Below, one piece after another: positions 1 through 32,617 of a stretch of DNA of 32,617 nucleotides. Numbering within the stretch: position 1 is the first letter of the stretch; the number at the start of each line of letters is the position of its first letter. The stretch is from an uncultured Gammaproteobacteria bacterium. Lineage in GTDB: Bacteria; Patescibacteriota; Patescibacteriia; Patescibacteriales; UBA12465. Where the stretch lies: contig CAYUWA010000002.1 of NCBI GenBank assembly GCA_964448505.1, forward strand, positions 61,733 to 94,349. Reading direction: 5' to 3'. The notes beneath the pieces are model-generated. The model worked only from the letters and a program-made list of their open reading frames with translations. It ran no database searches and was not told the origin of the DNA. A program made the position numbers and the translations under genes.

Positions 1-1
1 A

Positions 2-763
2 ACTAAAATAGAGAAAATTTTAGTAGAGGCCAGTGCAGAACAAAACGCCAACGGCAGTTGGTCAGATGCTTATGGCTATACAGCCGAGTACCTGGTAAAA
101 ACTGCGCCTGATGCAGAAATTTTTATTTATAACTCGGGTTGTTCAGAGGTCACCGATGGTCGGGATGACGAGAACGAAGACAATTGGTACATATTCAAGA
201 AACCAAATCTGTCTCCGATGCTGGAAGAGCGGAGAGAAGGTGCTCTTCGTAAAGTACATAATTTTTTTCGGGATATTAAAGCAATATCTGAGAATGATTA
301 TGTAGAGCTGTTTAATTCCGTTCTTGCCGCAGTAGAAATAGAAGATAAAGACATCTCTTTTTTTGGTGAGATTGGTCCTGATTGGTTAATTTCTGCTTAT
401 TCAACGAGCGGGTGTGCTTATTATGACGAGCGTTGGTGCTCTGTTTGGGCGGTTAATCCTGCCGATGATATTATTAAAATCGATAGTATCGTTACGGGCG
501 AAGATGTCGCCCAAAATGCTAATGGCTCCTGGGTTGATTCTTATGGTTATTATTTTAAATATCTTAAGAAAAAAGCTCCTGGCGCTCTATTCTTCATTGT
601 TAATGAAGGCCGCGATCGGCGCGCTGATCGCCAACCAAGCATATACGAAAATAGTTGGTCATTTCTCCGACCGTTAAGCCGGAAGGAGATTATGATCCAA
701 AAAATAAATTCTCAAAACAAACCCATAACACTCGGGGACGTTTTAAAGAATAGTTCTTGGTAG
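2..763 (+). CDS. hypothetical protein, 5'-partial (runs off the window start), with an internal duplicated module
   Basis: Frame 2 is open from nt 2 to the TAG at 761-763, so the ORF-track ATG at 218 is internal. The block at nt 8-205 (..AEQNANGSWSDAYGY..YLVKTAP..FIYNSG..NWYIFKKP) recurs at nt 470-673 (..VAQNANGSWVDSYGY..YLKKKAP..FIVNEG..NSWSFLRP). No family recognised. Confidence 0.7.
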   Translation, partial: TKIEKILVEASAEQNANGSWSDAYGYTAEYLVKTAPDAEIFIYNSGCSEVTDGRDDENEDNWYIFKKPNLSPMLEERREGALRKVHNFFRDIKAISENDYVELFNSVLAAVEIEDKDISFFGEIGPDWLISAYSTSGCAYYDERWCSVWAVNPADDIIKIDSIVTGEDVAQNANGSWVDSYGYYFKYLKKKAPGALFFIVNEGRDRRADRQPSIYENSWSFLRPLSRKEIMIQKINSQNKPITLGDVLKNSSW

Positions 764-776
764 AGATACCAAAGAT

Positions 777-802
777 GCGAACAGACCGTTCACTCTGTTC
801 GC
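777..802 (+). terminator. possible intrinsic terminator hairpin downstream of the edge ORF
   Basis: Perfect 8-bp stem GCGAACAG (777-784) / CTGTTCGC (795-802) with a 10-nt loop, followed by the T-rich TTCCTTTCC. It lies 14 nt after the stop codon. Confidence 0.4.
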
Positions 803-855
803 TTCCTTTCCGAGCTAATCAGTTAGTAAGGCTGGTTGGCTCAGAGAAGAAAAAT

Positions 856-864
856 TGCTATAAT
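856..864 (+). promoter_or_regulatory. candidate extended -10 promoter element (TGCTATAAT)
   Basis: Exact TGnTATAAT match in an intergenic region. The identical 9-mer occurs upstream of ftsK (3878-3886). No clear -35. Confidence 0.3.
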
Positions 865-884
865 AGTAAAGCAAATCTAAATTT

Positions 885-916
885 AAAACTCCGCCGCAAC
901 CCATAGAGCGGAGAAG
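885..916 (-). repeat. diverged inverted copy of the hairpin+T-run repeat; likely minus-strand terminator downstream of the ATPase gene
   Basis: Stem CTCCGC (889-894) / GCGGAG (908-913) with a 13-nt loop. On the minus strand it is followed by TTTT (complement of 885-888). The reverse complement shares the blocks CTTC / CTATGG / GGCGGAGTTTT with the copies at 967 and 2209. Confidence 0.5.
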
Positions 917-966
917 TAAGAATATTTTTGAAATCTCTCTCCTCAAAATTATAATTGCTTCTCATA

Positions 967-996
967 CTTCGCCCTATGGATTCTGGCGGAGTTTTT
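967..996 (+). repeat. hairpin+T-run repeat copy (terminator-like)
   Basis: CTTCGCC (967-973) pairs with GGCGGAG (985-991): 7 bp including one G-U, with an 11-nt loop, then TTTTT (992-996). 28/30 identical to 2209-2238. Confidence 0.55.
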
Positions 997-1021
997 AATG
1001 CGGGGAAGAGTTTTTAATAAC

Positions 1022-2116
1022 TTATCTGAGAAACTTGTTAAAATTTTCTTTATTAACAAGATGTGTTTCTGATTCTTTGTAAATTTTATTGAATTTATGA
1101 AGGGCTGATGTTATATTCTCTTTGGAAAATTTACATTCAAAAGCGACCATATTTCCTTGATCTAGTTCAACGAGGTCTATTTCGCTTTTATCATAGGTTC
1201 TCCAAAAATAATGCGATGGATAATGTCCGCGGTTATGCATAAATTTCAATCTTTCAATGATAAAGAAATTTTCAAAAATTTTACCGTTATCATTTCTTAA
1301 TTCAAGCGGCGCAACATCTTGAGCTAAAGTATTTCTTAAACCAATATCCAAGAAGTAAACTTTATAAGATTTTTTAATTTCGGAACTTAAGTTTCTTGAG
1401 AAAGAGTATAAACGTTTAATAATAAATGCCTGCTCAAGTAAAGCAATATATCTTTCCACGGTCGCCTTGTTCGTATCAAGTATTTTTGCCAGTCTGTCCG
1501 TTGAGATTTGTGATCCTACTTCTCTGGCCAGAGTTATCGCCAGCTTTTCAAAAACAACCGGTTTACGAATTTGTTCAAAATTAAAAACATCTTTATAGAG
1601 ATAATTTGTCGTGATATTTTGCAAACGATCAAGTTTGTCGTTTTGATTTGCGGAAACGATTCCTGGGTACATGCCGAAAGTTAATATGCCATTAAGATCT
1701 CTGCCCCCAATTTCATTATATGAAAGAGGGTATAGCATAAATTCATAAGTTCTTCCCGTCATTGGTTCGTTTATTTTATTTGCTAAATCAAAAGAGGATG
1801 ATCCAGTGGCGATAATTTGTATTTGCGGGTATGTGTCAGTAAAATTTTTAAGAATAAGCCCGATGTTTTCAATCGTTTGAGCTTCGTCTAACACGACGAT
1901 CTTATAATCTTTGATTTTTTCATATAAAAGTTCCGGCTGTCTCGGGACGAGAACATTTCTTATTTCCAGAAGCTCACAGTTAAAGTGCCGCCCCCTATCT
2001 TTGTAGGGTTCAATAATTGTTTTTGAAAGAGTAGTTTTGCCTGATTGCCTCGGTCCGAGAATAATGATAACTTTACCTTGAAAGAGTTTTTCCTCAATTC
2101 TTGTCCTTATTTCGCG
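1022..2116 (-). CDS. AAA+ ATPase of the AAA_14 + DUF4143 type (COG1373-like); the open frame extends beyond the ORF-track start and is interrupted by an in-frame TAA near the 5' end (possible pseudogene)
   Basis: The ORF-track start (GTG at 1894) falls inside the Walker B motif (VVLDEAQ). The same frame is open up to nt 2116 and encodes Walker A GPRQSGKTT. The C-terminal part (..YFWRTYDKSEIDLVE..) is DUF4143-like. There is no ATG/GTG/TTG between 1894 and 2116. An in-frame ATG at 2131-2129 is separated from the frame by a TAA at 2119-2117. Confidence 0.85.
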   Translation of the reverse strand, partial: REIRTRIEEKLFQGKVIIILGPRQSGKTTLSKTIIEPYKDRGRHFNCELLEIRNVLVPRQPELLYEKIKDYKIVVLDEAQTIENIGLILKNFTDTYPQIQIIATGSSSFDLANKINEPMTGRTYEFMLYPLSYNEIGGRDLNGILTFGMYPGIVSANQNDKLDRLQNITTNYLYKDVFNFEQIRKPVVFEKLAITLAREVGSQISTDRLAKILDTNKATVERYIALLEQAFIIKRLYSFSRNLSSEIKKSYKVYFLDIGLRNTLAQDVAPLELRNDNGKIFENFFIIERLKFMHNRGHYPSHYFWRTYDKSEIDLVELDQGNMVAFECKFSKENITSALHKFNKIYKESETHLVNKENFNKFLR

Positions 2117-2208
2117 TTAATATATATGCATAAAATACAAATTTATTAATTTAGATAGTTTACTACCTAAATTAAGAACATCAAGCCAGAACCTAAAAGT
2201 CAAGCAAA

Positions 2209-2238
2209 CTTCGCCCTATGGATCTTGGCGGAGTTTTT
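2209..2238 (+). repeat. hairpin+T-run repeat copy (terminator-like / insulator)
   Basis: CTTCGCCCTATGGATCTTGGCGGAGTTTTT. It has the same orientation as 967-996 and differs only by a TC/CT swap in the loop. It ends 2 nt before the -35 of the AbiE promoter. Confidence 0.55.
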
Positions 2239-2240
2239 GT

Positions 2241-2269
2241 TTGACAAAAAATTACTTTTAGTATATAAT
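2241..2269 (+). promoter_or_regulatory. sigma70-type promoter of the abiEi-abiEii operon
   Basis: TTGACA (2241-2246), a 17-nt spacer, then TATAAT (2264-2269). This matches the full consensus and lies 39 nt upstream of the ATG at 2308. Confidence 0.65.
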
Positions 2270-2272
2270 ATA

Positions 2273-2306
2273 TATAGCTATAAATCATTATTAGTTTATA
2301 GATATA
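2273..2306 (+). promoter_or_regulatory. candidate operator: imperfect inverted repeat between the -10 and the abiEi start codon
   Basis: TATAGCTATAAA (2273-2284), a 10-nt spacer, then TTTATAGATATA (2295-2306), with 11/12 complementary. The AT-rich context means a chance match is possible. Confidence 0.35.
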
Positions 2307-2307
2307 T

Positions 2308-3081
2308 ATGAAAAATACAATATTATCCGAAAAAGACGCAAATTTAATATCTCAGTCCATAATAAAATATGGCCGTATTTTAGATATAAAAAAATTGATG
2401 ACTATTTTTTCAATTGAATATTCGGCGAGCGCTGCCCATAATCGCATAAACAAACTGGTGCGTTCAGGTTGGCTTATGCGGATTAGACAAGGACTTTATC
2501 TAATAATTGATAATTTGAGTGCCCGCGATCAAAATGATATTTCCTTGATACGTATCGCTAATGTCTTGGATCATAATTCTTATGTCAGTTTGGCGTATGC
2601 TTTAAACTATCATCAATTATTTGATCAATATAGTAGAACGGTTATTAGCATCTCCGATAAAATTAATAAAAAATATAATTTTGACGGACATCTTTATCAA
2701 TTTTCTAAAGTTAAGAAAGAAATGTATTTTGGTTTTACGGAAGAGTTAGATGATGGTAAAATTATTAAAATTGCTGAAGCCGAAAAGGCTCTAATTGACT
2801 ACCTCTATCTTGATAATAGCTTTTTCAGTGCCAGTTTAGTTTTTGAAAAATTACGTGATAATTATCAAATGCTTGATCTTGATAAACTGCAGGTTTACGC
2901 GGCGCGAGCCGGGACAACGATCAGTCGGAAAATCGGTTTTTTATTGGATGCGGCAGCGATTGATAGTACAAGACTATATCAAAGTTTGAAAAATAAAAAA
3001 GGTTTTAATCGTTTTACTTCTGAGTCTAAATTATTTAACGCCAAATGGCGAATTTATTATGATGAACGAATTATTAGATAG
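2308..3081 (+). CDS. abiEi: AbiEi-family antitoxin / transcriptional regulator (type IV TA system)
   Basis: N-terminal wHTH-like region ending in the ..RIRQGLYLI motif typical of AbiEi. It sits immediately upstream of an AbiEii nucleotidyltransferase gene and overlaps it by 23 nt. Confidence 0.8.
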   Translation: MKNTILSEKDANLISQSIIKYGRILDIKKLMTIFSIEYSASAAHNRINKLVRSGWLMRIRQGLYLIIDNLSARDQNDISLIRIANVLDHNSYVSLAYALNYHQLFDQYSRTVISISDKINKKYNFDGHLYQFSKVKKEMYFGFTEELDDGKIIKIAEAEKALIDYLYLDNSFFSASLVFEKLRDNYQMLDLDKLQVYAARAGTTISRKIGFLLDAAAIDSTRLYQSLKNKKGFNRFTSESKLFNAKWRIYYDERIIR

Positions 3082-3823
3082 AACGGAATTGACGTTCGCT
3101 AATAAAGCTTTAAAATATCCCCTTGCCATTGCCGAGAAGGATTATTTTTTAGCGTTCACTTCGAAAATTATTTTTGAATCGGTACTTTCTGGTCGGCTTA
3201 TTTTTAAGGGCGGAACTGCTTTATATCATATCTATCTTCCGCAACTCAGATTTTCCGAAGACCTGGATTTTTCTAGCAACGCTCAAAAAATAGAGCTCAG
3301 TGAATTAAAGAAAATTTTTGCCGATTCGGAATTTTTTGAAATTAAAAAAGAATATATTTCCGATGCGACAATAAAAATTGAGAAGTTGCAGTACCGCGGG
3401 CCCTTGGGTCTTGCCAATTCTTTAAAGGTTGAAGTTGATTTTCTGCAGAATGTTATTTTGCCGCCTTTAGAGCTTGATTACCAAAATGTTTATGGGGTTG
3501 AAACTAAAATGCGGGTCATGGATATCCGCGAAATTGCCGCTGAAAAAATTCGCGCAATGAATGATCGTATTCGTTATCGAGATTTTTATGATTTTGCGAT
3601 GATTCTTCTGAAGTTAAAAATAGATTTAAAAGAAGTTGAGGCTCTTTTACCGAAAAAAGAAGTTAGAAAAAACATGAGCCTGGAAAATATTTTAAATAAT
3701 TGGCTTTTGGCTAAACAAGAAAAACTAAAGGAATCATCTTCTATATATTTTTCTGAAGAATTAAGCGATGTGCAAATTGAAGAGCAGCTTAATAAGTTAG
3801 AGTTTGCCCCCATCTTATTATAA
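3059..3823 (+). CDS. abiEii: AbiEii/AbiGii-family nucleotidyltransferase toxin (DUF1814)
   Basis: Hallmark motifs FKGGTALYHIY and RFSEDLDFS near the N-terminus. The ~250-aa size and the gene overlap with abiEi also fit. Confidence 0.9.
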   Translation: MMNELLDRTELTFANKALKYPLAIAEKDYFLAFTSKIIFESVLSGRLIFKGGTALYHIYLPQLRFSEDLDFSSNAQKIELSELKKIFADSEFFEIKKEYISDATIKIEKLQYRGPLGLANSLKVEVDFLQNVILPPLELDYQNVYGVETKMRVMDIREIAAEKIRAMNDRIRYRDFYDFAMILLKLKIDLKEVEALLPKKEVRKNMSLENILNNWLLAKQEKLKESSSIYFSEELSDVQIEEQLNKLEFAPILL

Positions 3824-3877
3824 GAGGCTGGTTAAAACCCTCCTTTCGGGTTTCTTTCGGGCTTTCTGTCCGATTTA

Positions 3878-3886
3878 TGCTATAAT
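3878..3886 (+). promoter_or_regulatory. candidate extended -10 promoter for ftsK
   Basis: TGCTATAAT lies 30 nt upstream of the ftsK ATG. No convincing -35. Confidence 0.4.
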
Positions 3887-3915
3887 ATATTATTATTAGT
3901 TAAAATTGTTTTTAT

Positions 3916-6459
3916 ATGGGAAGAAAGAAGAAAAACTCTAATCCGATGGACTATATTACGCTCCCGGATATTAATTTAGACGCGCGCGCCAAACGCAGTA
4001 TTTTTATCGTATTTTTATTAGTTTTAGGCGTACTGAGCTTTCTGGGGCTCTTAAATTTATCCGGCCATTTCGGAGAATTTTTGTCTAAAGAACTGACGCT
4101 TATTTTCGGCTACGGGAAATGGTTAGCACCGGTAATCTTTGTTTATTGGGCAGTCGTTCTGATTAGAAAACATAAAAAGGTTTTAAAATTTACCGACTAT
4201 TTAGGCTTAGGACTTTTCTTCGTATCATACCAAACCTTATTTCATTTTTTTATTGATCCCTTAAAATGGAAAGAAGCGGTTAAATTAGGCGAAGGGGGTG
4301 GATATATCGGGCTTTATTTAAGTAAGGTCTTTTTTTATATTTTTGGTTTCTGGGGCGGTGTCGTCGTCTTAATCGCCTTCCTATTAATTTCGCTAGTTTT
4401 AATTTTTAATACCTCGCTTTCTAAAATTATCGGTCAAGAAAGTCCGGGGGCGAAAGTTATTACACCGTTTTTCTCGTTTTTTAAGAACTTATTTTCCAGT
4501 TCGGCTGACGAAGAAGAAAAACCCGGGAAAGAATTTATAGAATCCGCGCGTGAAGAAATTTTAAGCGCTTGGCAGAAAAAAGAAGTTGTCGCGGACGAAG
4601 CATCGCTAGAGGATGAAGAAGAAATTCCATCGCCGGCCGTTTTGAAAAAAGATAAGATTAAGACGCAAGAAAAAATTGTCTGGCCAAAACGTTTAATCAA
4701 AATTGATTTACCGATAGAACTTTTGAATAATAAATTCTCTAAAGCGATTGGCGGCGATACCGAGCTTAACGCCAAGAAAATTAAAAGTACTCTAGAAAAA
4801 TTCGGCATTGATGTTGAAATGGGAGAAACGAAAGTCGGTCCGACCGTTACCCAATATACTTTCCGTCCGGCCGAAGGCGTAAAATTATCAAGAATCACAA
4901 CTTTAAATAATGACTTGTCGCTCTCTCTCGCCGCTCACCCGATTAGAATTGAAGCGCCGATTCCCGGCCAATCTTTAGTTGGCGTTGAAGTACCGAATAA
5001 AGCGAAAGCAATCGTCGGACTTCGGGAAATATTGGAAGACAATTCTTTTAAAACAAGAAAGAATAATCTCTCAATCGTTTTAGGAAAAGATGTCGCCGGT
5101 ACTTCTTGGCTTTATGATTTAACCCGAATGCCTCATCTACTAGTTGCCGGAGCGACTAACTCCGGAAAATCAGTTTGTCTAAATACGATTATTATCAGCT
5201 TATTATATCAAAACAATCCCGACGATTTGCGCTTTATTATGGTTGACCCAAAACGCGTTGAGCTCCCGGTTTATAACGGTATTCCGCATTTATTAACTCC
5301 GGTTATAACCGACGTCGCTAAAACAATCAATTCATTAAAATGGTGCTTAAATGAAATGGATAGGCGCTATGATATTTTAAATCATGCCGGAAAGAAAAAT
5401 ATCCAATCATATAATTTGACCGCCAAAGAAAAATTACCGTTTATTGTTTATATAATTGATGAGCTCGCCGATTTTATGATGACCGCCGGAAAAGATATGG
5501 AAGCGGCAATTATTCGTTTAGCCCAGATGTCGCGCGCTATCGGTATCCATTTAATTCTCGCGACTCAGCGTCCGAGTGTTGATGTTATTACCGGTTTAAT
5601 TAAAGCTAATATTCCGTCCCGTATCGCTTTTTCGGTTGCCTCTCTCGTTGATTCAAAAACAATTTTAGATATGAGCGGCGCCGAAAAACTTTTGGGTCAA
5701 GGCGATATGCTTTTTTCAACGGCGGAACTTTCTAAACCGAAACGTATTCAAGGCGCGTATTTAAGTGATAGCGAAATAAATGATGTCGTCAATTATATTA
5801 AAGAAAAGAGTGGGGCGGCCGAATATTTAGAAGGAATTACCGATAGACAAAAGGTAAATGGCAACGCTGGCGTCGGTATGGACGGAACGCACGGCGATGA
5901 AGATGAACTATTTGAAGAAGCTAAAGATTTAATCGTTAAAGCAGATAAAGCGTCAACCTCAATGTTACAGAGAAGACTTAGCATCGGCTACGGAAGAGCG
6001 GCTAAAATTTTAGATATGCTTGAAGAGGCCGGCGTTATCGGTCCCGCTAACGGCTCTAAACCACGCGAAGTTCTAATTAGTCGTGAACAATATGAAACAC
6101 AAATGGAAGGTGGAATAAGCGGCGTTTCTTTACATAATCGTTCTGAGGCTAAAGCGCCGGAAAATTATTTTGGCGAGGAGGAAGTTGATGACTCTTTGGT
6201 TTTTAAGAGCGGTGAAGAAAAAGAGGCTGACGATATGCAAGAAGATGAACAAGATATTCCAGTGAGTGATAACGCGACCGAAGAAATAGAAGAAGAATTA
6301 TTGGTTACGCCGGAGGAAGAAGATGAAATTATAGAAGACGAGGATGAAATTCTAGAAGAAATAAGGGAGGAGAAGGAAGAAAAGAAAGAAAAAATAACGA
6401 CCGAAAAAAAAGAAAAAACGCCGTTTATTGATGACGATGAGATGTTTTTTTCTAAATAA
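3916..6459 (+). CDS. ftsK: DNA translocase FtsK/SpoIIIE with a long acidic C-terminal extension
   Basis: N-terminal TM helices. Walker A GATNSGKS (nt 5149-5172). Walker B IVYIIDELAD. Gamma wHTH ..STSMLQRRLSIGYGRAAKILDMLEEAGVIGP... About 128 further residues follow the gamma domain. Confidence 0.95.
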   Translation: MGRKKKNSNPMDYITLPDINLDARAKRSIFIVFLLVLGVLSFLGLLNLSGHFGEFLSKELTLIFGYGKWLAPVIFVYWAVVLIRKHKKVLKFTDYLGLGLFFVSYQTLFHFFIDPLKWKEAVKLGEGGGYIGLYLSKVFFYIFGFWGGVVVLIAFLLISLVLIFNTSLSKIIGQESPGAKVITPFFSFFKNLFSSSADEEEKPGKEFIESAREEILSAWQKKEVVADEASLEDEEEIPSPAVLKKDKIKTQEKIVWPKRLIKIDLPIELLNNKFSKAIGGDTELNAKKIKSTLEKFGIDVEMGETKVGPTVTQYTFRPAEGVKLSRITTLNNDLSLSLAAHPIRIEAPIPGQSLVGVEVPNKAKAIVGLREILEDNSFKTRKNNLSIVLGKDVAGTSWLYDLTRMPHLLVAGATNSGKSVCLNTIIISLLYQNNPDDLRFIMVDPKRVELPVYNGIPHLLTPVITDVAKTINSLKWCLNEMDRRYDILNHAGKKNIQSYNLTAKEKLPFIVYIIDELADFMMTAGKDMEAAIIRLAQMSRAIGIHLILATQRPSVDVITGLIKANIPSRIAFSVASLVDSKTILDMSGAEKLLGQGDMLFSTAELSKPKRIQGAYLSDSEINDVVNYIKEKSGAAEYLEGITDRQKVNGNAGVGMDGTHGDEDELFEEAKDLIVKADKASTSMLQRRLSIGYGRAAKILDMLEEAGVIGPANGSKPREVLISREQYETQMEGGISGVSLHNRSEAKAPENYFGEEEVDDSLVFKSGEEKEADDMQEDEQDIPVSDNATEEIEEELLVTPEEEDEIIEDEDEILEEIREEKEEKKEKITTEKKEKTPFIDDDEMFFSK

Positions 6460-6489
6460 TTAAAACAGTTTAAATTAATATTTAAATGT

Positions 6490-6798
6490 ATGATTAAGTT
6501 TGAACATTACCCGGGAGTAGCGCCTATAGAAGATATTAAGGAACATAATCCAAGAGAGTCGGTTGATGTTGGACCTTCATTTACTACTCAAGGCAAACTT
6601 CAACAAAGGATTTCTGAACTAAACCATGTGTGCGGAGTATTAGGAATACAACTTGAGAAGGGAACGCTGACCAAGATTCAGGAAGAGAAATTGAATCTGG
6701 CAGTAGCAGAGCTAAATAATCTTGAAAACCAAGCGAAAAAACTGAAAGAAGTGTGTGGTTTAGATCAAACCATGGAATCAAAAGCTTTTCAAAATTAG
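6490..6798 (+). CDS. hypothetical small protein (102 aa, predicted coiled-coil C-terminal half)
   Basis: It is the only long ORF in the ftsK-murE gap and fits the gene spacing. No recognisable motif. Confidence 0.55.
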   Translation: MIKFEHYPGVAPIEDIKEHNPRESVDVGPSFTTQGKLQQRISELNHVCGVLGIQLEKGTLTKIQEEKLNLAVAELNNLENQAKKLKEVCGLDQTMESKAFQN

Positions 6799-6850
6799 AA
6801 ATTATAGATTATATATTTGCTCCGGATAAATATGTTTTTAGTTATAAAAT

Positions 6851-8272
6851 ATGCTAGAAAAAATTAAAAAAATAATTCCTCATAAACTTTTTAAGGCCCT
6901 TCAACCGGCCTATCATTATTTTTTTAGCTTTATTGCGGCTTTAGTTTATGGATTCCCGAGTCGCAATTTAATTGTTATAGGGATAACCGGGACGACCGGA
7001 AAAACTTCCATCGTTTATCTAATCGCTAAGATGTTAGAAAACGCCGGGTATAAGACGGGATTTACTTCAACCGCTGTTTTTTCCGATGGCAATCGCGAGT
7101 GGCTAAATGATAAAAAGATGACCATGCCCGGCAGATTTTTTATTTCCCGAACCTTGAAGCAAATGATTAAAAATAAATGTCGTTATGCCATTATTGAAAC
7201 GACCTCCGAGGGGATAAAACAATTTAGACACCAGTTTCTAAACTACGATATTTTAATTTTTAGCGGAATTTATCCGGAGCATATTGAATCACACGGTTCT
7301 TTTGAAAATTATAAACAAGAGAAGGGAAAACTCTTTGCTCATTTAAAAAATTGTTCCACCAAGTATATAAATGAAGAGAGGGTGGTTGTAAATACCAAGA
7401 GCGGAATTAAAAAATTAGATTTAGCAAGAGTCAGAAAGACAATAATAATTAATGGCGACGATGCTGAGGCTAATTATTTTTTAAATTTTTGGAGCGAGGC
7501 AAAAATAGTTTATTCTTTTAATAAATCCTTGGAGGAAAGTTTTTTTACGAAAAACTTAAATAGCGAATCAATGGTGAAAGACTTTCGTCTGGTCAGGGGG
7601 GATGAGATAAAAACTTACGGAGAGGGAACTAGTTTTATGGCTGATAGCGAACCGGTTAATTTAAAATTGCTCGGACACTTTAATGCTATTAATGCTCTAG
7701 CGGCTTATTCGCTCGGTCTTAATCAGTCTCTAGAAACTAAAAAGATTATTTCAGGGCTTGAGAGCGTTAATGGTTTAGCGGGTAAGATTGAGAGTATTGA
7801 AGCCGGACAAAATTTTAAAGTAATAGTTGATTATTCTTTTGAGCCAAGAGCCCTAGAGAAATTATATGAAACAATATCCCTTATTCCTTACAAACGCTTG
7901 ATTCATATTTTAGGCTCGGCGGGCGGAGGAAGAGATAAGTCACGGCGTCCTGTCCTTGGTCGTATGGCTGGTAAAAAAGCGGATATTGTTATCGTTACCA
8001 ATGAAGATCCTTACGATGAAAACCCCGTTAAAATAATAGAAGAAGTAGCCTATGGAGCAGAAGAGGCCGGGAAAGAACCAAATCATAGCCTATTAAAAAT
8101 AGAAGATAGGCGCCAGGCGATAAGAAAAGCGCTAATGTTAGCCGAAGAAAATGATTTGGTTTTAATTACGGGCAAGGGAGCGGAACAAGCTATTTGTTTA
8201 GCCGGAGGGGCTAAAATCCCCTGGGATGATCGCCTGGTTGCCCGGGAAGAACTTGAACGGATATCGCTCTAA
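6851..8272 (+). CDS. murE: Mur ligase family protein, MurE-like (UDP-MurNAc-tripeptide synthetase-like) with a shortened N-terminus
   Basis: P-loop GITGTTGKTS at residues 44-53. Also ..IIETTSEG.., ..YPEHIESHGSFENYKQEKGKLF.. and a C-terminal ..VTNEDPYDENP.. where MurE has DNPR. Overall Mur ligase middle + C-terminal domain pattern. Confidence 0.8.
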   Translation: MLEKIKKIIPHKLFKALQPAYHYFFSFIAALVYGFPSRNLIVIGITGTTGKTSIVYLIAKMLENAGYKTGFTSTAVFSDGNREWLNDKKMTMPGRFFISRTLKQMIKNKCRYAIIETTSEGIKQFRHQFLNYDILIFSGIYPEHIESHGSFENYKQEKGKLFAHLKNCSTKYINEERVVVNTKSGIKKLDLARVRKTIIINGDDAEANYFLNFWSEAKIVYSFNKSLEESFFTKNLNSESMVKDFRLVRGDEIKTYGEGTSFMADSEPVNLKLLGHFNAINALAAYSLGLNQSLETKKIISGLESVNGLAGKIESIEAGQNFKVIVDYSFEPRALEKLYETISLIPYKRLIHILGSAGGGRDKSRRPVLGRMAGKKADIVIVTNEDPYDENPVKIIEEVAYGAEEAGKEPNHSLLKIEDRRQAIRKALMLAEENDLVLITGKGAEQAICLAGGAKIPWDDRLVAREELERISL

Positions 8273-8291
8273 ATTGTGGATAAGATGTGTA

Positions 8292-8320
8292 TTGACAAAA
8301 GATAATAATTATCATACTAT
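8292..8320 (+). promoter_or_regulatory. candidate sigma70-type promoter for rpoBC
   Basis: TTGACA (8292-8297), a 17-nt spacer, then TACTAT (8315-8320). This implies an AT-rich leader of about 200 nt before the rpoB ATG at 8530. Confidence 0.5.
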
Positions 8321-8529
8321 AAAGATAAGCTTACACTTTTTTATCTAAAAAAAGTGATATATACAAAAATAAATTAATTTAATACTACAGAGATTCAAGG
8401 CCAATTTAAGATTGGGATTTTTTTGTTAAAAAATAGTCCCTTATTTTATTGGTTATCTTTTTTTGCTCTCCGTTAGTTTATTTTAAAATAAAGTTAAAAA
8501 ATAGATAAATAATAATTGTTATATATTCT

Positions 8530-11500
8530 ATGTCTAAACGAAAAACATTTTCTGAGAGCAAGGAGGTTATGGCGATGCCTGACTTAATTGAAATCCAGAA
8601 AGATTCTTATGATTGGTTTATAAAAGAAGGTTTAGCGGAATTATTTGATGAGATTAATCCGGTCGTTGATTTTATCGGTCGTGATTTGGAACTTTATTTT
8701 GAAGATTACTACTTAGACGAACCTAAGTTCTCAGAGCTGGAAAGCCGTGAAAAAAATATAACCTTTGAAGCGCCGCTTCGAGTTAAAACAAGACTACACA
8801 ATAAAAAAACAAATCACTCGGTTAACCAAGAAGTTTTTCTTGGTGATTTTCCTTTGATGACCGATAAGGGAACTTTTATTATTAATGGAATTGAAAGAGT
8901 CGTTGTTTCTCAGCTTATTAGAAGTGCCGGTGTTATGTTTACCGCCGAGTTTATAAAAGGTAAGAAATGTTATGGCGCTAAAGTGATTCCGAATCGTGGT
9001 GCTTGGCTTGAGATTGAAACGGATTCCAATAAAGTTATTTGGGTCAGAATTGATAGAAAAAGAAAAGTGGCGATTACTTCGCTGCTTCGCGCCTTTGGTT
9101 ATGCGACTGATGAGGAATTAATTAAATTATTTAAAGACGTTGATTTAGTAAAGAGCAAGGAGGAAAAAACATTTATTGAAGCGACGATTGAAAAAGATGC
9201 CGCTAAAGATGAAGCGGAAGGATTACAAGAAGTTTATCGCCGTATTCGTCCGGGAGATTTAGCTTCGGTTGAAAATGCCAGACAATTAATTTATTCAATG
9301 TTTTTCCGTTTTGATCGCTATGACTTCGGACGAGTTGGACGTTATAAATTAAATAGACGTTTCAATCTTGATTTAGCTGCCAATAAAAAAGAAAACAGAA
9401 TACTGCGAAAGGAAGATTTGGTCTTAATTATTAAAGAAGTTATCAGACTTAATATTGTTAAGGAGCCGGAAGACGATATAGATCATCTTGGTAATCGACG
9501 TATTAGAGCTATCGGCGGTTTAATTCAGAACCGATTTAGAGTCGGTTTGGCTCGCATGGAAAGAATTATCAAAGATAGGATGTCTACTTCGGAAATTACA
9601 ACCCTTACCCCCTCAAAATTAGTAAATGCTCGTCCGGTTATCGGCGTTGTCCGAGAGTTCTTCATGTCGTCTCAGCTTTCCCAATTCATGGATCAGACTA
9701 ATCCTTTAGCGGAGCTTGAACATAAGAGACGTCTATCAGCTATGGGTCCGGGCGGATTAACTCGCGAAAGAGCCGGGTTTGATGTTCGTGACGTTCATAC
9801 TACTCACTATGGTAGAATCTGCCCGATTGCGACTCCGGAAGGACCGAATATCGGTTTGGTCGGTCACTTAGCCTCTTATGCGCGGCTTAATAGTTACGGC
9901 TTTTTGGAAACGCCTTATAGAAAAGTAATTCATGATAAAAAGGGGAGTCTAGTAACAAGCGAAATCGTTTATCTTGATGCTTTTGAAGAAGAAAAATATA
10001 TTACTGTTGACTCAACTATTCCAACCGATGATAAGGGATACTTTTTAGTTACCAGATATGAAGTTAGAAAATTCGGTCAACCGGGAATGGAAGATGTAAA
10101 TAAAATTGATTTTGTCGGTGTCGCCGCCAATCAAATTATTTCTATCGCGACAAGCTTGATTCCGTTTATGGAACACAATGACGGACAGCGTTCTCTTATG
10201 GGAACGAATATGCAACGTCAAGCCGTACCGCTTGTTAAGAGCGAAGCGCCGATTGTCGGAACAGGTGTTGAAGAAAGAGCGGCTCGTGATAGCGGTCACG
10301 TCGTTATCGCCTCAGAAGACGGGTTGATTACTAGAGCCGATGCCGGGGTAATTGAATTGCAAAACAAAAAAGGTGAAACGACAACTTATAATTTAAATAA
10401 ATTTTTAAGATCAAATTCTTCAACTTGTATCAATCAACATCCGACTATTGAAGTCGGCGAAAAAGTTAAGAAGGGACAAATTTTGTCAGACGGTCCAGCG
10501 ATTGATAACGGGGAACTTTCTTTAGGTAGAAATGTTTTAGTCTCTTTTATGACTTGGGAAGGATTCAATTATGAAGATGCAGTTATTATTTCCGAACGTT
10601 TAGTACGAGATGACGTTTATTCCTCTATTCATATTGAAAATTATACTATTGATGTTCGCGATACTAAGCTTGGTCCGGAACTTATTACTAACGATATTCC
10701 AAATATCAGCGAAGAGAAATTAAAAAATCTTGATGAGGACGGAATTATCAGAATTGGCGCGGAAGTTTCAAGTGGTGATATTTTAGTCGGAAAAATTACT
10801 CCGAAAGGAGAAACAACTTTATCGGCCGAAGAAAAATTATTACGCGCGATTTTTGGAGAAAAAGCTAAAGATGTTAGAGACTCATCTTTATATTTAGAAC
10901 ATGGTGAACACGGTAAAGTTGTTGATATAAAGATTTTTTCTCGCGAAGAAGGGGATAAATTATCCGCCGGTGTTTTGCAATCTATTCAAATCGCTGTTGC
11001 TAATTTAAGAAAGATTCAAGTCGGCGATAAGATGTCGGGACGCCACGGTAATAAGGGGGTTATTTCTAAAGTCGTGCCGGTTGAGGATATGCCTTATATG
11101 GCGGACGGGACAGCGGTTGACGTTATTTTATCGCCGCTCGGTATTATTTCTCGTATGAATCTCGGGCAATTACTAGAAACTCATTTAGGCTTTGCCGCCC
11201 AGAAATTAGGATACAAAATCGCTTCTCCAGCTTTAAACGGTATTTCTGAAGAGCAAATTAAGGGAGAATTAATAAAAGCCGGTCTGCCGGAAGACGGAAA
11301 GATTGTTTTATATGACGGAAAGACCGGGGTGGCTTATGATCATAAAATTACGGTCGGCTATAAGTATATGTTGAAACTTAACCATATGGTTGAGGATAAG
11401 ATTCACCAACGATCAATCGGCCCTTACTCACTTATTACCCAACAGCCTTTAGGCGGTAAAGCGCAATTCGGCGGACAAAGATTTGGAGAAATGGAAGTTT

Positions 11501-11823
11501 GGGCGCTTGAAGGATATGGCGCCGCTCATACTCTTCAAGAAATGTTAACGATTAAGTCCGATGATGTTCCTGGTCGAAGCAAAGCTTACGAGTCTATTAT
11601 TAAAGGTGAGGAAATTGAAGCTTTAAACGTTCCGGAATCATTTAACGTTTTAATTCGTGAACTTAAAGGTTTGGGTCTTAATGTTGAATTACTAAATGGT
11701 AAAGGACAAACCGCTTCGGAGGTTTTAACTAATATGGACGAAGAATTAAAATTGGATGAAAAATTTGATTATGATAAGCCGGAAATAATCGCTACTATAA
11801 GCGAAGACGAAAAGCCGGAATAA
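8530..11823 (+). CDS. rpoB: DNA-directed RNA polymerase subunit beta
   Basis: Conserved blocks ..GDKMSGRHGNKGVISKV.. and ..RSIGPYSLITQQPLGGKAQFGGQRFGEMEVWALEGYGAAHTLQEMLTIKSDD... Confidence 0.99.
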   Translation: MSKRKTFSESKEVMAMPDLIEIQKDSYDWFIKEGLAELFDEINPVVDFIGRDLELYFEDYYLDEPKFSELESREKNITFEAPLRVKTRLHNKKTNHSVNQEVFLGDFPLMTDKGTFIINGIERVVVSQLIRSAGVMFTAEFIKGKKCYGAKVIPNRGAWLEIETDSNKVIWVRIDRKRKVAITSLLRAFGYATDEELIKLFKDVDLVKSKEEKTFIEATIEKDAAKDEAEGLQEVYRRIRPGDLASVENARQLIYSMFFRFDRYDFGRVGRYKLNRRFNLDLAANKKENRILRKEDLVLIIKEVIRLNIVKEPEDDIDHLGNRRIRAIGGLIQNRFRVGLARMERIIKDRMSTSEITTLTPSKLVNARPVIGVVREFFMSSQLSQFMDQTNPLAELEHKRRLSAMGPGGLTRERAGFDVRDVHTTHYGRICPIATPEGPNIGLVGHLASYARLNSYGFLETPYRKVIHDKKGSLVTSEIVYLDAFEEEKYITVDSTIPTDDKGYFLVTRYEVRKFGQPGMEDVNKIDFVGVAANQIISIATSLIPFMEHNDGQRSLMGTNMQRQAVPLVKSEAPIVGTGVEERAARDSGHVVIASEDGLITRADAGVIELQNKKGETTTYNLNKFLRSNSSTCINQHPTIEVGEKVKKGQILSDGPAIDNGELSLGRNVLVSFMTWEGFNYEDAVIISERLVRDDVYSSIHIENYTIDVRDTKLGPELITNDIPNISEEKLKNLDEDGIIRIGAEVSSGDILVGKITPKGETTLSAEEKLLRAIFGEKAKDVRDSSLYLEHGEHGKVVDIKIFSREEGDKLSAGVLQSIQIAVANLRKIQVGDKMSGRHGNKGVISKVVPVEDMPYMADGTAVDVILSPLGIISRMNLGQLLETHLGFAAQKLGYKIASPALNGISEEQIKGELIKAGLPEDGKIVLYDGKTGVAYDHKITVGYKYMLKLNHMVEDKIHQRSIGPYSLITQQPLGGKAQFGGQRFGEMEVWALEGYGAAHTLQEMLTIKSDDVPGRSKAYESIIKGEEIEALNVPESFNVLIRELKGLGLNVELLNGKGQTASEVLTNMDEELKLDEKFDYDKPEIIATISEDEKPE

Positions 11824-11889
11824 ATAATCTCTTTTAACCAAAGGGAAAAGGTTTTCTTATATAATTTTGAACTCTTAATTTGATAAAAT

Positions 11890-14800
11890 ATGTTAAATCC
11901 AATAAAAACCAGTGATTTCAATGCCATTCGCTTAAAGCTGGCAAGTCCGGAAGAAATTTTAGATTGGTCTCACGGCGAGGTTACTCGTCCGGAGACAATT
12001 AATTATCGTACGCAAAAACCGGAGAAAGATGGTTTATTTTGCGAAAAGATTTTTGGTCCGACTAAAGACTGGGAATGCGCTTGCGGAAAATATAAAAAAA
12101 TCCGTTACAAAGGAATTGTTTGTGACAAATGCGGCGTTGAAGTAACACGCAGCGCGGTTCGTCGCGAAAGATTAGGCCACATTTCTTTGCAAGTCCCGGC
12201 TACGCATATCTGGTTTTTAAGAGGTCTTTCTTCAAAGATCGGATTACTTCTAAGTTTAGGAATACAGTCTTTGGAAAAAGTAATTTATTACGCCAGTTTT
12301 ATTATTACCGATGTTGACGAGACCTTAAAAGAAGCGACGATTGAACAAATTAAAACTGAGTATAAATCAAAAGTTAAGAGTTTTGAAAATGAATATAATG
12401 TTCAAATAAAAAAGATTAAAGAAGAAAAAGGGGAAGACGAGAGTGAAATAAAAGAAGCCGCTAAAATTAAAGCTGATAAATTGGCTCGTCTAGATGAAGA
12501 TTTTGCGCAAACCCAGAAGGAATTAAAAGAATTAAAGCCTTTGTTAATTTTATCCGAACAGCAATATCAAAGTTTAAGTTTAAAATTCGGTCATATTTTT
12601 GAAGCTTCAATCGGCGCTGACGCCATTCGTCAATTACTTTCTAAAATTGACTTAGAAGCCAGTGTTAAAAGGCTGGAAGAAAAATTAACTGATGCCGTTG
12701 AGTCTAAAAAGGAAAAATTGGTCAAACGTTTGAAACTGTTAAAGAGTTTTAGAAATAATGGTTTAAGACCGGAATGGATGATTTTGACTACTCTCCCTGT
12801 TGTTCCACCCGATCTTCGTCCGATGGTCGCTCTTGATGGCGGTCGTTTTGCGGCGTCTGACTTAAATGATTTATACAGACGAGTTATCAATAGAAATAAT
12901 CGTTTGAAACAACTAGTTGATTTAAATGCCCCGGAAGTTATTTGTCGCAATGAAAAAAGAATGCTTCAAGAGGCGGTTGACGCTTTAATAGATAATTCCG
13001 CCCGCCATACTAAAACAGTTACCGCTTCAACCGGACAGAAAAGACAGCTTAAATCGTTGGCTGATACTTTAAAAGGTAAGCAAGGACGTTTCCGCCAAAA
13101 TTTATTAGGCAAGCGTGTTGATTACTCCGGACGTTCGGTTATTGTTGTTAATCCAAAATTAAATTTGGATCAATGCGGTCTACCGAAGATTATGGCCTTA
13201 GAATTATTTAAACCGTTTGTCATTTCCCAATTAATTAAAAGAGAAATTGTCCATAATGTTCGCAGCGCCTCTCGTTATATTGAAGCCGGGCATGATGAGG
13301 TTTGGGATATTTTAGAAAAAATTATTGAAGGAGCTTTTGTACTATTAAATCGTGCTCCGACCTTACACCGTTTAGGTATTCAAGCTTTTAAGCCGATTTT
13401 AATTGAAGGAAAAGCGATTCAAATTCATCCGCTCGTTTGTACCGCTTTTAATGCCGACTTTGACGGAGACCAAATGGCGGTTCATGTCCCTTTAACTAAG
13501 GCGGCTAAACAAGAGGCGGAAACCTTAATGCTTTCTTCTCATAATTTACTTAAACCGGCGACCGGCGATCCGATTGTAACTCCAGCGCAAGATATCGTTT
13601 GGGGGACCTATTATATTACGATGGTAAATAAGGATTTTGATACGAAAGCGGTTCAAGAACTAAAACATTTTTATCACGAAGATGAGGCCTGTCTTGCTTA
13701 TGAAAACAATTTCATTGATCTCCATGAACCTATTCAGGTCAAATATAACGGAACGATGTTAAAGACTACGGTCGGTCGTCTGATTTTTAATTCACTTTTA
13801 CCGGAAAAATTAAGATTTATAAATGATGTTGTCGGCAAAGGAAAACTCAAAGATTTAATCAGAGAATGTTCAAGATTATATAGCGAAGAAGAAACGGTTA
13901 AATTTATTGATGATTTAAAGAATCGCAGTTTTGCCTTTATTACTAAATCCGGTCTTTCTTGGGGCTTTGGCGATTTGCCTAATTTACCGGAAAAAGATCG
14001 TTTAATTGATTTGGCCAATAAACAAGTTGATGTAATTCGCGAACAATATGAAGACGGTTTGCTCACAGAAAGCGAACGTTATGCCAAAGTTATTGAAGAA
14101 TGGACTAATGCCAAGGACAAAATTGCCGATATTTGTAAGAAGGGGCTAAATGATATCTTGCCGGTTTATTCTATGATTGATTCAGGCGCTCGCGGTTCTT
14201 GGGCTCAGCCGGTTCAGATTTTAGGAATGAAAGGCTTAGTTACTTCTCCTTCCGGCGCGATTATTGAACTTCCGGTTAAGGGAAACTTCAAAAAAGGATT
14301 TGGGGTTCTTGAATACTTTATTTCTACTCACGGTGTTCGTAAAGGTTTATCCGATACCGCTTTAAGAACCGCTAACGCTGGTTATTTAACCAGACGTCTA
14401 GTTGATGTTTCGCAAGATATAATTGTGGTTGAAGATGATTGCGGCGATAAGACAGGAGTAGTTCTTAGTAGAGCCGAAGTGGAAAAAAACGGTGACGATT
14501 TCTTTAAGAAAATTATCGGTCGTTATTTAGCTGCGGATATAAAAGACAAAAAAGGAAATGTCGTTTCTAAGGCCGGCGAAATGCTTGATGAAGAGCGTAT
14601 TAAGAATTTAAAAACTAAAGATATTGATTCGGTCTGTATTCGTTCGGTTCTAAGTTGTCAGATTCACAAAGGAATTTGTGCCAAATGCTACGGTTGGGAC
14701 TTAGCTTATAATAAACCGGTTAAACTTGGTTCAACGGTCGGCGTCATTGCCGCACAATCAATCGGTGAACCGGGAACTCAGTTAACCATGAGAACCTTCC

Positions 14801-15819
14801 ATTCAGGCGGTGTTGCCGGACAAGACGATATTACCCAAGGTTTGCCTCGGGTTGAAGAAATTTTTGAAGCGCGCAGCCCGAAGAAAAAAGCATTAATTTC
14901 TGATGTTGCCGGTAAAGTTAAAGTTGAGTTCGCTCAAAAGACGATTAAAGATAAGGACGGAAAAGAAATTCTTGTTGATAATCCTCAATCTAAGATTTTA
15001 AGTATTCATTATAAGGGTGAGGATCATGATAAATATTATTTCTCCGAGAAAATAAACGAAATTAAGCTAGCCGGAGGACTAAGCGCTAAAGACAAGAAAA
15101 AATTAGAAGTTAAGGTTTTAGTAAAAGACGGTGAAACAGTTTCTAAAAATACAGATTTGTTTAATATTAGCGGAGAAATAGTTAAATCTAAGTCTTCCGG
15201 TATTACTACAGTTACGGAAAAATATATTAGTATCGCCCGCGAGGTTGAAAAAATTAAAGAGCACTCTATTTTAAAAGGTACGATGTTAATGGTTAAAGAT
15301 GGCGACGTAATTGAAAGGGGGACTCAATTAACTGAAGGTAGTTTGGATCTTAGAGAACTTTATAAACTTAAAGGACAGCTCGCCACTCAGAAATATATTA
15401 TTAGTGAAATTCAATATGTTTATTCTTCTCAAGGACAGCCGCTAAATGATAAGCACGTTGAAATTATTGCGCGTCAGATGTTTTCTCGCTATTTAGTTAA
15501 AGATGCCGGCGACACTAATTTACTTCCGGGCGAGACTATTGAAGATGAGGTTTTCTATCAAGCAAATAGAGAGTCTAAAAAATTAGCGAAAGCGGAAAAA
15601 TTATTGCTTGGTATTACGAAAGCATCACTTACAACTGATAGTTTCTTGTCAGCCGCCTCTTTCCAAGAAACATCTCGGGTTTTAATTGATGCCGCGGTTA
15701 ATGGCAAGATAAACAATCTCGAGGGGCTAAAAGAAAATGTTATTATCGGTTGTCTTATTCCCGCCGGGACCGGTTACAAGGGTAAGAAACAGAGAATAGA
15801 TTATAGCCAGACTGAGTAA
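11890..15819 (+). CDS. rpoC: DNA-directed RNA polymerase subunit beta'
   Basis: Zn-finger CACGKYKK..CDKCGVEV, catalytic NADFDGDQMAVH, and trigger-loop/bridge regions ..SIGEPGTQLTMRTFHSGGVAG... Confidence 0.99.
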   Translation: MLNPIKTSDFNAIRLKLASPEEILDWSHGEVTRPETINYRTQKPEKDGLFCEKIFGPTKDWECACGKYKKIRYKGIVCDKCGVEVTRSAVRRERLGHISLQVPATHIWFLRGLSSKIGLLLSLGIQSLEKVIYYASFIITDVDETLKEATIEQIKTEYKSKVKSFENEYNVQIKKIKEEKGEDESEIKEAAKIKADKLARLDEDFAQTQKELKELKPLLILSEQQYQSLSLKFGHIFEASIGADAIRQLLSKIDLEASVKRLEEKLTDAVESKKEKLVKRLKLLKSFRNNGLRPEWMILTTLPVVPPDLRPMVALDGGRFAASDLNDLYRRVINRNNRLKQLVDLNAPEVICRNEKRMLQEAVDALIDNSARHTKTVTASTGQKRQLKSLADTLKGKQGRFRQNLLGKRVDYSGRSVIVVNPKLNLDQCGLPKIMALELFKPFVISQLIKREIVHNVRSASRYIEAGHDEVWDILEKIIEGAFVLLNRAPTLHRLGIQAFKPILIEGKAIQIHPLVCTAFNADFDGDQMAVHVPLTKAAKQEAETLMLSSHNLLKPATGDPIVTPAQDIVWGTYYITMVNKDFDTKAVQELKHFYHEDEACLAYENNFIDLHEPIQVKYNGTMLKTTVGRLIFNSLLPEKLRFINDVVGKGKLKDLIRECSRLYSEEETVKFIDDLKNRSFAFITKSGLSWGFGDLPNLPEKDRLIDLANKQVDVIREQYEDGLLTESERYAKVIEEWTNAKDKIADICKKGLNDILPVYSMIDSGARGSWAQPVQILGMKGLVTSPSGAIIELPVKGNFKKGFGVLEYFISTHGVRKGLSDTALRTANAGYLTRRLVDVSQDIIVVEDDCGDKTGVVLSRAEVEKNGDDFFKKIIGRYLAADIKDKKGNVVSKAGEMLDEERIKNLKTKDIDSVCIRSVLSCQIHKGICAKCYGWDLAYNKPVKLGSTVGVIAAQSIGEPGTQLTMRTFHSGGVAGQDDITQGLPRVEEIFEARSPKKKALISDVAGKVKVEFAQKTIKDKDGKEILVDNPQSKILSIHYKGEDHDKYYFSEKINEIKLAGGLSAKDKKKLEVKVLVKDGETVSKNTDLFNISGEIVKSKSSGITTVTEKYISIAREVEKIKEHSILKGTMLMVKDGDVIERGTQLTEGSLDLRELYKLKGQLATQKYIISEIQYVYSSQGQPLNDKHVEIIARQMFSRYLVKDAGDTNLLPGETIEDEVFYQANRESKKLAKAEKLLLGITKASLTTDSFLSAASFQETSRVLIDAAVNGKINNLEGLKENVIIGCLIPAGTGYKGKKQRIDYSQTE

Positions 15820-15835
15820 TCAAAAAAAGTTCAAT

Positions 15836-15872
15836 AAAAAACACCTTATTTTTAAAAAATAAGGTGTTTTTT
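15836..15872. terminator. strong bidirectional intrinsic terminator after rpoC
   Basis: 37-nt palindrome AAAAAACACCTTATTTT-TAA-AAAATAAGGTGTTTTTT. The stem is 15841-15852 / 15856-15867, with an A-run upstream and a T-run downstream. Confidence 0.85.
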
Positions 15873-15914
15873 GATTTGTTTTATTGATAAAAATACAGTA
15901 AAATAGAAGGAGAT

Positions 15915-17405
15915 ATGTTTAAAACAAGTTTTAAGAAATTGTCTTTTATATTTTCCTTACGCTTATTTTTAGGCTCTCTTTTGTTGATTATCTTTCTAGT
16001 TTTTTTGTTTTTAAAAGTCGTTCCTTTCGGGAAGATAACTTATTACCGCGACTATTCCGACAAGCTTCGTTCCGGCAAAGGTTTTATCTATGGATTTACT
16101 CCGAGCGAGCGAATATTTATTTCAAAAAGCGGTGAGCCAAGAATAATCGGCGACCCGGTTTATTTTTCTTTATTTACGCCTAGAACTTTTGATAAGGCCA
16201 AAGTAACTGTAGAGTATAAGGACAATCTTAGTGCGGAAACGCCGATAATTGAAGCCGGTGTTTTAAGTGACAAAATTGTTTGGAATTATGATTTAAAACC
16301 GCTCCAAAATAAGATTATTGATTCTTTACGTTTAAACTGGGCTGAGATTAGTAGCGGCGATGTGTCTTTGTTGCAAAAAGATAATAACTATAATGATTTT
16401 CAGGCGTTTAAAAATGATTTAGAAAAGGGGAGCTTAAAAAACTGTCCGGAGGGGCCAAGAAACTGCTTAGCATTTTATAATTATTCTTTTGACTTAGATA
16501 ATTCTTTAAACGCCAAGAATGAAATAAATAGTTCTTTGCCGCTGGAATTAGATATACCGCTTCGCGGAGCGCACCAATTCTTCTTGTACCTTAATTCGGA
16601 AGAGCTTAGCTTGGATTTTAGCTTTAGCGATTTAAATCAAGACAAAGATCTTGACCCGATTACGGTTAATATTTATTACGGCAACAAATTGTTAGATACC
16701 CTGTTTTTAGCTGATAATAATTTGGCGTCTAGCGCTAAAGTAATTGAGAATCGGAGTTTGTCTTTTAAGAAAAGCAATTTAAAACCGGGGTTTTATAAGG
16801 TTGAGTTAAAAGTTAGCGATGATATTGTTATTAAGAAGATTAAATCTTCGGTTAATAAAATCTCGTTTATCAATAAAGTCTGGCCGGTGTCTAATTCGGG
16901 TGGGGTGGTTCTTTATTCTGATGCTAATTATTTGCAAGTTAAAGCATACAGCCCGGCTAGCCTCCAATCACTGGAGTCGGGCGGGCTACAACTAGTTATT
17001 GATGAAGCTTACAGACAATTTTATTTTAACTTGCCGGGGGAAAACAAAATTAAAGAAATAAAGATTAAGAAAGACGATTTGATTTTGGAAAATAATGGAG
17101 TTTTTTCTTGGTCGCCAAATAGCCTTATTAATCCTGGTTTTACTAAGGTTGATCGGTTTTTCAAACCCTCAGAAAATATAAAATATATTGTCTCCCGCTA
17201 TGATACTCCGCAAATTAAAGATAATTTTAAGTTCGCAAGCGCCGAATTTAATCTTCGCGGCGTTTATCGCGAGAAAGGTAAGTATAGCTTTATGATTTCT
17301 ATTCCCGGATTACGTGCCGAAGAAAATATTAACAATTATTTAGAAATAAAAAGTATTAAGATAGAGTTAAGCGGCAGAACCTTATGGCAAAAAATATTCA
17401 ATTAA
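15915..17405 (+). CDS. hypothetical membrane-anchored protein (N-terminal TM helix, large extracytoplasmic domain)
   Basis: Long ORF. It is the only gene in the window with a canonical SD (GAAGGAGAT before the ATG). Hydrophobic segment LFLGSLLLIIFLVFLFL. No known domain recognised. Confidence 0.75.
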   Translation: MFKTSFKKLSFIFSLRLFLGSLLLIIFLVFLFLKVVPFGKITYYRDYSDKLRSGKGFIYGFTPSERIFISKSGEPRIIGDPVYFSLFTPRTFDKAKVTVEYKDNLSAETPIIEAGVLSDKIVWNYDLKPLQNKIIDSLRLNWAEISSGDVSLLQKDNNYNDFQAFKNDLEKGSLKNCPEGPRNCLAFYNYSFDLDNSLNAKNEINSSLPLELDIPLRGAHQFFLYLNSEELSLDFSFSDLNQDKDLDPITVNIYYGNKLLDTLFLADNNLASSAKVIENRSLSFKKSNLKPGFYKVELKVSDDIVIKKIKSSVNKISFINKVWPVSNSGGVVLYSDANYLQVKAYSPASLQSLESGGLQLVIDEAYRQFYFNLPGENKIKEIKIKKDDLILENNGVFSWSPNSLINPGFTKVDRFFKPSENIKYIVSRYDTPQIKDNFKFASAEFNLRGVYREKGKYSFMISIPGLRAEENINNYLEIKSIKIELSGRTLWQKIFN

Positions 17406-17563
17406 TTTCCCGGGAGATTTTCTATTTTCTTTGTCTGGCTTGGATTGTTTTTATAATAAGCGAAATTATTTTTCCTAATATTATCTTAGCTTATTTTAAT
17501 CTTAATTTTTTGTTTCTAATGATTATTGTTTTAGGTTTATTTATATTAATTAAAAAAGAATAA
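17384..17563 (+). CDS. candidate small membrane protein (59 aa, two hydrophobic helices), absent from the ORF track
   Basis: Hand translation: MAKNIQLISREIFYFLCLAWIVFIISEIIFPNIILAYFNLNFLFLMIIVLGLFILIKKE*. It fills the otherwise empty 17406-17568 gap, overlaps the upstream gene by 22 nt, and ends 5 nt before the next ATG. Confidence 0.4.
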   Translation: MAKNIQLISREIFYFLCLAWIVFIISEIIFPNIILAYFNLNFLFLMIIVLGLFILIKKE

Positions 17564-17568
17564 ATATT

Positions 17569-19554
17569 ATGAGTTTAAATTATTTTTTCAATCCCGAAGC
17601 GGTCGCTATTTTAGGCGCTTCAAGCAATAAGAAAAAAATCGGTCGCCAAGTACTGGATAATATAAGTCAAGGCGGTTTTAAAGGAAGAATTTATCCGATA
17701 AATTTACAAGAAAAAAAAGTCGCCGGCCTGAAGGCTTATCCGGATTTGTTAAAACTGCCCAAGCAAGATTTCAATAAATTATTACTCGTTATCGCTATTC
17801 CGGCGCAATTTGTCGTTGAAGAGATAAAAAAATGCGTTAGTCTTGGAATTAAAAACGTAATTATTATCAGTGCCGGATTCAAAGAAGCAGGAGCAGATGG
17901 TATTAATCAGGAAAAAGAAATTATTAGCCTCGCTGAGGCTCATAAAATAAATATTTTAGGACCAAATTGTTTAGGGCTTATTAATACTTTTAATAATCTA
18001 AATGCCAGTTTTGCCGCGAGCGGCGTCAGGCCGGGGAAAATTGCCTTATTATCACAATCAGGAGCAGTCGGAAGTGCCGCTCTTGATTGGCTTAGAACTA
18101 AAGACTTTAACTTGGCATATTTTGTAAGTTTAGGTAACAAAGCGGTTCTAGATGAGAATGATTTATTGGAATATTTAGCGCATGATAAAAGAATAGAAAT
18201 GGTTGTCGCGTATTTGGAGGAAATTAGTGACGGAGAAAGATTCATGTCGCTCGTTTCTAGGTTGGCGAAGAGAAAACCAGTGGCAATTTTAAAAGCAGGT
18301 AGCAGCTCCGCCGGAGGCGAAATGGCCAAGTCTCATACCGGTTCTTTAGCCGGTTCAAACGAAGCAGTTATAAGCGGGCTGAAAAGAGCCGGAGCGATTT
18401 GTTTAAATAACCTGGAGGAATTATTTAATTTATTGTTTTTATTTCAAAAACAAGCCTGGAAGAATAAGGGTTTGCAAGATTTGCATTTGCTGACTAATGC
18501 CGGCGGGCCGGCGGTTTTAACGGTTGATGCCTTAAGTCGGAAAGGGCTTTCTTTGGGCTCTAGTCTTGATTTATTGGGTGACGCCGATGCCTTGCGTTAT
18601 GAAAATGCTTTAAATAAATTATTGGAAAATAAGAAAGTTAATAATGTCTTGGTTCTTCTAACGCCGCAGACCGTTACTGAACCGCTTAAGACAGCGGAGA
18701 TTATTGTTGAGGCGGCTAAAAAATATCCGAATAAATTAATTATGGCGAGCTTTATCGGCGGAGGCGCGGTAAGATCGGCTCGGTCATTATTGGAAGACCA
18801 TGAAATCCCATTTTTTGAGTATCCGGAAGAAGCAATTGAAACTTTCAAACAATTAAATCTCTATAAAATCAGAATGAGGGATTTAAGCGATTATAGAAAA
18901 TTTAACGGTAGAATAAAAAAAGCAATTAAAGACGATGATTACTTAAAGTCGCTTTCCTTGTTAAAGCAATATGGAATTTCAACCGTTAAAACTCATAAAT
19001 ATAAAGGCGAGGCTATAAATAGTTTAAAATTTCCGGTTGTTTTAAAAGCGGTTGGTCCGGATTTTTTACATAAAACCGAAAAAGGAGGCGTCGTCGTCAA
19101 TCTAAAATCGGAAAAGGAGTTAAAACAAGCGGCGCGTAATCTCTTGAATAAAAATTCTAAGGTTTTTAATAATAGTCGTAATTATTTAGTTGTTCAAAAT
19201 CAAGCCAGTAAATTTCAGGAAATAATTATCGGGTTTAAAAGAGATGTTTCATTCGGACCGATTATGATGGTCGGTCTTGGCGGGATTTACGCGGAAATAT
19301 TTAAGGAAGTTAAATTAGAAGTTGCCGATCTTGATTTTAAACGAGCCTTACTTATGATTAAAAGCTTAAAAATATATCCGATTTTAGACGGGGCGCGCGG
19401 GCAAAAAAAGTATAACGTTAAAGCTTTGGCAAAAGTAATTGTTAATTTAGCGAAGCTCGCTAATGAACATCCGGAAATAAAAGAATTGGATATAAACCCG
19501 GCCTTCATTTTTGAAGAAGGCGTTCTAGCCGGGGATGTTAGAATTATTTTATAG
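17569..19554 (+). CDS. acetate--CoA ligase (ADP-forming), fused alpha/beta (NDP-forming acyl-CoA synthetase)
   Basis: N-terminal CoA-binding motif VAILGASSNKKKIGRQV, phosphohistidine loop MAKSHTGSLAGS, and a C-terminal ATP-grasp-like half. Confidence 0.9.
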   Translation: MSLNYFFNPEAVAILGASSNKKKIGRQVLDNISQGGFKGRIYPINLQEKKVAGLKAYPDLLKLPKQDFNKLLLVIAIPAQFVVEEIKKCVSLGIKNVIIISAGFKEAGADGINQEKEIISLAEAHKINILGPNCLGLINTFNNLNASFAASGVRPGKIALLSQSGAVGSAALDWLRTKDFNLAYFVSLGNKAVLDENDLLEYLAHDKRIEMVVAYLEEISDGERFMSLVSRLAKRKPVAILKAGSSSAGGEMAKSHTGSLAGSNEAVISGLKRAGAICLNNLEELFNLLFLFQKQAWKNKGLQDLHLLTNAGGPAVLTVDALSRKGLSLGSSLDLLGDADALRYENALNKLLENKKVNNVLVLLTPQTVTEPLKTAEIIVEAAKKYPNKLIMASFIGGGAVRSARSLLEDHEIPFFEYPEEAIETFKQLNLYKIRMRDLSDYRKFNGRIKKAIKDDDYLKSLSLLKQYGISTVKTHKYKGEAINSLKFPVVLKAVGPDFLHKTEKGGVVVNLKSEKELKQAARNLLNKNSKVFNNSRNYLVVQNQASKFQEIIIGFKRDVSFGPIMMVGLGGIYAEIFKEVKLEVADLDFKRALLMIKSLKIYPILDGARGQKKYNVKALAKVIVNLAKLANEHPEIKELDINPAFIFEEGVLAGDVRIIL

Positions 19555-19603
19555 AGTAAAACTTTATAAATTGTGTTTTATTTGTTTAGGATTTGTTTGA
19601 CTT

Positions 19604-20317
19604 ATGTATAAATCCAAGAAAATTATCGTCGTTTTGCCGGCTTACAACGCCGCCGATACTTTGGAAATAACCGTACGCGATATTCCCGATATAGTTGACG
19701 AGATAATTTTGGTTGATGATAAGAGCAAAGATGAAACGGTAGAAATTGCCAAGCGCCTTGGTCTTTTTGTTTTTGCGCGTGATAAAAACGGCGGTTATGG
19801 GGCAAACCAAAAGAATTGTTATCGCTTGGCGCTTCAGCACGGGGCCGATATTGTTATTATGATTCATCCCGACTATCAATATGACCCGCGACTAATTAAT
19901 TATTTTGTTGAATTTATTGCCGACGATCATTTTGATGTCGTTTTGGGAACTAGAATAAGGAGTCGGCAGGAGGCTTTAGCTGGCGGGATGCCAAAATACA
20001 AATATTTTTTTAATAGACTACTTACTATTTTTGAGAATTTAGTCAGCGGTTATAATTTATCGGAGTGGCATACTGGCATGCGGGCTTATAAGCGCGAGGT
20101 TTTAGAAGTGATAAGCTGGCAGAACAATTCCGATAATTTTGTCTTTGACAGTCAGGTCTTATTCCAAATTGTCGGGAAAAAATTTAGAATTGGCGAAATT
20201 CCGGCGCCGGTTAGATATTTTAAGGAAGCATCGTCCATAAATTTTTGGCGCAGTTTAGCCTATGGAGTAGGGACGCTTTGGGTCGCTCTTAAATATTTTT
20301 TTGGATTTTTTAAATAA
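19604..20317 (+). CDS. family 2 glycosyltransferase (polyprenyl-phosphate sugar synthase-like, DPM1/ArnC type)
   Basis: IIVVLPAYNAADTLE..ILVDDKSKDETVEIA.. GT-A signature. About 240 aa with a C-terminal hydrophobic tail. Confidence 0.88.
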   Translation: MYKSKKIIVVLPAYNAADTLEITVRDIPDIVDEIILVDDKSKDETVEIAKRLGLFVFARDKNGGYGANQKNCYRLALQHGADIVIMIHPDYQYDPRLINYFVEFIADDHFDVVLGTRIRSRQEALAGGMPKYKYFFNRLLTIFENLVSGYNLSEWHTGMRAYKREVLEVISWQNNSDNFVFDSQVLFQIVGKKFRIGEIPAPVRYFKEASSINFWRSLAYGVGTLWVALKYFFGFFK

Positions 20318-20320
20318 TTT

Positions 20321-21868
20321 ATGTTAAAAAATTGGCGCATATATTTACTTATAATTGTTCTTGGTTTTTTGTTTTACGGTCAAACGCTTTTTTTTGATTT
20401 TACTTATTTTGACGATCAATCTTTGGTTCTTCAAAACGCGCAAATTTTAAAAGGGGAGGGGTTAAAAGGAATATTTTCTAATGACGCCTTTTTTTCTAAC
20501 TCGGATGCTTACTATCGTCCGCTCCTCAATCTTTCTTTTTGGTTAGAACTAAAAACGGGAAGCTTAAGTCCGCACCTATTCCACTTATCCAATATCTTTT
20601 TGCATATTTTAGCGGCGTGTTTAGTATATGCAATTTTTAAAAAACTAACACAAAAAAATAATTTATCGCTTATCGCTTCTTTATTATTTTTAGGTCATCC
20701 GATTTTAGTGCAAGCGGTCGCTTGGATTCCGGGAAGAAACGATTCGCTCTTAACAGTTTTTGTTTTGGCCGACTTTTTAGCATTTGTAAATTTTCTAAAT
20801 ACAAAAAGCCTAAAATCGTATATTCTTCAGTTTGTTTTTCTTCTGCTCGCTATGCTGACTAAAGAAACGGCTATTTTTGCTGTCTTTGTCTTTGGAATTT
20901 ATGGGCTATTGTTCGAGCGAAGAAAGCAGGAGAATGCAGATATCGGTCTTTTGGTGCTTAGTTGGGGCTTGGCGCTATTTATTTATTTTTTGATGCGCAA
21001 CTTGGCACTTGAGGCTTTTACCGGAGCGAATTTAGTTAATATTTTGTCTGCCATACACAATAATTTTTTAGCTTTTATTTTATCGGCGGGTAAAATAATT
21101 TTTCCATTCAATCTTAGCGTTTTACCGACCTTAAAAGATTCGGGGTTATATTTTGGCTTTGTTGTACTTAGCATCTTCTTTTTGGTTTTATTATTTATTA
21201 AAAAAGATTGGCGATATTTTATTTTTGGTTTTTCTTGGTTTATCTTCTTTGCCGCTCCTTCATTTTTTCTGCAAAACGTCGGTTTGGGCGTAGACTTTTA
21301 TTTGGAGCAGAGGATGTATTTACCGCTCATCGGTATTTTTTTGATGTTAATAAGTCTGGATATAGTTAGGGGCTTGGATTTTAATAAAAAGTCGATAAAA
21401 TTTTTTGGGATATTACTTATTACGATATTTTTCATTTTAACTCTTATTCATAGCCGCGATTTTGTAAATAAAATAGTTTTTTGGCAGGCGGCAATTAACG
21501 ATTCTCCAAGTTCAGCTCTCGCCCATCGTAATCTTGGAGCGATGTATTATCTTGAGAAGGACTATAAAGGCGCCGAAGGGGAATATAAAAAAGCCCTTGA
21601 ACTTAATCCGGAAGAGCCGATGACTCATAATAACTTGGGCGTAATTTATTTAGAGAATAACGATTTAAAGAGGGCGGAGGCAGAGTTCCAAGAGGAATTA
21701 AGGGTTAACCCGGGTTATGATAAGGCTTTGTTTAATATAGGAGAACTTTATTATAAGCAGGATAAGTTAGACCAAGCGCGTAATTTTTGGACGCAAGCTT
21801 TAAATATAAATCCTCGTTATGGCGAAGCCTATAATCGCTTGCTAAATTCAGAAAAAACGTTAAGATAA
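20321..21868 (+). CDS. polytopic membrane protein with C-terminal TPR repeats (GT-C, PMT/TMTC-like putative glycosyltransferase)
   Basis: More than 10 hydrophobic segments. First-loop motif FTYFDDQSLVLQN (acidic DD, as in PMT/ArnT/TMTC). Three TPR units in the last ~115 aa (..AHRNLGAMYYLEKDYKGAEGEYKKALELNP.., etc.). Confidence 0.78.
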   Translation: MLKNWRIYLLIIVLGFLFYGQTLFFDFTYFDDQSLVLQNAQILKGEGLKGIFSNDAFFSNSDAYYRPLLNLSFWLELKTGSLSPHLFHLSNIFLHILAACLVYAIFKKLTQKNNLSLIASLLFLGHPILVQAVAWIPGRNDSLLTVFVLADFLAFVNFLNTKSLKSYILQFVFLLLAMLTKETAIFAVFVFGIYGLLFERRKQENADIGLLVLSWGLALFIYFLMRNLALEAFTGANLVNILSAIHNNFLAFILSAGKIIFPFNLSVLPTLKDSGLYFGFVVLSIFFLVLLFIKKDWRYFIFGFSWFIFFAAPSFFLQNVGLGVDFYLEQRMYLPLIGIFLMLISLDIVRGLDFNKKSIKFFGILLITIFFILTLIHSRDFVNKIVFWQAAINDSPSSALAHRNLGAMYYLEKDYKGAEGEYKKALELNPEEPMTHNNLGVIYLENNDLKRAEAEFQEELRVNPGYDKALFNIGELYYKQDKLDQARNFWTQALNINPRYGEAYNRLLNSEKTLR

Positions 21869-21872
21869 AGGT

Positions 21873-23516
21873 ATGTTTAAGAGTATTTTTAGAAGACAAA
21901 TAAATAATATTACCGTCGCAGCGGCCCTAATCGCTTTATTTTCTTTAGCCTCTCGTTTTTTAGGCATTATTCGCGATCGTATTTTAGCCGGACAATTCGG
22001 AGCGGGAGAGACTTTAGATATATATTATGCTGCTTTTAGAATACCGGACCTAATTTTTAATTTGGTCGTTTTAGGCGCTCTTTCCGCCGGTTTTATCCCG
22101 ATTTTTACAACTCTAGTCAAAGATTTTAAGTGCGAGAAAGGGCGCTCTGAGTCAAGCGTCCATAATAAAGAAGCCTGGGAATTGAGTAATAATGTCCTAC
22201 AATTATTGCTTTTAGCTTTACTTGGTCTTTCCGTTTTGGGGATAATTTTTGCTCCCTTTCTAACGAAAATAATAACTCCCGGATTTGGCGCAGAGGCGCA
22301 AAAGACGGTTGTCCTTCTGACAAGGATAATGTTTTTATCGCCACTATTTTTAGGGGTATCGGGAATTTTTGGCGGTATCTTGCAATCTTTTAAGAGATTC
22401 TTGATTTATTCGTTAGCGCCTATTTTTTATAATTTAGGGATAATTATCGGCGCCCTATATTTTGTTAATTTTTTGGGGCTAAGCGGTCTCGCTTGGGGGG
22501 TTGTTCTGGGCGCTTTTTTACATATGGTCATTCAAATTCCGATGGTTTATTACTTGGGATTTAGATTTAAATTCAAGATTAATTGGCGAGATATCAATAC
22601 TTGGAAAATAGTTCAGCTAATGGGGCCGCGAACTTTAAGTTTAGCTATTTCTCAAATTAATTTAGTCGTTATTACGATAATTGCCAGCGGTCTTTCTAGC
22701 GGTTCGCTCTCTATTTTTAATTTTGCCAATAATTTACAATCTTTTCCGATTGGTATTTTTGGGATTTCATTTGCCATCGCTGCCTTCCCATCATTGTCCG
22801 AGTTTGCTTTTAATAAAGAAAAATTGGCAGAGAGTTTTTCTGGGGCGATGCGGCAAATTTTATTCTTTATTATCCCGGCAACCGTTTTAATTATAACCCT
22901 AAGAGCGCAAATTATTAGAGTAGTTCTGGGAACGGGAAGTTTTGATTGGCAAGATACGGTTTTAACGATGAATACGCTCGGGTTTTTTGCCCTAAGCCTT
23001 TTTGCGCAAGCGACTCTGCCTCTTTTAACGCGAGTATTTTACGCTCGGCATAATTCTAAAACACCATTTTATTTCGGGTTTTTTACAATAATAATAAATA
23101 TCGCTTTGTCATATTATCTCGGAGCTAAGCTTGGGGTTGCCGGTTTGGCGCTCGCTTTTTCAATCGCCAATACTTTGAATATGCTCTTGTTATGGGGTTA
23201 TTTATATGTTAAAGTAGGGGCTCTTGATTTGGCTAATATTTTAGTTTCCGTTTCAAAGTTTACGATTGCGGCGATAGCCGCCGGAATAGCGGCGCAACTT
23301 ATGAAAGCGGTTGTTTGGCCGATAATTGATATGACTAAGTTCAGCGGCGTCTTTATTCAATTAGCTATTTCTTTTACCGTCGGATTAATTGTTTATGCTT
23401 TCTTTTGTTATTTATTTAAGAGCGAAGAGCTCTTTGGTTTACTTTCAACACTTAGAAAGAAAATCCCGGTTAAGAAGATTAAAATTGAAGATCAGGGAGA
23501 AGCGCGGGGTAATTAA
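21873..23516 (+). CDS. murJ: lipid II flippase MurJ/MviN
   Basis: N-terminal ..SRFLGIIRDRILAGQFGAGETLDIYYAAFRIPDLIFNL.. signature and about 14 TM segments. Confidence 0.9.
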   Translation: MFKSIFRRQINNITVAAALIALFSLASRFLGIIRDRILAGQFGAGETLDIYYAAFRIPDLIFNLVVLGALSAGFIPIFTTLVKDFKCEKGRSESSVHNKEAWELSNNVLQLLLLALLGLSVLGIIFAPFLTKIITPGFGAEAQKTVVLLTRIMFLSPLFLGVSGIFGGILQSFKRFLIYSLAPIFYNLGIIIGALYFVNFLGLSGLAWGVVLGAFLHMVIQIPMVYYLGFRFKFKINWRDINTWKIVQLMGPRTLSLAISQINLVVITIIASGLSSGSLSIFNFANNLQSFPIGIFGISFAIAAFPSLSEFAFNKEKLAESFSGAMRQILFFIIPATVLIITLRAQIIRVVLGTGSFDWQDTVLTMNTLGFFALSLFAQATLPLLTRVFYARHNSKTPFYFGFFTIIINIALSYYLGAKLGVAGLALAFSIANTLNMLLLWGYLYVKVGALDLANILVSVSKFTIAAIAAGIAAQLMKAVVWPIIDMTKFSGVFIQLAISFTVGLIVYAFFCYLFKSEELFGLLSTLRKKIPVKKIKIEDQGEARGN

Positions 23517-23525
23517 ATTAAAATT

Positions 23526-25361
23526 ATGTTAGATATAAATAAAATTAGGAACTTTGCTGTCTTGGCGCATATTGATCACGGCAAGTCAACTTTGGCTGAT
23601 CGGATGTTGGAAATTACCGGGACGGTTGAAAAGAGAAAAATGAAAGCGCAAATTCTTGACGGGATGGATATAGAAAGAGAAAGAGGTATTACGATTAAAC
23701 TTCAACCGGTAACTATGAATTATCGGGGTTATGTTCTTAATCTAATTGATACTCCCGGTCACGTTGACTTTTCGTATGAGGTTTCTCGCTCTTTGGCGGC
23801 GGTTGAAACGGCTGTTTTATTAGTTGATTCAACTCAGGGGATTCAAGCGCAAACTTTAGCTAATCTATATTTGGCCTTAGAACAGAATTTGACGATTATT
23901 CCGGTCGTTAATAAAATTGATTTGCCGGCAGCCGATGTTCCGAAAGTAAAACGGGAAATTATTAAATTACTGGGTTGCAAGCAAGAGGAAATATTTTGCA
24001 GTTCGGGAAAGACCGGTGAAGGAGTGGCGGAAATTCTAGACGAGGTAATAAGAATTAGCCAAGCGCCGACTGAACCAAAAGAAACAACCCTTTCTAAAAA
24101 CGGCCAAGATTATCCGCGTGCTTTAATCTTTGATTCTAAATACGATACTTATCGCGGCGTTGTCGCTTATATTAGAGTTTTTAACGGCAAGATTAAAAAA
24201 GGAGATAAGATAAAATTATTATCGGTTCAAGTAGAAAGCGAAGTTTTAGATTGCGGGATATTTAAACCTGATTATGAATCAACCGGAGAATTAAATCCCG
24301 GAGAAATCGGCTATGTTGTTACCGGATTTAAAACTGTTGCCGATTGTCGCGTTGGCGATACATTAACGGCTAACGAGGGCGTCGCTCATTCTAAACAAAT
24401 TGAACGCCTAGAAGGCTATAAGGAGGTAAAACCAATGGTCTTTGCGGGTATTTTCCCAAGAGAAGGTAGTGACTTTAAAGAACTTCGTGAGGCGATGGAT
24501 AAATTAAAATTGAATGATGCGGCGTTAGCTTATGAGCCGGAAAGATCAGATGCGCTTGGTTTCGGTTTTCGTTGCGGATTTTTAGGACTCCTTCATTTAG
24601 AAGTTTTTCAAGAAAGGCTAAGGCGCGAATATAATTTAGATTTAATTGTTACGGTTCCGAGCGTCGCTTACAAAGTCTATAAAACAAACGGTGAGGAAGA
24701 GATTATTAGAACGCCGCAACGTTTACCCGAACCGACCTATATCAGTAAAATTGAAGAGCCTTGGGTAAGCCTCGATATTATTGCTCCGAAAGCGTATATG
24801 GGCAATATTATTAAACTAGCCCAAGACAAGCGAGGAATTTATAAAAATACCGAGTATATTTCAGCGGACGGTGATGATAGTCGGGCGATTTTACATTACG
24901 AAATTCCGCTCTCGGCGATTTTAACGGATTTTTATGATAAAATAAAAAGTGTTTCCGCCGGCTATGCTTCTATAAATTACGAGTACCTTGATTATCGTCA
25001 AGCCGACGTCGTTAAGATGGATATTCTGGTTGCCGAAGATATTATTGAAGCACTCGCGACTATTGTTTATCGCGATGATGCTAATCGCGAGGGAAGAGTA
25101 ATTGTTGATATTTTAAAAGATAATTTATCGCGTCAAATGTTTGCCGTCAAAATTCAAGCGGCGATAGGTTCTAAAATAATAGCCGCAGAAAAATTATCGG
25201 CGATGCGCAAAGATGTCACCGCTAAATTATATGGCGGAGATGTTAGCCGTAAAAGAAAATTATTGGAAAAACAAAAAAAAGGAAAAAAGAAAATGATGGC
25301 GGCGGGAAAAGGAAGCGTTGATATTCCGCCGGAAACTTTCGTTAAAATATTAAAAAGGTAA
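23526..25361 (+). CDS. lepA: translation elongation factor 4 (LepA)
   Basis: G1 AHIDHGKST, G3 DTPGH, G4 NKID, and the LepA-specific C-terminus ..KLYGGDVSRKRKLLEKQKKGKKKM... Confidence 0.98.
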   Translation: MLDINKIRNFAVLAHIDHGKSTLADRMLEITGTVEKRKMKAQILDGMDIERERGITIKLQPVTMNYRGYVLNLIDTPGHVDFSYEVSRSLAAVETAVLLVDSTQGIQAQTLANLYLALEQNLTIIPVVNKIDLPAADVPKVKREIIKLLGCKQEEIFCSSGKTGEGVAEILDEVIRISQAPTEPKETTLSKNGQDYPRALIFDSKYDTYRGVVAYIRVFNGKIKKGDKIKLLSVQVESEVLDCGIFKPDYESTGELNPGEIGYVVTGFKTVADCRVGDTLTANEGVAHSKQIERLEGYKEVKPMVFAGIFPREGSDFKELREAMDKLKLNDAALAYEPERSDALGFGFRCGFLGLLHLEVFQERLRREYNLDLIVTVPSVAYKVYKTNGEEEIIRTPQRLPEPTYISKIEEPWVSLDIIAPKAYMGNIIKLAQDKRGIYKNTEYISADGDDSRAILHYEIPLSAILTDFYDKIKSVSAGYASINYEYLDYRQADVVKMDILVAEDIIEALATIVYRDDANREGRVIVDILKDNLSRQMFAVKIQAAIGSKIIAAEKLSAMRKDVTAKLYGGDVSRKRKLLEKQKKGKKKMMAAGKGSVDIPPETFVKILKR

Positions 25362-25371
25362 GTCTATAAAT

Positions 25372-25470
25372 ATGAAAAGAAAAAAAATTATTAAGACGGT
25401 TTGGATTATTATTTCCGCCATGGTCGTTATTTCTATGGTCTTTATGACGGCGGCAGTCGGTTTGTTTTAA
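25372..25470 (+). CDS. candidate 32-aa single-pass membrane peptide, absent from the ORF track
   Basis: Hand translation: MKRKKIIKTVWIIISAMVVISMVFMTAAVGLF*. Basic N-terminus plus one TM helix. It starts 10 nt after the lepA stop. Confidence 0.4.
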   Translation: MKRKKIIKTVWIIISAMVVISMVFMTAAVGLF

Positions 25471-25491
25471 ATTTAAATTATCATAAATTAA

Positions 25492-27285
25492 ATGAAAGAA
25501 TGGCGCTTGCTTCCTGAGATTTCGGAAGGTTTTATATTAGAACATAAAAAAATTTCCCGAGTTTTATTACAACTCTTGTTTAATCGTGGACTCAAAAATG
25601 AGGAAGAGATAAGAGCATTTTTAAGCGGGGAGCTTGATAATAAATTAACGGTTAATATAGGAGAGGATAATACTTTTGCTTTTTACGATCCTTTTTTATT
25701 TAAAGATATGTCCGCGTCGGTTGAACTTATTATTTCTCACATTAAAGCCGGCGACAAAATTGTTGTTTATGGGGATTATGATGCCGACGGCGTTACGGCC
25801 TCGGTTGTTTTACTAGAAGCCTTAAATATTTTACACGCTAAGGCAGAGGTTTATTTGCCTGATCGGGTTAGCGAGGGGTACGGCTTAAATAAAATGGCGA
25901 TTGATCAAGCCTTAGAACAAGGGTTTAAACTTATTATTACAGTTGATAACGGCGTTCGGAACTTTGACGAAGTCGCTTACGCTAAAAGCAAAGGATTAGA
26001 TATTATTATTACCGATCACCATATTTTACCAGAAAGCGAAGCGGATCTCCCGGATTGTTTATTAATTAATCCATCGGACGGACGCAATAATTATCCCTTT
26101 TCATACTTGGCTGGCGTCGGCGTTGCTTTTAAGCTTGTTTGCGCTTTACTTTTAAAATCAAATTTAACGGAAAAGCAAAGACAGCAAATTTTAGAGAGAA
26201 GTTTAGATTTAGTAGCGGTCGGGACAATCGCCGATATGGTTAGTTTGCTCGGTGAAAATAGATTATTAGTTAAACGCGGTCTGGAAGTGTTAAACCAAAA
26301 AAAGAGATTCGGTCTTAATGAGCTTATTAAAGCGGCAAAAATAAACAACGATAAAAAACTGGAGGCCTGGAATGTCGGTTGGCAAATCGGGCCGCGCCTT
26401 AATGCGGCGAGCCGTTTAAGCCACGCTAATACGGCCTTTGCCTTGCTGACAACGACGGACTTAGCGGAAGCGCAGAAATTAGCTGAAGAATTAAATCAAA
26501 GAAATATTAGTCGTCAGGAAATTACCAGAGAAATCAGCACTCAGGTTGAAGAACAAATTGATCCTAATAATTTGCCGAATTTAATTATTGGTATTTGCGG
26601 CGAAGACCAAGTTTGGAATGAGGGGGTAATCGGGCTGGTTGCCGGACGTATCGCCGAAAAATATTATCGCCCGACTTTAATTATTACCCGCTTGGTTGAA
26701 GAGGCGGAACTTGATTCCAAGACTAATAAGTTAATTCCAAGGTCAGTCTCATTTAAAGCTTCCGGGCGCTCAATTCCGGAACTTAATTTAATTAAAGCGA
26801 TTGAGGAGTGTTCTGATATATTACATAAGTACGGCGGACATCCGATGGCCTGTGGCTTTTCCGTCCAAGGGGAAGAGAATTTAAATAAATTTATAGAAAA
26901 AATTAATATTATCGCCGGAAGAGAATTAAAAGACGTAAAATTATTGCCAAAATTAGAAATTGAAGCGGAATTAAAAATTGAAGAAATAAATCTGGAAACC
27001 GCCGAACTTATAAGTACGCTCGCGCCGTACGGTCAGCATAATAATCAGCCGGTTTTTGTATCATACTCGCTTATAGTTGACGATATATTTCTGATGGGAC
27101 AAGATAATCAACATATCAAACTTCGTTTAAACGGAATTTGGGCGCTCGCTTTTGGCGGAGCGGAAAAATACAAAGAGTTTAGAATAGGGGATAAATTAGA
27201 TATTGTTTATTATTTGGAAGTAAACGATTTTAATAATAAAAGGGAAGCACAGCTTAAAATCATTGATTTAAAATTAGCTAAGTAA
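25492..27285 (+). CDS. recJ: single-stranded-DNA-specific exonuclease RecJ
   Basis: DHH-family motifs GDYDADGV and IITDHH, and DHHA1 motif YGGHPMACGF. Confidence 0.95.
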   Translation: MKEWRLLPEISEGFILEHKKISRVLLQLLFNRGLKNEEEIRAFLSGELDNKLTVNIGEDNTFAFYDPFLFKDMSASVELIISHIKAGDKIVVYGDYDADGVTASVVLLEALNILHAKAEVYLPDRVSEGYGLNKMAIDQALEQGFKLIITVDNGVRNFDEVAYAKSKGLDIIITDHHILPESEADLPDCLLINPSDGRNNYPFSYLAGVGVAFKLVCALLLKSNLTEKQRQQILERSLDLVAVGTIADMVSLLGENRLLVKRGLEVLNQKKRFGLNELIKAAKINNDKKLEAWNVGWQIGPRLNAASRLSHANTAFALLTTTDLAEAQKLAEELNQRNISRQEITREISTQVEEQIDPNNLPNLIIGICGEDQVWNEGVIGLVAGRIAEKYYRPTLIITRLVEEAELDSKTNKLIPRSVSFKASGRSIPELNLIKAIEECSDILHKYGGHPMACGFSVQGEENLNKFIEKINIIAGRELKDVKLLPKLEIEAELKIEEINLETAELISTLAPYGQHNNQPVFVSYSLIVDDIFLMGQDNQHIKLRLNGIWALAFGGAEKYKEFRIGDKLDIVYYLEVNDFNNKREAQLKIIDLKLAK

Positions 27286-27289
27286 TTAT

Positions 27290-27694
27290 ATGCCAAAATT
27301 TATTATATTTAGCGACGGCGGAGCAAGAGGCAACCCCGGTCCGGCCGGCATCGGTGCGATTATTTACGATGAAAAGAATAAGATCGTTTCGGAATTGTCC
27401 GAGTATTTAGGTGTCTCAACGAATAATCAAGCCGAGTATAAAGCTTTAATTATGGCCTTAAAAAAGGCGGCTGCGCTTAGAGGAGAGGAGCTTGTTTGTT
27501 ATTTAGATAGCGAACTCGTCGTTAAACAACTTAATCGGGAATACAAAATAAAAAATAAAGACCTGGCGCCTTTATTTTTAGAAGTTTATAATTTAAGCTT
27601 AGGTTTTAAGAAAATATCATTTGTTCATATTCCGCGAGAGAAAAATAAGGAAGCAGATAGACTTGCCAACAAAGCGATGGATAGAGGGGAATAA
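27290..27694 (+). CDS. rnhA: ribonuclease HI family protein
   Basis: SDGGARGNPGPAGIG.., ..NNQAEYKAL.., ..DSELVV.., ..NKEADRLAN (DEDD catalytic pattern). Confidence 0.9.
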   Translation: MPKFIIFSDGGARGNPGPAGIGAIIYDEKNKIVSELSEYLGVSTNNQAEYKALIMALKKAAALRGEELVCYLDSELVVKQLNREYKIKNKDLAPLFLEVYNLSLGFKKISFVHIPREKNKEADRLANKAMDRGE

Positions 27695-27696
27695 TA

Positions 27697-29199
27697 TTAT
27701 TTAACGTGGAGGTGGCTGCCGGTCGCTTTCTCAGTCTGTACACCGTCGCAATTAGGATATTCATTCAGGACACTTAGTCCTGATTTTTGTAAAATAGAGA
27801 TTAATTTTTTTACATTATCGCAAGTAGCATTCGCGCTATAAAGAGCAACATCAACGCAAGTTCCATCGTTATGGCATAGAGAAGCGTGATCGATAGTTTT
27901 CGGGTAAGCTTCAGTAATTTGCCATTCAAGGCCATTAGAATTATTCCAAGCAGTGTTTAATTTATTTAGTAAAGAATTATTGGCAAAACGATGGCTGTCT
28001 TTTGTTGGTATTTTTGTTATTTCAGAACAGTCGTTACAGGTGCCAGAGCAAGAGCCGATTGTTAATTTTCCGACACCAGTTGACGACAACGCTTTATCTA
28101 GAGAGTCACCGCTCCAAATATCAATTCTTTTACCTTTAATCGCTCCGCCCCTATCAGTTATAGTATAAGTTTTTCCCTTGAAACAAACTTTTTCTCCAAA
28201 AGGAAGATTGCTACAATCTGGCCCGGCTATATCTCCATCTTTTGGTTCGCTATCACTCGCTGTTTTATTGCAATAAGGGGTATTTTTATCAAACTTTTTA
28301 CAAGGCTTATAGTCTGGAAAAGTTTTTTTGTACATGGGGCAAGTTTTTGACTCATCTCGACCTTGGGGACAGGAACATTGCATCCCGACTATACAAAAAA
28401 AATCGTCACTGTCTTCCCATGCCGGTTTATAGTACCCGGTAGCATAGAAGTCAACACCATTTTTTAACTCCTCGTCCGTTGCACAACCGGAACTAATAAA
28501 CTTAGAAGCGGCGGCGGATGCTTTAGCGCTTGATAAAGCTTCAGCTTTTTCCAGTCTTCCGACAGTAATCGGTTGGAAATTAACTAAATCGGGATTGATT
28601 TGAGCAAGGATTATATAAGAAGCTAAAAGAATAACCAGACCGGAAACACTTCCGATAATAAGTTCTTTAGCTTGCGTAACTTTTGAAGCATCACCGCCGG
28701 AAACAAGCCAAAGTATGCCGCCCGCCATTAGAACTAGGGCAGCGAGAATTCCGGCGATTTTAACGCCGTAGTCGTAAATATTAATAATATATTCGCTTAG
28801 CCAAAATACCTTGCATTGATAATTACCGCTTTCATCAATTTCACATTGCGGTTGACTTAATTTTTCTTGCAAGCCGTTTATATCTACTTGTAAAGTAGGA
28901 ATAACGAATTTAGGGGCCTCCTGGGTTGAAGCATTAAAATAATCGCCTGTACAGCAGCAGACATATCTAGTATTAGTAAATGCAAAACTGGTGGTGGTAG
29001 GCTTTGTCCCGGAACAAATTTCACCAGCCCTTGCTTGATGTTCATCACTATAACAACCCTGAGTTGTTTGTGAAGAACTTAATTCGGGGTTAGTATTAGT
29101 TGTTTCAGCTCTCCATGCGCATTTGGTTTCCGCATTAGCCATCAGTGGCGATAGAAATAAAGCTAAGAAGGAAAATATAAATATTTTTTTTATTTTCAT
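27697..29199 (-). CDS. secreted Cys-rich protein: VirB2/T4SS-pilin-like two-helix hairpin fused to MltA/3D-like and LAS (M15-like) peptidoglycan hydrolase domains
   Basis: Signal peptide ..PLMANA/ETK. 8 Cys in residues 27-129. Pilin-like hairpin at residues 134-211 (IAGILAALVLMAGGILWLVSGGDASKVTQAKELIIGSVSGLVILLASYIILAQINP). ATGYYKP plus ..TITDRGGAIKGKRIDIW.. (3D/MltA-like). C-terminal H-x6-D (CHNDGTCVD) and HLH (Zn-peptidase LAS pattern). Confidence 0.8.
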   Translation of the reverse strand: MKIKKIFIFSFLALFLSPLMANAETKCAWRAETTNTNPELSSSQTTQGCYSDEHQARAGEICSGTKPTTTSFAFTNTRYVCCCTGDYFNASTQEAPKFVIPTLQVDINGLQEKLSQPQCEIDESGNYQCKVFWLSEYIINIYDYGVKIAGILAALVLMAGGILWLVSGGDASKVTQAKELIIGSVSGLVILLASYIILAQINPDLVNFQPITVGRLEKAEALSSAKASAAASKFISSGCATDEELKNGVDFYATGYYKPAWEDSDDFFCIVGMQCSCPQGRDESKTCPMYKKTFPDYKPCKKFDKNTPYCNKTASDSEPKDGDIAGPDCSNLPFGEKVCFKGKTYTITDRGGAIKGKRIDIWSGDSLDKALSSTGVGKLTIGSCSGTCNDCSEITKIPTKDSHRFANNSLLNKLNTAWNNSNGLEWQITEAYPKTIDHASLCHNDGTCVDVALYSANATCDNVKKLISILQKSGLSVLNEYPNCDGVQTEKATGSHLHVK

Positions 29200-29200
29200 A

Positions 29201-30073
29201 TTAAAGTTTATATTTTTCTAGATTATAATCGGCTATTTCTTGAATTGCTTTTAAATCGTTTTCTTTAAGATGTTTGAATCTTCCTTGAGCGCTTAAGTAT
29301 TCTTTTACTGGCTTACTTTTAAAATTAGAATTTATACTTGAGGCGCTTAATTTTCCGTTAGTATATTCTAGGAGCGGATATAATCCGGTTTTTACGGCGA
29401 GTTTCCCCATAAAAATCGCGTCGTCGGTTTTTATTTTCCAACCGGGAACACAAGGAGCAAGAATTTGGATATATGAAGGACCTTTAGCTTCTAGGGCTTT
29501 TTTAATTTTGTTAGTTATATCGTCTGGAAAACCGGCCGTACTTTGGGCGACGTATTTTAAACCGTGCGACAGAGCAATTCCTATCATATCCTTTTTTCTT
29601 TGAGTTGAACCGATAGAATTTTCGCCGTCCGGAGTTGTTGTCGTTGAAGCGCCATAAGGCGTCGCGCCCGAAGCTTGGATTCCGGTATTAGAATAGGCTT
29701 CGGTATCGTAACAGACGTATAAAATATTTTCTCCCCTTTCCCACATCCCGCTAATAAGACCCATTCCAATATCATAAGTTCCGCCGTCTCCTGCTTGAAC
29801 TAATACTTTAGTTTTTTTGTCCCCTTTCTTATTTAAAGCGGCAAGAATTCCCGAAGCAACCGAAGAAGCATTTTCAAATAAAGAATGAATCCAGGGAAGA
29901 CCCCAGGCGCTTTGCGGATAAGCGGTTGTTGTTACCTCTAAACAACCGGTTGCGTTAGCAATTATAACATTCTCGTTTAATCCACGCATAACCGCTTGAA
30001 CAGCAGATAATTGTCCACAGCCGGCACAAGCATTATGACCGGGAGATATAAATTTGTTTTGATTAGTTTTCAT
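29201..30073 (-). CDS. porB: pyruvate:ferredoxin oxidoreductase, beta (TPP-binding) subunit
   Basis: PGHNACAGCG near the N-terminus, the GDGGTYDIG TPP motif, and ~290 aa. Confidence 0.93.
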   Translation of the reverse strand: MKTNQNKFISPGHNACAGCGQLSAVQAVMRGLNENVIIANATGCLEVTTTAYPQSAWGLPWIHSLFENASSVASGILAALNKKGDKKTKVLVQAGDGGTYDIGMGLISGMWERGENILYVCYDTEAYSNTGIQASGATPYGASTTTTPDGENSIGSTQRKKDMIGIALSHGLKYVAQSTAGFPDDITNKIKKALEAKGPSYIQILAPCVPGWKIKTDDAIFMGKLAVKTGLYPLLEYTNGKLSASSINSNFKSKPVKEYLSAQGRFKHLKENDLKAIQEIADYNLEKYKL

Positions 30074-30084
30074 AAATTATCTTT

Positions 30085-31155
30085 TTATTCCGTATAACAA
30101 CAGTATAAATCATTCGTGGCACATTGGCGGCCACCGCTATTATCGCGATAATATTTTTTGATCGTCGTCCCCAGTCTGCTACAGGTTATAGAAGAGCAGT
30201 AAGCGCCAGGTTCTGTTCCGCAGTGTGACGATTCCTCTCCTTTTCCTCTGTAACAATATCCTTCGTAACAAAAACCATTTAATGAAATATCGTTAAACAT
30301 TCCTGAATTTACAATATCCGGGCAACTTTCCCCGTCCTTTATATCTGTGCAACTAGATACTTTGCCCCTACATTCCGAGATGTTATAACAAGAACCGTCT
30401 TTTTTTTCAGACAATATTTTTATTTCATTATTAAAGTAACTTCCACAGTTTTCGCGTATTTCTTGGGTGTTTTCACTCATAAAATTAAAACAAAATTCAA
30501 CTTTTCCCTCGCAATCATTTTTAATTAAACAACTAATTTTATCTTTGACGCAAGTCCTCCCAACAACTGAGTATGTAAATTCATTCGTGGATTCATAGAA
30601 TGTTGTTCCTACGAAAGCGTCACATTCTTTCTGGCTCATTATTTCCGCTGTGTTAGATGATTGGCAACAACCCTCAACAACCTTTTCTATATAACTTAGG
30701 CCGATTGGTCTTAATGCCAATAAATCAGGATTAATTGTGTTTAAAATTATCCAAGAGCTAAGTAAAATTACTAGTCCGGAAATGCTTCCGATAATAAGCT
30801 CTTTCGCTTGTCCGACTTTTCCGGAATCGCCTCCCGAAGTTAACCAGATAACGCCTCCAGCCATTAAGACTATTGCCGCTAAAATCCCTGCCGCCGCCAT
30901 GCCGTAGTCGTATAAGCCTTTAATATATTTAGCAAGTAAGTCGCTTTTCATTTGGCCATTGCTTTCTTGCCCGACATTTACGCTATCGCCTTTATTAACG
31001 AGATTAGGAATACTGACATTGGGAGAAAACTTTAAAGACTCTTTAATATCGGCGGAGGCGATTTTCGGGGCGGAGATTAAAAGACCAAAGCCGATTATTT
31101 GTAAGACCAATAAGGAAAGAAGAGAAATTTTAATAAATTTAAAATTTAATTTCAT
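30085..31155 (-). CDS. secreted protein: VirB2/T4SS-pilin-like two-helix hairpin followed by a ~195-aa domain with 20 cysteines
   Basis: N-terminal signal/anchor. Residues 74-151 are 54/78 identical to residues 134-211 of the 27697..29199 product. C-terminal region with 20 Cys (GCCQSS.. to ..LYCCYTE). The start overlaps the porA stop (ATGA). Confidence 0.8.
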   Translation of the reverse strand: MKLNFKFIKISLLSLLVLQIIGFGLLISAPKIASADIKESLKFSPNVSIPNLVNKGDSVNVGQESNGQMKSDLLAKYIKGLYDYGMAAAGILAAIVLMAGGVIWLTSGGDSGKVGQAKELIIGSISGLVILLSSWIILNTINPDLLALRPIGLSYIEKVVEGCCQSSNTAEIMSQKECDAFVGTTFYESTNEFTYSVVGRTCVKDKISCLIKNDCEGKVEFCFNFMSENTQEIRENCGSYFNNEIKILSEKKDGSCYNISECRGKVSSCTDIKDGESCPDIVNSGMFNDISLNGFCYEGYCYRGKGEESSHCGTEPGAYCSSITCSRLGTTIKKYYRDNSGGRQCATNDLYCCYTE

Positions 31156-32300
31156 ATTTTTCCGATAAATTTTATTTGTTTATTTTTAAGCGGTAAATCT
31201 TTAACTATCTTTTTAATCATTTCAGTTCTAATATCTCTACCGCCAAGACCGACGATATAGTTTTTTATATTTTTATTACCGCTTACCGCCGTTTTAATAT
31301 CGGTATAAAGCGGTCCGGCTTGACCGAGGCTTATCGCTTTTTCAATCACGCCAATATTTTTTATATTCTTTAGAATTTTATTTATTTCTTCTCCGGGAAA
31401 AGGGCGATAGGTTTTTATCTTTAAAACGCCGACTTTCTTATTTCCTTTTAAAGTTTCACGAATCGTTCCGACAATAGATCCCATAGCAATTAAAATACTT
31501 TCCGGATTTTTCGGCCCGTAATATTCTATTAAGCCGTTATCGCTCGTTTTAAGGTTAAAAACTTTTTTTAATAAACTATATTCTTGTTTAATTACGCTCA
31601 GGCTATTTATTAAATCGTTATGAAGACTTTCCCGAGCTTCAAAATAATATTCCGGCGAGAAAAAAGAGCCGAGAGTTACCGGATTTTTAGGATTTAAATA
31701 AGTTCCCGTTTCAGGCTTATAATAAGGTAAGAATTTTTTTATTTCTTTAGACTCCGGAATTATAACCGCTTCATAAGAATGAGTAAGAATAAAACCATCA
31801 ACATTTACTAGAACCGGCAGTTTTAATTTCTCCGCTATTTTATAAGCTAAAATATGTTGATAAATTGCTTCTTGATTATCTTCGGAAAATAACTGAATAA
31901 ATCCGGAATCCCTAACGCTCATGGCGTCGCTATGATCATTCCAAATATTAATTGGCGCGGAAACGGCGCGGTTAGCGCAGGTCATAACTATCGGCAGGCG
32001 CATACCGGCAATATTATAAACAACCTCGTTCATTAGTAATAGCCCTTGCGAACTAGTTGCGCTATAGGTACGAACGCCGGTCGCGCTCGCGCCAAGAACA
32101 ATAGAGGCGGCGGCAAATTCGCTCTCTGCTCTTACATACTCATAATTAGCTTGCCCCTCCGCTTTAAATTTAGCCAAGTCCTCAACGATATGGGTTTGCG
32201 GTGTAATCGGGTAAGCGGAAACGACATCCGGCGCAATATTTTTTATTACTTGCGCTATCGCGTTAGAGCCCTCCAGAAATTGTTTTTTATTTTTAATCAT
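31152..32300 (-). CDS. porA: pyruvate:ferredoxin oxidoreductase, alpha subunit
   Basis: ..GSNAIAQVIKNIAPDVVSAYPITPQTHIVE.. N-terminal POR signature and ~380 aa. Confidence 0.93.
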   Translation of the reverse strand: MIKNKKQFLEGSNAIAQVIKNIAPDVVSAYPITPQTHIVEDLAKFKAEGQANYEYVRAESEFAAASIVLGASATGVRTYSATSSQGLLLMNEVVYNIAGMRLPIVMTCANRAVSAPINIWNDHSDAMSVRDSGFIQLFSEDNQEAIYQHILAYKIAEKLKLPVLVNVDGFILTHSYEAVIIPESKEIKKFLPYYKPETGTYLNPKNPVTLGSFFSPEYYFEARESLHNDLINSLSVIKQEYSLLKKVFNLKTSDNGLIEYYGPKNPESILIAMGSIVGTIRETLKGNKKVGVLKIKTYRPFPGEEINKILKNIKNIGVIEKAISLGQAGPLYTDIKTAVSGNKNIKNYIVGLGGRDIRTEMIKKIVKDLPLKNKQIKFIGKI

Positions 32301-32307
32301 AACAAAT

Positions 32308-32565
32308 TTAATAATCTTTTCTCATTTCTATCGCCTTAACCGGGCATTCTTTAGCGCAGAGCCCGCAGCCCTTACAATAATCAAAATCAGTTTGCGGTTT
32401 TAATTTAGAATTTATCATTTTCATTTCAATACAAGCCTCGGGACAGATTTTAGCACAAAAAGAACAGCCGATGCACTTTAAATTATCGGTTACCGGTTTT
32501 AAGGTCCGCCAATTGCCGGTCTTATTATTTAGAGATGAATTTTTCTTGGCGATTAGATTTTTCAT
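32308..32565 (-). CDS. porD: pyruvate:ferredoxin oxidoreductase, delta subunit (2x[4Fe-4S] ferredoxin)
   Basis: Two CxxCxxCxxxCP clusters: CIGCSFCAKICP and CKGCGLCAKECP. 85 aa. Confidence 0.9.
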   Translation of the reverse strand: MKNLIAKKNSSLNNKTGNWRTLKPVTDNLKCIGCSFCAKICPEACIEMKMINSKLKPQTDFDYCKGCGLCAKECPVKAIEMRKDY

Positions 32566-32617
32566 AATTTATAAGCGCGTTCTATTGCCGCTATATTTTT
32601 AGAAATAATTGATTCTC
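32562..32617 (-). CDS. 3' end of an upstream gene, probably the POR gamma subunit (partial, runs off the window end)
   Basis: The minus-strand frame reads ..ESIISKNIAAIERAYKL*. Its TGA (32564-32562) overlaps the porD ATG as ATGA. The assignment rests only on the canonical gamma-delta-alpha-beta order. Confidence 0.35.
   Translation of the reverse strand, partial: ESIISKNIAAIERAYKL

What the first reader, a model, noticed from the sequence alone, without database searches (positions are those of the whole stretch)
27697..29199. Pilin-like membrane hairpin fused to two different peptidoglycan-hydrolase domains
The 500-aa product reads, in order:
- A cleavable signal peptide.
- A region with 8 Cys, including a CCC triplet.
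- A hairpin of two hydrophobic helices joined by a short GGDASKVTQAKE loop and ending in INPDL (nt 28567-28800). I recognise this as the VirB2/TrbC-type 'T4SS pilin' module that is widespread in CPR genomes.
- A segment with ATGYYKP and TDRGGAIKGKRIDIW (nt ~28102-28467), matching MltA/3D-domain lytic transglycosylases.
- A C-terminal segment with H-x6-D (CHNDGTCVD) and HLH (nt 27700-27987), the zinc-ligand pattern of LAS/M15 (VanY-like) peptidases.

With the signal peptide removed, both flanks of the hairpin face outward. A glycan-strand cutter and a peptide-stem cutter would then be displayed on a pilin-type anchor. For an epibiotic or ultra-small bacterium this would be a plausible tool for breaching a host or neighbour cell wall, or for remodelling its own wall around a pilus. 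I do not know of a described fusion of this kind.
Basis: partly seen in the sequence, partly recalled or inferred. Interest (0 to 1): 0.8.

Follow-up and report, generated by a model that had tools for sequence, protein, structure and literature searches.

The report
Pilin-anchored double cell-wall-cutting enzyme
An ultra-small (Patescibacteria) bacterium encodes an exported protein in which a strongly conserved pilin-type membrane hairpin carries two different cell-wall-cutting enzymes, and related genomes keep the hairpin at the same chromosomal spot but swap the enzymes, an arrangement I could not find described in the literature.

Summary
ORF 27697-29199 (-) encodes 500 aa:
- a signal peptide;
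- an 8-Cys beta domain;
- a two-helix hairpin of the T4SS_pilin / Mbov_0395 family;
- an MltA/YuiC-type "3D" lytic-transglycosylase domain, with the catalytic Asp (D360) and sugar-binding Asp (D349) invariant;
- a C-terminal LAS zinc-peptidase domain.

The last domain is not VanY-like. Its nearest relatives by fold and by profile are Hedgehog N-terminal domains (Foldseek TM 0.69; profile E 4e-6). The full catalytic set is invariant: H443-x6-D450, H496-x-H498, E480 and H438. No Pfam model covers it, yet it has 733 cluster representatives, and 128 of the 147 examined sit behind a pilin hairpin.

In nine syntenic genomes the same slot (DsbA-porGDA-pilin-porB-[slot]) holds the same module with different cargo: 3D, 3D+LAS, LAS, VanY or NlpC/P60. 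The hairpin is as conserved as housekeeping neighbours (72-91%), whereas the N-domain is not (28-62%).

The domain identities and outward topology are well supported. Pilus assembly and the target wall (own or host) are unresolved. No T4SS genes lie nearby. This is a new variant of known kinds, of moderately high interest.

The parts
27697..29199 (-). Whole gene: a 500-aa pilin-module protein carrying two peptidoglycan-hydrolase domains (stop codon 27697-27699).
   Evidence: ORF list. 176 homologues. AF2 model with mean pLDDT 83.4.
29131..29199 (-). Sec-type signal peptide (aa 1-23), predicted cleavage ANA|E.
   Evidence: Hydropathy and the AxA site. The hydrophobic N-terminus and AxA are conserved in homologues. 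This is a rule-based inference; no SignalP was run.
28804..29130 (-). N-terminal extracytoplasmic beta-rich domain with 8 Cys (aa 24-132). Its fold family is unknown and it evolves fast.
   Evidence: AF2 strands 27-131, with pLDDT mostly 84-97 over residues 31-80. C27/49/62/81/82/119/129 are at least 90% conserved. Identity across syntenic genomes is only 28-62%. No Pfam or PDB match.
28582..28803 (-). Two-helix hairpin (aa 133-206) of the T4SS_pilin / Mbov_0395 pilin-like family. The loop is SGGD-ASK and the C-terminal cap is INPDL.
   Evidence: Pfam PF18895: 25.3 bits against a cut-off of 26.6, and 74/76 relatives match. NF045849 matches 35/41 hairpins. AF2 helices 133-166 and 171-201. Identity across syntenic genomes is 72-91%.
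28486..28581 (-). Linker of about 32 aa with two short helices between the hairpin and the first enzyme domain (aa 207-238).
   Evidence: AF2 secondary structure.
28048..28485 (-). MltA/YuiC-type '3D' lytic-transglycosylase domain (aa 239-384) with a Cys-rich insertion of roughly 70 aa. Key residues are T254, D349 and D360.
   Evidence: Pfam 3D: 19 bits in the query, 34/76 relatives match, best E 5.4e-8. Foldseek: MltA 2gae E 4.8e-3 prob 1.00, YuiC prob 0.97. YuiC alignment places D349 on YuiC D151 and D360 on YuiC D162, the catalytic Asp. Both are invariant in 76 sequences.
27700..28047 (-). Hedgehog-like LAS zinc-peptidase domain (aa 385-500; core 405-500). Conserved set: E430, H438, H443-x6-D450, E480, H496-x-H498.
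   Evidence: AF2 model of the domain alone, pLDDT 89.7. Foldseek: Shh-N 3d1m E 6e-4, TM 0.69; then Ply500, LdcB, MepA, VanY. Profile against PDB sequences: Shh E 3.9e-6. hhalign against Shh-N: E 4.6e-6. Invariant residues in 38 diverse members.
30085..31155 (-). Paralogous pilin-module gene (356 aa) lying between porA and porB. It has a signal peptide, a hairpin and a variable Cys-rich C-terminal domain with no recognisable enzyme domain.
   Evidence: Pfam T4SS_pilin 32.4 bits, which passes. Its hairpin is 60% identical to that of the 500-aa protein. It occupies the same position in all syntenic relatives.
29201..30073 (-). porB (TPP-binding subunit of pyruvate:ferredoxin oxidoreductase). It is the immediate upstream neighbour, and its stop codon lies 1 nt before the start of the hydrolase gene.
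   Evidence: Pfam TPP_enzyme_C. Junction sequence. In relatives the stop and start codons overlap.

Best explanation
**What it is (about 0.9 confidence).** This is a Sec-exported, disulfide-rich surface protein of a Patescibacteria (Falkowbacteria-like) bacterium. After the signal peptide is cleaved, a T4SS-pilin-family helical hairpin sits in the cytoplasmic membrane with its short loop inside and both flanks outside. The C-terminal flank carries two intact enzymes. One is an MltA/YuiC-type lytic transglycosylase, which cuts glycan strands and has D360 as its catalytic acid. The other is a Hedgehog-like LAS zinc peptidase, which probably cuts stem peptides or cross-links. Its predicted zinc ligands are H443, D450 and H498, with E480 and H438 catalytic.

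**How it works (inferred, about 0.45).** The hairpin is more than a passive anchor. I propose it docks the enzymes to, or co-assembles them with, the pilin-family / T4SS-like envelope apparatus. Glycan and peptide bonds would then be cut only locally, opening the producer's own wall where that apparatus has to pass. That is the job done in monoderm conjugation systems by two-domain VirB1-like hydrolases such as TraG and PrgK, here fused directly to a pilin-family subunit. Because only a hole is needed, the bond specificity is interchangeable. That would explain why relatives carry 3D, LAS, VanY or NlpC/P60 cargo at the same locus.

**Shown versus inferred.**
- Shown here: domain identities, conservation of catalytic residues, cargo swapping, and strong constraint on the hairpin.
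- Inferred: topology, enzyme activity, association with a T4SS or pilus, and which wall is cut.
For: **Architecture and folds.** The supporting results are.

**Catalytic residues.**
- D349 and D360 are invariant in 76 sequences. They map to YuiC D151 and D162, equivalent to MltA D297 and D308.
- E430, H438, H443, D450, E480 and H498 are invariant in 38 diverse members. They align with Shh E127, H135, H141, D148 and E177; the H-x-H is matched by motif only. The roles of the Shh residues are described in PMC6027127.

**Topology.**
- There is a signal peptide plus two hydrophobic helices, and all 24 Cys lie in the flanks.
- A DsbA-like gene heads the operon in all eight relatives.

**The hairpin has a specific role.**
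- It is 72-91% identical across genomes in which porB is 75-84% and RecJ 62-77% identical. The adjacent N-domain is only 28-62% identical.
- 35 of 41 hairpins match a conjugation pilin-like family.

**Interchangeable cargo at one slot.** The VanY, NlpC/P60, Amidase_2 and C39_2 domains were verified directly.

**Precedent and need.**
- Monoderm VirB1-like proteins combine a transglycosylase with a peptidase.
- Most Patescibacteria that have VirB2-like pilins lack a VirB1 homologue (PMC12102498).
- The linker between hairpin and enzyme is only about 32 aa, so a membrane-resident form can reach only the producer's own wall.
Against: - No VirB4 or any other T4SS gene lies in the 32.6-kb window, nor within +-10 kb in the eight syntenic relatives. 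The genes sit inside a pyruvate:ferredoxin oxidoreductase operon.
- The hairpin shows no detectable sequence similarity to any solved T4SS pilin, and there is no Pfam TrbC/VirB2 hit.
- The query's own T4SS_pilin and 3D scores fall below Pfam's cut-offs.
- The first Asp of the 3D triad (YuiC D129) appears to be replaced by an invariant IAGP. This is my reading of the motif, not a structural alignment.
- A fast-evolving N-domain and rapid cargo turnover among close relatives fit an outward-directed conflict or host-adaptation role at least as well as an own-wall role.
- No enzyme activity, metal binding or localisation has been measured.
Confidence: 0.45

Rival explanations
1. Trans-acting wall breacher. 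The hairpin is extracted from the membrane and incorporated as a minor or tip subunit into a T4SS-type pilus, or is exposed at the contact zone. This displays the two enzymes so that they cut the peptidoglycan of a host or neighbouring cell. The variable N-terminal domain would bind the target surface.
For: - The layout resembles a polymorphic effector: a conserved hairpin (72-91% identity), a fast-evolving N-domain (28-62%), and non-homologous cargo swapped at one orthologous slot.
- In the one manipulated Patescibacterium, the T4SS and its pilin array are essential for epibiotic growth (PMC10633639; PMC12857230).
- Predatory bacteria do secrete MltA-like 3D enzymes and DD-endopeptidases into prey (PMC10127604).
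- Both termini of the hairpin face outward, which is compatible with surface display.
Against: - It needs an unverified step, namely polymerisation of a subunit of roughly 50 kDa. By my own estimate, about 40 kDa of appended domains per subunit is too bulky for a homopolymer.
- The operon contains no small 'major' pilin.
- No immunity-like gene follows the slot; the convergent RNase H gene starts 2 nt away.
- The locus sits in the core genome and is co-oriented with central metabolism genes.
- The hosts of this lineage are unknown.
Confidence: 0.3
2. Ordinary housekeeping autolysin. The hairpin is simply the lineage's way of tethering wall hydrolases to the membrane, with no link to a T4SS or pilus. 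The enzymes remodel the producer's wall during growth and division.
For: - The locus is chromosomal, single and syntenic, next to murJ, a Mur ligase and ftsK, and co-oriented with POR genes.
- The organism makes peptidoglycan, as shown by MurJ and the Mur ligase.
- From general knowledge, domain shuffling of catalytic modules on a constant anchor is usual among autolysins and endolysins.
- T4SS_pilin is the most abundant Pfam domain in freshwater-specific protein clusters, which hints at a general-purpose module.
Against: - A passive anchor should conserve hydrophobicity rather than sequence. Here the hairpin is as conserved as porB and LepA, and the loop and INP cap are near-invariant.
- The hairpin family is otherwise known from conjugative elements.
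- Housekeeping enzymes rarely change bond specificity between close relatives.
Confidence: 0.2
3. Non-catalytic or released form. Either the domains act as peptidoglycan-binding adhesins (pseudo-enzymes), or the enzymes are cleaved from the hairpin and act as a diffusible lysin or bacteriocin.
For: - Hedgehog-type LAS domains can lose catalysis and still function; Drosophila Hh lacks the motif (PMC6027127).
- The segment at 387-404 is a low-confidence linker and could be a processing site.
Against: - Every catalytic and zinc-binding residue is invariant across the family. That is not expected for a pseudo-enzyme.
- No protease or processing signal is evident.
Confidence: 0.05

Closest known systems
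Two-domain VirB1-like cell-wall hydrolases of monoderm conjugation T4SSs (TraG of pIP501, PrgK of pCF10; CwlT of ICEBs1 from my own knowledge)
   Same: One membrane-anchored, extracytoplasmic polypeptide combines a glycan-strand cutter with a peptide cutter. They belong to the T4SS world to which the Patescibacteria T4SS is homologous (PMC12102498).
   Different: The domain families differ: SLT or muramidase plus CHAP or NlpC/P60 there, against 3D/MltA plus Hedgehog-like LAS here. The anchor is a pilin-family hairpin rather than a single TM segment or signal anchor. The gene lies in a POR operon rather than in a T4SS cluster.
Patescibacterial VirB2-like pilins / Pfam T4SS_pilin (PF18895) / NCBIfam Mbov_0395 pilin-like protein
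   Same: Signal peptide plus a two-helix hairpin with the G-G-x-x-x-K...AK loop and the INP cap. [quoted passage not shown]
   Different: Described pilins are small and carry no enzyme, and many lie near virB4. This one is 500 aa, with 110 aa before and 294 aa after the hairpin, and has no T4SS neighbour.
YuiC (B. subtilis) and MltA (E. coli): 3D-domain lytic transglycosylases
   Same: Double-psi beta-barrel fold. The catalytic Asp and the -2 sugar-binding Asp are conserved within the motif TDxGGxIxGxRIDxW.
   Different: There is a Cys-rich insertion of about 70 aa with 10 Cys. The first Asp of the triad is not evidently conserved. MltA's domain B is absent. The Pfam score is below threshold in the query.
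Hedgehog N-terminal signalling domain, 'bacHh' and M15A DD-peptidases (LAS family)
   Same: Shared fold (TM 0.69), H-x6-D and H-x-H zinc motifs, and the catalytic Glu and His. Similarity is detectable at sequence-profile level, E 4e-6.
   Different: Identity is only about 18%. The Ca2+-binding acidic cluster of Shh (WDEDG) is replaced by YPPT. There is an insertion of about 12 aa between the Glu and H-x-H. Conserved cysteines are present. The domain sits at the C-terminus of a pilin-module protein. No Pfam model covers it.
Modular type IV pilins (for example Streptococcus sanguinis PilB/PilC) and polymorphic toxin systems (both from my own knowledge, not tested here)
   Same: The principle is the same: a conserved filament or trafficking module with functional domains grafted on and exchanged.
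   Different: Type IV pilins are a different pilin class with a class III signal peptide and a single N-terminal helix. Polymorphic toxins come with immunity genes, and none is seen here.

Membership tests
Pfam T4SS_pilin (PF18895) / NCBIfam NF045849 Mbov_0395 pilin-like | Profile score above the curated cut-off | tested here: inconclusive
   The query scores 25.3 bits against a cut-off of 26.6. 74/76 relatives match at E<0.01, best 1.9e-8. The paralogue scores 32.4 bits. NF045849 is matched by 35/41 hairpins, best E 3.9e-7, but below its cut-off of 40 bits.
Pfam T4SS_pilin (PF18895) / NCBIfam NF045849 Mbov_0395 pilin-like | Signal peptide followed by a two-helix hairpin with a short loop | tested here: met
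   Hydropathy. AF2 helices 133-166 and 171-201.
Pfam T4SS_pilin (PF18895) / NCBIfam NF045849 Mbov_0395 pilin-like | Encoded with T4SS genes (virB4 and others) | tested here: not met
   None in the window, and none within +-10 kb in eight syntenic relatives. The rest of the genome was not examined.
Pfam T4SS_pilin (PF18895) / NCBIfam NF045849 Mbov_0395 pilin-like | Polymerises into an extracellular pilus | not testable with these tools
   This needs microscopy or biochemistry.
VirB2/TrbC pilins proper (PF04956; solved T-, F- and R388-type pilins) | Detectable sequence or profile similarity | tested here: not met
   No PF04956 hit. A hairpin profile of 41 sequences finds no T4SS pilin among PDB sequences. 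No VirB2 or TraA appears among the top Foldseek hits.
3D domain / MltA-like lytic transglycosylases (PF06725) | Profile match | tested here: inconclusive
   The query scores 19.0 bits against a cut-off of 23.8. 34/76 relatives match, best E 5.4e-8.
3D domain / MltA-like lytic transglycosylases (PF06725) | MltA/YuiC double-psi beta-barrel fold | tested here: met
   Foldseek: MltA 2gae E 4.8e-3 prob 1.00; YuiC 4wlk prob 0.97. The region has pLDDT above 92.
3D domain / MltA-like lytic transglycosylases (PF06725) | Catalytic Asp (MltA D308 / YuiC D162) and sugar-binding Asp (D297 / D151) | tested here: met
   D360 and D349 align to them and are invariant in 76 sequences.
3D domain / MltA-like lytic transglycosylases (PF06725) | Third Asp of the triad (MltA D261 / YuiC D129) | tested here: inconclusive
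   The expected 'AvDP' segment reads as an invariant IAGP. No residue-level structural alignment was available.
LAS / Hedgehog-DD-peptidase zinc peptidases | H-x6-D and H-x-H zinc-ligand motifs | tested here: met
   H443..D450 and H496-L-H498. H443, D450 and H498 are invariant, and H496 is at least 90% conserved, in 38 diverse members. The motif definition is from PMC6027127.
LAS / Hedgehog-DD-peptidase zinc peptidases | Catalytic Glu (Shh E177) and His (H135) | tested here: met
   E480 and H438 are invariant and aligned to them.
LAS / Hedgehog-DD-peptidase zinc peptidases | Fold | tested here: met
   Foldseek's top 23 hits are Hedgehog-N (E 6e-4, TM 0.63-0.70). Ply500, LdcB, MepA and VanY follow.
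LAS / Hedgehog-DD-peptidase zinc peptidases | Zinc binding and peptidase activity on peptidoglycan | not testable with these tools
   This needs a biochemical assay.
   No hit in the query. No hit in 38 domain homologues apart from one Peptidase_M15_3 match at E 0.11. True VanY cargo does occur in other alleles of the slot (P0108, P0114).

The most novel reading that the evidence does not exclude
The T4SS_pilin hairpin of Patescibacteria is a general delivery platform for a polymorphic set of wall-degrading effectors. On this reading, enzyme-bearing pilins are extracted from the membrane and built into, or onto the tip of, a T4SS-type pilus. The variable N-domain recognises the host surface, and the swappable cargo (3D, Hedgehog-like LAS, VanY, NlpC/P60, amidase, C39) drills through the host wall. 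That would give the essential 'pilin arrays' of epibiotic Patescibacteria a concrete biochemical function. It would also reveal a large bacterial reservoir of Hedgehog-N-like peptidases.
Probability: 0.25. Interest if true: 0.85.

Novelty: new variant of a known kind. Interest (0 to 1): 0.62.

Why it matters
Patescibacteria depend on other cells, and in the one tractable species the T4SS and its pilin genes are essential, yet nobody knows what the pilins do. Most of these genomes also lack a recognisable VirB1 wall hydrolase.

This locus shows that pilin-family hairpins are physically fused to intact peptidoglycan hydrolases, and that the cargo is exchanged at a fixed chromosomal slot. That gives a directly testable link between the pilin family and wall cutting. 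Possible tests include zymograms, muropeptide analysis, localisation, and CRISPRi or Tn-seq in cultivable relatives.

The work also defines a large LAS peptidase family that Pfam does not model (733 cluster representatives). Its closest solved relatives are animal Hedgehog signalling domains, which bears on the bacterial ancestry of Hedgehog.

Tried and rejected
1. The word-indexed homologue search with the isolated C-terminal domain found nothing. The exhaustive profile search was needed instead.
2. Searches against PDB sequences found nothing useful with the single whole protein or with a 3-sequence C-terminal profile. Only the 38-sequence profile reached Hedgehog.
3. The VanY/M15 label was rejected.
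4. Similarity of the hairpin to solved VirB2/TraA-type pilins was not found.
5. I tested a 'Rosetta-stone' idea, that L005's two adjacent genes are the 3D half and the LAS half of the window's protein. It was rejected. The 456-aa gene shares the N-domain and hairpin (53% identity) but has a different, unidentified C-terminal domain and no 3D domain.
6. A mobile-element or ICE context was rejected. The window holds core genes (rpoB/C, ftsK, murJ, lepA, recJ, rnhA, POR), and the locus is syntenic in nine genomes.
7. No tRNAs were found. Promoter and terminator scans were uninformative: terminator-like sites were at chance level, and nothing convincing follows the gene.
8. Literature searches for pilin-hydrolase fusions in CPR/Patescibacteria found none. 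The searchable library holds only open-access papers and bioRxiv.
9. The fold of the N-terminal Cys-rich domain was not identified.
Full report
**Observation.**
- The signal peptide is MKIKKIFIFSFLALFLSPLMANA|E.
- Eight Cys, including the C81-C82-C83 triplet, lie in residues 24-132.
- Two hydrophobic helices are joined by GGDASKVTQAKE and end in INPDL.
- The motifs ATGYYKP, TDRGGAIKGKRIDIW, CHNDGTCVD and HLH are all present.
- All 24 Cys lie outside the signal peptide and the hairpin.
- The start codon is 1 nt after the porB stop. In relatives the two genes overlap.

**Organism and setting.** The window is ordinary chromosome: ftsK, a Mur ligase, rpoB, rpoC, an ADP-forming acetyl-CoA synthetase, murJ, lepA, recJ and rnhA. 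On the minus strand lie porD-porA-[pilin-module gene]-porB-[this gene]. Source names for homologues are Candidatus Falkowbacteria, Moraniibacteriota and 'Patescibacteria group'.

**Pilin hairpin.**
- Pfam T4SS_pilin scores 25.3 bits in the query, against a cut-off of 26.6. The 356-aa paralogue at 30085-31155 scores 32.4 bits.
- 74 of 76 family members match.
- 35 of 41 diverse hairpins match NCBIfam's Mbov_0395 'pilin-like conjugal transfer protein'.
- AlphaFold2 (76-sequence alignment, mean pLDDT 83) gives helices 133-166 and 171-201.
- Neither a hairpin profile nor Foldseek finds any solved VirB2/TraA-type pilin. 'T4SS pilin family' is therefore supported, but 'VirB2/TrbC-type' is not demonstrated.

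**First enzyme (aa 239-384).**
- Pfam 3D scores 19 bits in the query, below the 23.8 cut-off, but matches 34 of 76 relatives, best E 5.4e-8.
- Foldseek's top hits for the full model are MltA (E 4.8e-3, prob 1.00) and YuiC (prob 0.97).
- The profile aligns ItDsGggIkGkRiDiw with YuiC VADTGSAIKGNRLDLY.
- According to the YuiC structure paper, YuiC D162 (MltA D308) is the catalytic carboxylate and D151 (D297) binds the -2 sugar. These correspond to D360 and D349, both invariant in 76 sequences.
- The first Asp of the triad seems to be replaced by an invariant IAGP. A Cys-rich insertion of about 70 aa interrupts the barrel.

**Second enzyme (aa 385-500).**
- No Pfam family matches.
- A model of the domain alone (pLDDT 89.7) hits Hedgehog N-terminal domains in the first 23 ranks (E 6e-4, prob 1.00, TM up to 0.70). 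Ply500 endolysin, LdcB, MepA and VanY follow, which together make up the LAS fold.
- An exhaustive profile search found 733 cluster representatives at E<=1e-3 and 172 at E<=1e-10.
- A 38-sequence alignment has invariant E46, H54, H59, D66, E96 and H114, with H112 at least 90% conserved. In the query these are E430, H438, H443, D450, E480, H498 and H496.
- That profile hits Shh, Ihh and Dhh directly among PDB sequences (E 3.9e-6 to 1e-3). The alignment pairs these residues with Shh E127, H135, H141, D148 and E177. hhalign against Shh-N gives E 4.6e-6.
- H141, D148 and H183 are the Shh zinc ligands, E177 is the catalytic base, and H-x6-D plus H-x-H define the Hh/DD-peptidase family.
- The domain is therefore a Hedgehog-like LAS peptidase (HhL), not a VanY-type one. 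It lacks Shh's acidic Ca2+ cluster.

**Architecture census.**
- Among the 120 listed full-length hits:

| Architecture | Proteins |
|---|---|
| N-domain-pilin-3D | 74 |
| N-domain-pilin-HhL | 25 |
| pilin-3D-HhL (this protein, P0002, P0003) | 3 |
| pilin-3D plus a longer C-terminal domain | 7 |
| other cargo | 11 |

- The longer C-terminal domain is a divergent HhL (hhalign prob 93%, E 2.9e-7).
- The other cargo was verified as VanY, NlpC/P60, Amidase_2 and Peptidase_C39_2, plus a weak SLT_3 match.
- Of 147 HhL proteins examined, 128 have a pilin hairpin upstream.

**Genomic context, the most informative result.** Eight relatives share the order DsbA-porG-porD-porA-pilin-porB-[slot]-RNase H(convergent)-recJ-lepA-murJ. 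The slot's cargo differs between them:

| Genome | Cargo in the slot |
|---|---|
| window, L001, L002 | 3D + HhL |
| L003 | 3D + divergent HhL |
| L004 | 3D only |
| L005 | two genes: unknown domain, then HhL |
| L006 | VanY |
| L007 | NlpC/P60 |
| L008 | HhL |

No T4SS gene and no immunity-like gene is nearby in any of them. Identity to the window's proteins is as follows:

| Protein or region | Identity to window |
|---|---|
| LepA | 80-93% |
| porB | 75-84% |
| RecJ | 62-77% |
| slot hairpin | 72-91% |
| slot N-terminal domain | 28-62% |

The hairpin is thus constrained like a housekeeping protein. That is more than a passive anchor needs, while the exposed parts vary.

**Mechanism.**
- The well-supported steps are Sec export, an out-in-out hairpin, and two intact extracytoplasmic hydrolases stabilised by disulfides. 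A DsbA gene heads the operon in relatives.
- The inferred step is what the hairpin does. I favour, at about 0.45, a local wall-opening role tied to the pilin-family / T4SS-like apparatus. This would parallel the two-domain VirB1-like hydrolases of monoderm T4SSs. Most Patescibacteria with VirB2-like pilins lack VirB1.
- The linker of about 32 aa lets a membrane-resident form reach only the producer's own wall.
- The main rival, at about 0.3, is display on a pilus to breach a host wall. The effector-like variability favours it, but it needs an unverified polymerisation of a bulky subunit.
- A plain housekeeping autolysin (about 0.2) fits the core-genome location. It fits the hairpin conservation and the cargo turnover poorly.

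**Novelty.** The 2025 survey of Patescibacteria T4SSs reports VirB2-like pilins and arrays but no enzyme fusions. The T4SS review, the Cell 2023 genetics paper and other candidate papers do not report them either. Databases label these proteins 'hypothetical protein', 'pilin' or '3D domain-containing protein'.

All the components are known families, so this is a new variant rather than a new kind. What appears undescribed is the pilin-hydrolase platform, its cargo swapping at a fixed slot, and a large HhL family that Pfam does not model.

Noticed in passing
window 27697-32565 (minus strand); L001-L008: Two pilin-module genes are interleaved with the subunits of a four-subunit pyruvate:ferredoxin oxidoreductase, in the order porD-porA-pilin-porB-pilin-hydrolase. 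Stop and start codons overlap or abut. In relatives a DsbA-like gene and porG lie upstream. The order is conserved in nine genomes. Why surface proteins are embedded in a central-metabolism operon is unexplained.
   Followed up: partly
window 30085-31155 (-): The 356-aa paralogue has a hairpin 60% identical to that of the 500-aa protein. Its C-terminal region of about 210 aa has 20 Cys and no recognisable domain. In relatives the hairpin stays 69-87% identical, but the tail varies in length (277-418 aa) and in sequence.
   Followed up: partly
L005 8623-9993 (+): An extra pilin-module gene (456 aa) sits in the slot of one relative. It shares the N-domain and hairpin (53% identity) but has an unidentified C-terminal domain of about 200 aa with no Pfam hit.
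   Followed up: no
window ~27690-27700: All genes from about 2.3 kb to 27694 are on the plus strand, and all from 27697 onward are on the minus strand. The convergent rnhA and hydrolase genes are separated by only 2 nt. Cumulative GC skew peaks at the same place. This could mark a replication terminus or merely the strand switch. In the complete genome CP066698.1 the locus lies at about 58-60% of the 977-kb record.
   Followed up: no
window 1022-3823: An AbiEi/AbiEii-type toxin-antitoxin pair lies at 2308-3081 and 3059-3823. Next to it, at 1022-1894 (-), is a DUF4143/AAA_14 ATPase ORF whose AAA_14 match starts at profile position 67, so it may be N-terminally truncated.
   Followed up: no
window 218-763, 6490-6798, 15915-17405 (+): Three ORFs of 181, 102 and 496 aa have no Pfam match at E<=1e-3. 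The 496-aa ORF lies directly after rpoC.
   Followed up: no
proteins P0135, P0238, P0190/P0194, P0235/P0262 (one search hits): Unusual HhL architectures occur. Some have very long N-terminal regions before the hairpin (983 and 1109 aa). Others have the hairpin at the N-terminus followed by HhL and Ig-like (He_PIG) repeats. Two proteins carry tandem HhL domains.
   Followed up: no
L003, L004, L006-L008, positions 1 to ~1400: Upstream of the syntenic block, relatives encode a giant protein of 2,600-2,800 aa (faint CBM_4_9 match) next to a small protein of about 200-230 aa with a faint-to-weak TSP3_bac match in four of the five loci. These may be further surface proteins of this lineage.
   Followed up: no

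Follow-up and report, generated by a model that had tools for sequence, protein, structure and literature searches.

The window, by which we mean the whole 32,617-nucleotide (32.6-kb) stretch of DNA that was analysed, ends in a run of closely packed minus-strand genes in which the subunits of a putative pyruvate:ferredoxin oxidoreductase (POR) are interleaved with two pilin-like genes, AB and PB. Based on an ORF listing and a direct reading of the minus strand, the order is the 3' end of porG, an ATGA overlap, porD, a gap of 7 nt, porA, a second ATGA overlap, a 356-aa pilin-like gene, a gap of 11 nt, porB, a gap of 1 nt, and a 500-aa pilin-like gene, so that the gene order and every junction given earlier by a sequence-only reading of this DNA were reproduced. 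The features are as follows.

32562..32617, minus strand: 3' end of porG (POR gamma subunit), read directly and cut by the window end
32308..32565, minus strand: porD (delta subunit, 85 aa, 2x[4Fe-4S] ferredoxin-like; Pfam Fer4, Fer4_21)
31152..32300, minus strand: porA (alpha subunit, 382 aa; POR_N 9.5e-71, PFOR_II 1e-24)
30085..31155, minus strand: AB, pilin-like gene in the porA/porB slot (356 aa; PF18895, 32.4 bits)
30733..30939, minus strand: AB two-helix transmembrane hairpin (aa 73-141; AF2 helices)
30088..30708, minus strand: AB cysteine-rich, beta-rich, predicted extracellular domain (aa 150-356; alignment and AF2)
29201..30073, minus strand: porB (beta subunit, 290 aa; TPP_enzyme_C 3e-19)
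27697..29199, minus strand: PB, trailing pilin-like gene (500 aa; PF18895 E 1.6e-5, 3D weak)
27290..27694, plus strand: convergent RNase H gene (Pfam RNase_H, RVT_3)

The TGA stop of porG overlaps the ATG of porD within the ATGA, and the AB gene between porA and porB spans 1071 nt. The RNase H gene keeps its position in nearly all relatives; its stop, 2 nt from that of PB, sets the 3' boundary of the operon.

The por genes and their co-transcription

The alpha, beta, gamma and delta genes encode separate, Pfam-supported subunits; gamma lies only partly within the window and is full length (PF01558) at the same position in relatives. Two 4Fe-4S motifs were identified by Pfam in porD, the TPP-binding GDGG...N motif and four cluster cysteines of porB are intact, and GDGG, C16, C19, C44 and C208 of PorB were invariant in 21 homologues, the window protein included. 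In terms of NCBIfam models, the best match of PorA was PorA_Arch with 445 bits, under the equivalog cut-off of 550, and that of PorB was PorB with 355 bits, under the cut-off of 405, with VOR and related models scoring lower. The por genes encode an intact archaeal-type four-subunit 2-oxoacid:ferredoxin oxidoreductase, with pyruvate as the most likely substrate. A gene for ADP-forming acetyl-CoA synthetase is located 8 kb from the por locus.

The operons porGDAB of Pyrococcus and Thermotoga and porCDAB of Helicobacter comprise these four subunit families as well, likewise arranged gamma-delta-alpha-beta. A key difference is that alpha and beta here are always split by one to four foreign genes, namely pilin-like genes, sometimes together with a toxin-antitoxin-like pair; the canonical alpha-beta adjacency was found neither in the window nor in any related locus. 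The operon also differs in having a DsbA-like gene ahead of gamma and, usually, a gene for a membrane-anchored peptidoglycan hydrolase behind beta. Extra cysteine-rich open reading frames are likewise present in the Methanococcus por operon with porE and porF, where PorE and PorF are cytoplasmic polyferredoxin-like proteins encoded after porB, whereas the proteins described here are predicted to be exported, with a hairpin that spans the membrane and no ferredoxin cluster motifs. An Fe-S or PorE/F-like role of the cysteine-rich domain was rejected on its predicted topology, the missing cluster motifs and the even cysteine counts; no ferredoxin-type CxxCxxCxxxC motif was found in the AB protein, which is thus not an electron carrier of the PorE/PorF kind.

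The median gaps at the pilin junctions were 3, 10 and -4 nt in comparison to 6.5 nt for porD-porA across about 80 genomes, and no intergenic terminator was found in the operon. Because the pilin junctions are as tight as those within por, co-transcription can be inferred strongly, and all seven operon genes are most likely co-transcribed and partly translationally coupled. The sequence-only reading had claimed obligatory co-expression, with no space for promoters or terminators. Co-expression itself is supported by the tight junctions and the lack of a terminator; the exclusion of promoters is not, since promoter-like hexamers were twice as frequent as in shuffled sequences (28 vs 14.2) and internal promoters are possible.

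The pilin-like proteins AB and PB

The AB protein matched PF18895 (T4SS_pilin) in Pfam with 32.4 bits against a cut-off of 26.6. Its AF2 model, with a pLDDT of 83 (a single-sequence run gave 43), contains helices at 5-27 (signal), 73-106 and 111-141, the last two forming a hairpin joined by a short SGGDSGK loop. Only one pilin occurs among the structural matches, the Aeropyrum conjugation pilin 8dfu; the hairpin aligns with it at a TMt of 0.69 and an rmsd of 1.9 A over 68 columns, for which the E-value is not significant. The cysteine-rich domain was modelled with a pLDDT of 80-93, and it carries the motifs CYxxxC, CG and LxCC and about 18-20 invariant or near-invariant cysteines in a 67-sequence alignment; the cysteine count was even in 82 of 85 homologues. 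The location of this domain outside the cell and its disulfide formation are predictions. A hypervariable C-terminus was ruled out, as this is a conserved family with invariant cysteines, and no structural relatives of the domain were found at E<0.001 in PDB or BFVD.

From its N-terminus, the PB protein comprises a signal peptide and a cysteine-rich region, then a VirB2-like hairpin (aa 134-205), followed by a 3D-like domain at about aa 328-370 and finally a terminal domain. The match of the window PB to PF18895 is just below the cut-off of 26.6 (25.3 bits, E 1.6e-5), and 65 of 66 PB homologues matched the same family at E<0.01. A scan of these 66 homologues showed that the head of the protein varies among VanY, M15 (M15_4), 3D, NlpC/P60 and SLT (SLT_3), with VanY, M15_4 and NlpC/P60 domains clear in homologues other than the window PB. 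The label of pilin-hydrolase given by the sequence-only reading therefore suits the PB family, while for the window protein itself the 3D match is weak, at 19-21 bits against a cut-off of 23.8 (E 1.6e-3, and 3e-4 on a fragment). No Pfam match was obtained for its last 117 aa, and comparison with a VanY-type PB homologue gave no significant similarity; in this terminal domain only Hx6D and HxH motifs can be recognised, and a LAS peptidase identity was not confirmed. Searching PDB by sequence with the 500-aa protein returned no match. Among known systems, PB resembles the VirB1-like or monoderm T4SS peptidoglycan hydrolases (TraG of pIP501 and PrgK of pCF10), in that the PB family joins a membrane anchor to domains that are either lytic-transglycosylase-like (3D, SLT) or those of peptidases (M15/VanY, NlpC/P60). 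It differs from them in that its anchor is a pilin-type hairpin, its catalytic head varies by species and it has no T4SS context.

One explanation of these proteins is that they are genuine pilus subunits, either major pilins or tip/minor ones with decorated ends, which would be assembled by a T4SS encoded elsewhere in the genome and for which the por operon would only give strong constitutive expression. The PF18895 match and the VirB2-like hairpin agree with it, as does the presence of a peptidoglycan hydrolase, since hydrolases of VirB1-like function are usual T4SS companions. VirB2-like pilins are widespread in Patescibacteria, often as variable arrays and sometimes far from virB4, and in Southlakia one such array of pilins is essential (PMC12102498). 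The Patescibacteria VirB2/TrbC-like pilins (PF18895; Microb Genom 2025, PMC12102498) share the signal peptide and two-helix hairpin with AB and PB, which are in comparison far longer, owing 200-300 aa to their extracellular domains, and whose genes are not close to virB4 or any other T4SS gene; that survey makes no mention of pilins embedded in a central-metabolism operon. At about 320-470 aa, the mature proteins greatly exceed known VirB2/TraA pilins in size, and these are not small mature hairpin-only pilins, as in AB the hairpin is followed by a folded domain of about 200 aa and in PB it has domains on both sides. Known T4SS pilus packing is hard to reconcile with a 200-aa domain on every subunit. 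Neither VirB4, VirB6 and VirD4, as the sequence-only reading had stated, nor VirB3 was found in the window, where the sole FtsK-family protein is a true FtsK by its 4TM, alpha and gamma domains, and no T4SS gene was found among the conserved flank genes up to 7 kb on each side of more than 80 loci. We thus regard a pilus subunit as unlikely, and the earlier suggestion of a membrane anchor as plausible given the size of the extracellular domains and the T4SS-free surroundings.

Conservation of the arrangement in related genomes

The relatives were Falkowbacteria-like Patescibacteria, which are ultra-small bacteria, with PorB 66-84% identical, and the genome scan covered the best 80 of 460 matches. 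The results showed that, wherever porA and porB were on one contig, one or two pilin-like genes, whose predicted cell-surface products evolve fast, lay between them in all of about 80 genomes examined (73 of 73 GTDB species genomes, and 7 further metagenome loci), and porA adjoining porB was not found in any of these relatives. The AB positional orthologue was present in every related locus, a pilin-like gene followed porB as well in about 80% of the relatives, and the DsbA-like gene, just outside the window, heads the operon upstream of porG in all relatives examined. Every member of this pilin subfamily that was sampled is encoded at this locus. The nearest PorB outside the clade were at most 53% identical in a representative search, several of them with inteins, and a search seeded with a basal PorB gave matches within the clade. 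A porA-pilin fusion protein in L072 was rejected, as it had been created by a stretch of N in the scaffold, and the 733-aa porA of L080 contains an intein and not a pilin.

These comparisons also bear on whether the arrangement could stem from faulty assembly or binning, or from a recent insertion or duplication specific to one strain. Both the window and the JGI contig L001 break off inside porG, at an identical base, which hints at a nearby assembly break. The JGI and ENA assemblies, however, match the window in gene content and order, with 99.8% DNA identity, and the order recurs in three assemblies of the population and in about 80 other species. AB and PB share a 99-residue core whose identity in the window is no more than 60% at protein level and 69.6% at DNA level, and orthology follows position, with the best match being AB to AB of other genomes in 80 of 85 cases and PB to PB in 66 of 67. 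Recent duplication or gene conversion was thus ruled out, and the AB and PB copies in the different genomes are old positional orthologues and not repeated insertions. AB, which displays the conserved disulfide-rich domain, may be the older gene, and PB, with its interchangeable peptidoglycan-hydrolase domains, the younger paralogue. The probability of an artefact or recent event is practically negligible; the arrangement is not unique to one assembly, which was the outcome that would have counted against the sequence-only reading, and it is real and old, and probably fixed by descent in the Falkowbacteria-like clade.

Shared expression or functional coupling

The conserved position may be ascribed either to POR and the pilin-like proteins depending on each other in function, the sequence-only reading having named the locus as a candidate for a functional association, or to shared descent. 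In the former case AB would be a POR accessory or obligate physiological partner kept between porA and porB by selection; it could, for example, hold POR or the POR mRNA at the membrane where the host is contacted, or the synthesis of attachment or wall-attack proteins could be tied to fermentative flux. Such coupling is favoured by the 100% positional conservation across about 80 species with ATGA or few-nt junctions, by the restriction of the pilin subfamily to this locus, by the conserved and not hypervariable cysteine-rich domain, and by a genome (L090) in which a pilin-like gene stays between porA and porB though the downstream synteny is broken. The position held in every por-bearing genome is also more than pure drift might predict. 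A key observation against coupling came from three loci (L085, L086 and L094) with dsbA and two pilin-like genes in otherwise identical synteny, at which no por genes or remnants were found. This por-less lineage is nested among the por-bearing ones (40 of 50 bootstrap replicates), its LepA being 83% identical to that of the window in comparison to 69% for basal por-bearing genomes, so that porG, porD, porA and porB were lost from the locus and the surface-protein genes, which persisted, would work without POR. The por-less state is that of one population only, the same population being all that a metagenome scan for relatives of its pilin returned, and por may be present elsewhere in that genome. 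A specific role for the porA-porB gap is not supported, as the same gap accepts a DUF4258/DUF2283 toxin-antitoxin-like pair in L090 and L091. Nor does the conserved position support coupling, as the whole 15-kb neighbourhood is syntenic and the unrelated flanking genes for LeuRS, ExoIII, RNase H, RecJ, LepA and MurJ keep their positions equally well. In addition, the bulk of AB is predicted to be extracellular, with only a loop of about 14 residues in the cytoplasm of the AF2 model, and the motif of a PorE/PorF-like carrier is lacking. True functional coupling is thus rather unlikely.

We consider it probable, with moderate confidence, that the locus is a composite co-transcribed operon, dsbA-porG-porD-porA-pilAB-porB-(pilPB), which is vertically inherited and whose parts are linked by shared expression and history and not by biochemistry. 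An ancestor of the Falkowbacteria-like Patescibacteria clade would have passed it down, with the porA-porB gap merely tolerating inserted genes; either a pilin gene entered por or por entered a dsbA-pilin operon. The products of pilAB and pilPB would be Sec-exported and held in the membrane by the VirB2-like hairpin with both ends outside the cell, and the surface proteins would be made whenever POR is made. The DsbA-like protein, which lies beyond the window and was missed by the sequence-only reading, is a more natural functional partner of cysteine-rich secreted proteins than POR, and DsbA, encoded by the first gene of the operon, probably forms their disulfides. A quite improbable extension is that the placement is adaptive, with dsbA, pilAB and pilPB in the por message tethering the mRNA to the membrane during co-translational export, so that POR is assembled at the membrane or host-contact zone and surface proteins for attachment and for attack on cell walls are made in fixed proportion to fermentative capacity. 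If true, energy metabolism would be hard-wired to host exploitation in an epibiotic lineage.

Neither POR nor VirB2-like pilins are new in themselves; the new element is the lineage-wide split of por alpha and beta by a secreted-protein gene, of which, as far as our searches show, no description was found in the literature searched. The arrangement is a clean marker for the clade, and it carries a caution for annotation pipelines that gene neighbourhood does not equal functional linkage in highly syntenic, compact genomes. The lineage that dropped the enzyme and kept the surface genes provides a natural test of operon membership against function. The locus also yields a surface-protein family specific to it, with a cysteine-rich domain that is confidently modelled and for which no structural relative was found in PDB or BFVD, and such proteins are candidates for host interaction in uncultured epibionts.

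Gene order and conservation of the por locus

The gene order and all junctions described by the sequence-only reading at the end of the window were reproduced by listing ORFs and reading the minus strand, and the subunit identities of pyruvate:ferredoxin oxidoreductase (POR; gamma, delta, alpha and beta encoded by porG, porD, porA and porB) were confirmed by Pfam. One pilin-like gene (AB) lies between porA and porB and another (PB) follows porB.

Features of the por locus and the acetyl-CoA synthetase gene in the window
32617..32562, minus strand: porG-like gene, final 18 codons; its TGA stop overlaps the porD ATG
32565..32308, minus strand: porD
32300..31152, minus strand: porA; start 7 nt after porD, stop overlaps the AB start as ATGA
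31155..30085, minus strand: AB gene, 356 aa; matches PF18895
30073..29201, minus strand: porB; start 11 nt after the AB gene
29199..27697, minus strand: PB gene, 500 aa; start 1 nt after the porB stop
27290..27694, plus strand: convergent RNase H gene; stop 2 nt from the PB stop
17569-19554, plus strand: ADP-forming acetyl-CoA synthetase (CoA_binding, Succ_CoA_lig, ATP-grasp_5); 8 kb from por

The remainder of the window encodes FtsK, a Mur ligase, RpoB, RpoC, the acetyl-CoA synthetase, a glycosyltransferase, MurJ, LepA, RecJ, an AbiE pair and a few unknowns, and it was correctly read as holding no VirB4, VirB6 or VirD4 gene. In its low-GC part an AbiEi/AbiEii type IV toxin-antitoxin pair stands beside a truncated AAA_14/DUF4143 ATPase gene (2308-3823, plus strand; 1022-1894, minus strand). 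Three window ORFs gave no Pfam match, all on the plus strand: 15915-17405 (496 aa, between rpoC and the acetyl-CoA synthetase gene), 218-763 (181 aa) and 6490-6798 (102 aa).

A PorB alignment scanned against GTDB, with each species represented by one genome, yielded 460 matches; the best 80 (MAGs of Falkowbacteria and other Patescibacteria, with PorB 66-83% identical) were retained, and ORFs were called in these loci and searched with the window proteins. Among these best 80 of 460, one or two pilin-like genes lay between porA and porB in all 73 loci with both genes on one contig, and the same was true of seven further loci found through protein look-ups; no locus among the 73 and the seven had porA directly beside porB. 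In about four-fifths of the loci porB was also followed by one or two pilin-like genes. One JGI and one ENA contig of the window population carry the same set of proteins in identical order (DNA identity 99.8%), and these two other assemblies together with the 73/73 kept loci ruled out an assembly artefact or a one-off arrangement. The comparison with relatives, proposed as a check on the initial observation, thus showed that the insertion is not unique to one assembly, and the porA-pilin-porB arrangement is ancient and conserved.

The 7.9-kb JGI contig (99.76% identical) begins exactly at window end 32617, inside porG, which suggests a shared assembly break just upstream, from strain variation or a repeat; on this contig the RNase H gene is broken into two pieces of 80 and 56 aa. 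On the ENA contig the 3' region of porA has an in-frame deletion of about 78 nt, or 26 codons (window 31276-31353), with a 20-nt repeat flanking it; this is a strain-level variant of PorA domain II.

Across the clade, that is, the Falkowbacteria-like Patescibacteria, the median gap was 3 nt from porA to the pilin-like gene, 10 nt from the pilin-like gene to porB and -4 nt from porB to the next pilin-like gene, as short as por-internal junctions such as porD to porA (6.5 nt). No terminator-like site was found at any window junction, and promoter-like hexamers were common (28 versus 14.2 expected), but this is AT-rich sequence and the scan is no evidence of function. The short clade-wide junctions and the lack of terminator-like sites argue strongly for co-transcription of the por and pilin-like genes, and the obligatory co-expression originally proposed for them is plausible. 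A terminator-like hairpin with a T-run at 27765-27783 (plus strand), inside the 3' end of the PB gene, is placed to end the convergent RNase H transcript.

Because PorB retains the GDGG TPP motif and four cluster cysteines, and PorA and PorB match NCBIfam PorA_Arch and PorB over their full length (with scores under the equivalog cut-offs), the enzyme looks functional, and its substrate is most likely pyruvate. The ADP-forming acetyl-CoA synthetase, which is also close to the locus in L089, would be the expected partner turning POR-derived acetyl-CoA into ATP. An intein-like insertion was observed in PorA of one Falkowbacteria MAG (L080:3236-5437), and LAGLIDADG-type inteins at the PorB TPP-site region in several distant representatives (proteins P0242 and P0245).

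The two pilin-like proteins and their history

Against PF18895 (T4SS_pilin, a VirB2-like hairpin; cut-off 26.6 bits) the AB protein scored 32.4 bits and the window PB protein 25.3 bits; the two have a 99-residue core in common (60% identity) and no other similarity. In the AlphaFold2 model of the AB protein, built with a 67-sequence alignment (mean pLDDT 83), residues 5-27 form a signal helix at the N-terminus, after which come an ASA motif and a short beta segment; helices 73-106 and 111-141, connected by the loop SGGDSGK, make up a hairpin, and a beta-rich domain occupies residues 151-356 (pLDDT 80-93). About 18-20 cysteines are invariant or nearly so in the alignment, with motifs CYNxxCW, GEPCGN, GGRxC and LxCC, and 82 of 85 homologues have an even number of cysteines in this domain. 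Given the DsbA gene of the operon and a VirB2-type hairpin whose two ends are predicted to lie outside the membrane, the natural reading of the model is that the C-terminal domain would be extracellular and disulfide-bonded. Foldseek searches of the PDB and BFVD with the model gave no significant match; the sole pilin among the weak matches, an Aeropyrum conjugation pilin, can be superposed on the hairpin at TMt 0.69 and rmsd 1.9 A. The NCBI annotation of these proteins is simply 'pilin'. Homologues of the AB protein (30-61% identical to it) whose context was looked up were in this locus in seven of seven cases and between porA and porB in six of them, and the flanking DNA, up to 7 kb per side of the locus, contained no further copy.

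In the PB family the hairpin is kept in 65/66 and the Cys-rich N-terminal region is also kept, while the C-terminal head is swapped (n=66: VanY 17, Peptidase_M15 10, 3D 9, M15_4 4, NlpC/P60 4, SLT_3 3, C39-like 2), and the family is accordingly best described as putative membrane-anchored cell-wall hydrolases with interchangeable catalytic domains. The earlier label of pilin-hydrolase therefore suits the family, but in the window copy only a 3D domain was detected, weakly, and its final 117 residues gave no profile or pairwise match, with Hx6D and HxH motifs visible.

The best match of AB core domains was an AB copy of another genome in 80/85, and that of PB core domains a PB copy in 66/67. 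Because best matches follow position, PB, already taken for a paralogue of AB, derives from an old rather than a recent duplication, each paralogue having been inherited in place; additional tandem copies are recent (core identity 71-100%). In a neighbour-joining tree of LepA and RecJ with midpoint rooting, the earliest branches (L068, L079, L072, L077, L026, L049, and also L089) have the AB copy only, so AB appears to be the original gene and PB a later duplicate, a polarity dependent on the rooting.

The dsbA-por-pilin operon and its relation to fermentation

The clade layout is LeuRS and ExoIII (minus), then DsbA, porG, porD, porA, the pilin-like gene, porB and an optional second pilin-like gene, then RNase H, RecJ, LepA and MurJ (minus), and this syntenic neighbourhood spans the whole 15 kb in relatives. 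The DsbA-like thioredoxin-fold gene (PF13462, PF01323), whose site is just beyond the window end, directly precedes porG, on the same strand, in every relative (for example L037:3279-4169 and L083:3290-4039) except L072, where none was detected at the operon head; in the loci with checked gene calls, 1-2 nt separate dsbA from porG. In full, the operon is dsbA-por-pilin, and its DsbA likely forms the disulfides of the Cys-rich exported proteins. In locus L090, RpoC directly follows porB and the unit is still whole, hence flanking synteny can break while the unit stays intact.

The sequence-only reading also proposed a functional association with fermentation, and the position of the AB gene, fully constant wherever por is present, would fit such a tie to POR. 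However, positional conservation is not particular to the por-pilin junctions in this clade, because functionally unrelated neighbours are equally fixed, and the porA-porB gap evidently tolerates unrelated insertions, since a DUF4258/DUF2283 toxin-antitoxin-like pair sits there between two pilin genes and porB in two loci (L090:5458-5944 and L091:5443-5873), with up to four foreign genes between porA and porB. In L091, a PD-(D/E)XK gene additionally separates dsbA from porG. POR acts in the cytoplasm, to which the AB protein is predicted to expose no more than a loop of some 14 residues, and the cysteine pattern of this protein does not fit a ferredoxin.

The surface-protein genes moreover persist in a por-less lineage (L085/L086/L094, identical in three assemblies; assembly GCA_964559375.1), in which the usual flanking genes enclose dsbA and two pilin-like genes (L085:5236-8647), one with an NlpC/P60 head, and tblastn found no por genes or remnants at the locus. 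Its LepA is 83% identical to that of the window, in comparison to 69-72% for basal por-bearing genomes; its nearest relatives are all por-bearing, every bootstrap tree places it seven or more nodes deep, and 40 of 50 bootstrap replicates group it with the window and leave the basal por-bearing lineages outside. The parsimonious reading is that por would have been lost from this locus with dsbA and the surface-protein genes kept, in which case these genes do not need POR. The proposed association is thus not supported. It is unlikely that POR and host-interaction proteins are made in linked stoichiometry with synthesis tethered to the membrane.

Comparison with known systems

In canonical four-subunit por operons (Pyrococcus, Thermotoga, Helicobacter) the alpha and beta genes are adjacent, whereas here pilin-like genes separate them. 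Full-text literature searches found no published description of this interleaving, and as far as they show the arrangement is undescribed. VirB2-like pilins are widespread in Patescibacteria (PMC12102498); the searched passages of that paper make no mention of por, and the AB-porB-PB trio would count as a VirB2-like pilin array in the sense used there. AB and PB match VirB2/PF18895 pilins in sequence and hairpin but differ in size and in T4SS context, and for this reason we describe them as VirB2-like-anchored surface proteins, not pilins.

Follow-up and report, generated by a model that had tools for sequence, protein, structure and literature searches.

The pilCys gene and its surroundings

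Why would the operon of a central fermentative enzyme carry, between the genes for its alpha and beta subunits, a gene for a cysteine-rich, pilin-like protein? The question is raised by a stretch of DNA of 32,617 nucleotides, referred to here as the window, in which five tightly packed genes occupy the minus strand at 27697-32565 in the order porD, porA, pilCys, porB, and pilX. The porD gene (32308..32565) encodes the delta subunit, a 2x[4Fe-4S] ferredoxin-like protein matched by the Pfam Fer4 families, and porA (31152..32300) encodes the alpha subunit with the Pfam domains POR_N and PFOR_II. The porB gene (29201..30073) starts 11 nt past the stop codon of pilCys and encodes the TPP-binding beta subunit, which has a TPP_enzyme_C domain and homologues named pyruvate ferredoxin oxidoreductase beta subunit. 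Among the best 120 PorB matches, the nearest with a name come from a "Patescibacteria group bacterium" and, at 77% identity, a Candidatus Falkowbacteria MAG; the host of pilCys is a Patescibacteria (CPR) bacterium.

On the sequence evidence set out below, we consider it rather likely that the pilCys product is exported, oxidised by DsbA, and displayed as a binding module on the cell surface or on a pilus, and that its gene is co-transcribed with those of pyruvate ferredoxin oxidoreductase (POR). A direct catalytic role of the protein in pyruvate oxidation is not proposed.

The pilCys gene (30085..31155, minus strand) encodes 356 amino acids, which comprise a signal peptide, a VirB2-like hairpin, and an ectodomain with 20 cysteines. 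This annotation was based on the open reading frame, Pfam, the orthologues P0001 and P0017, and 14 further representatives. An earlier note on this DNA had placed the ATG of the gene over the stop codon of porA, and the sequence bears this out: the start codon overlaps the porA TGA in an ATGA at 31152..31155 (minus strand), where the junction reads ...GGAAAAATATGAAATTA... The same overlap of porA stop and pilin start occurs in 5 of the 12 lineages compared, the remaining gaps being at most 59 nt. The pilCys gene is probably translationally coupled to porA.

Hydropathy analysis of the protein gave three hydrophobic segments, at residues 3-34, 81-109, and 119-141, as would be produced by a signal peptide followed by two helices with a short loop between them. 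The first belongs to a Sec-type signal peptide (residues 1-35; 31051..31155, minus strand) with a K-rich n-region, a hydrophobic core, and the end ..KIASA|D, and cleavage would fall after KIASA. Downstream of it, outside the Pfam domain, the family alignment revealed a motif F-x-P-x-V-x-I-P (residues 43-50; 31006..31029, minus strand), in which F43 and P50 are nearly invariant across the family. In the Pfam scan, PF18895 was the sole match of pilCys, with no homology to the domains of 2-oxoacid:ferredoxin oxidoreductases. Rfam gave no match anywhere in the window.

The cysteine-rich domain

The ectodomain (residues 160-356; 30088..30678, minus strand) is supported by conservation and the AlphaFold2 model. 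As described in the earlier note, it holds 20 cysteines, all of them within residues 163-353, and it is framed by CC pairs at residues 163/164 and 352/353. With 5.6% cysteine, pilCys stands apart from most other proteins of the window (0-1.3%). The spacings between its cysteines are 1,14,24,7,6,7,15,19,6,7,9,18,5,11,8,5,20,7,1, and neither CxxC nor CxxCxxC spacing is present in the domain.

Relatives of this domain were rare. A word-indexed search with residues 155-356 against 5.8 billion proteins returned a single relative, P0001, which is 43% identical to pilCys over the full length and keeps 20/20 cysteines; all 20 are retained in orthologues at about 40% identity (41-43%). Word-indexed homologue searches in general yielded 1-5 relatives, and an exhaustive HMMER scan was needed to reveal the family. 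For this, a two-sequence profile was run against 1.84 billion cluster representatives, and only 14 proteins were found at E <= 1e-3. Each of them is 330-430 amino acids long, and all are built from a signal peptide, the hairpin, and a Cys-rich domain.

The family alignment showed that the conservation of the domain is concentrated in its cysteines: the mean pairwise identity is 90% in the Cys columns of the ectodomain and 25% in the non-Cys columns, and 13 Cys columns are invariant across 17 family members. Each of the 17 has an even number of cysteines downstream of the hairpin (18, 20, 22, or 26), as do five proteins found later (16, 20, 20, 16, and 22), which makes 22 of 22 relatives with an even number and five different values (16/18/20/22/26). 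Between subfamilies, cysteines are gained or lost in twos. In P0007 and P0008, an extra C-terminal module of six cysteines (the last ~55 residues) resembles the final ~45 residues of the domain.

A 17-sequence alignment was used as the input for AlphaFold2, since a two-sequence alignment had given a pLDDT of 39.6 and this model was discarded. The resulting model of the ectodomain is confident and mostly beta-strand (pLDDT 83, pTM 0.68). The structure prediction and Foldseek comparison that the earlier note had proposed for the C-terminal region were thus carried out, and Foldseek found no structural relative in the PDB (best E 3.4, TM < 0.2) and none in BFVD. A profile search of the ectodomain against PDB sequences was empty, and a Pfam scan of 17/17 members gave no domain in the Cys-rich region, so that no well-known housekeeping domain was matched. 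Together with the empty PHROGs and PADLOC searches of pilCys, these scans agree with the former statement that no enzymatic motif is recognisable in this region. The terminal CG..G.C...CC module recalls hevein or chitin-binding domains, but this idea was abandoned, as there was no match to Chitin_bind_1 or any other Pfam family at E <= 1. On the alignment and the model, the ectodomain is best described as a real, conserved, and previously undescribed Cys-scaffold domain, neither a low-complexity region nor a known metal-binding motif.

Variation of the domain between genomes

Twenty-four related loci were compared with the window. L001-L011 were reached through family members and L012-L019 through a metagenome scan with ectodomain patterns, the related-locus search using a five-sequence alignment as the query. 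L020-L024 were selected solely for a close PorB on a long contig, the PorB matches being the best 120 with at least 77% identity.

The ectodomain proved to be far more variable than the neighbouring enzyme. In L018, the identity to the window is 89% for PorB, 75% for the hairpin, and 39% for the ectodomain; in L006, the corresponding values are 83%, 68%, and 30%. Over L006, L018, and L019, the ectodomain thus falls to 30-39% while PorB holds at 82-89%. The closest relative is L012, with 73% identity to the window in the ectodomain. In L022 and L024, the same slot is filled by a member of the same ectodomain family (hhalign probability 98%), and in L020, L021, and L023 by other Cys-rich modules in which homology to the pilCys ectodomain was not detectable. 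The por-embedded pilin of L024 (3755-4978) also has an N-terminal Cys module that is otherwise typical of the hydrolase-bearing paralogue described below. P0007, P0008, and L024 show signs of module shuffling.

The ectodomain therefore retains only its Cys scaffold and either diverges fast or is swapped, a pattern typical of surface-exposed modules for binding or recognition. It is plausibly such a module, facing outside and perhaps directed toward a host cell.

The VirB2-like hairpin and its paralogue

The part of pilCys with a known family is the hairpin at residues 75-141 (30733..30933, minus strand), which matches the Pfam T4SS_pilin family PF18895 with 32.4 bits against a gathering score of 26.6. 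Pfam and hydropathy place TM1 at ~81-103 and TM2 at ~119-141, with the conserved loop WLTSGGDSGKVGQAKE between them. No match to PF04956 (TrbC/VirB2) was found in pilCys at E <= 0.1.

A second hairpin is encoded by pilX (27697..29199, minus strand), which starts 1 nt past the porB stop. Its product of 500 amino acids consists of a signal peptide, an N-terminal Cys module, the hairpin (nt 28567-28800), a 3D-like domain, and a LAS/Hedgehog-type Zn-peptidase-like end, and its PF18895 score of 25.3 bits lies slightly under the cut-off of 26.6. In the Zn-peptidase-like end, H-x6-D ... H-x-H is invariant, and weak PDB profile matches point to Hedgehog N-domains (E 0.014). The gene after porB keeps the N-terminal Cys module (C.W...C...CCC) and the hairpin constant, and its C-terminal enzyme domain is swapped between genomes. 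The 3D-like domain with the LAS/Hedgehog-type Zn-peptidase-like end is found in the window and L012, and in L005 (5033-7187) these two domains are split over two hairpin genes. VanY/M15 takes their place in L006 (2731-3876), L022, and L023, NlpC/P60 in L004 (9461-10786) and L017 (4418-5611), and Peptidase_C39_2 in L016 (3156-4421). The pilX architecture is in effect a VirB2-VirB1-like fusion.

The paralogy of the two hairpins, claimed from a hand alignment with 54/78 identities, was reproduced: residues 74-151 of pilCys (nt 30703-30936) and residues 134-211 of pilX are identical at 54 of 78 positions. A formal alignment, chosen beforehand as a test of this similarity, found it significant, with 59/98 ungapped identities and a BLASTP E value of 1e-34. 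Nothing significant was aligned outside the hairpin, as expected from the remark that the flanks differ. The likeness said to be visible at the DNA level is also present, the 14-mer CTTCCGATAATAAG occurring exactly twice, at 28649 and 30785. Over the hairpin, the two DNA sequences are identical at 148/234 positions and at merely 33/78 third codon positions, which marks the genes as old paralogues whose similarity is maintained at the protein level. With only 42% identity at third codon positions, a recent duplication or gene conversion was rejected as the source of the similarity. Judged by this codon pattern, the hairpin is under purifying selection.

Within the pilCys family, the mean pairwise identity of the hairpin is 62%. 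The cytoplasmic loop of pilCys is equally conserved in the paralogue that is not flanked by POR genes and in PF18895 at large. Such strong conservation suggests a conserved partner or self-assembly, either in a T4SS-type pilus or in a membrane pool.

A signal peptide followed by an even number of membrane passes would place the C-terminal domain outside the cell. The extracellular location proposed in the earlier note also agrees with the paralogues, in which peptidoglycan hydrolases occupy the same C-terminal position. The C-terminal domain of pilCys is thus predicted to lie outside the cell.

Does the hairpin build a pilus, or does it only hold the domain in the membrane? Neither the 32.6-kb window nor any of the 24 fetched loci contained T4SS genes (virB4, virB6, or similar), so that the incorporation of pilCys into a pilus is unsupported by its context. 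Moreover, a domain of 200 residues on each subunit is hard to fit into a VirB2-type filament, and pilCys may be no more than a surface protein with a membrane anchor, or else a minor subunit or one at the tip. In its strictest form, the alternative is a plain surface protein: the hairpin would be a two-helix anchor that never polymerises and is unrelated to T4SS, and the Cys-rich domain would act at the surface of the cell itself, for example in binding to the wall or S-layer or as a structural coat. Besides the absence of T4SS genes and the size of the ectodomain, the wall hydrolases of the sister hairpin proteins speak for it, as they could act on the cell's own peptidoglycan. Against it stands the conservation of the hairpin and its short cytoplasmic loop, which, with a mean identity of 62% within the family and 54/78 positions shared by the old paralogues, far exceeds the need of a passive anchor. 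We regard this alternative as unlikely, yet as one that deserves serious weight. It should be noted that considerably more certainty attaches to the core of our own reading, an exported surface module with disulfide bonds and a hairpin anchor, than to its adhesin or pilus part.

A conserved place in the por operon

In all 24 loci, wherever the contig reaches, porA and porB are separated by a gene for a PF18895 hairpin protein whose C-terminal part is rich in cysteine. The conserved block runs on one strand in the order dsbA, porG, porD, porA, pilCys, porB, and one or two pilX genes. It is flanked on the opposite strand by ExoIII (in most loci with LeuRS beyond it) on one side and by RNase H, RecJ, and LepA on the other. 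Across the loci, the identity to the window is 56-82% for PorA and 64-89% for PorB. The earlier note had called a Cys-rich module unexpected in an organism relying on PFOR; the comparison overturns this view, as the module is instead a conserved, built-in part of the por operon across a Patescibacteria lineage.

The gap between the pilin gene and porB is 0-22 nt in most lineages. In the promoter and terminator scan, which carried little information in this AT-rich DNA, terminator-like sites occurred at the background level, with none between the operon genes. This spacing and gene order are consistent with co-transcription of pilCys with the POR genes. A single clean terminator-like hairpin with a T-run was present in the region (27765-27783, plus strand), just past the RNase H stop and within the convergent 500-aa gene, at its 3' end.

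Several other features of these loci were recorded. In L008 (153-2293), porA is split by an intein with a homing endonuclease (Hom_end_hint, Intein_splicing, LAGLIDADG_3), and the gene was called in two pieces. The RNase H of the window (27290-27694) was called as two pieces of 80 and 56 aa in L002 (4924-5339), a JGI contig otherwise 100% identical to the window, which suggests a frameshift difference between assemblies or strains. At 17569-19554 (plus strand), 10 kb from the por operon, the window encodes an ADP-forming acetyl-CoA synthetase (CoA_binding, Succ_CoA_lig, ATP-grasp_5), the expected partner for turning POR-derived acetyl-CoA into acetate and ATP. Farther away, at 2308-3823 (plus strand), two overlapping genes encode an AbiEi-like antitoxin and an AbiEii nucleotidyltransferase toxin, a pair of the type IV toxin-antitoxin/abortive-infection kind, which is adjoined by a 5'-truncated AAA_14/DUF4143 ATPase ORF (1022-1894, minus strand).

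How far may function be read from this gene order? In its widest form, the hairpin proteins, DsbA, and POR would make up a conserved seven-gene unit that couples the main energy-yielding oxidoreductase to an envelope apparatus. In this apparatus, VirB2-like anchors would carry wall hydrolases and a binding domain knotted by disulfides, with which the cell would attach to a host and open it. Such a coupling might be stoichiometric, or it could even be a redox link from the ferredoxin pool to extracellular thiol-disulfide chemistry. We hold this reading to be highly improbable. The whole neighbourhood is collinear in the lineage, and conserved position alone is therefore no proof of a functional link to POR; as the flanking ExoIII, RNase H, RecJ, LepA, and LeuRS genes are also syntenic, the position of pilCys could be an inherited accident.

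Hardly any more credit can be given, and in our estimate slightly less, to a direct tie between pilCys and POR, either as a membrane tether or as a redox partner that links ferredoxin and POR to extracellular thiol-disulfide chemistry with DsbA. Its best arguments are the strict position of the gene between porA and porB at PorB identities down to 64%, the frequent overlap of start and stop codons, and the dsbA gene at the head of the same operon. Nevertheless, only ~14 residues of pilCys would face the cytoplasm, in the very loop that is conserved to the same degree without POR genes beside it, and no conserved Cys was found in the TM helices of the pilCys family. The ectodomain is swapped for unrelated modules while PorA and PorB stay conserved, neighbours as unrelated as RNase H, RecJ, LepA, and ExoIII are equally syntenic, and an electron flow from DsbA to ferredoxin is implausible on general knowledge of redox potentials.

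DsbA and the state of the cysteines

In every locus that extends far enough, dsbA is the first gene of the operon, upstream of porG. It lies at 4849-5601 in L004, and an equivalent gene is present in L001, L005, L010-L012, L014, L017, and L020-L024. As the window ends just upstream of porD, the dsbA and porG genes of this genome are assumed from its closest relative, L012. The DsbA-like protein combines a membrane anchor at its N-terminus with a CPYC active site, and it matches PF13462/PF01323. The fetched DNA of the related loci showed no gene for a DsbB/VKOR-type partner.

The earlier note had left the choice between a disulfide-rich and a metal-binding module. Its first half is now favoured and its second disfavoured: a metal- or Fe-S-binding domain, which the 5.6% of cysteine, the adjacent genes for Fe-S proteins, and the presumably anaerobic organism might suggest, is highly improbable in view of the predicted extracytoplasmic location, the lack of CxxC/CxxCxxC, the always even number of cysteines that changes in twos, the DsbA in the operon, and the lack of a match to any ferredoxin or zinc-finger family. 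A ferredoxin reading of the region was likewise rejected on Cys spacing and topology. The ectodomain is probably locked by about ten disulfide bonds, and the DsbA of the operon would be the enzyme that oxidises it.

The proposed role

In the reading that we prefer, the Sec signal peptide would bring the mature N-terminus of pilCys outside the cell, and the VirB2-type hairpin would cross the membrane in and out, leaving the C-terminal domain of 200 residues on the surface. There, the ectodomain would fold into a compact, mostly beta-strand module with about ten disulfides introduced by the membrane-anchored DsbA-like oxidoreductase of the operon. The conserved hairpin and loop may contact a conserved partner, in pilus assembly or in self-association. 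Meanwhile, the variable ectodomain may bind or recognise a target under diversifying pressure, for example the envelope of a host cell. The gene would share a transcript with porG-porD-porA, porB, and the gene of the second hairpin protein, which carries the hydrolases, and translational coupling is probable as well.

Such a locus would be a concrete candidate for a host-recognition or attachment module. It would also mean that a pilin hairpin is used as a carrier of globular extracellular modules, namely a new domain predicted to be disulfide-knotted and interchangeable peptidoglycan hydrolases, and that a whole lineage interleaves hairpin genes and a dedicated DsbA with the genes of its central fermentative enzyme. 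Two questions follow: how DsbA is reoxidised in a fermentative, presumably quinone-less organism, and why a gene for a surface protein splits the operon of a four-subunit enzyme in 24/24 genomes.

Comparison with known systems

PF18895 is a family of VirB2-like pilins found across Patescibacteria, often as arrays of divergent paralogues (PMC12102498). In a cultivated Saccharibacterium, the VirB2-like pilin array is essential (PMC12102498; PMC12857230), and these pilins are among the few surface components of Patescibacteria shown to be essential for the epibiotic lifestyle (PMC12857230, PMC11665869). Their association with T4SS genes is frequent, though not universal (1,135 of 1,948 assemblies; PMC12102498). 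Like them, pilCys has a signal peptide, a two-helix hairpin above the HMM cut-off, divergent paralogues nearby, and a place in the Patescibacteria lineage. Unlike the described members, it has a C-terminal domain of 200 residues that is predicted to be disulfide-rich, it lies in a por operon and not near virB4, and the paralogue beside it is fused to peptidoglycan hydrolases. Fusions of the pilin domain, Cys-rich extensions, and linkage to por operons are mentioned in neither PMC12102498 nor PMC12857230, and a literature search likewise returned no such links. The carrier hairpin is known, whereas no earlier description seems to exist of the ectodomain, of the hairpin's modular use, or of the conserved dsbA-por-pilin operon.

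In pilins of the TrbC/VirB2 and F-type TraA kinds, the two ends of the hairpin lie outside and only a short loop faces the cytoplasm, which is the topology predicted for pilCys; extensions at the C-terminus of F pilin are exposed on the surface of the pilus. Classical conjugative pilins are about 70-120 residues long when mature and have no globular domain. Over the hairpin (residues 72-141), pilCys weakly resembles (E 7e-4) the Mbov_0395 family pilin-like conjugal transfer protein of mycoplasma ICEs (NCBIfam NF045849), but at 19 bits against a cut-off of 40 it is not a member of that family. Large C-terminal domains are known from minor or tip type IV pilins of the CofB/TcpB type, and VirB5 proteins are tip adhesins. 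Their resemblance to pilCys is a functional analogy only, that of a pilin-type anchor with a globular binding domain, as the folds and assembly systems are unrelated.

Finally, in canonical four-subunit porGDAB operons (Pyrococcus, Thermotoga, and porCDAB of Helicobacter), porA and porB are adjacent. The operon described here contains these four subunits, likewise in the order G, D, A, B, but a foreign gene for a membrane protein parts porA from porB, dsbA stands before porG, and a hairpin-hydrolase gene follows porB.
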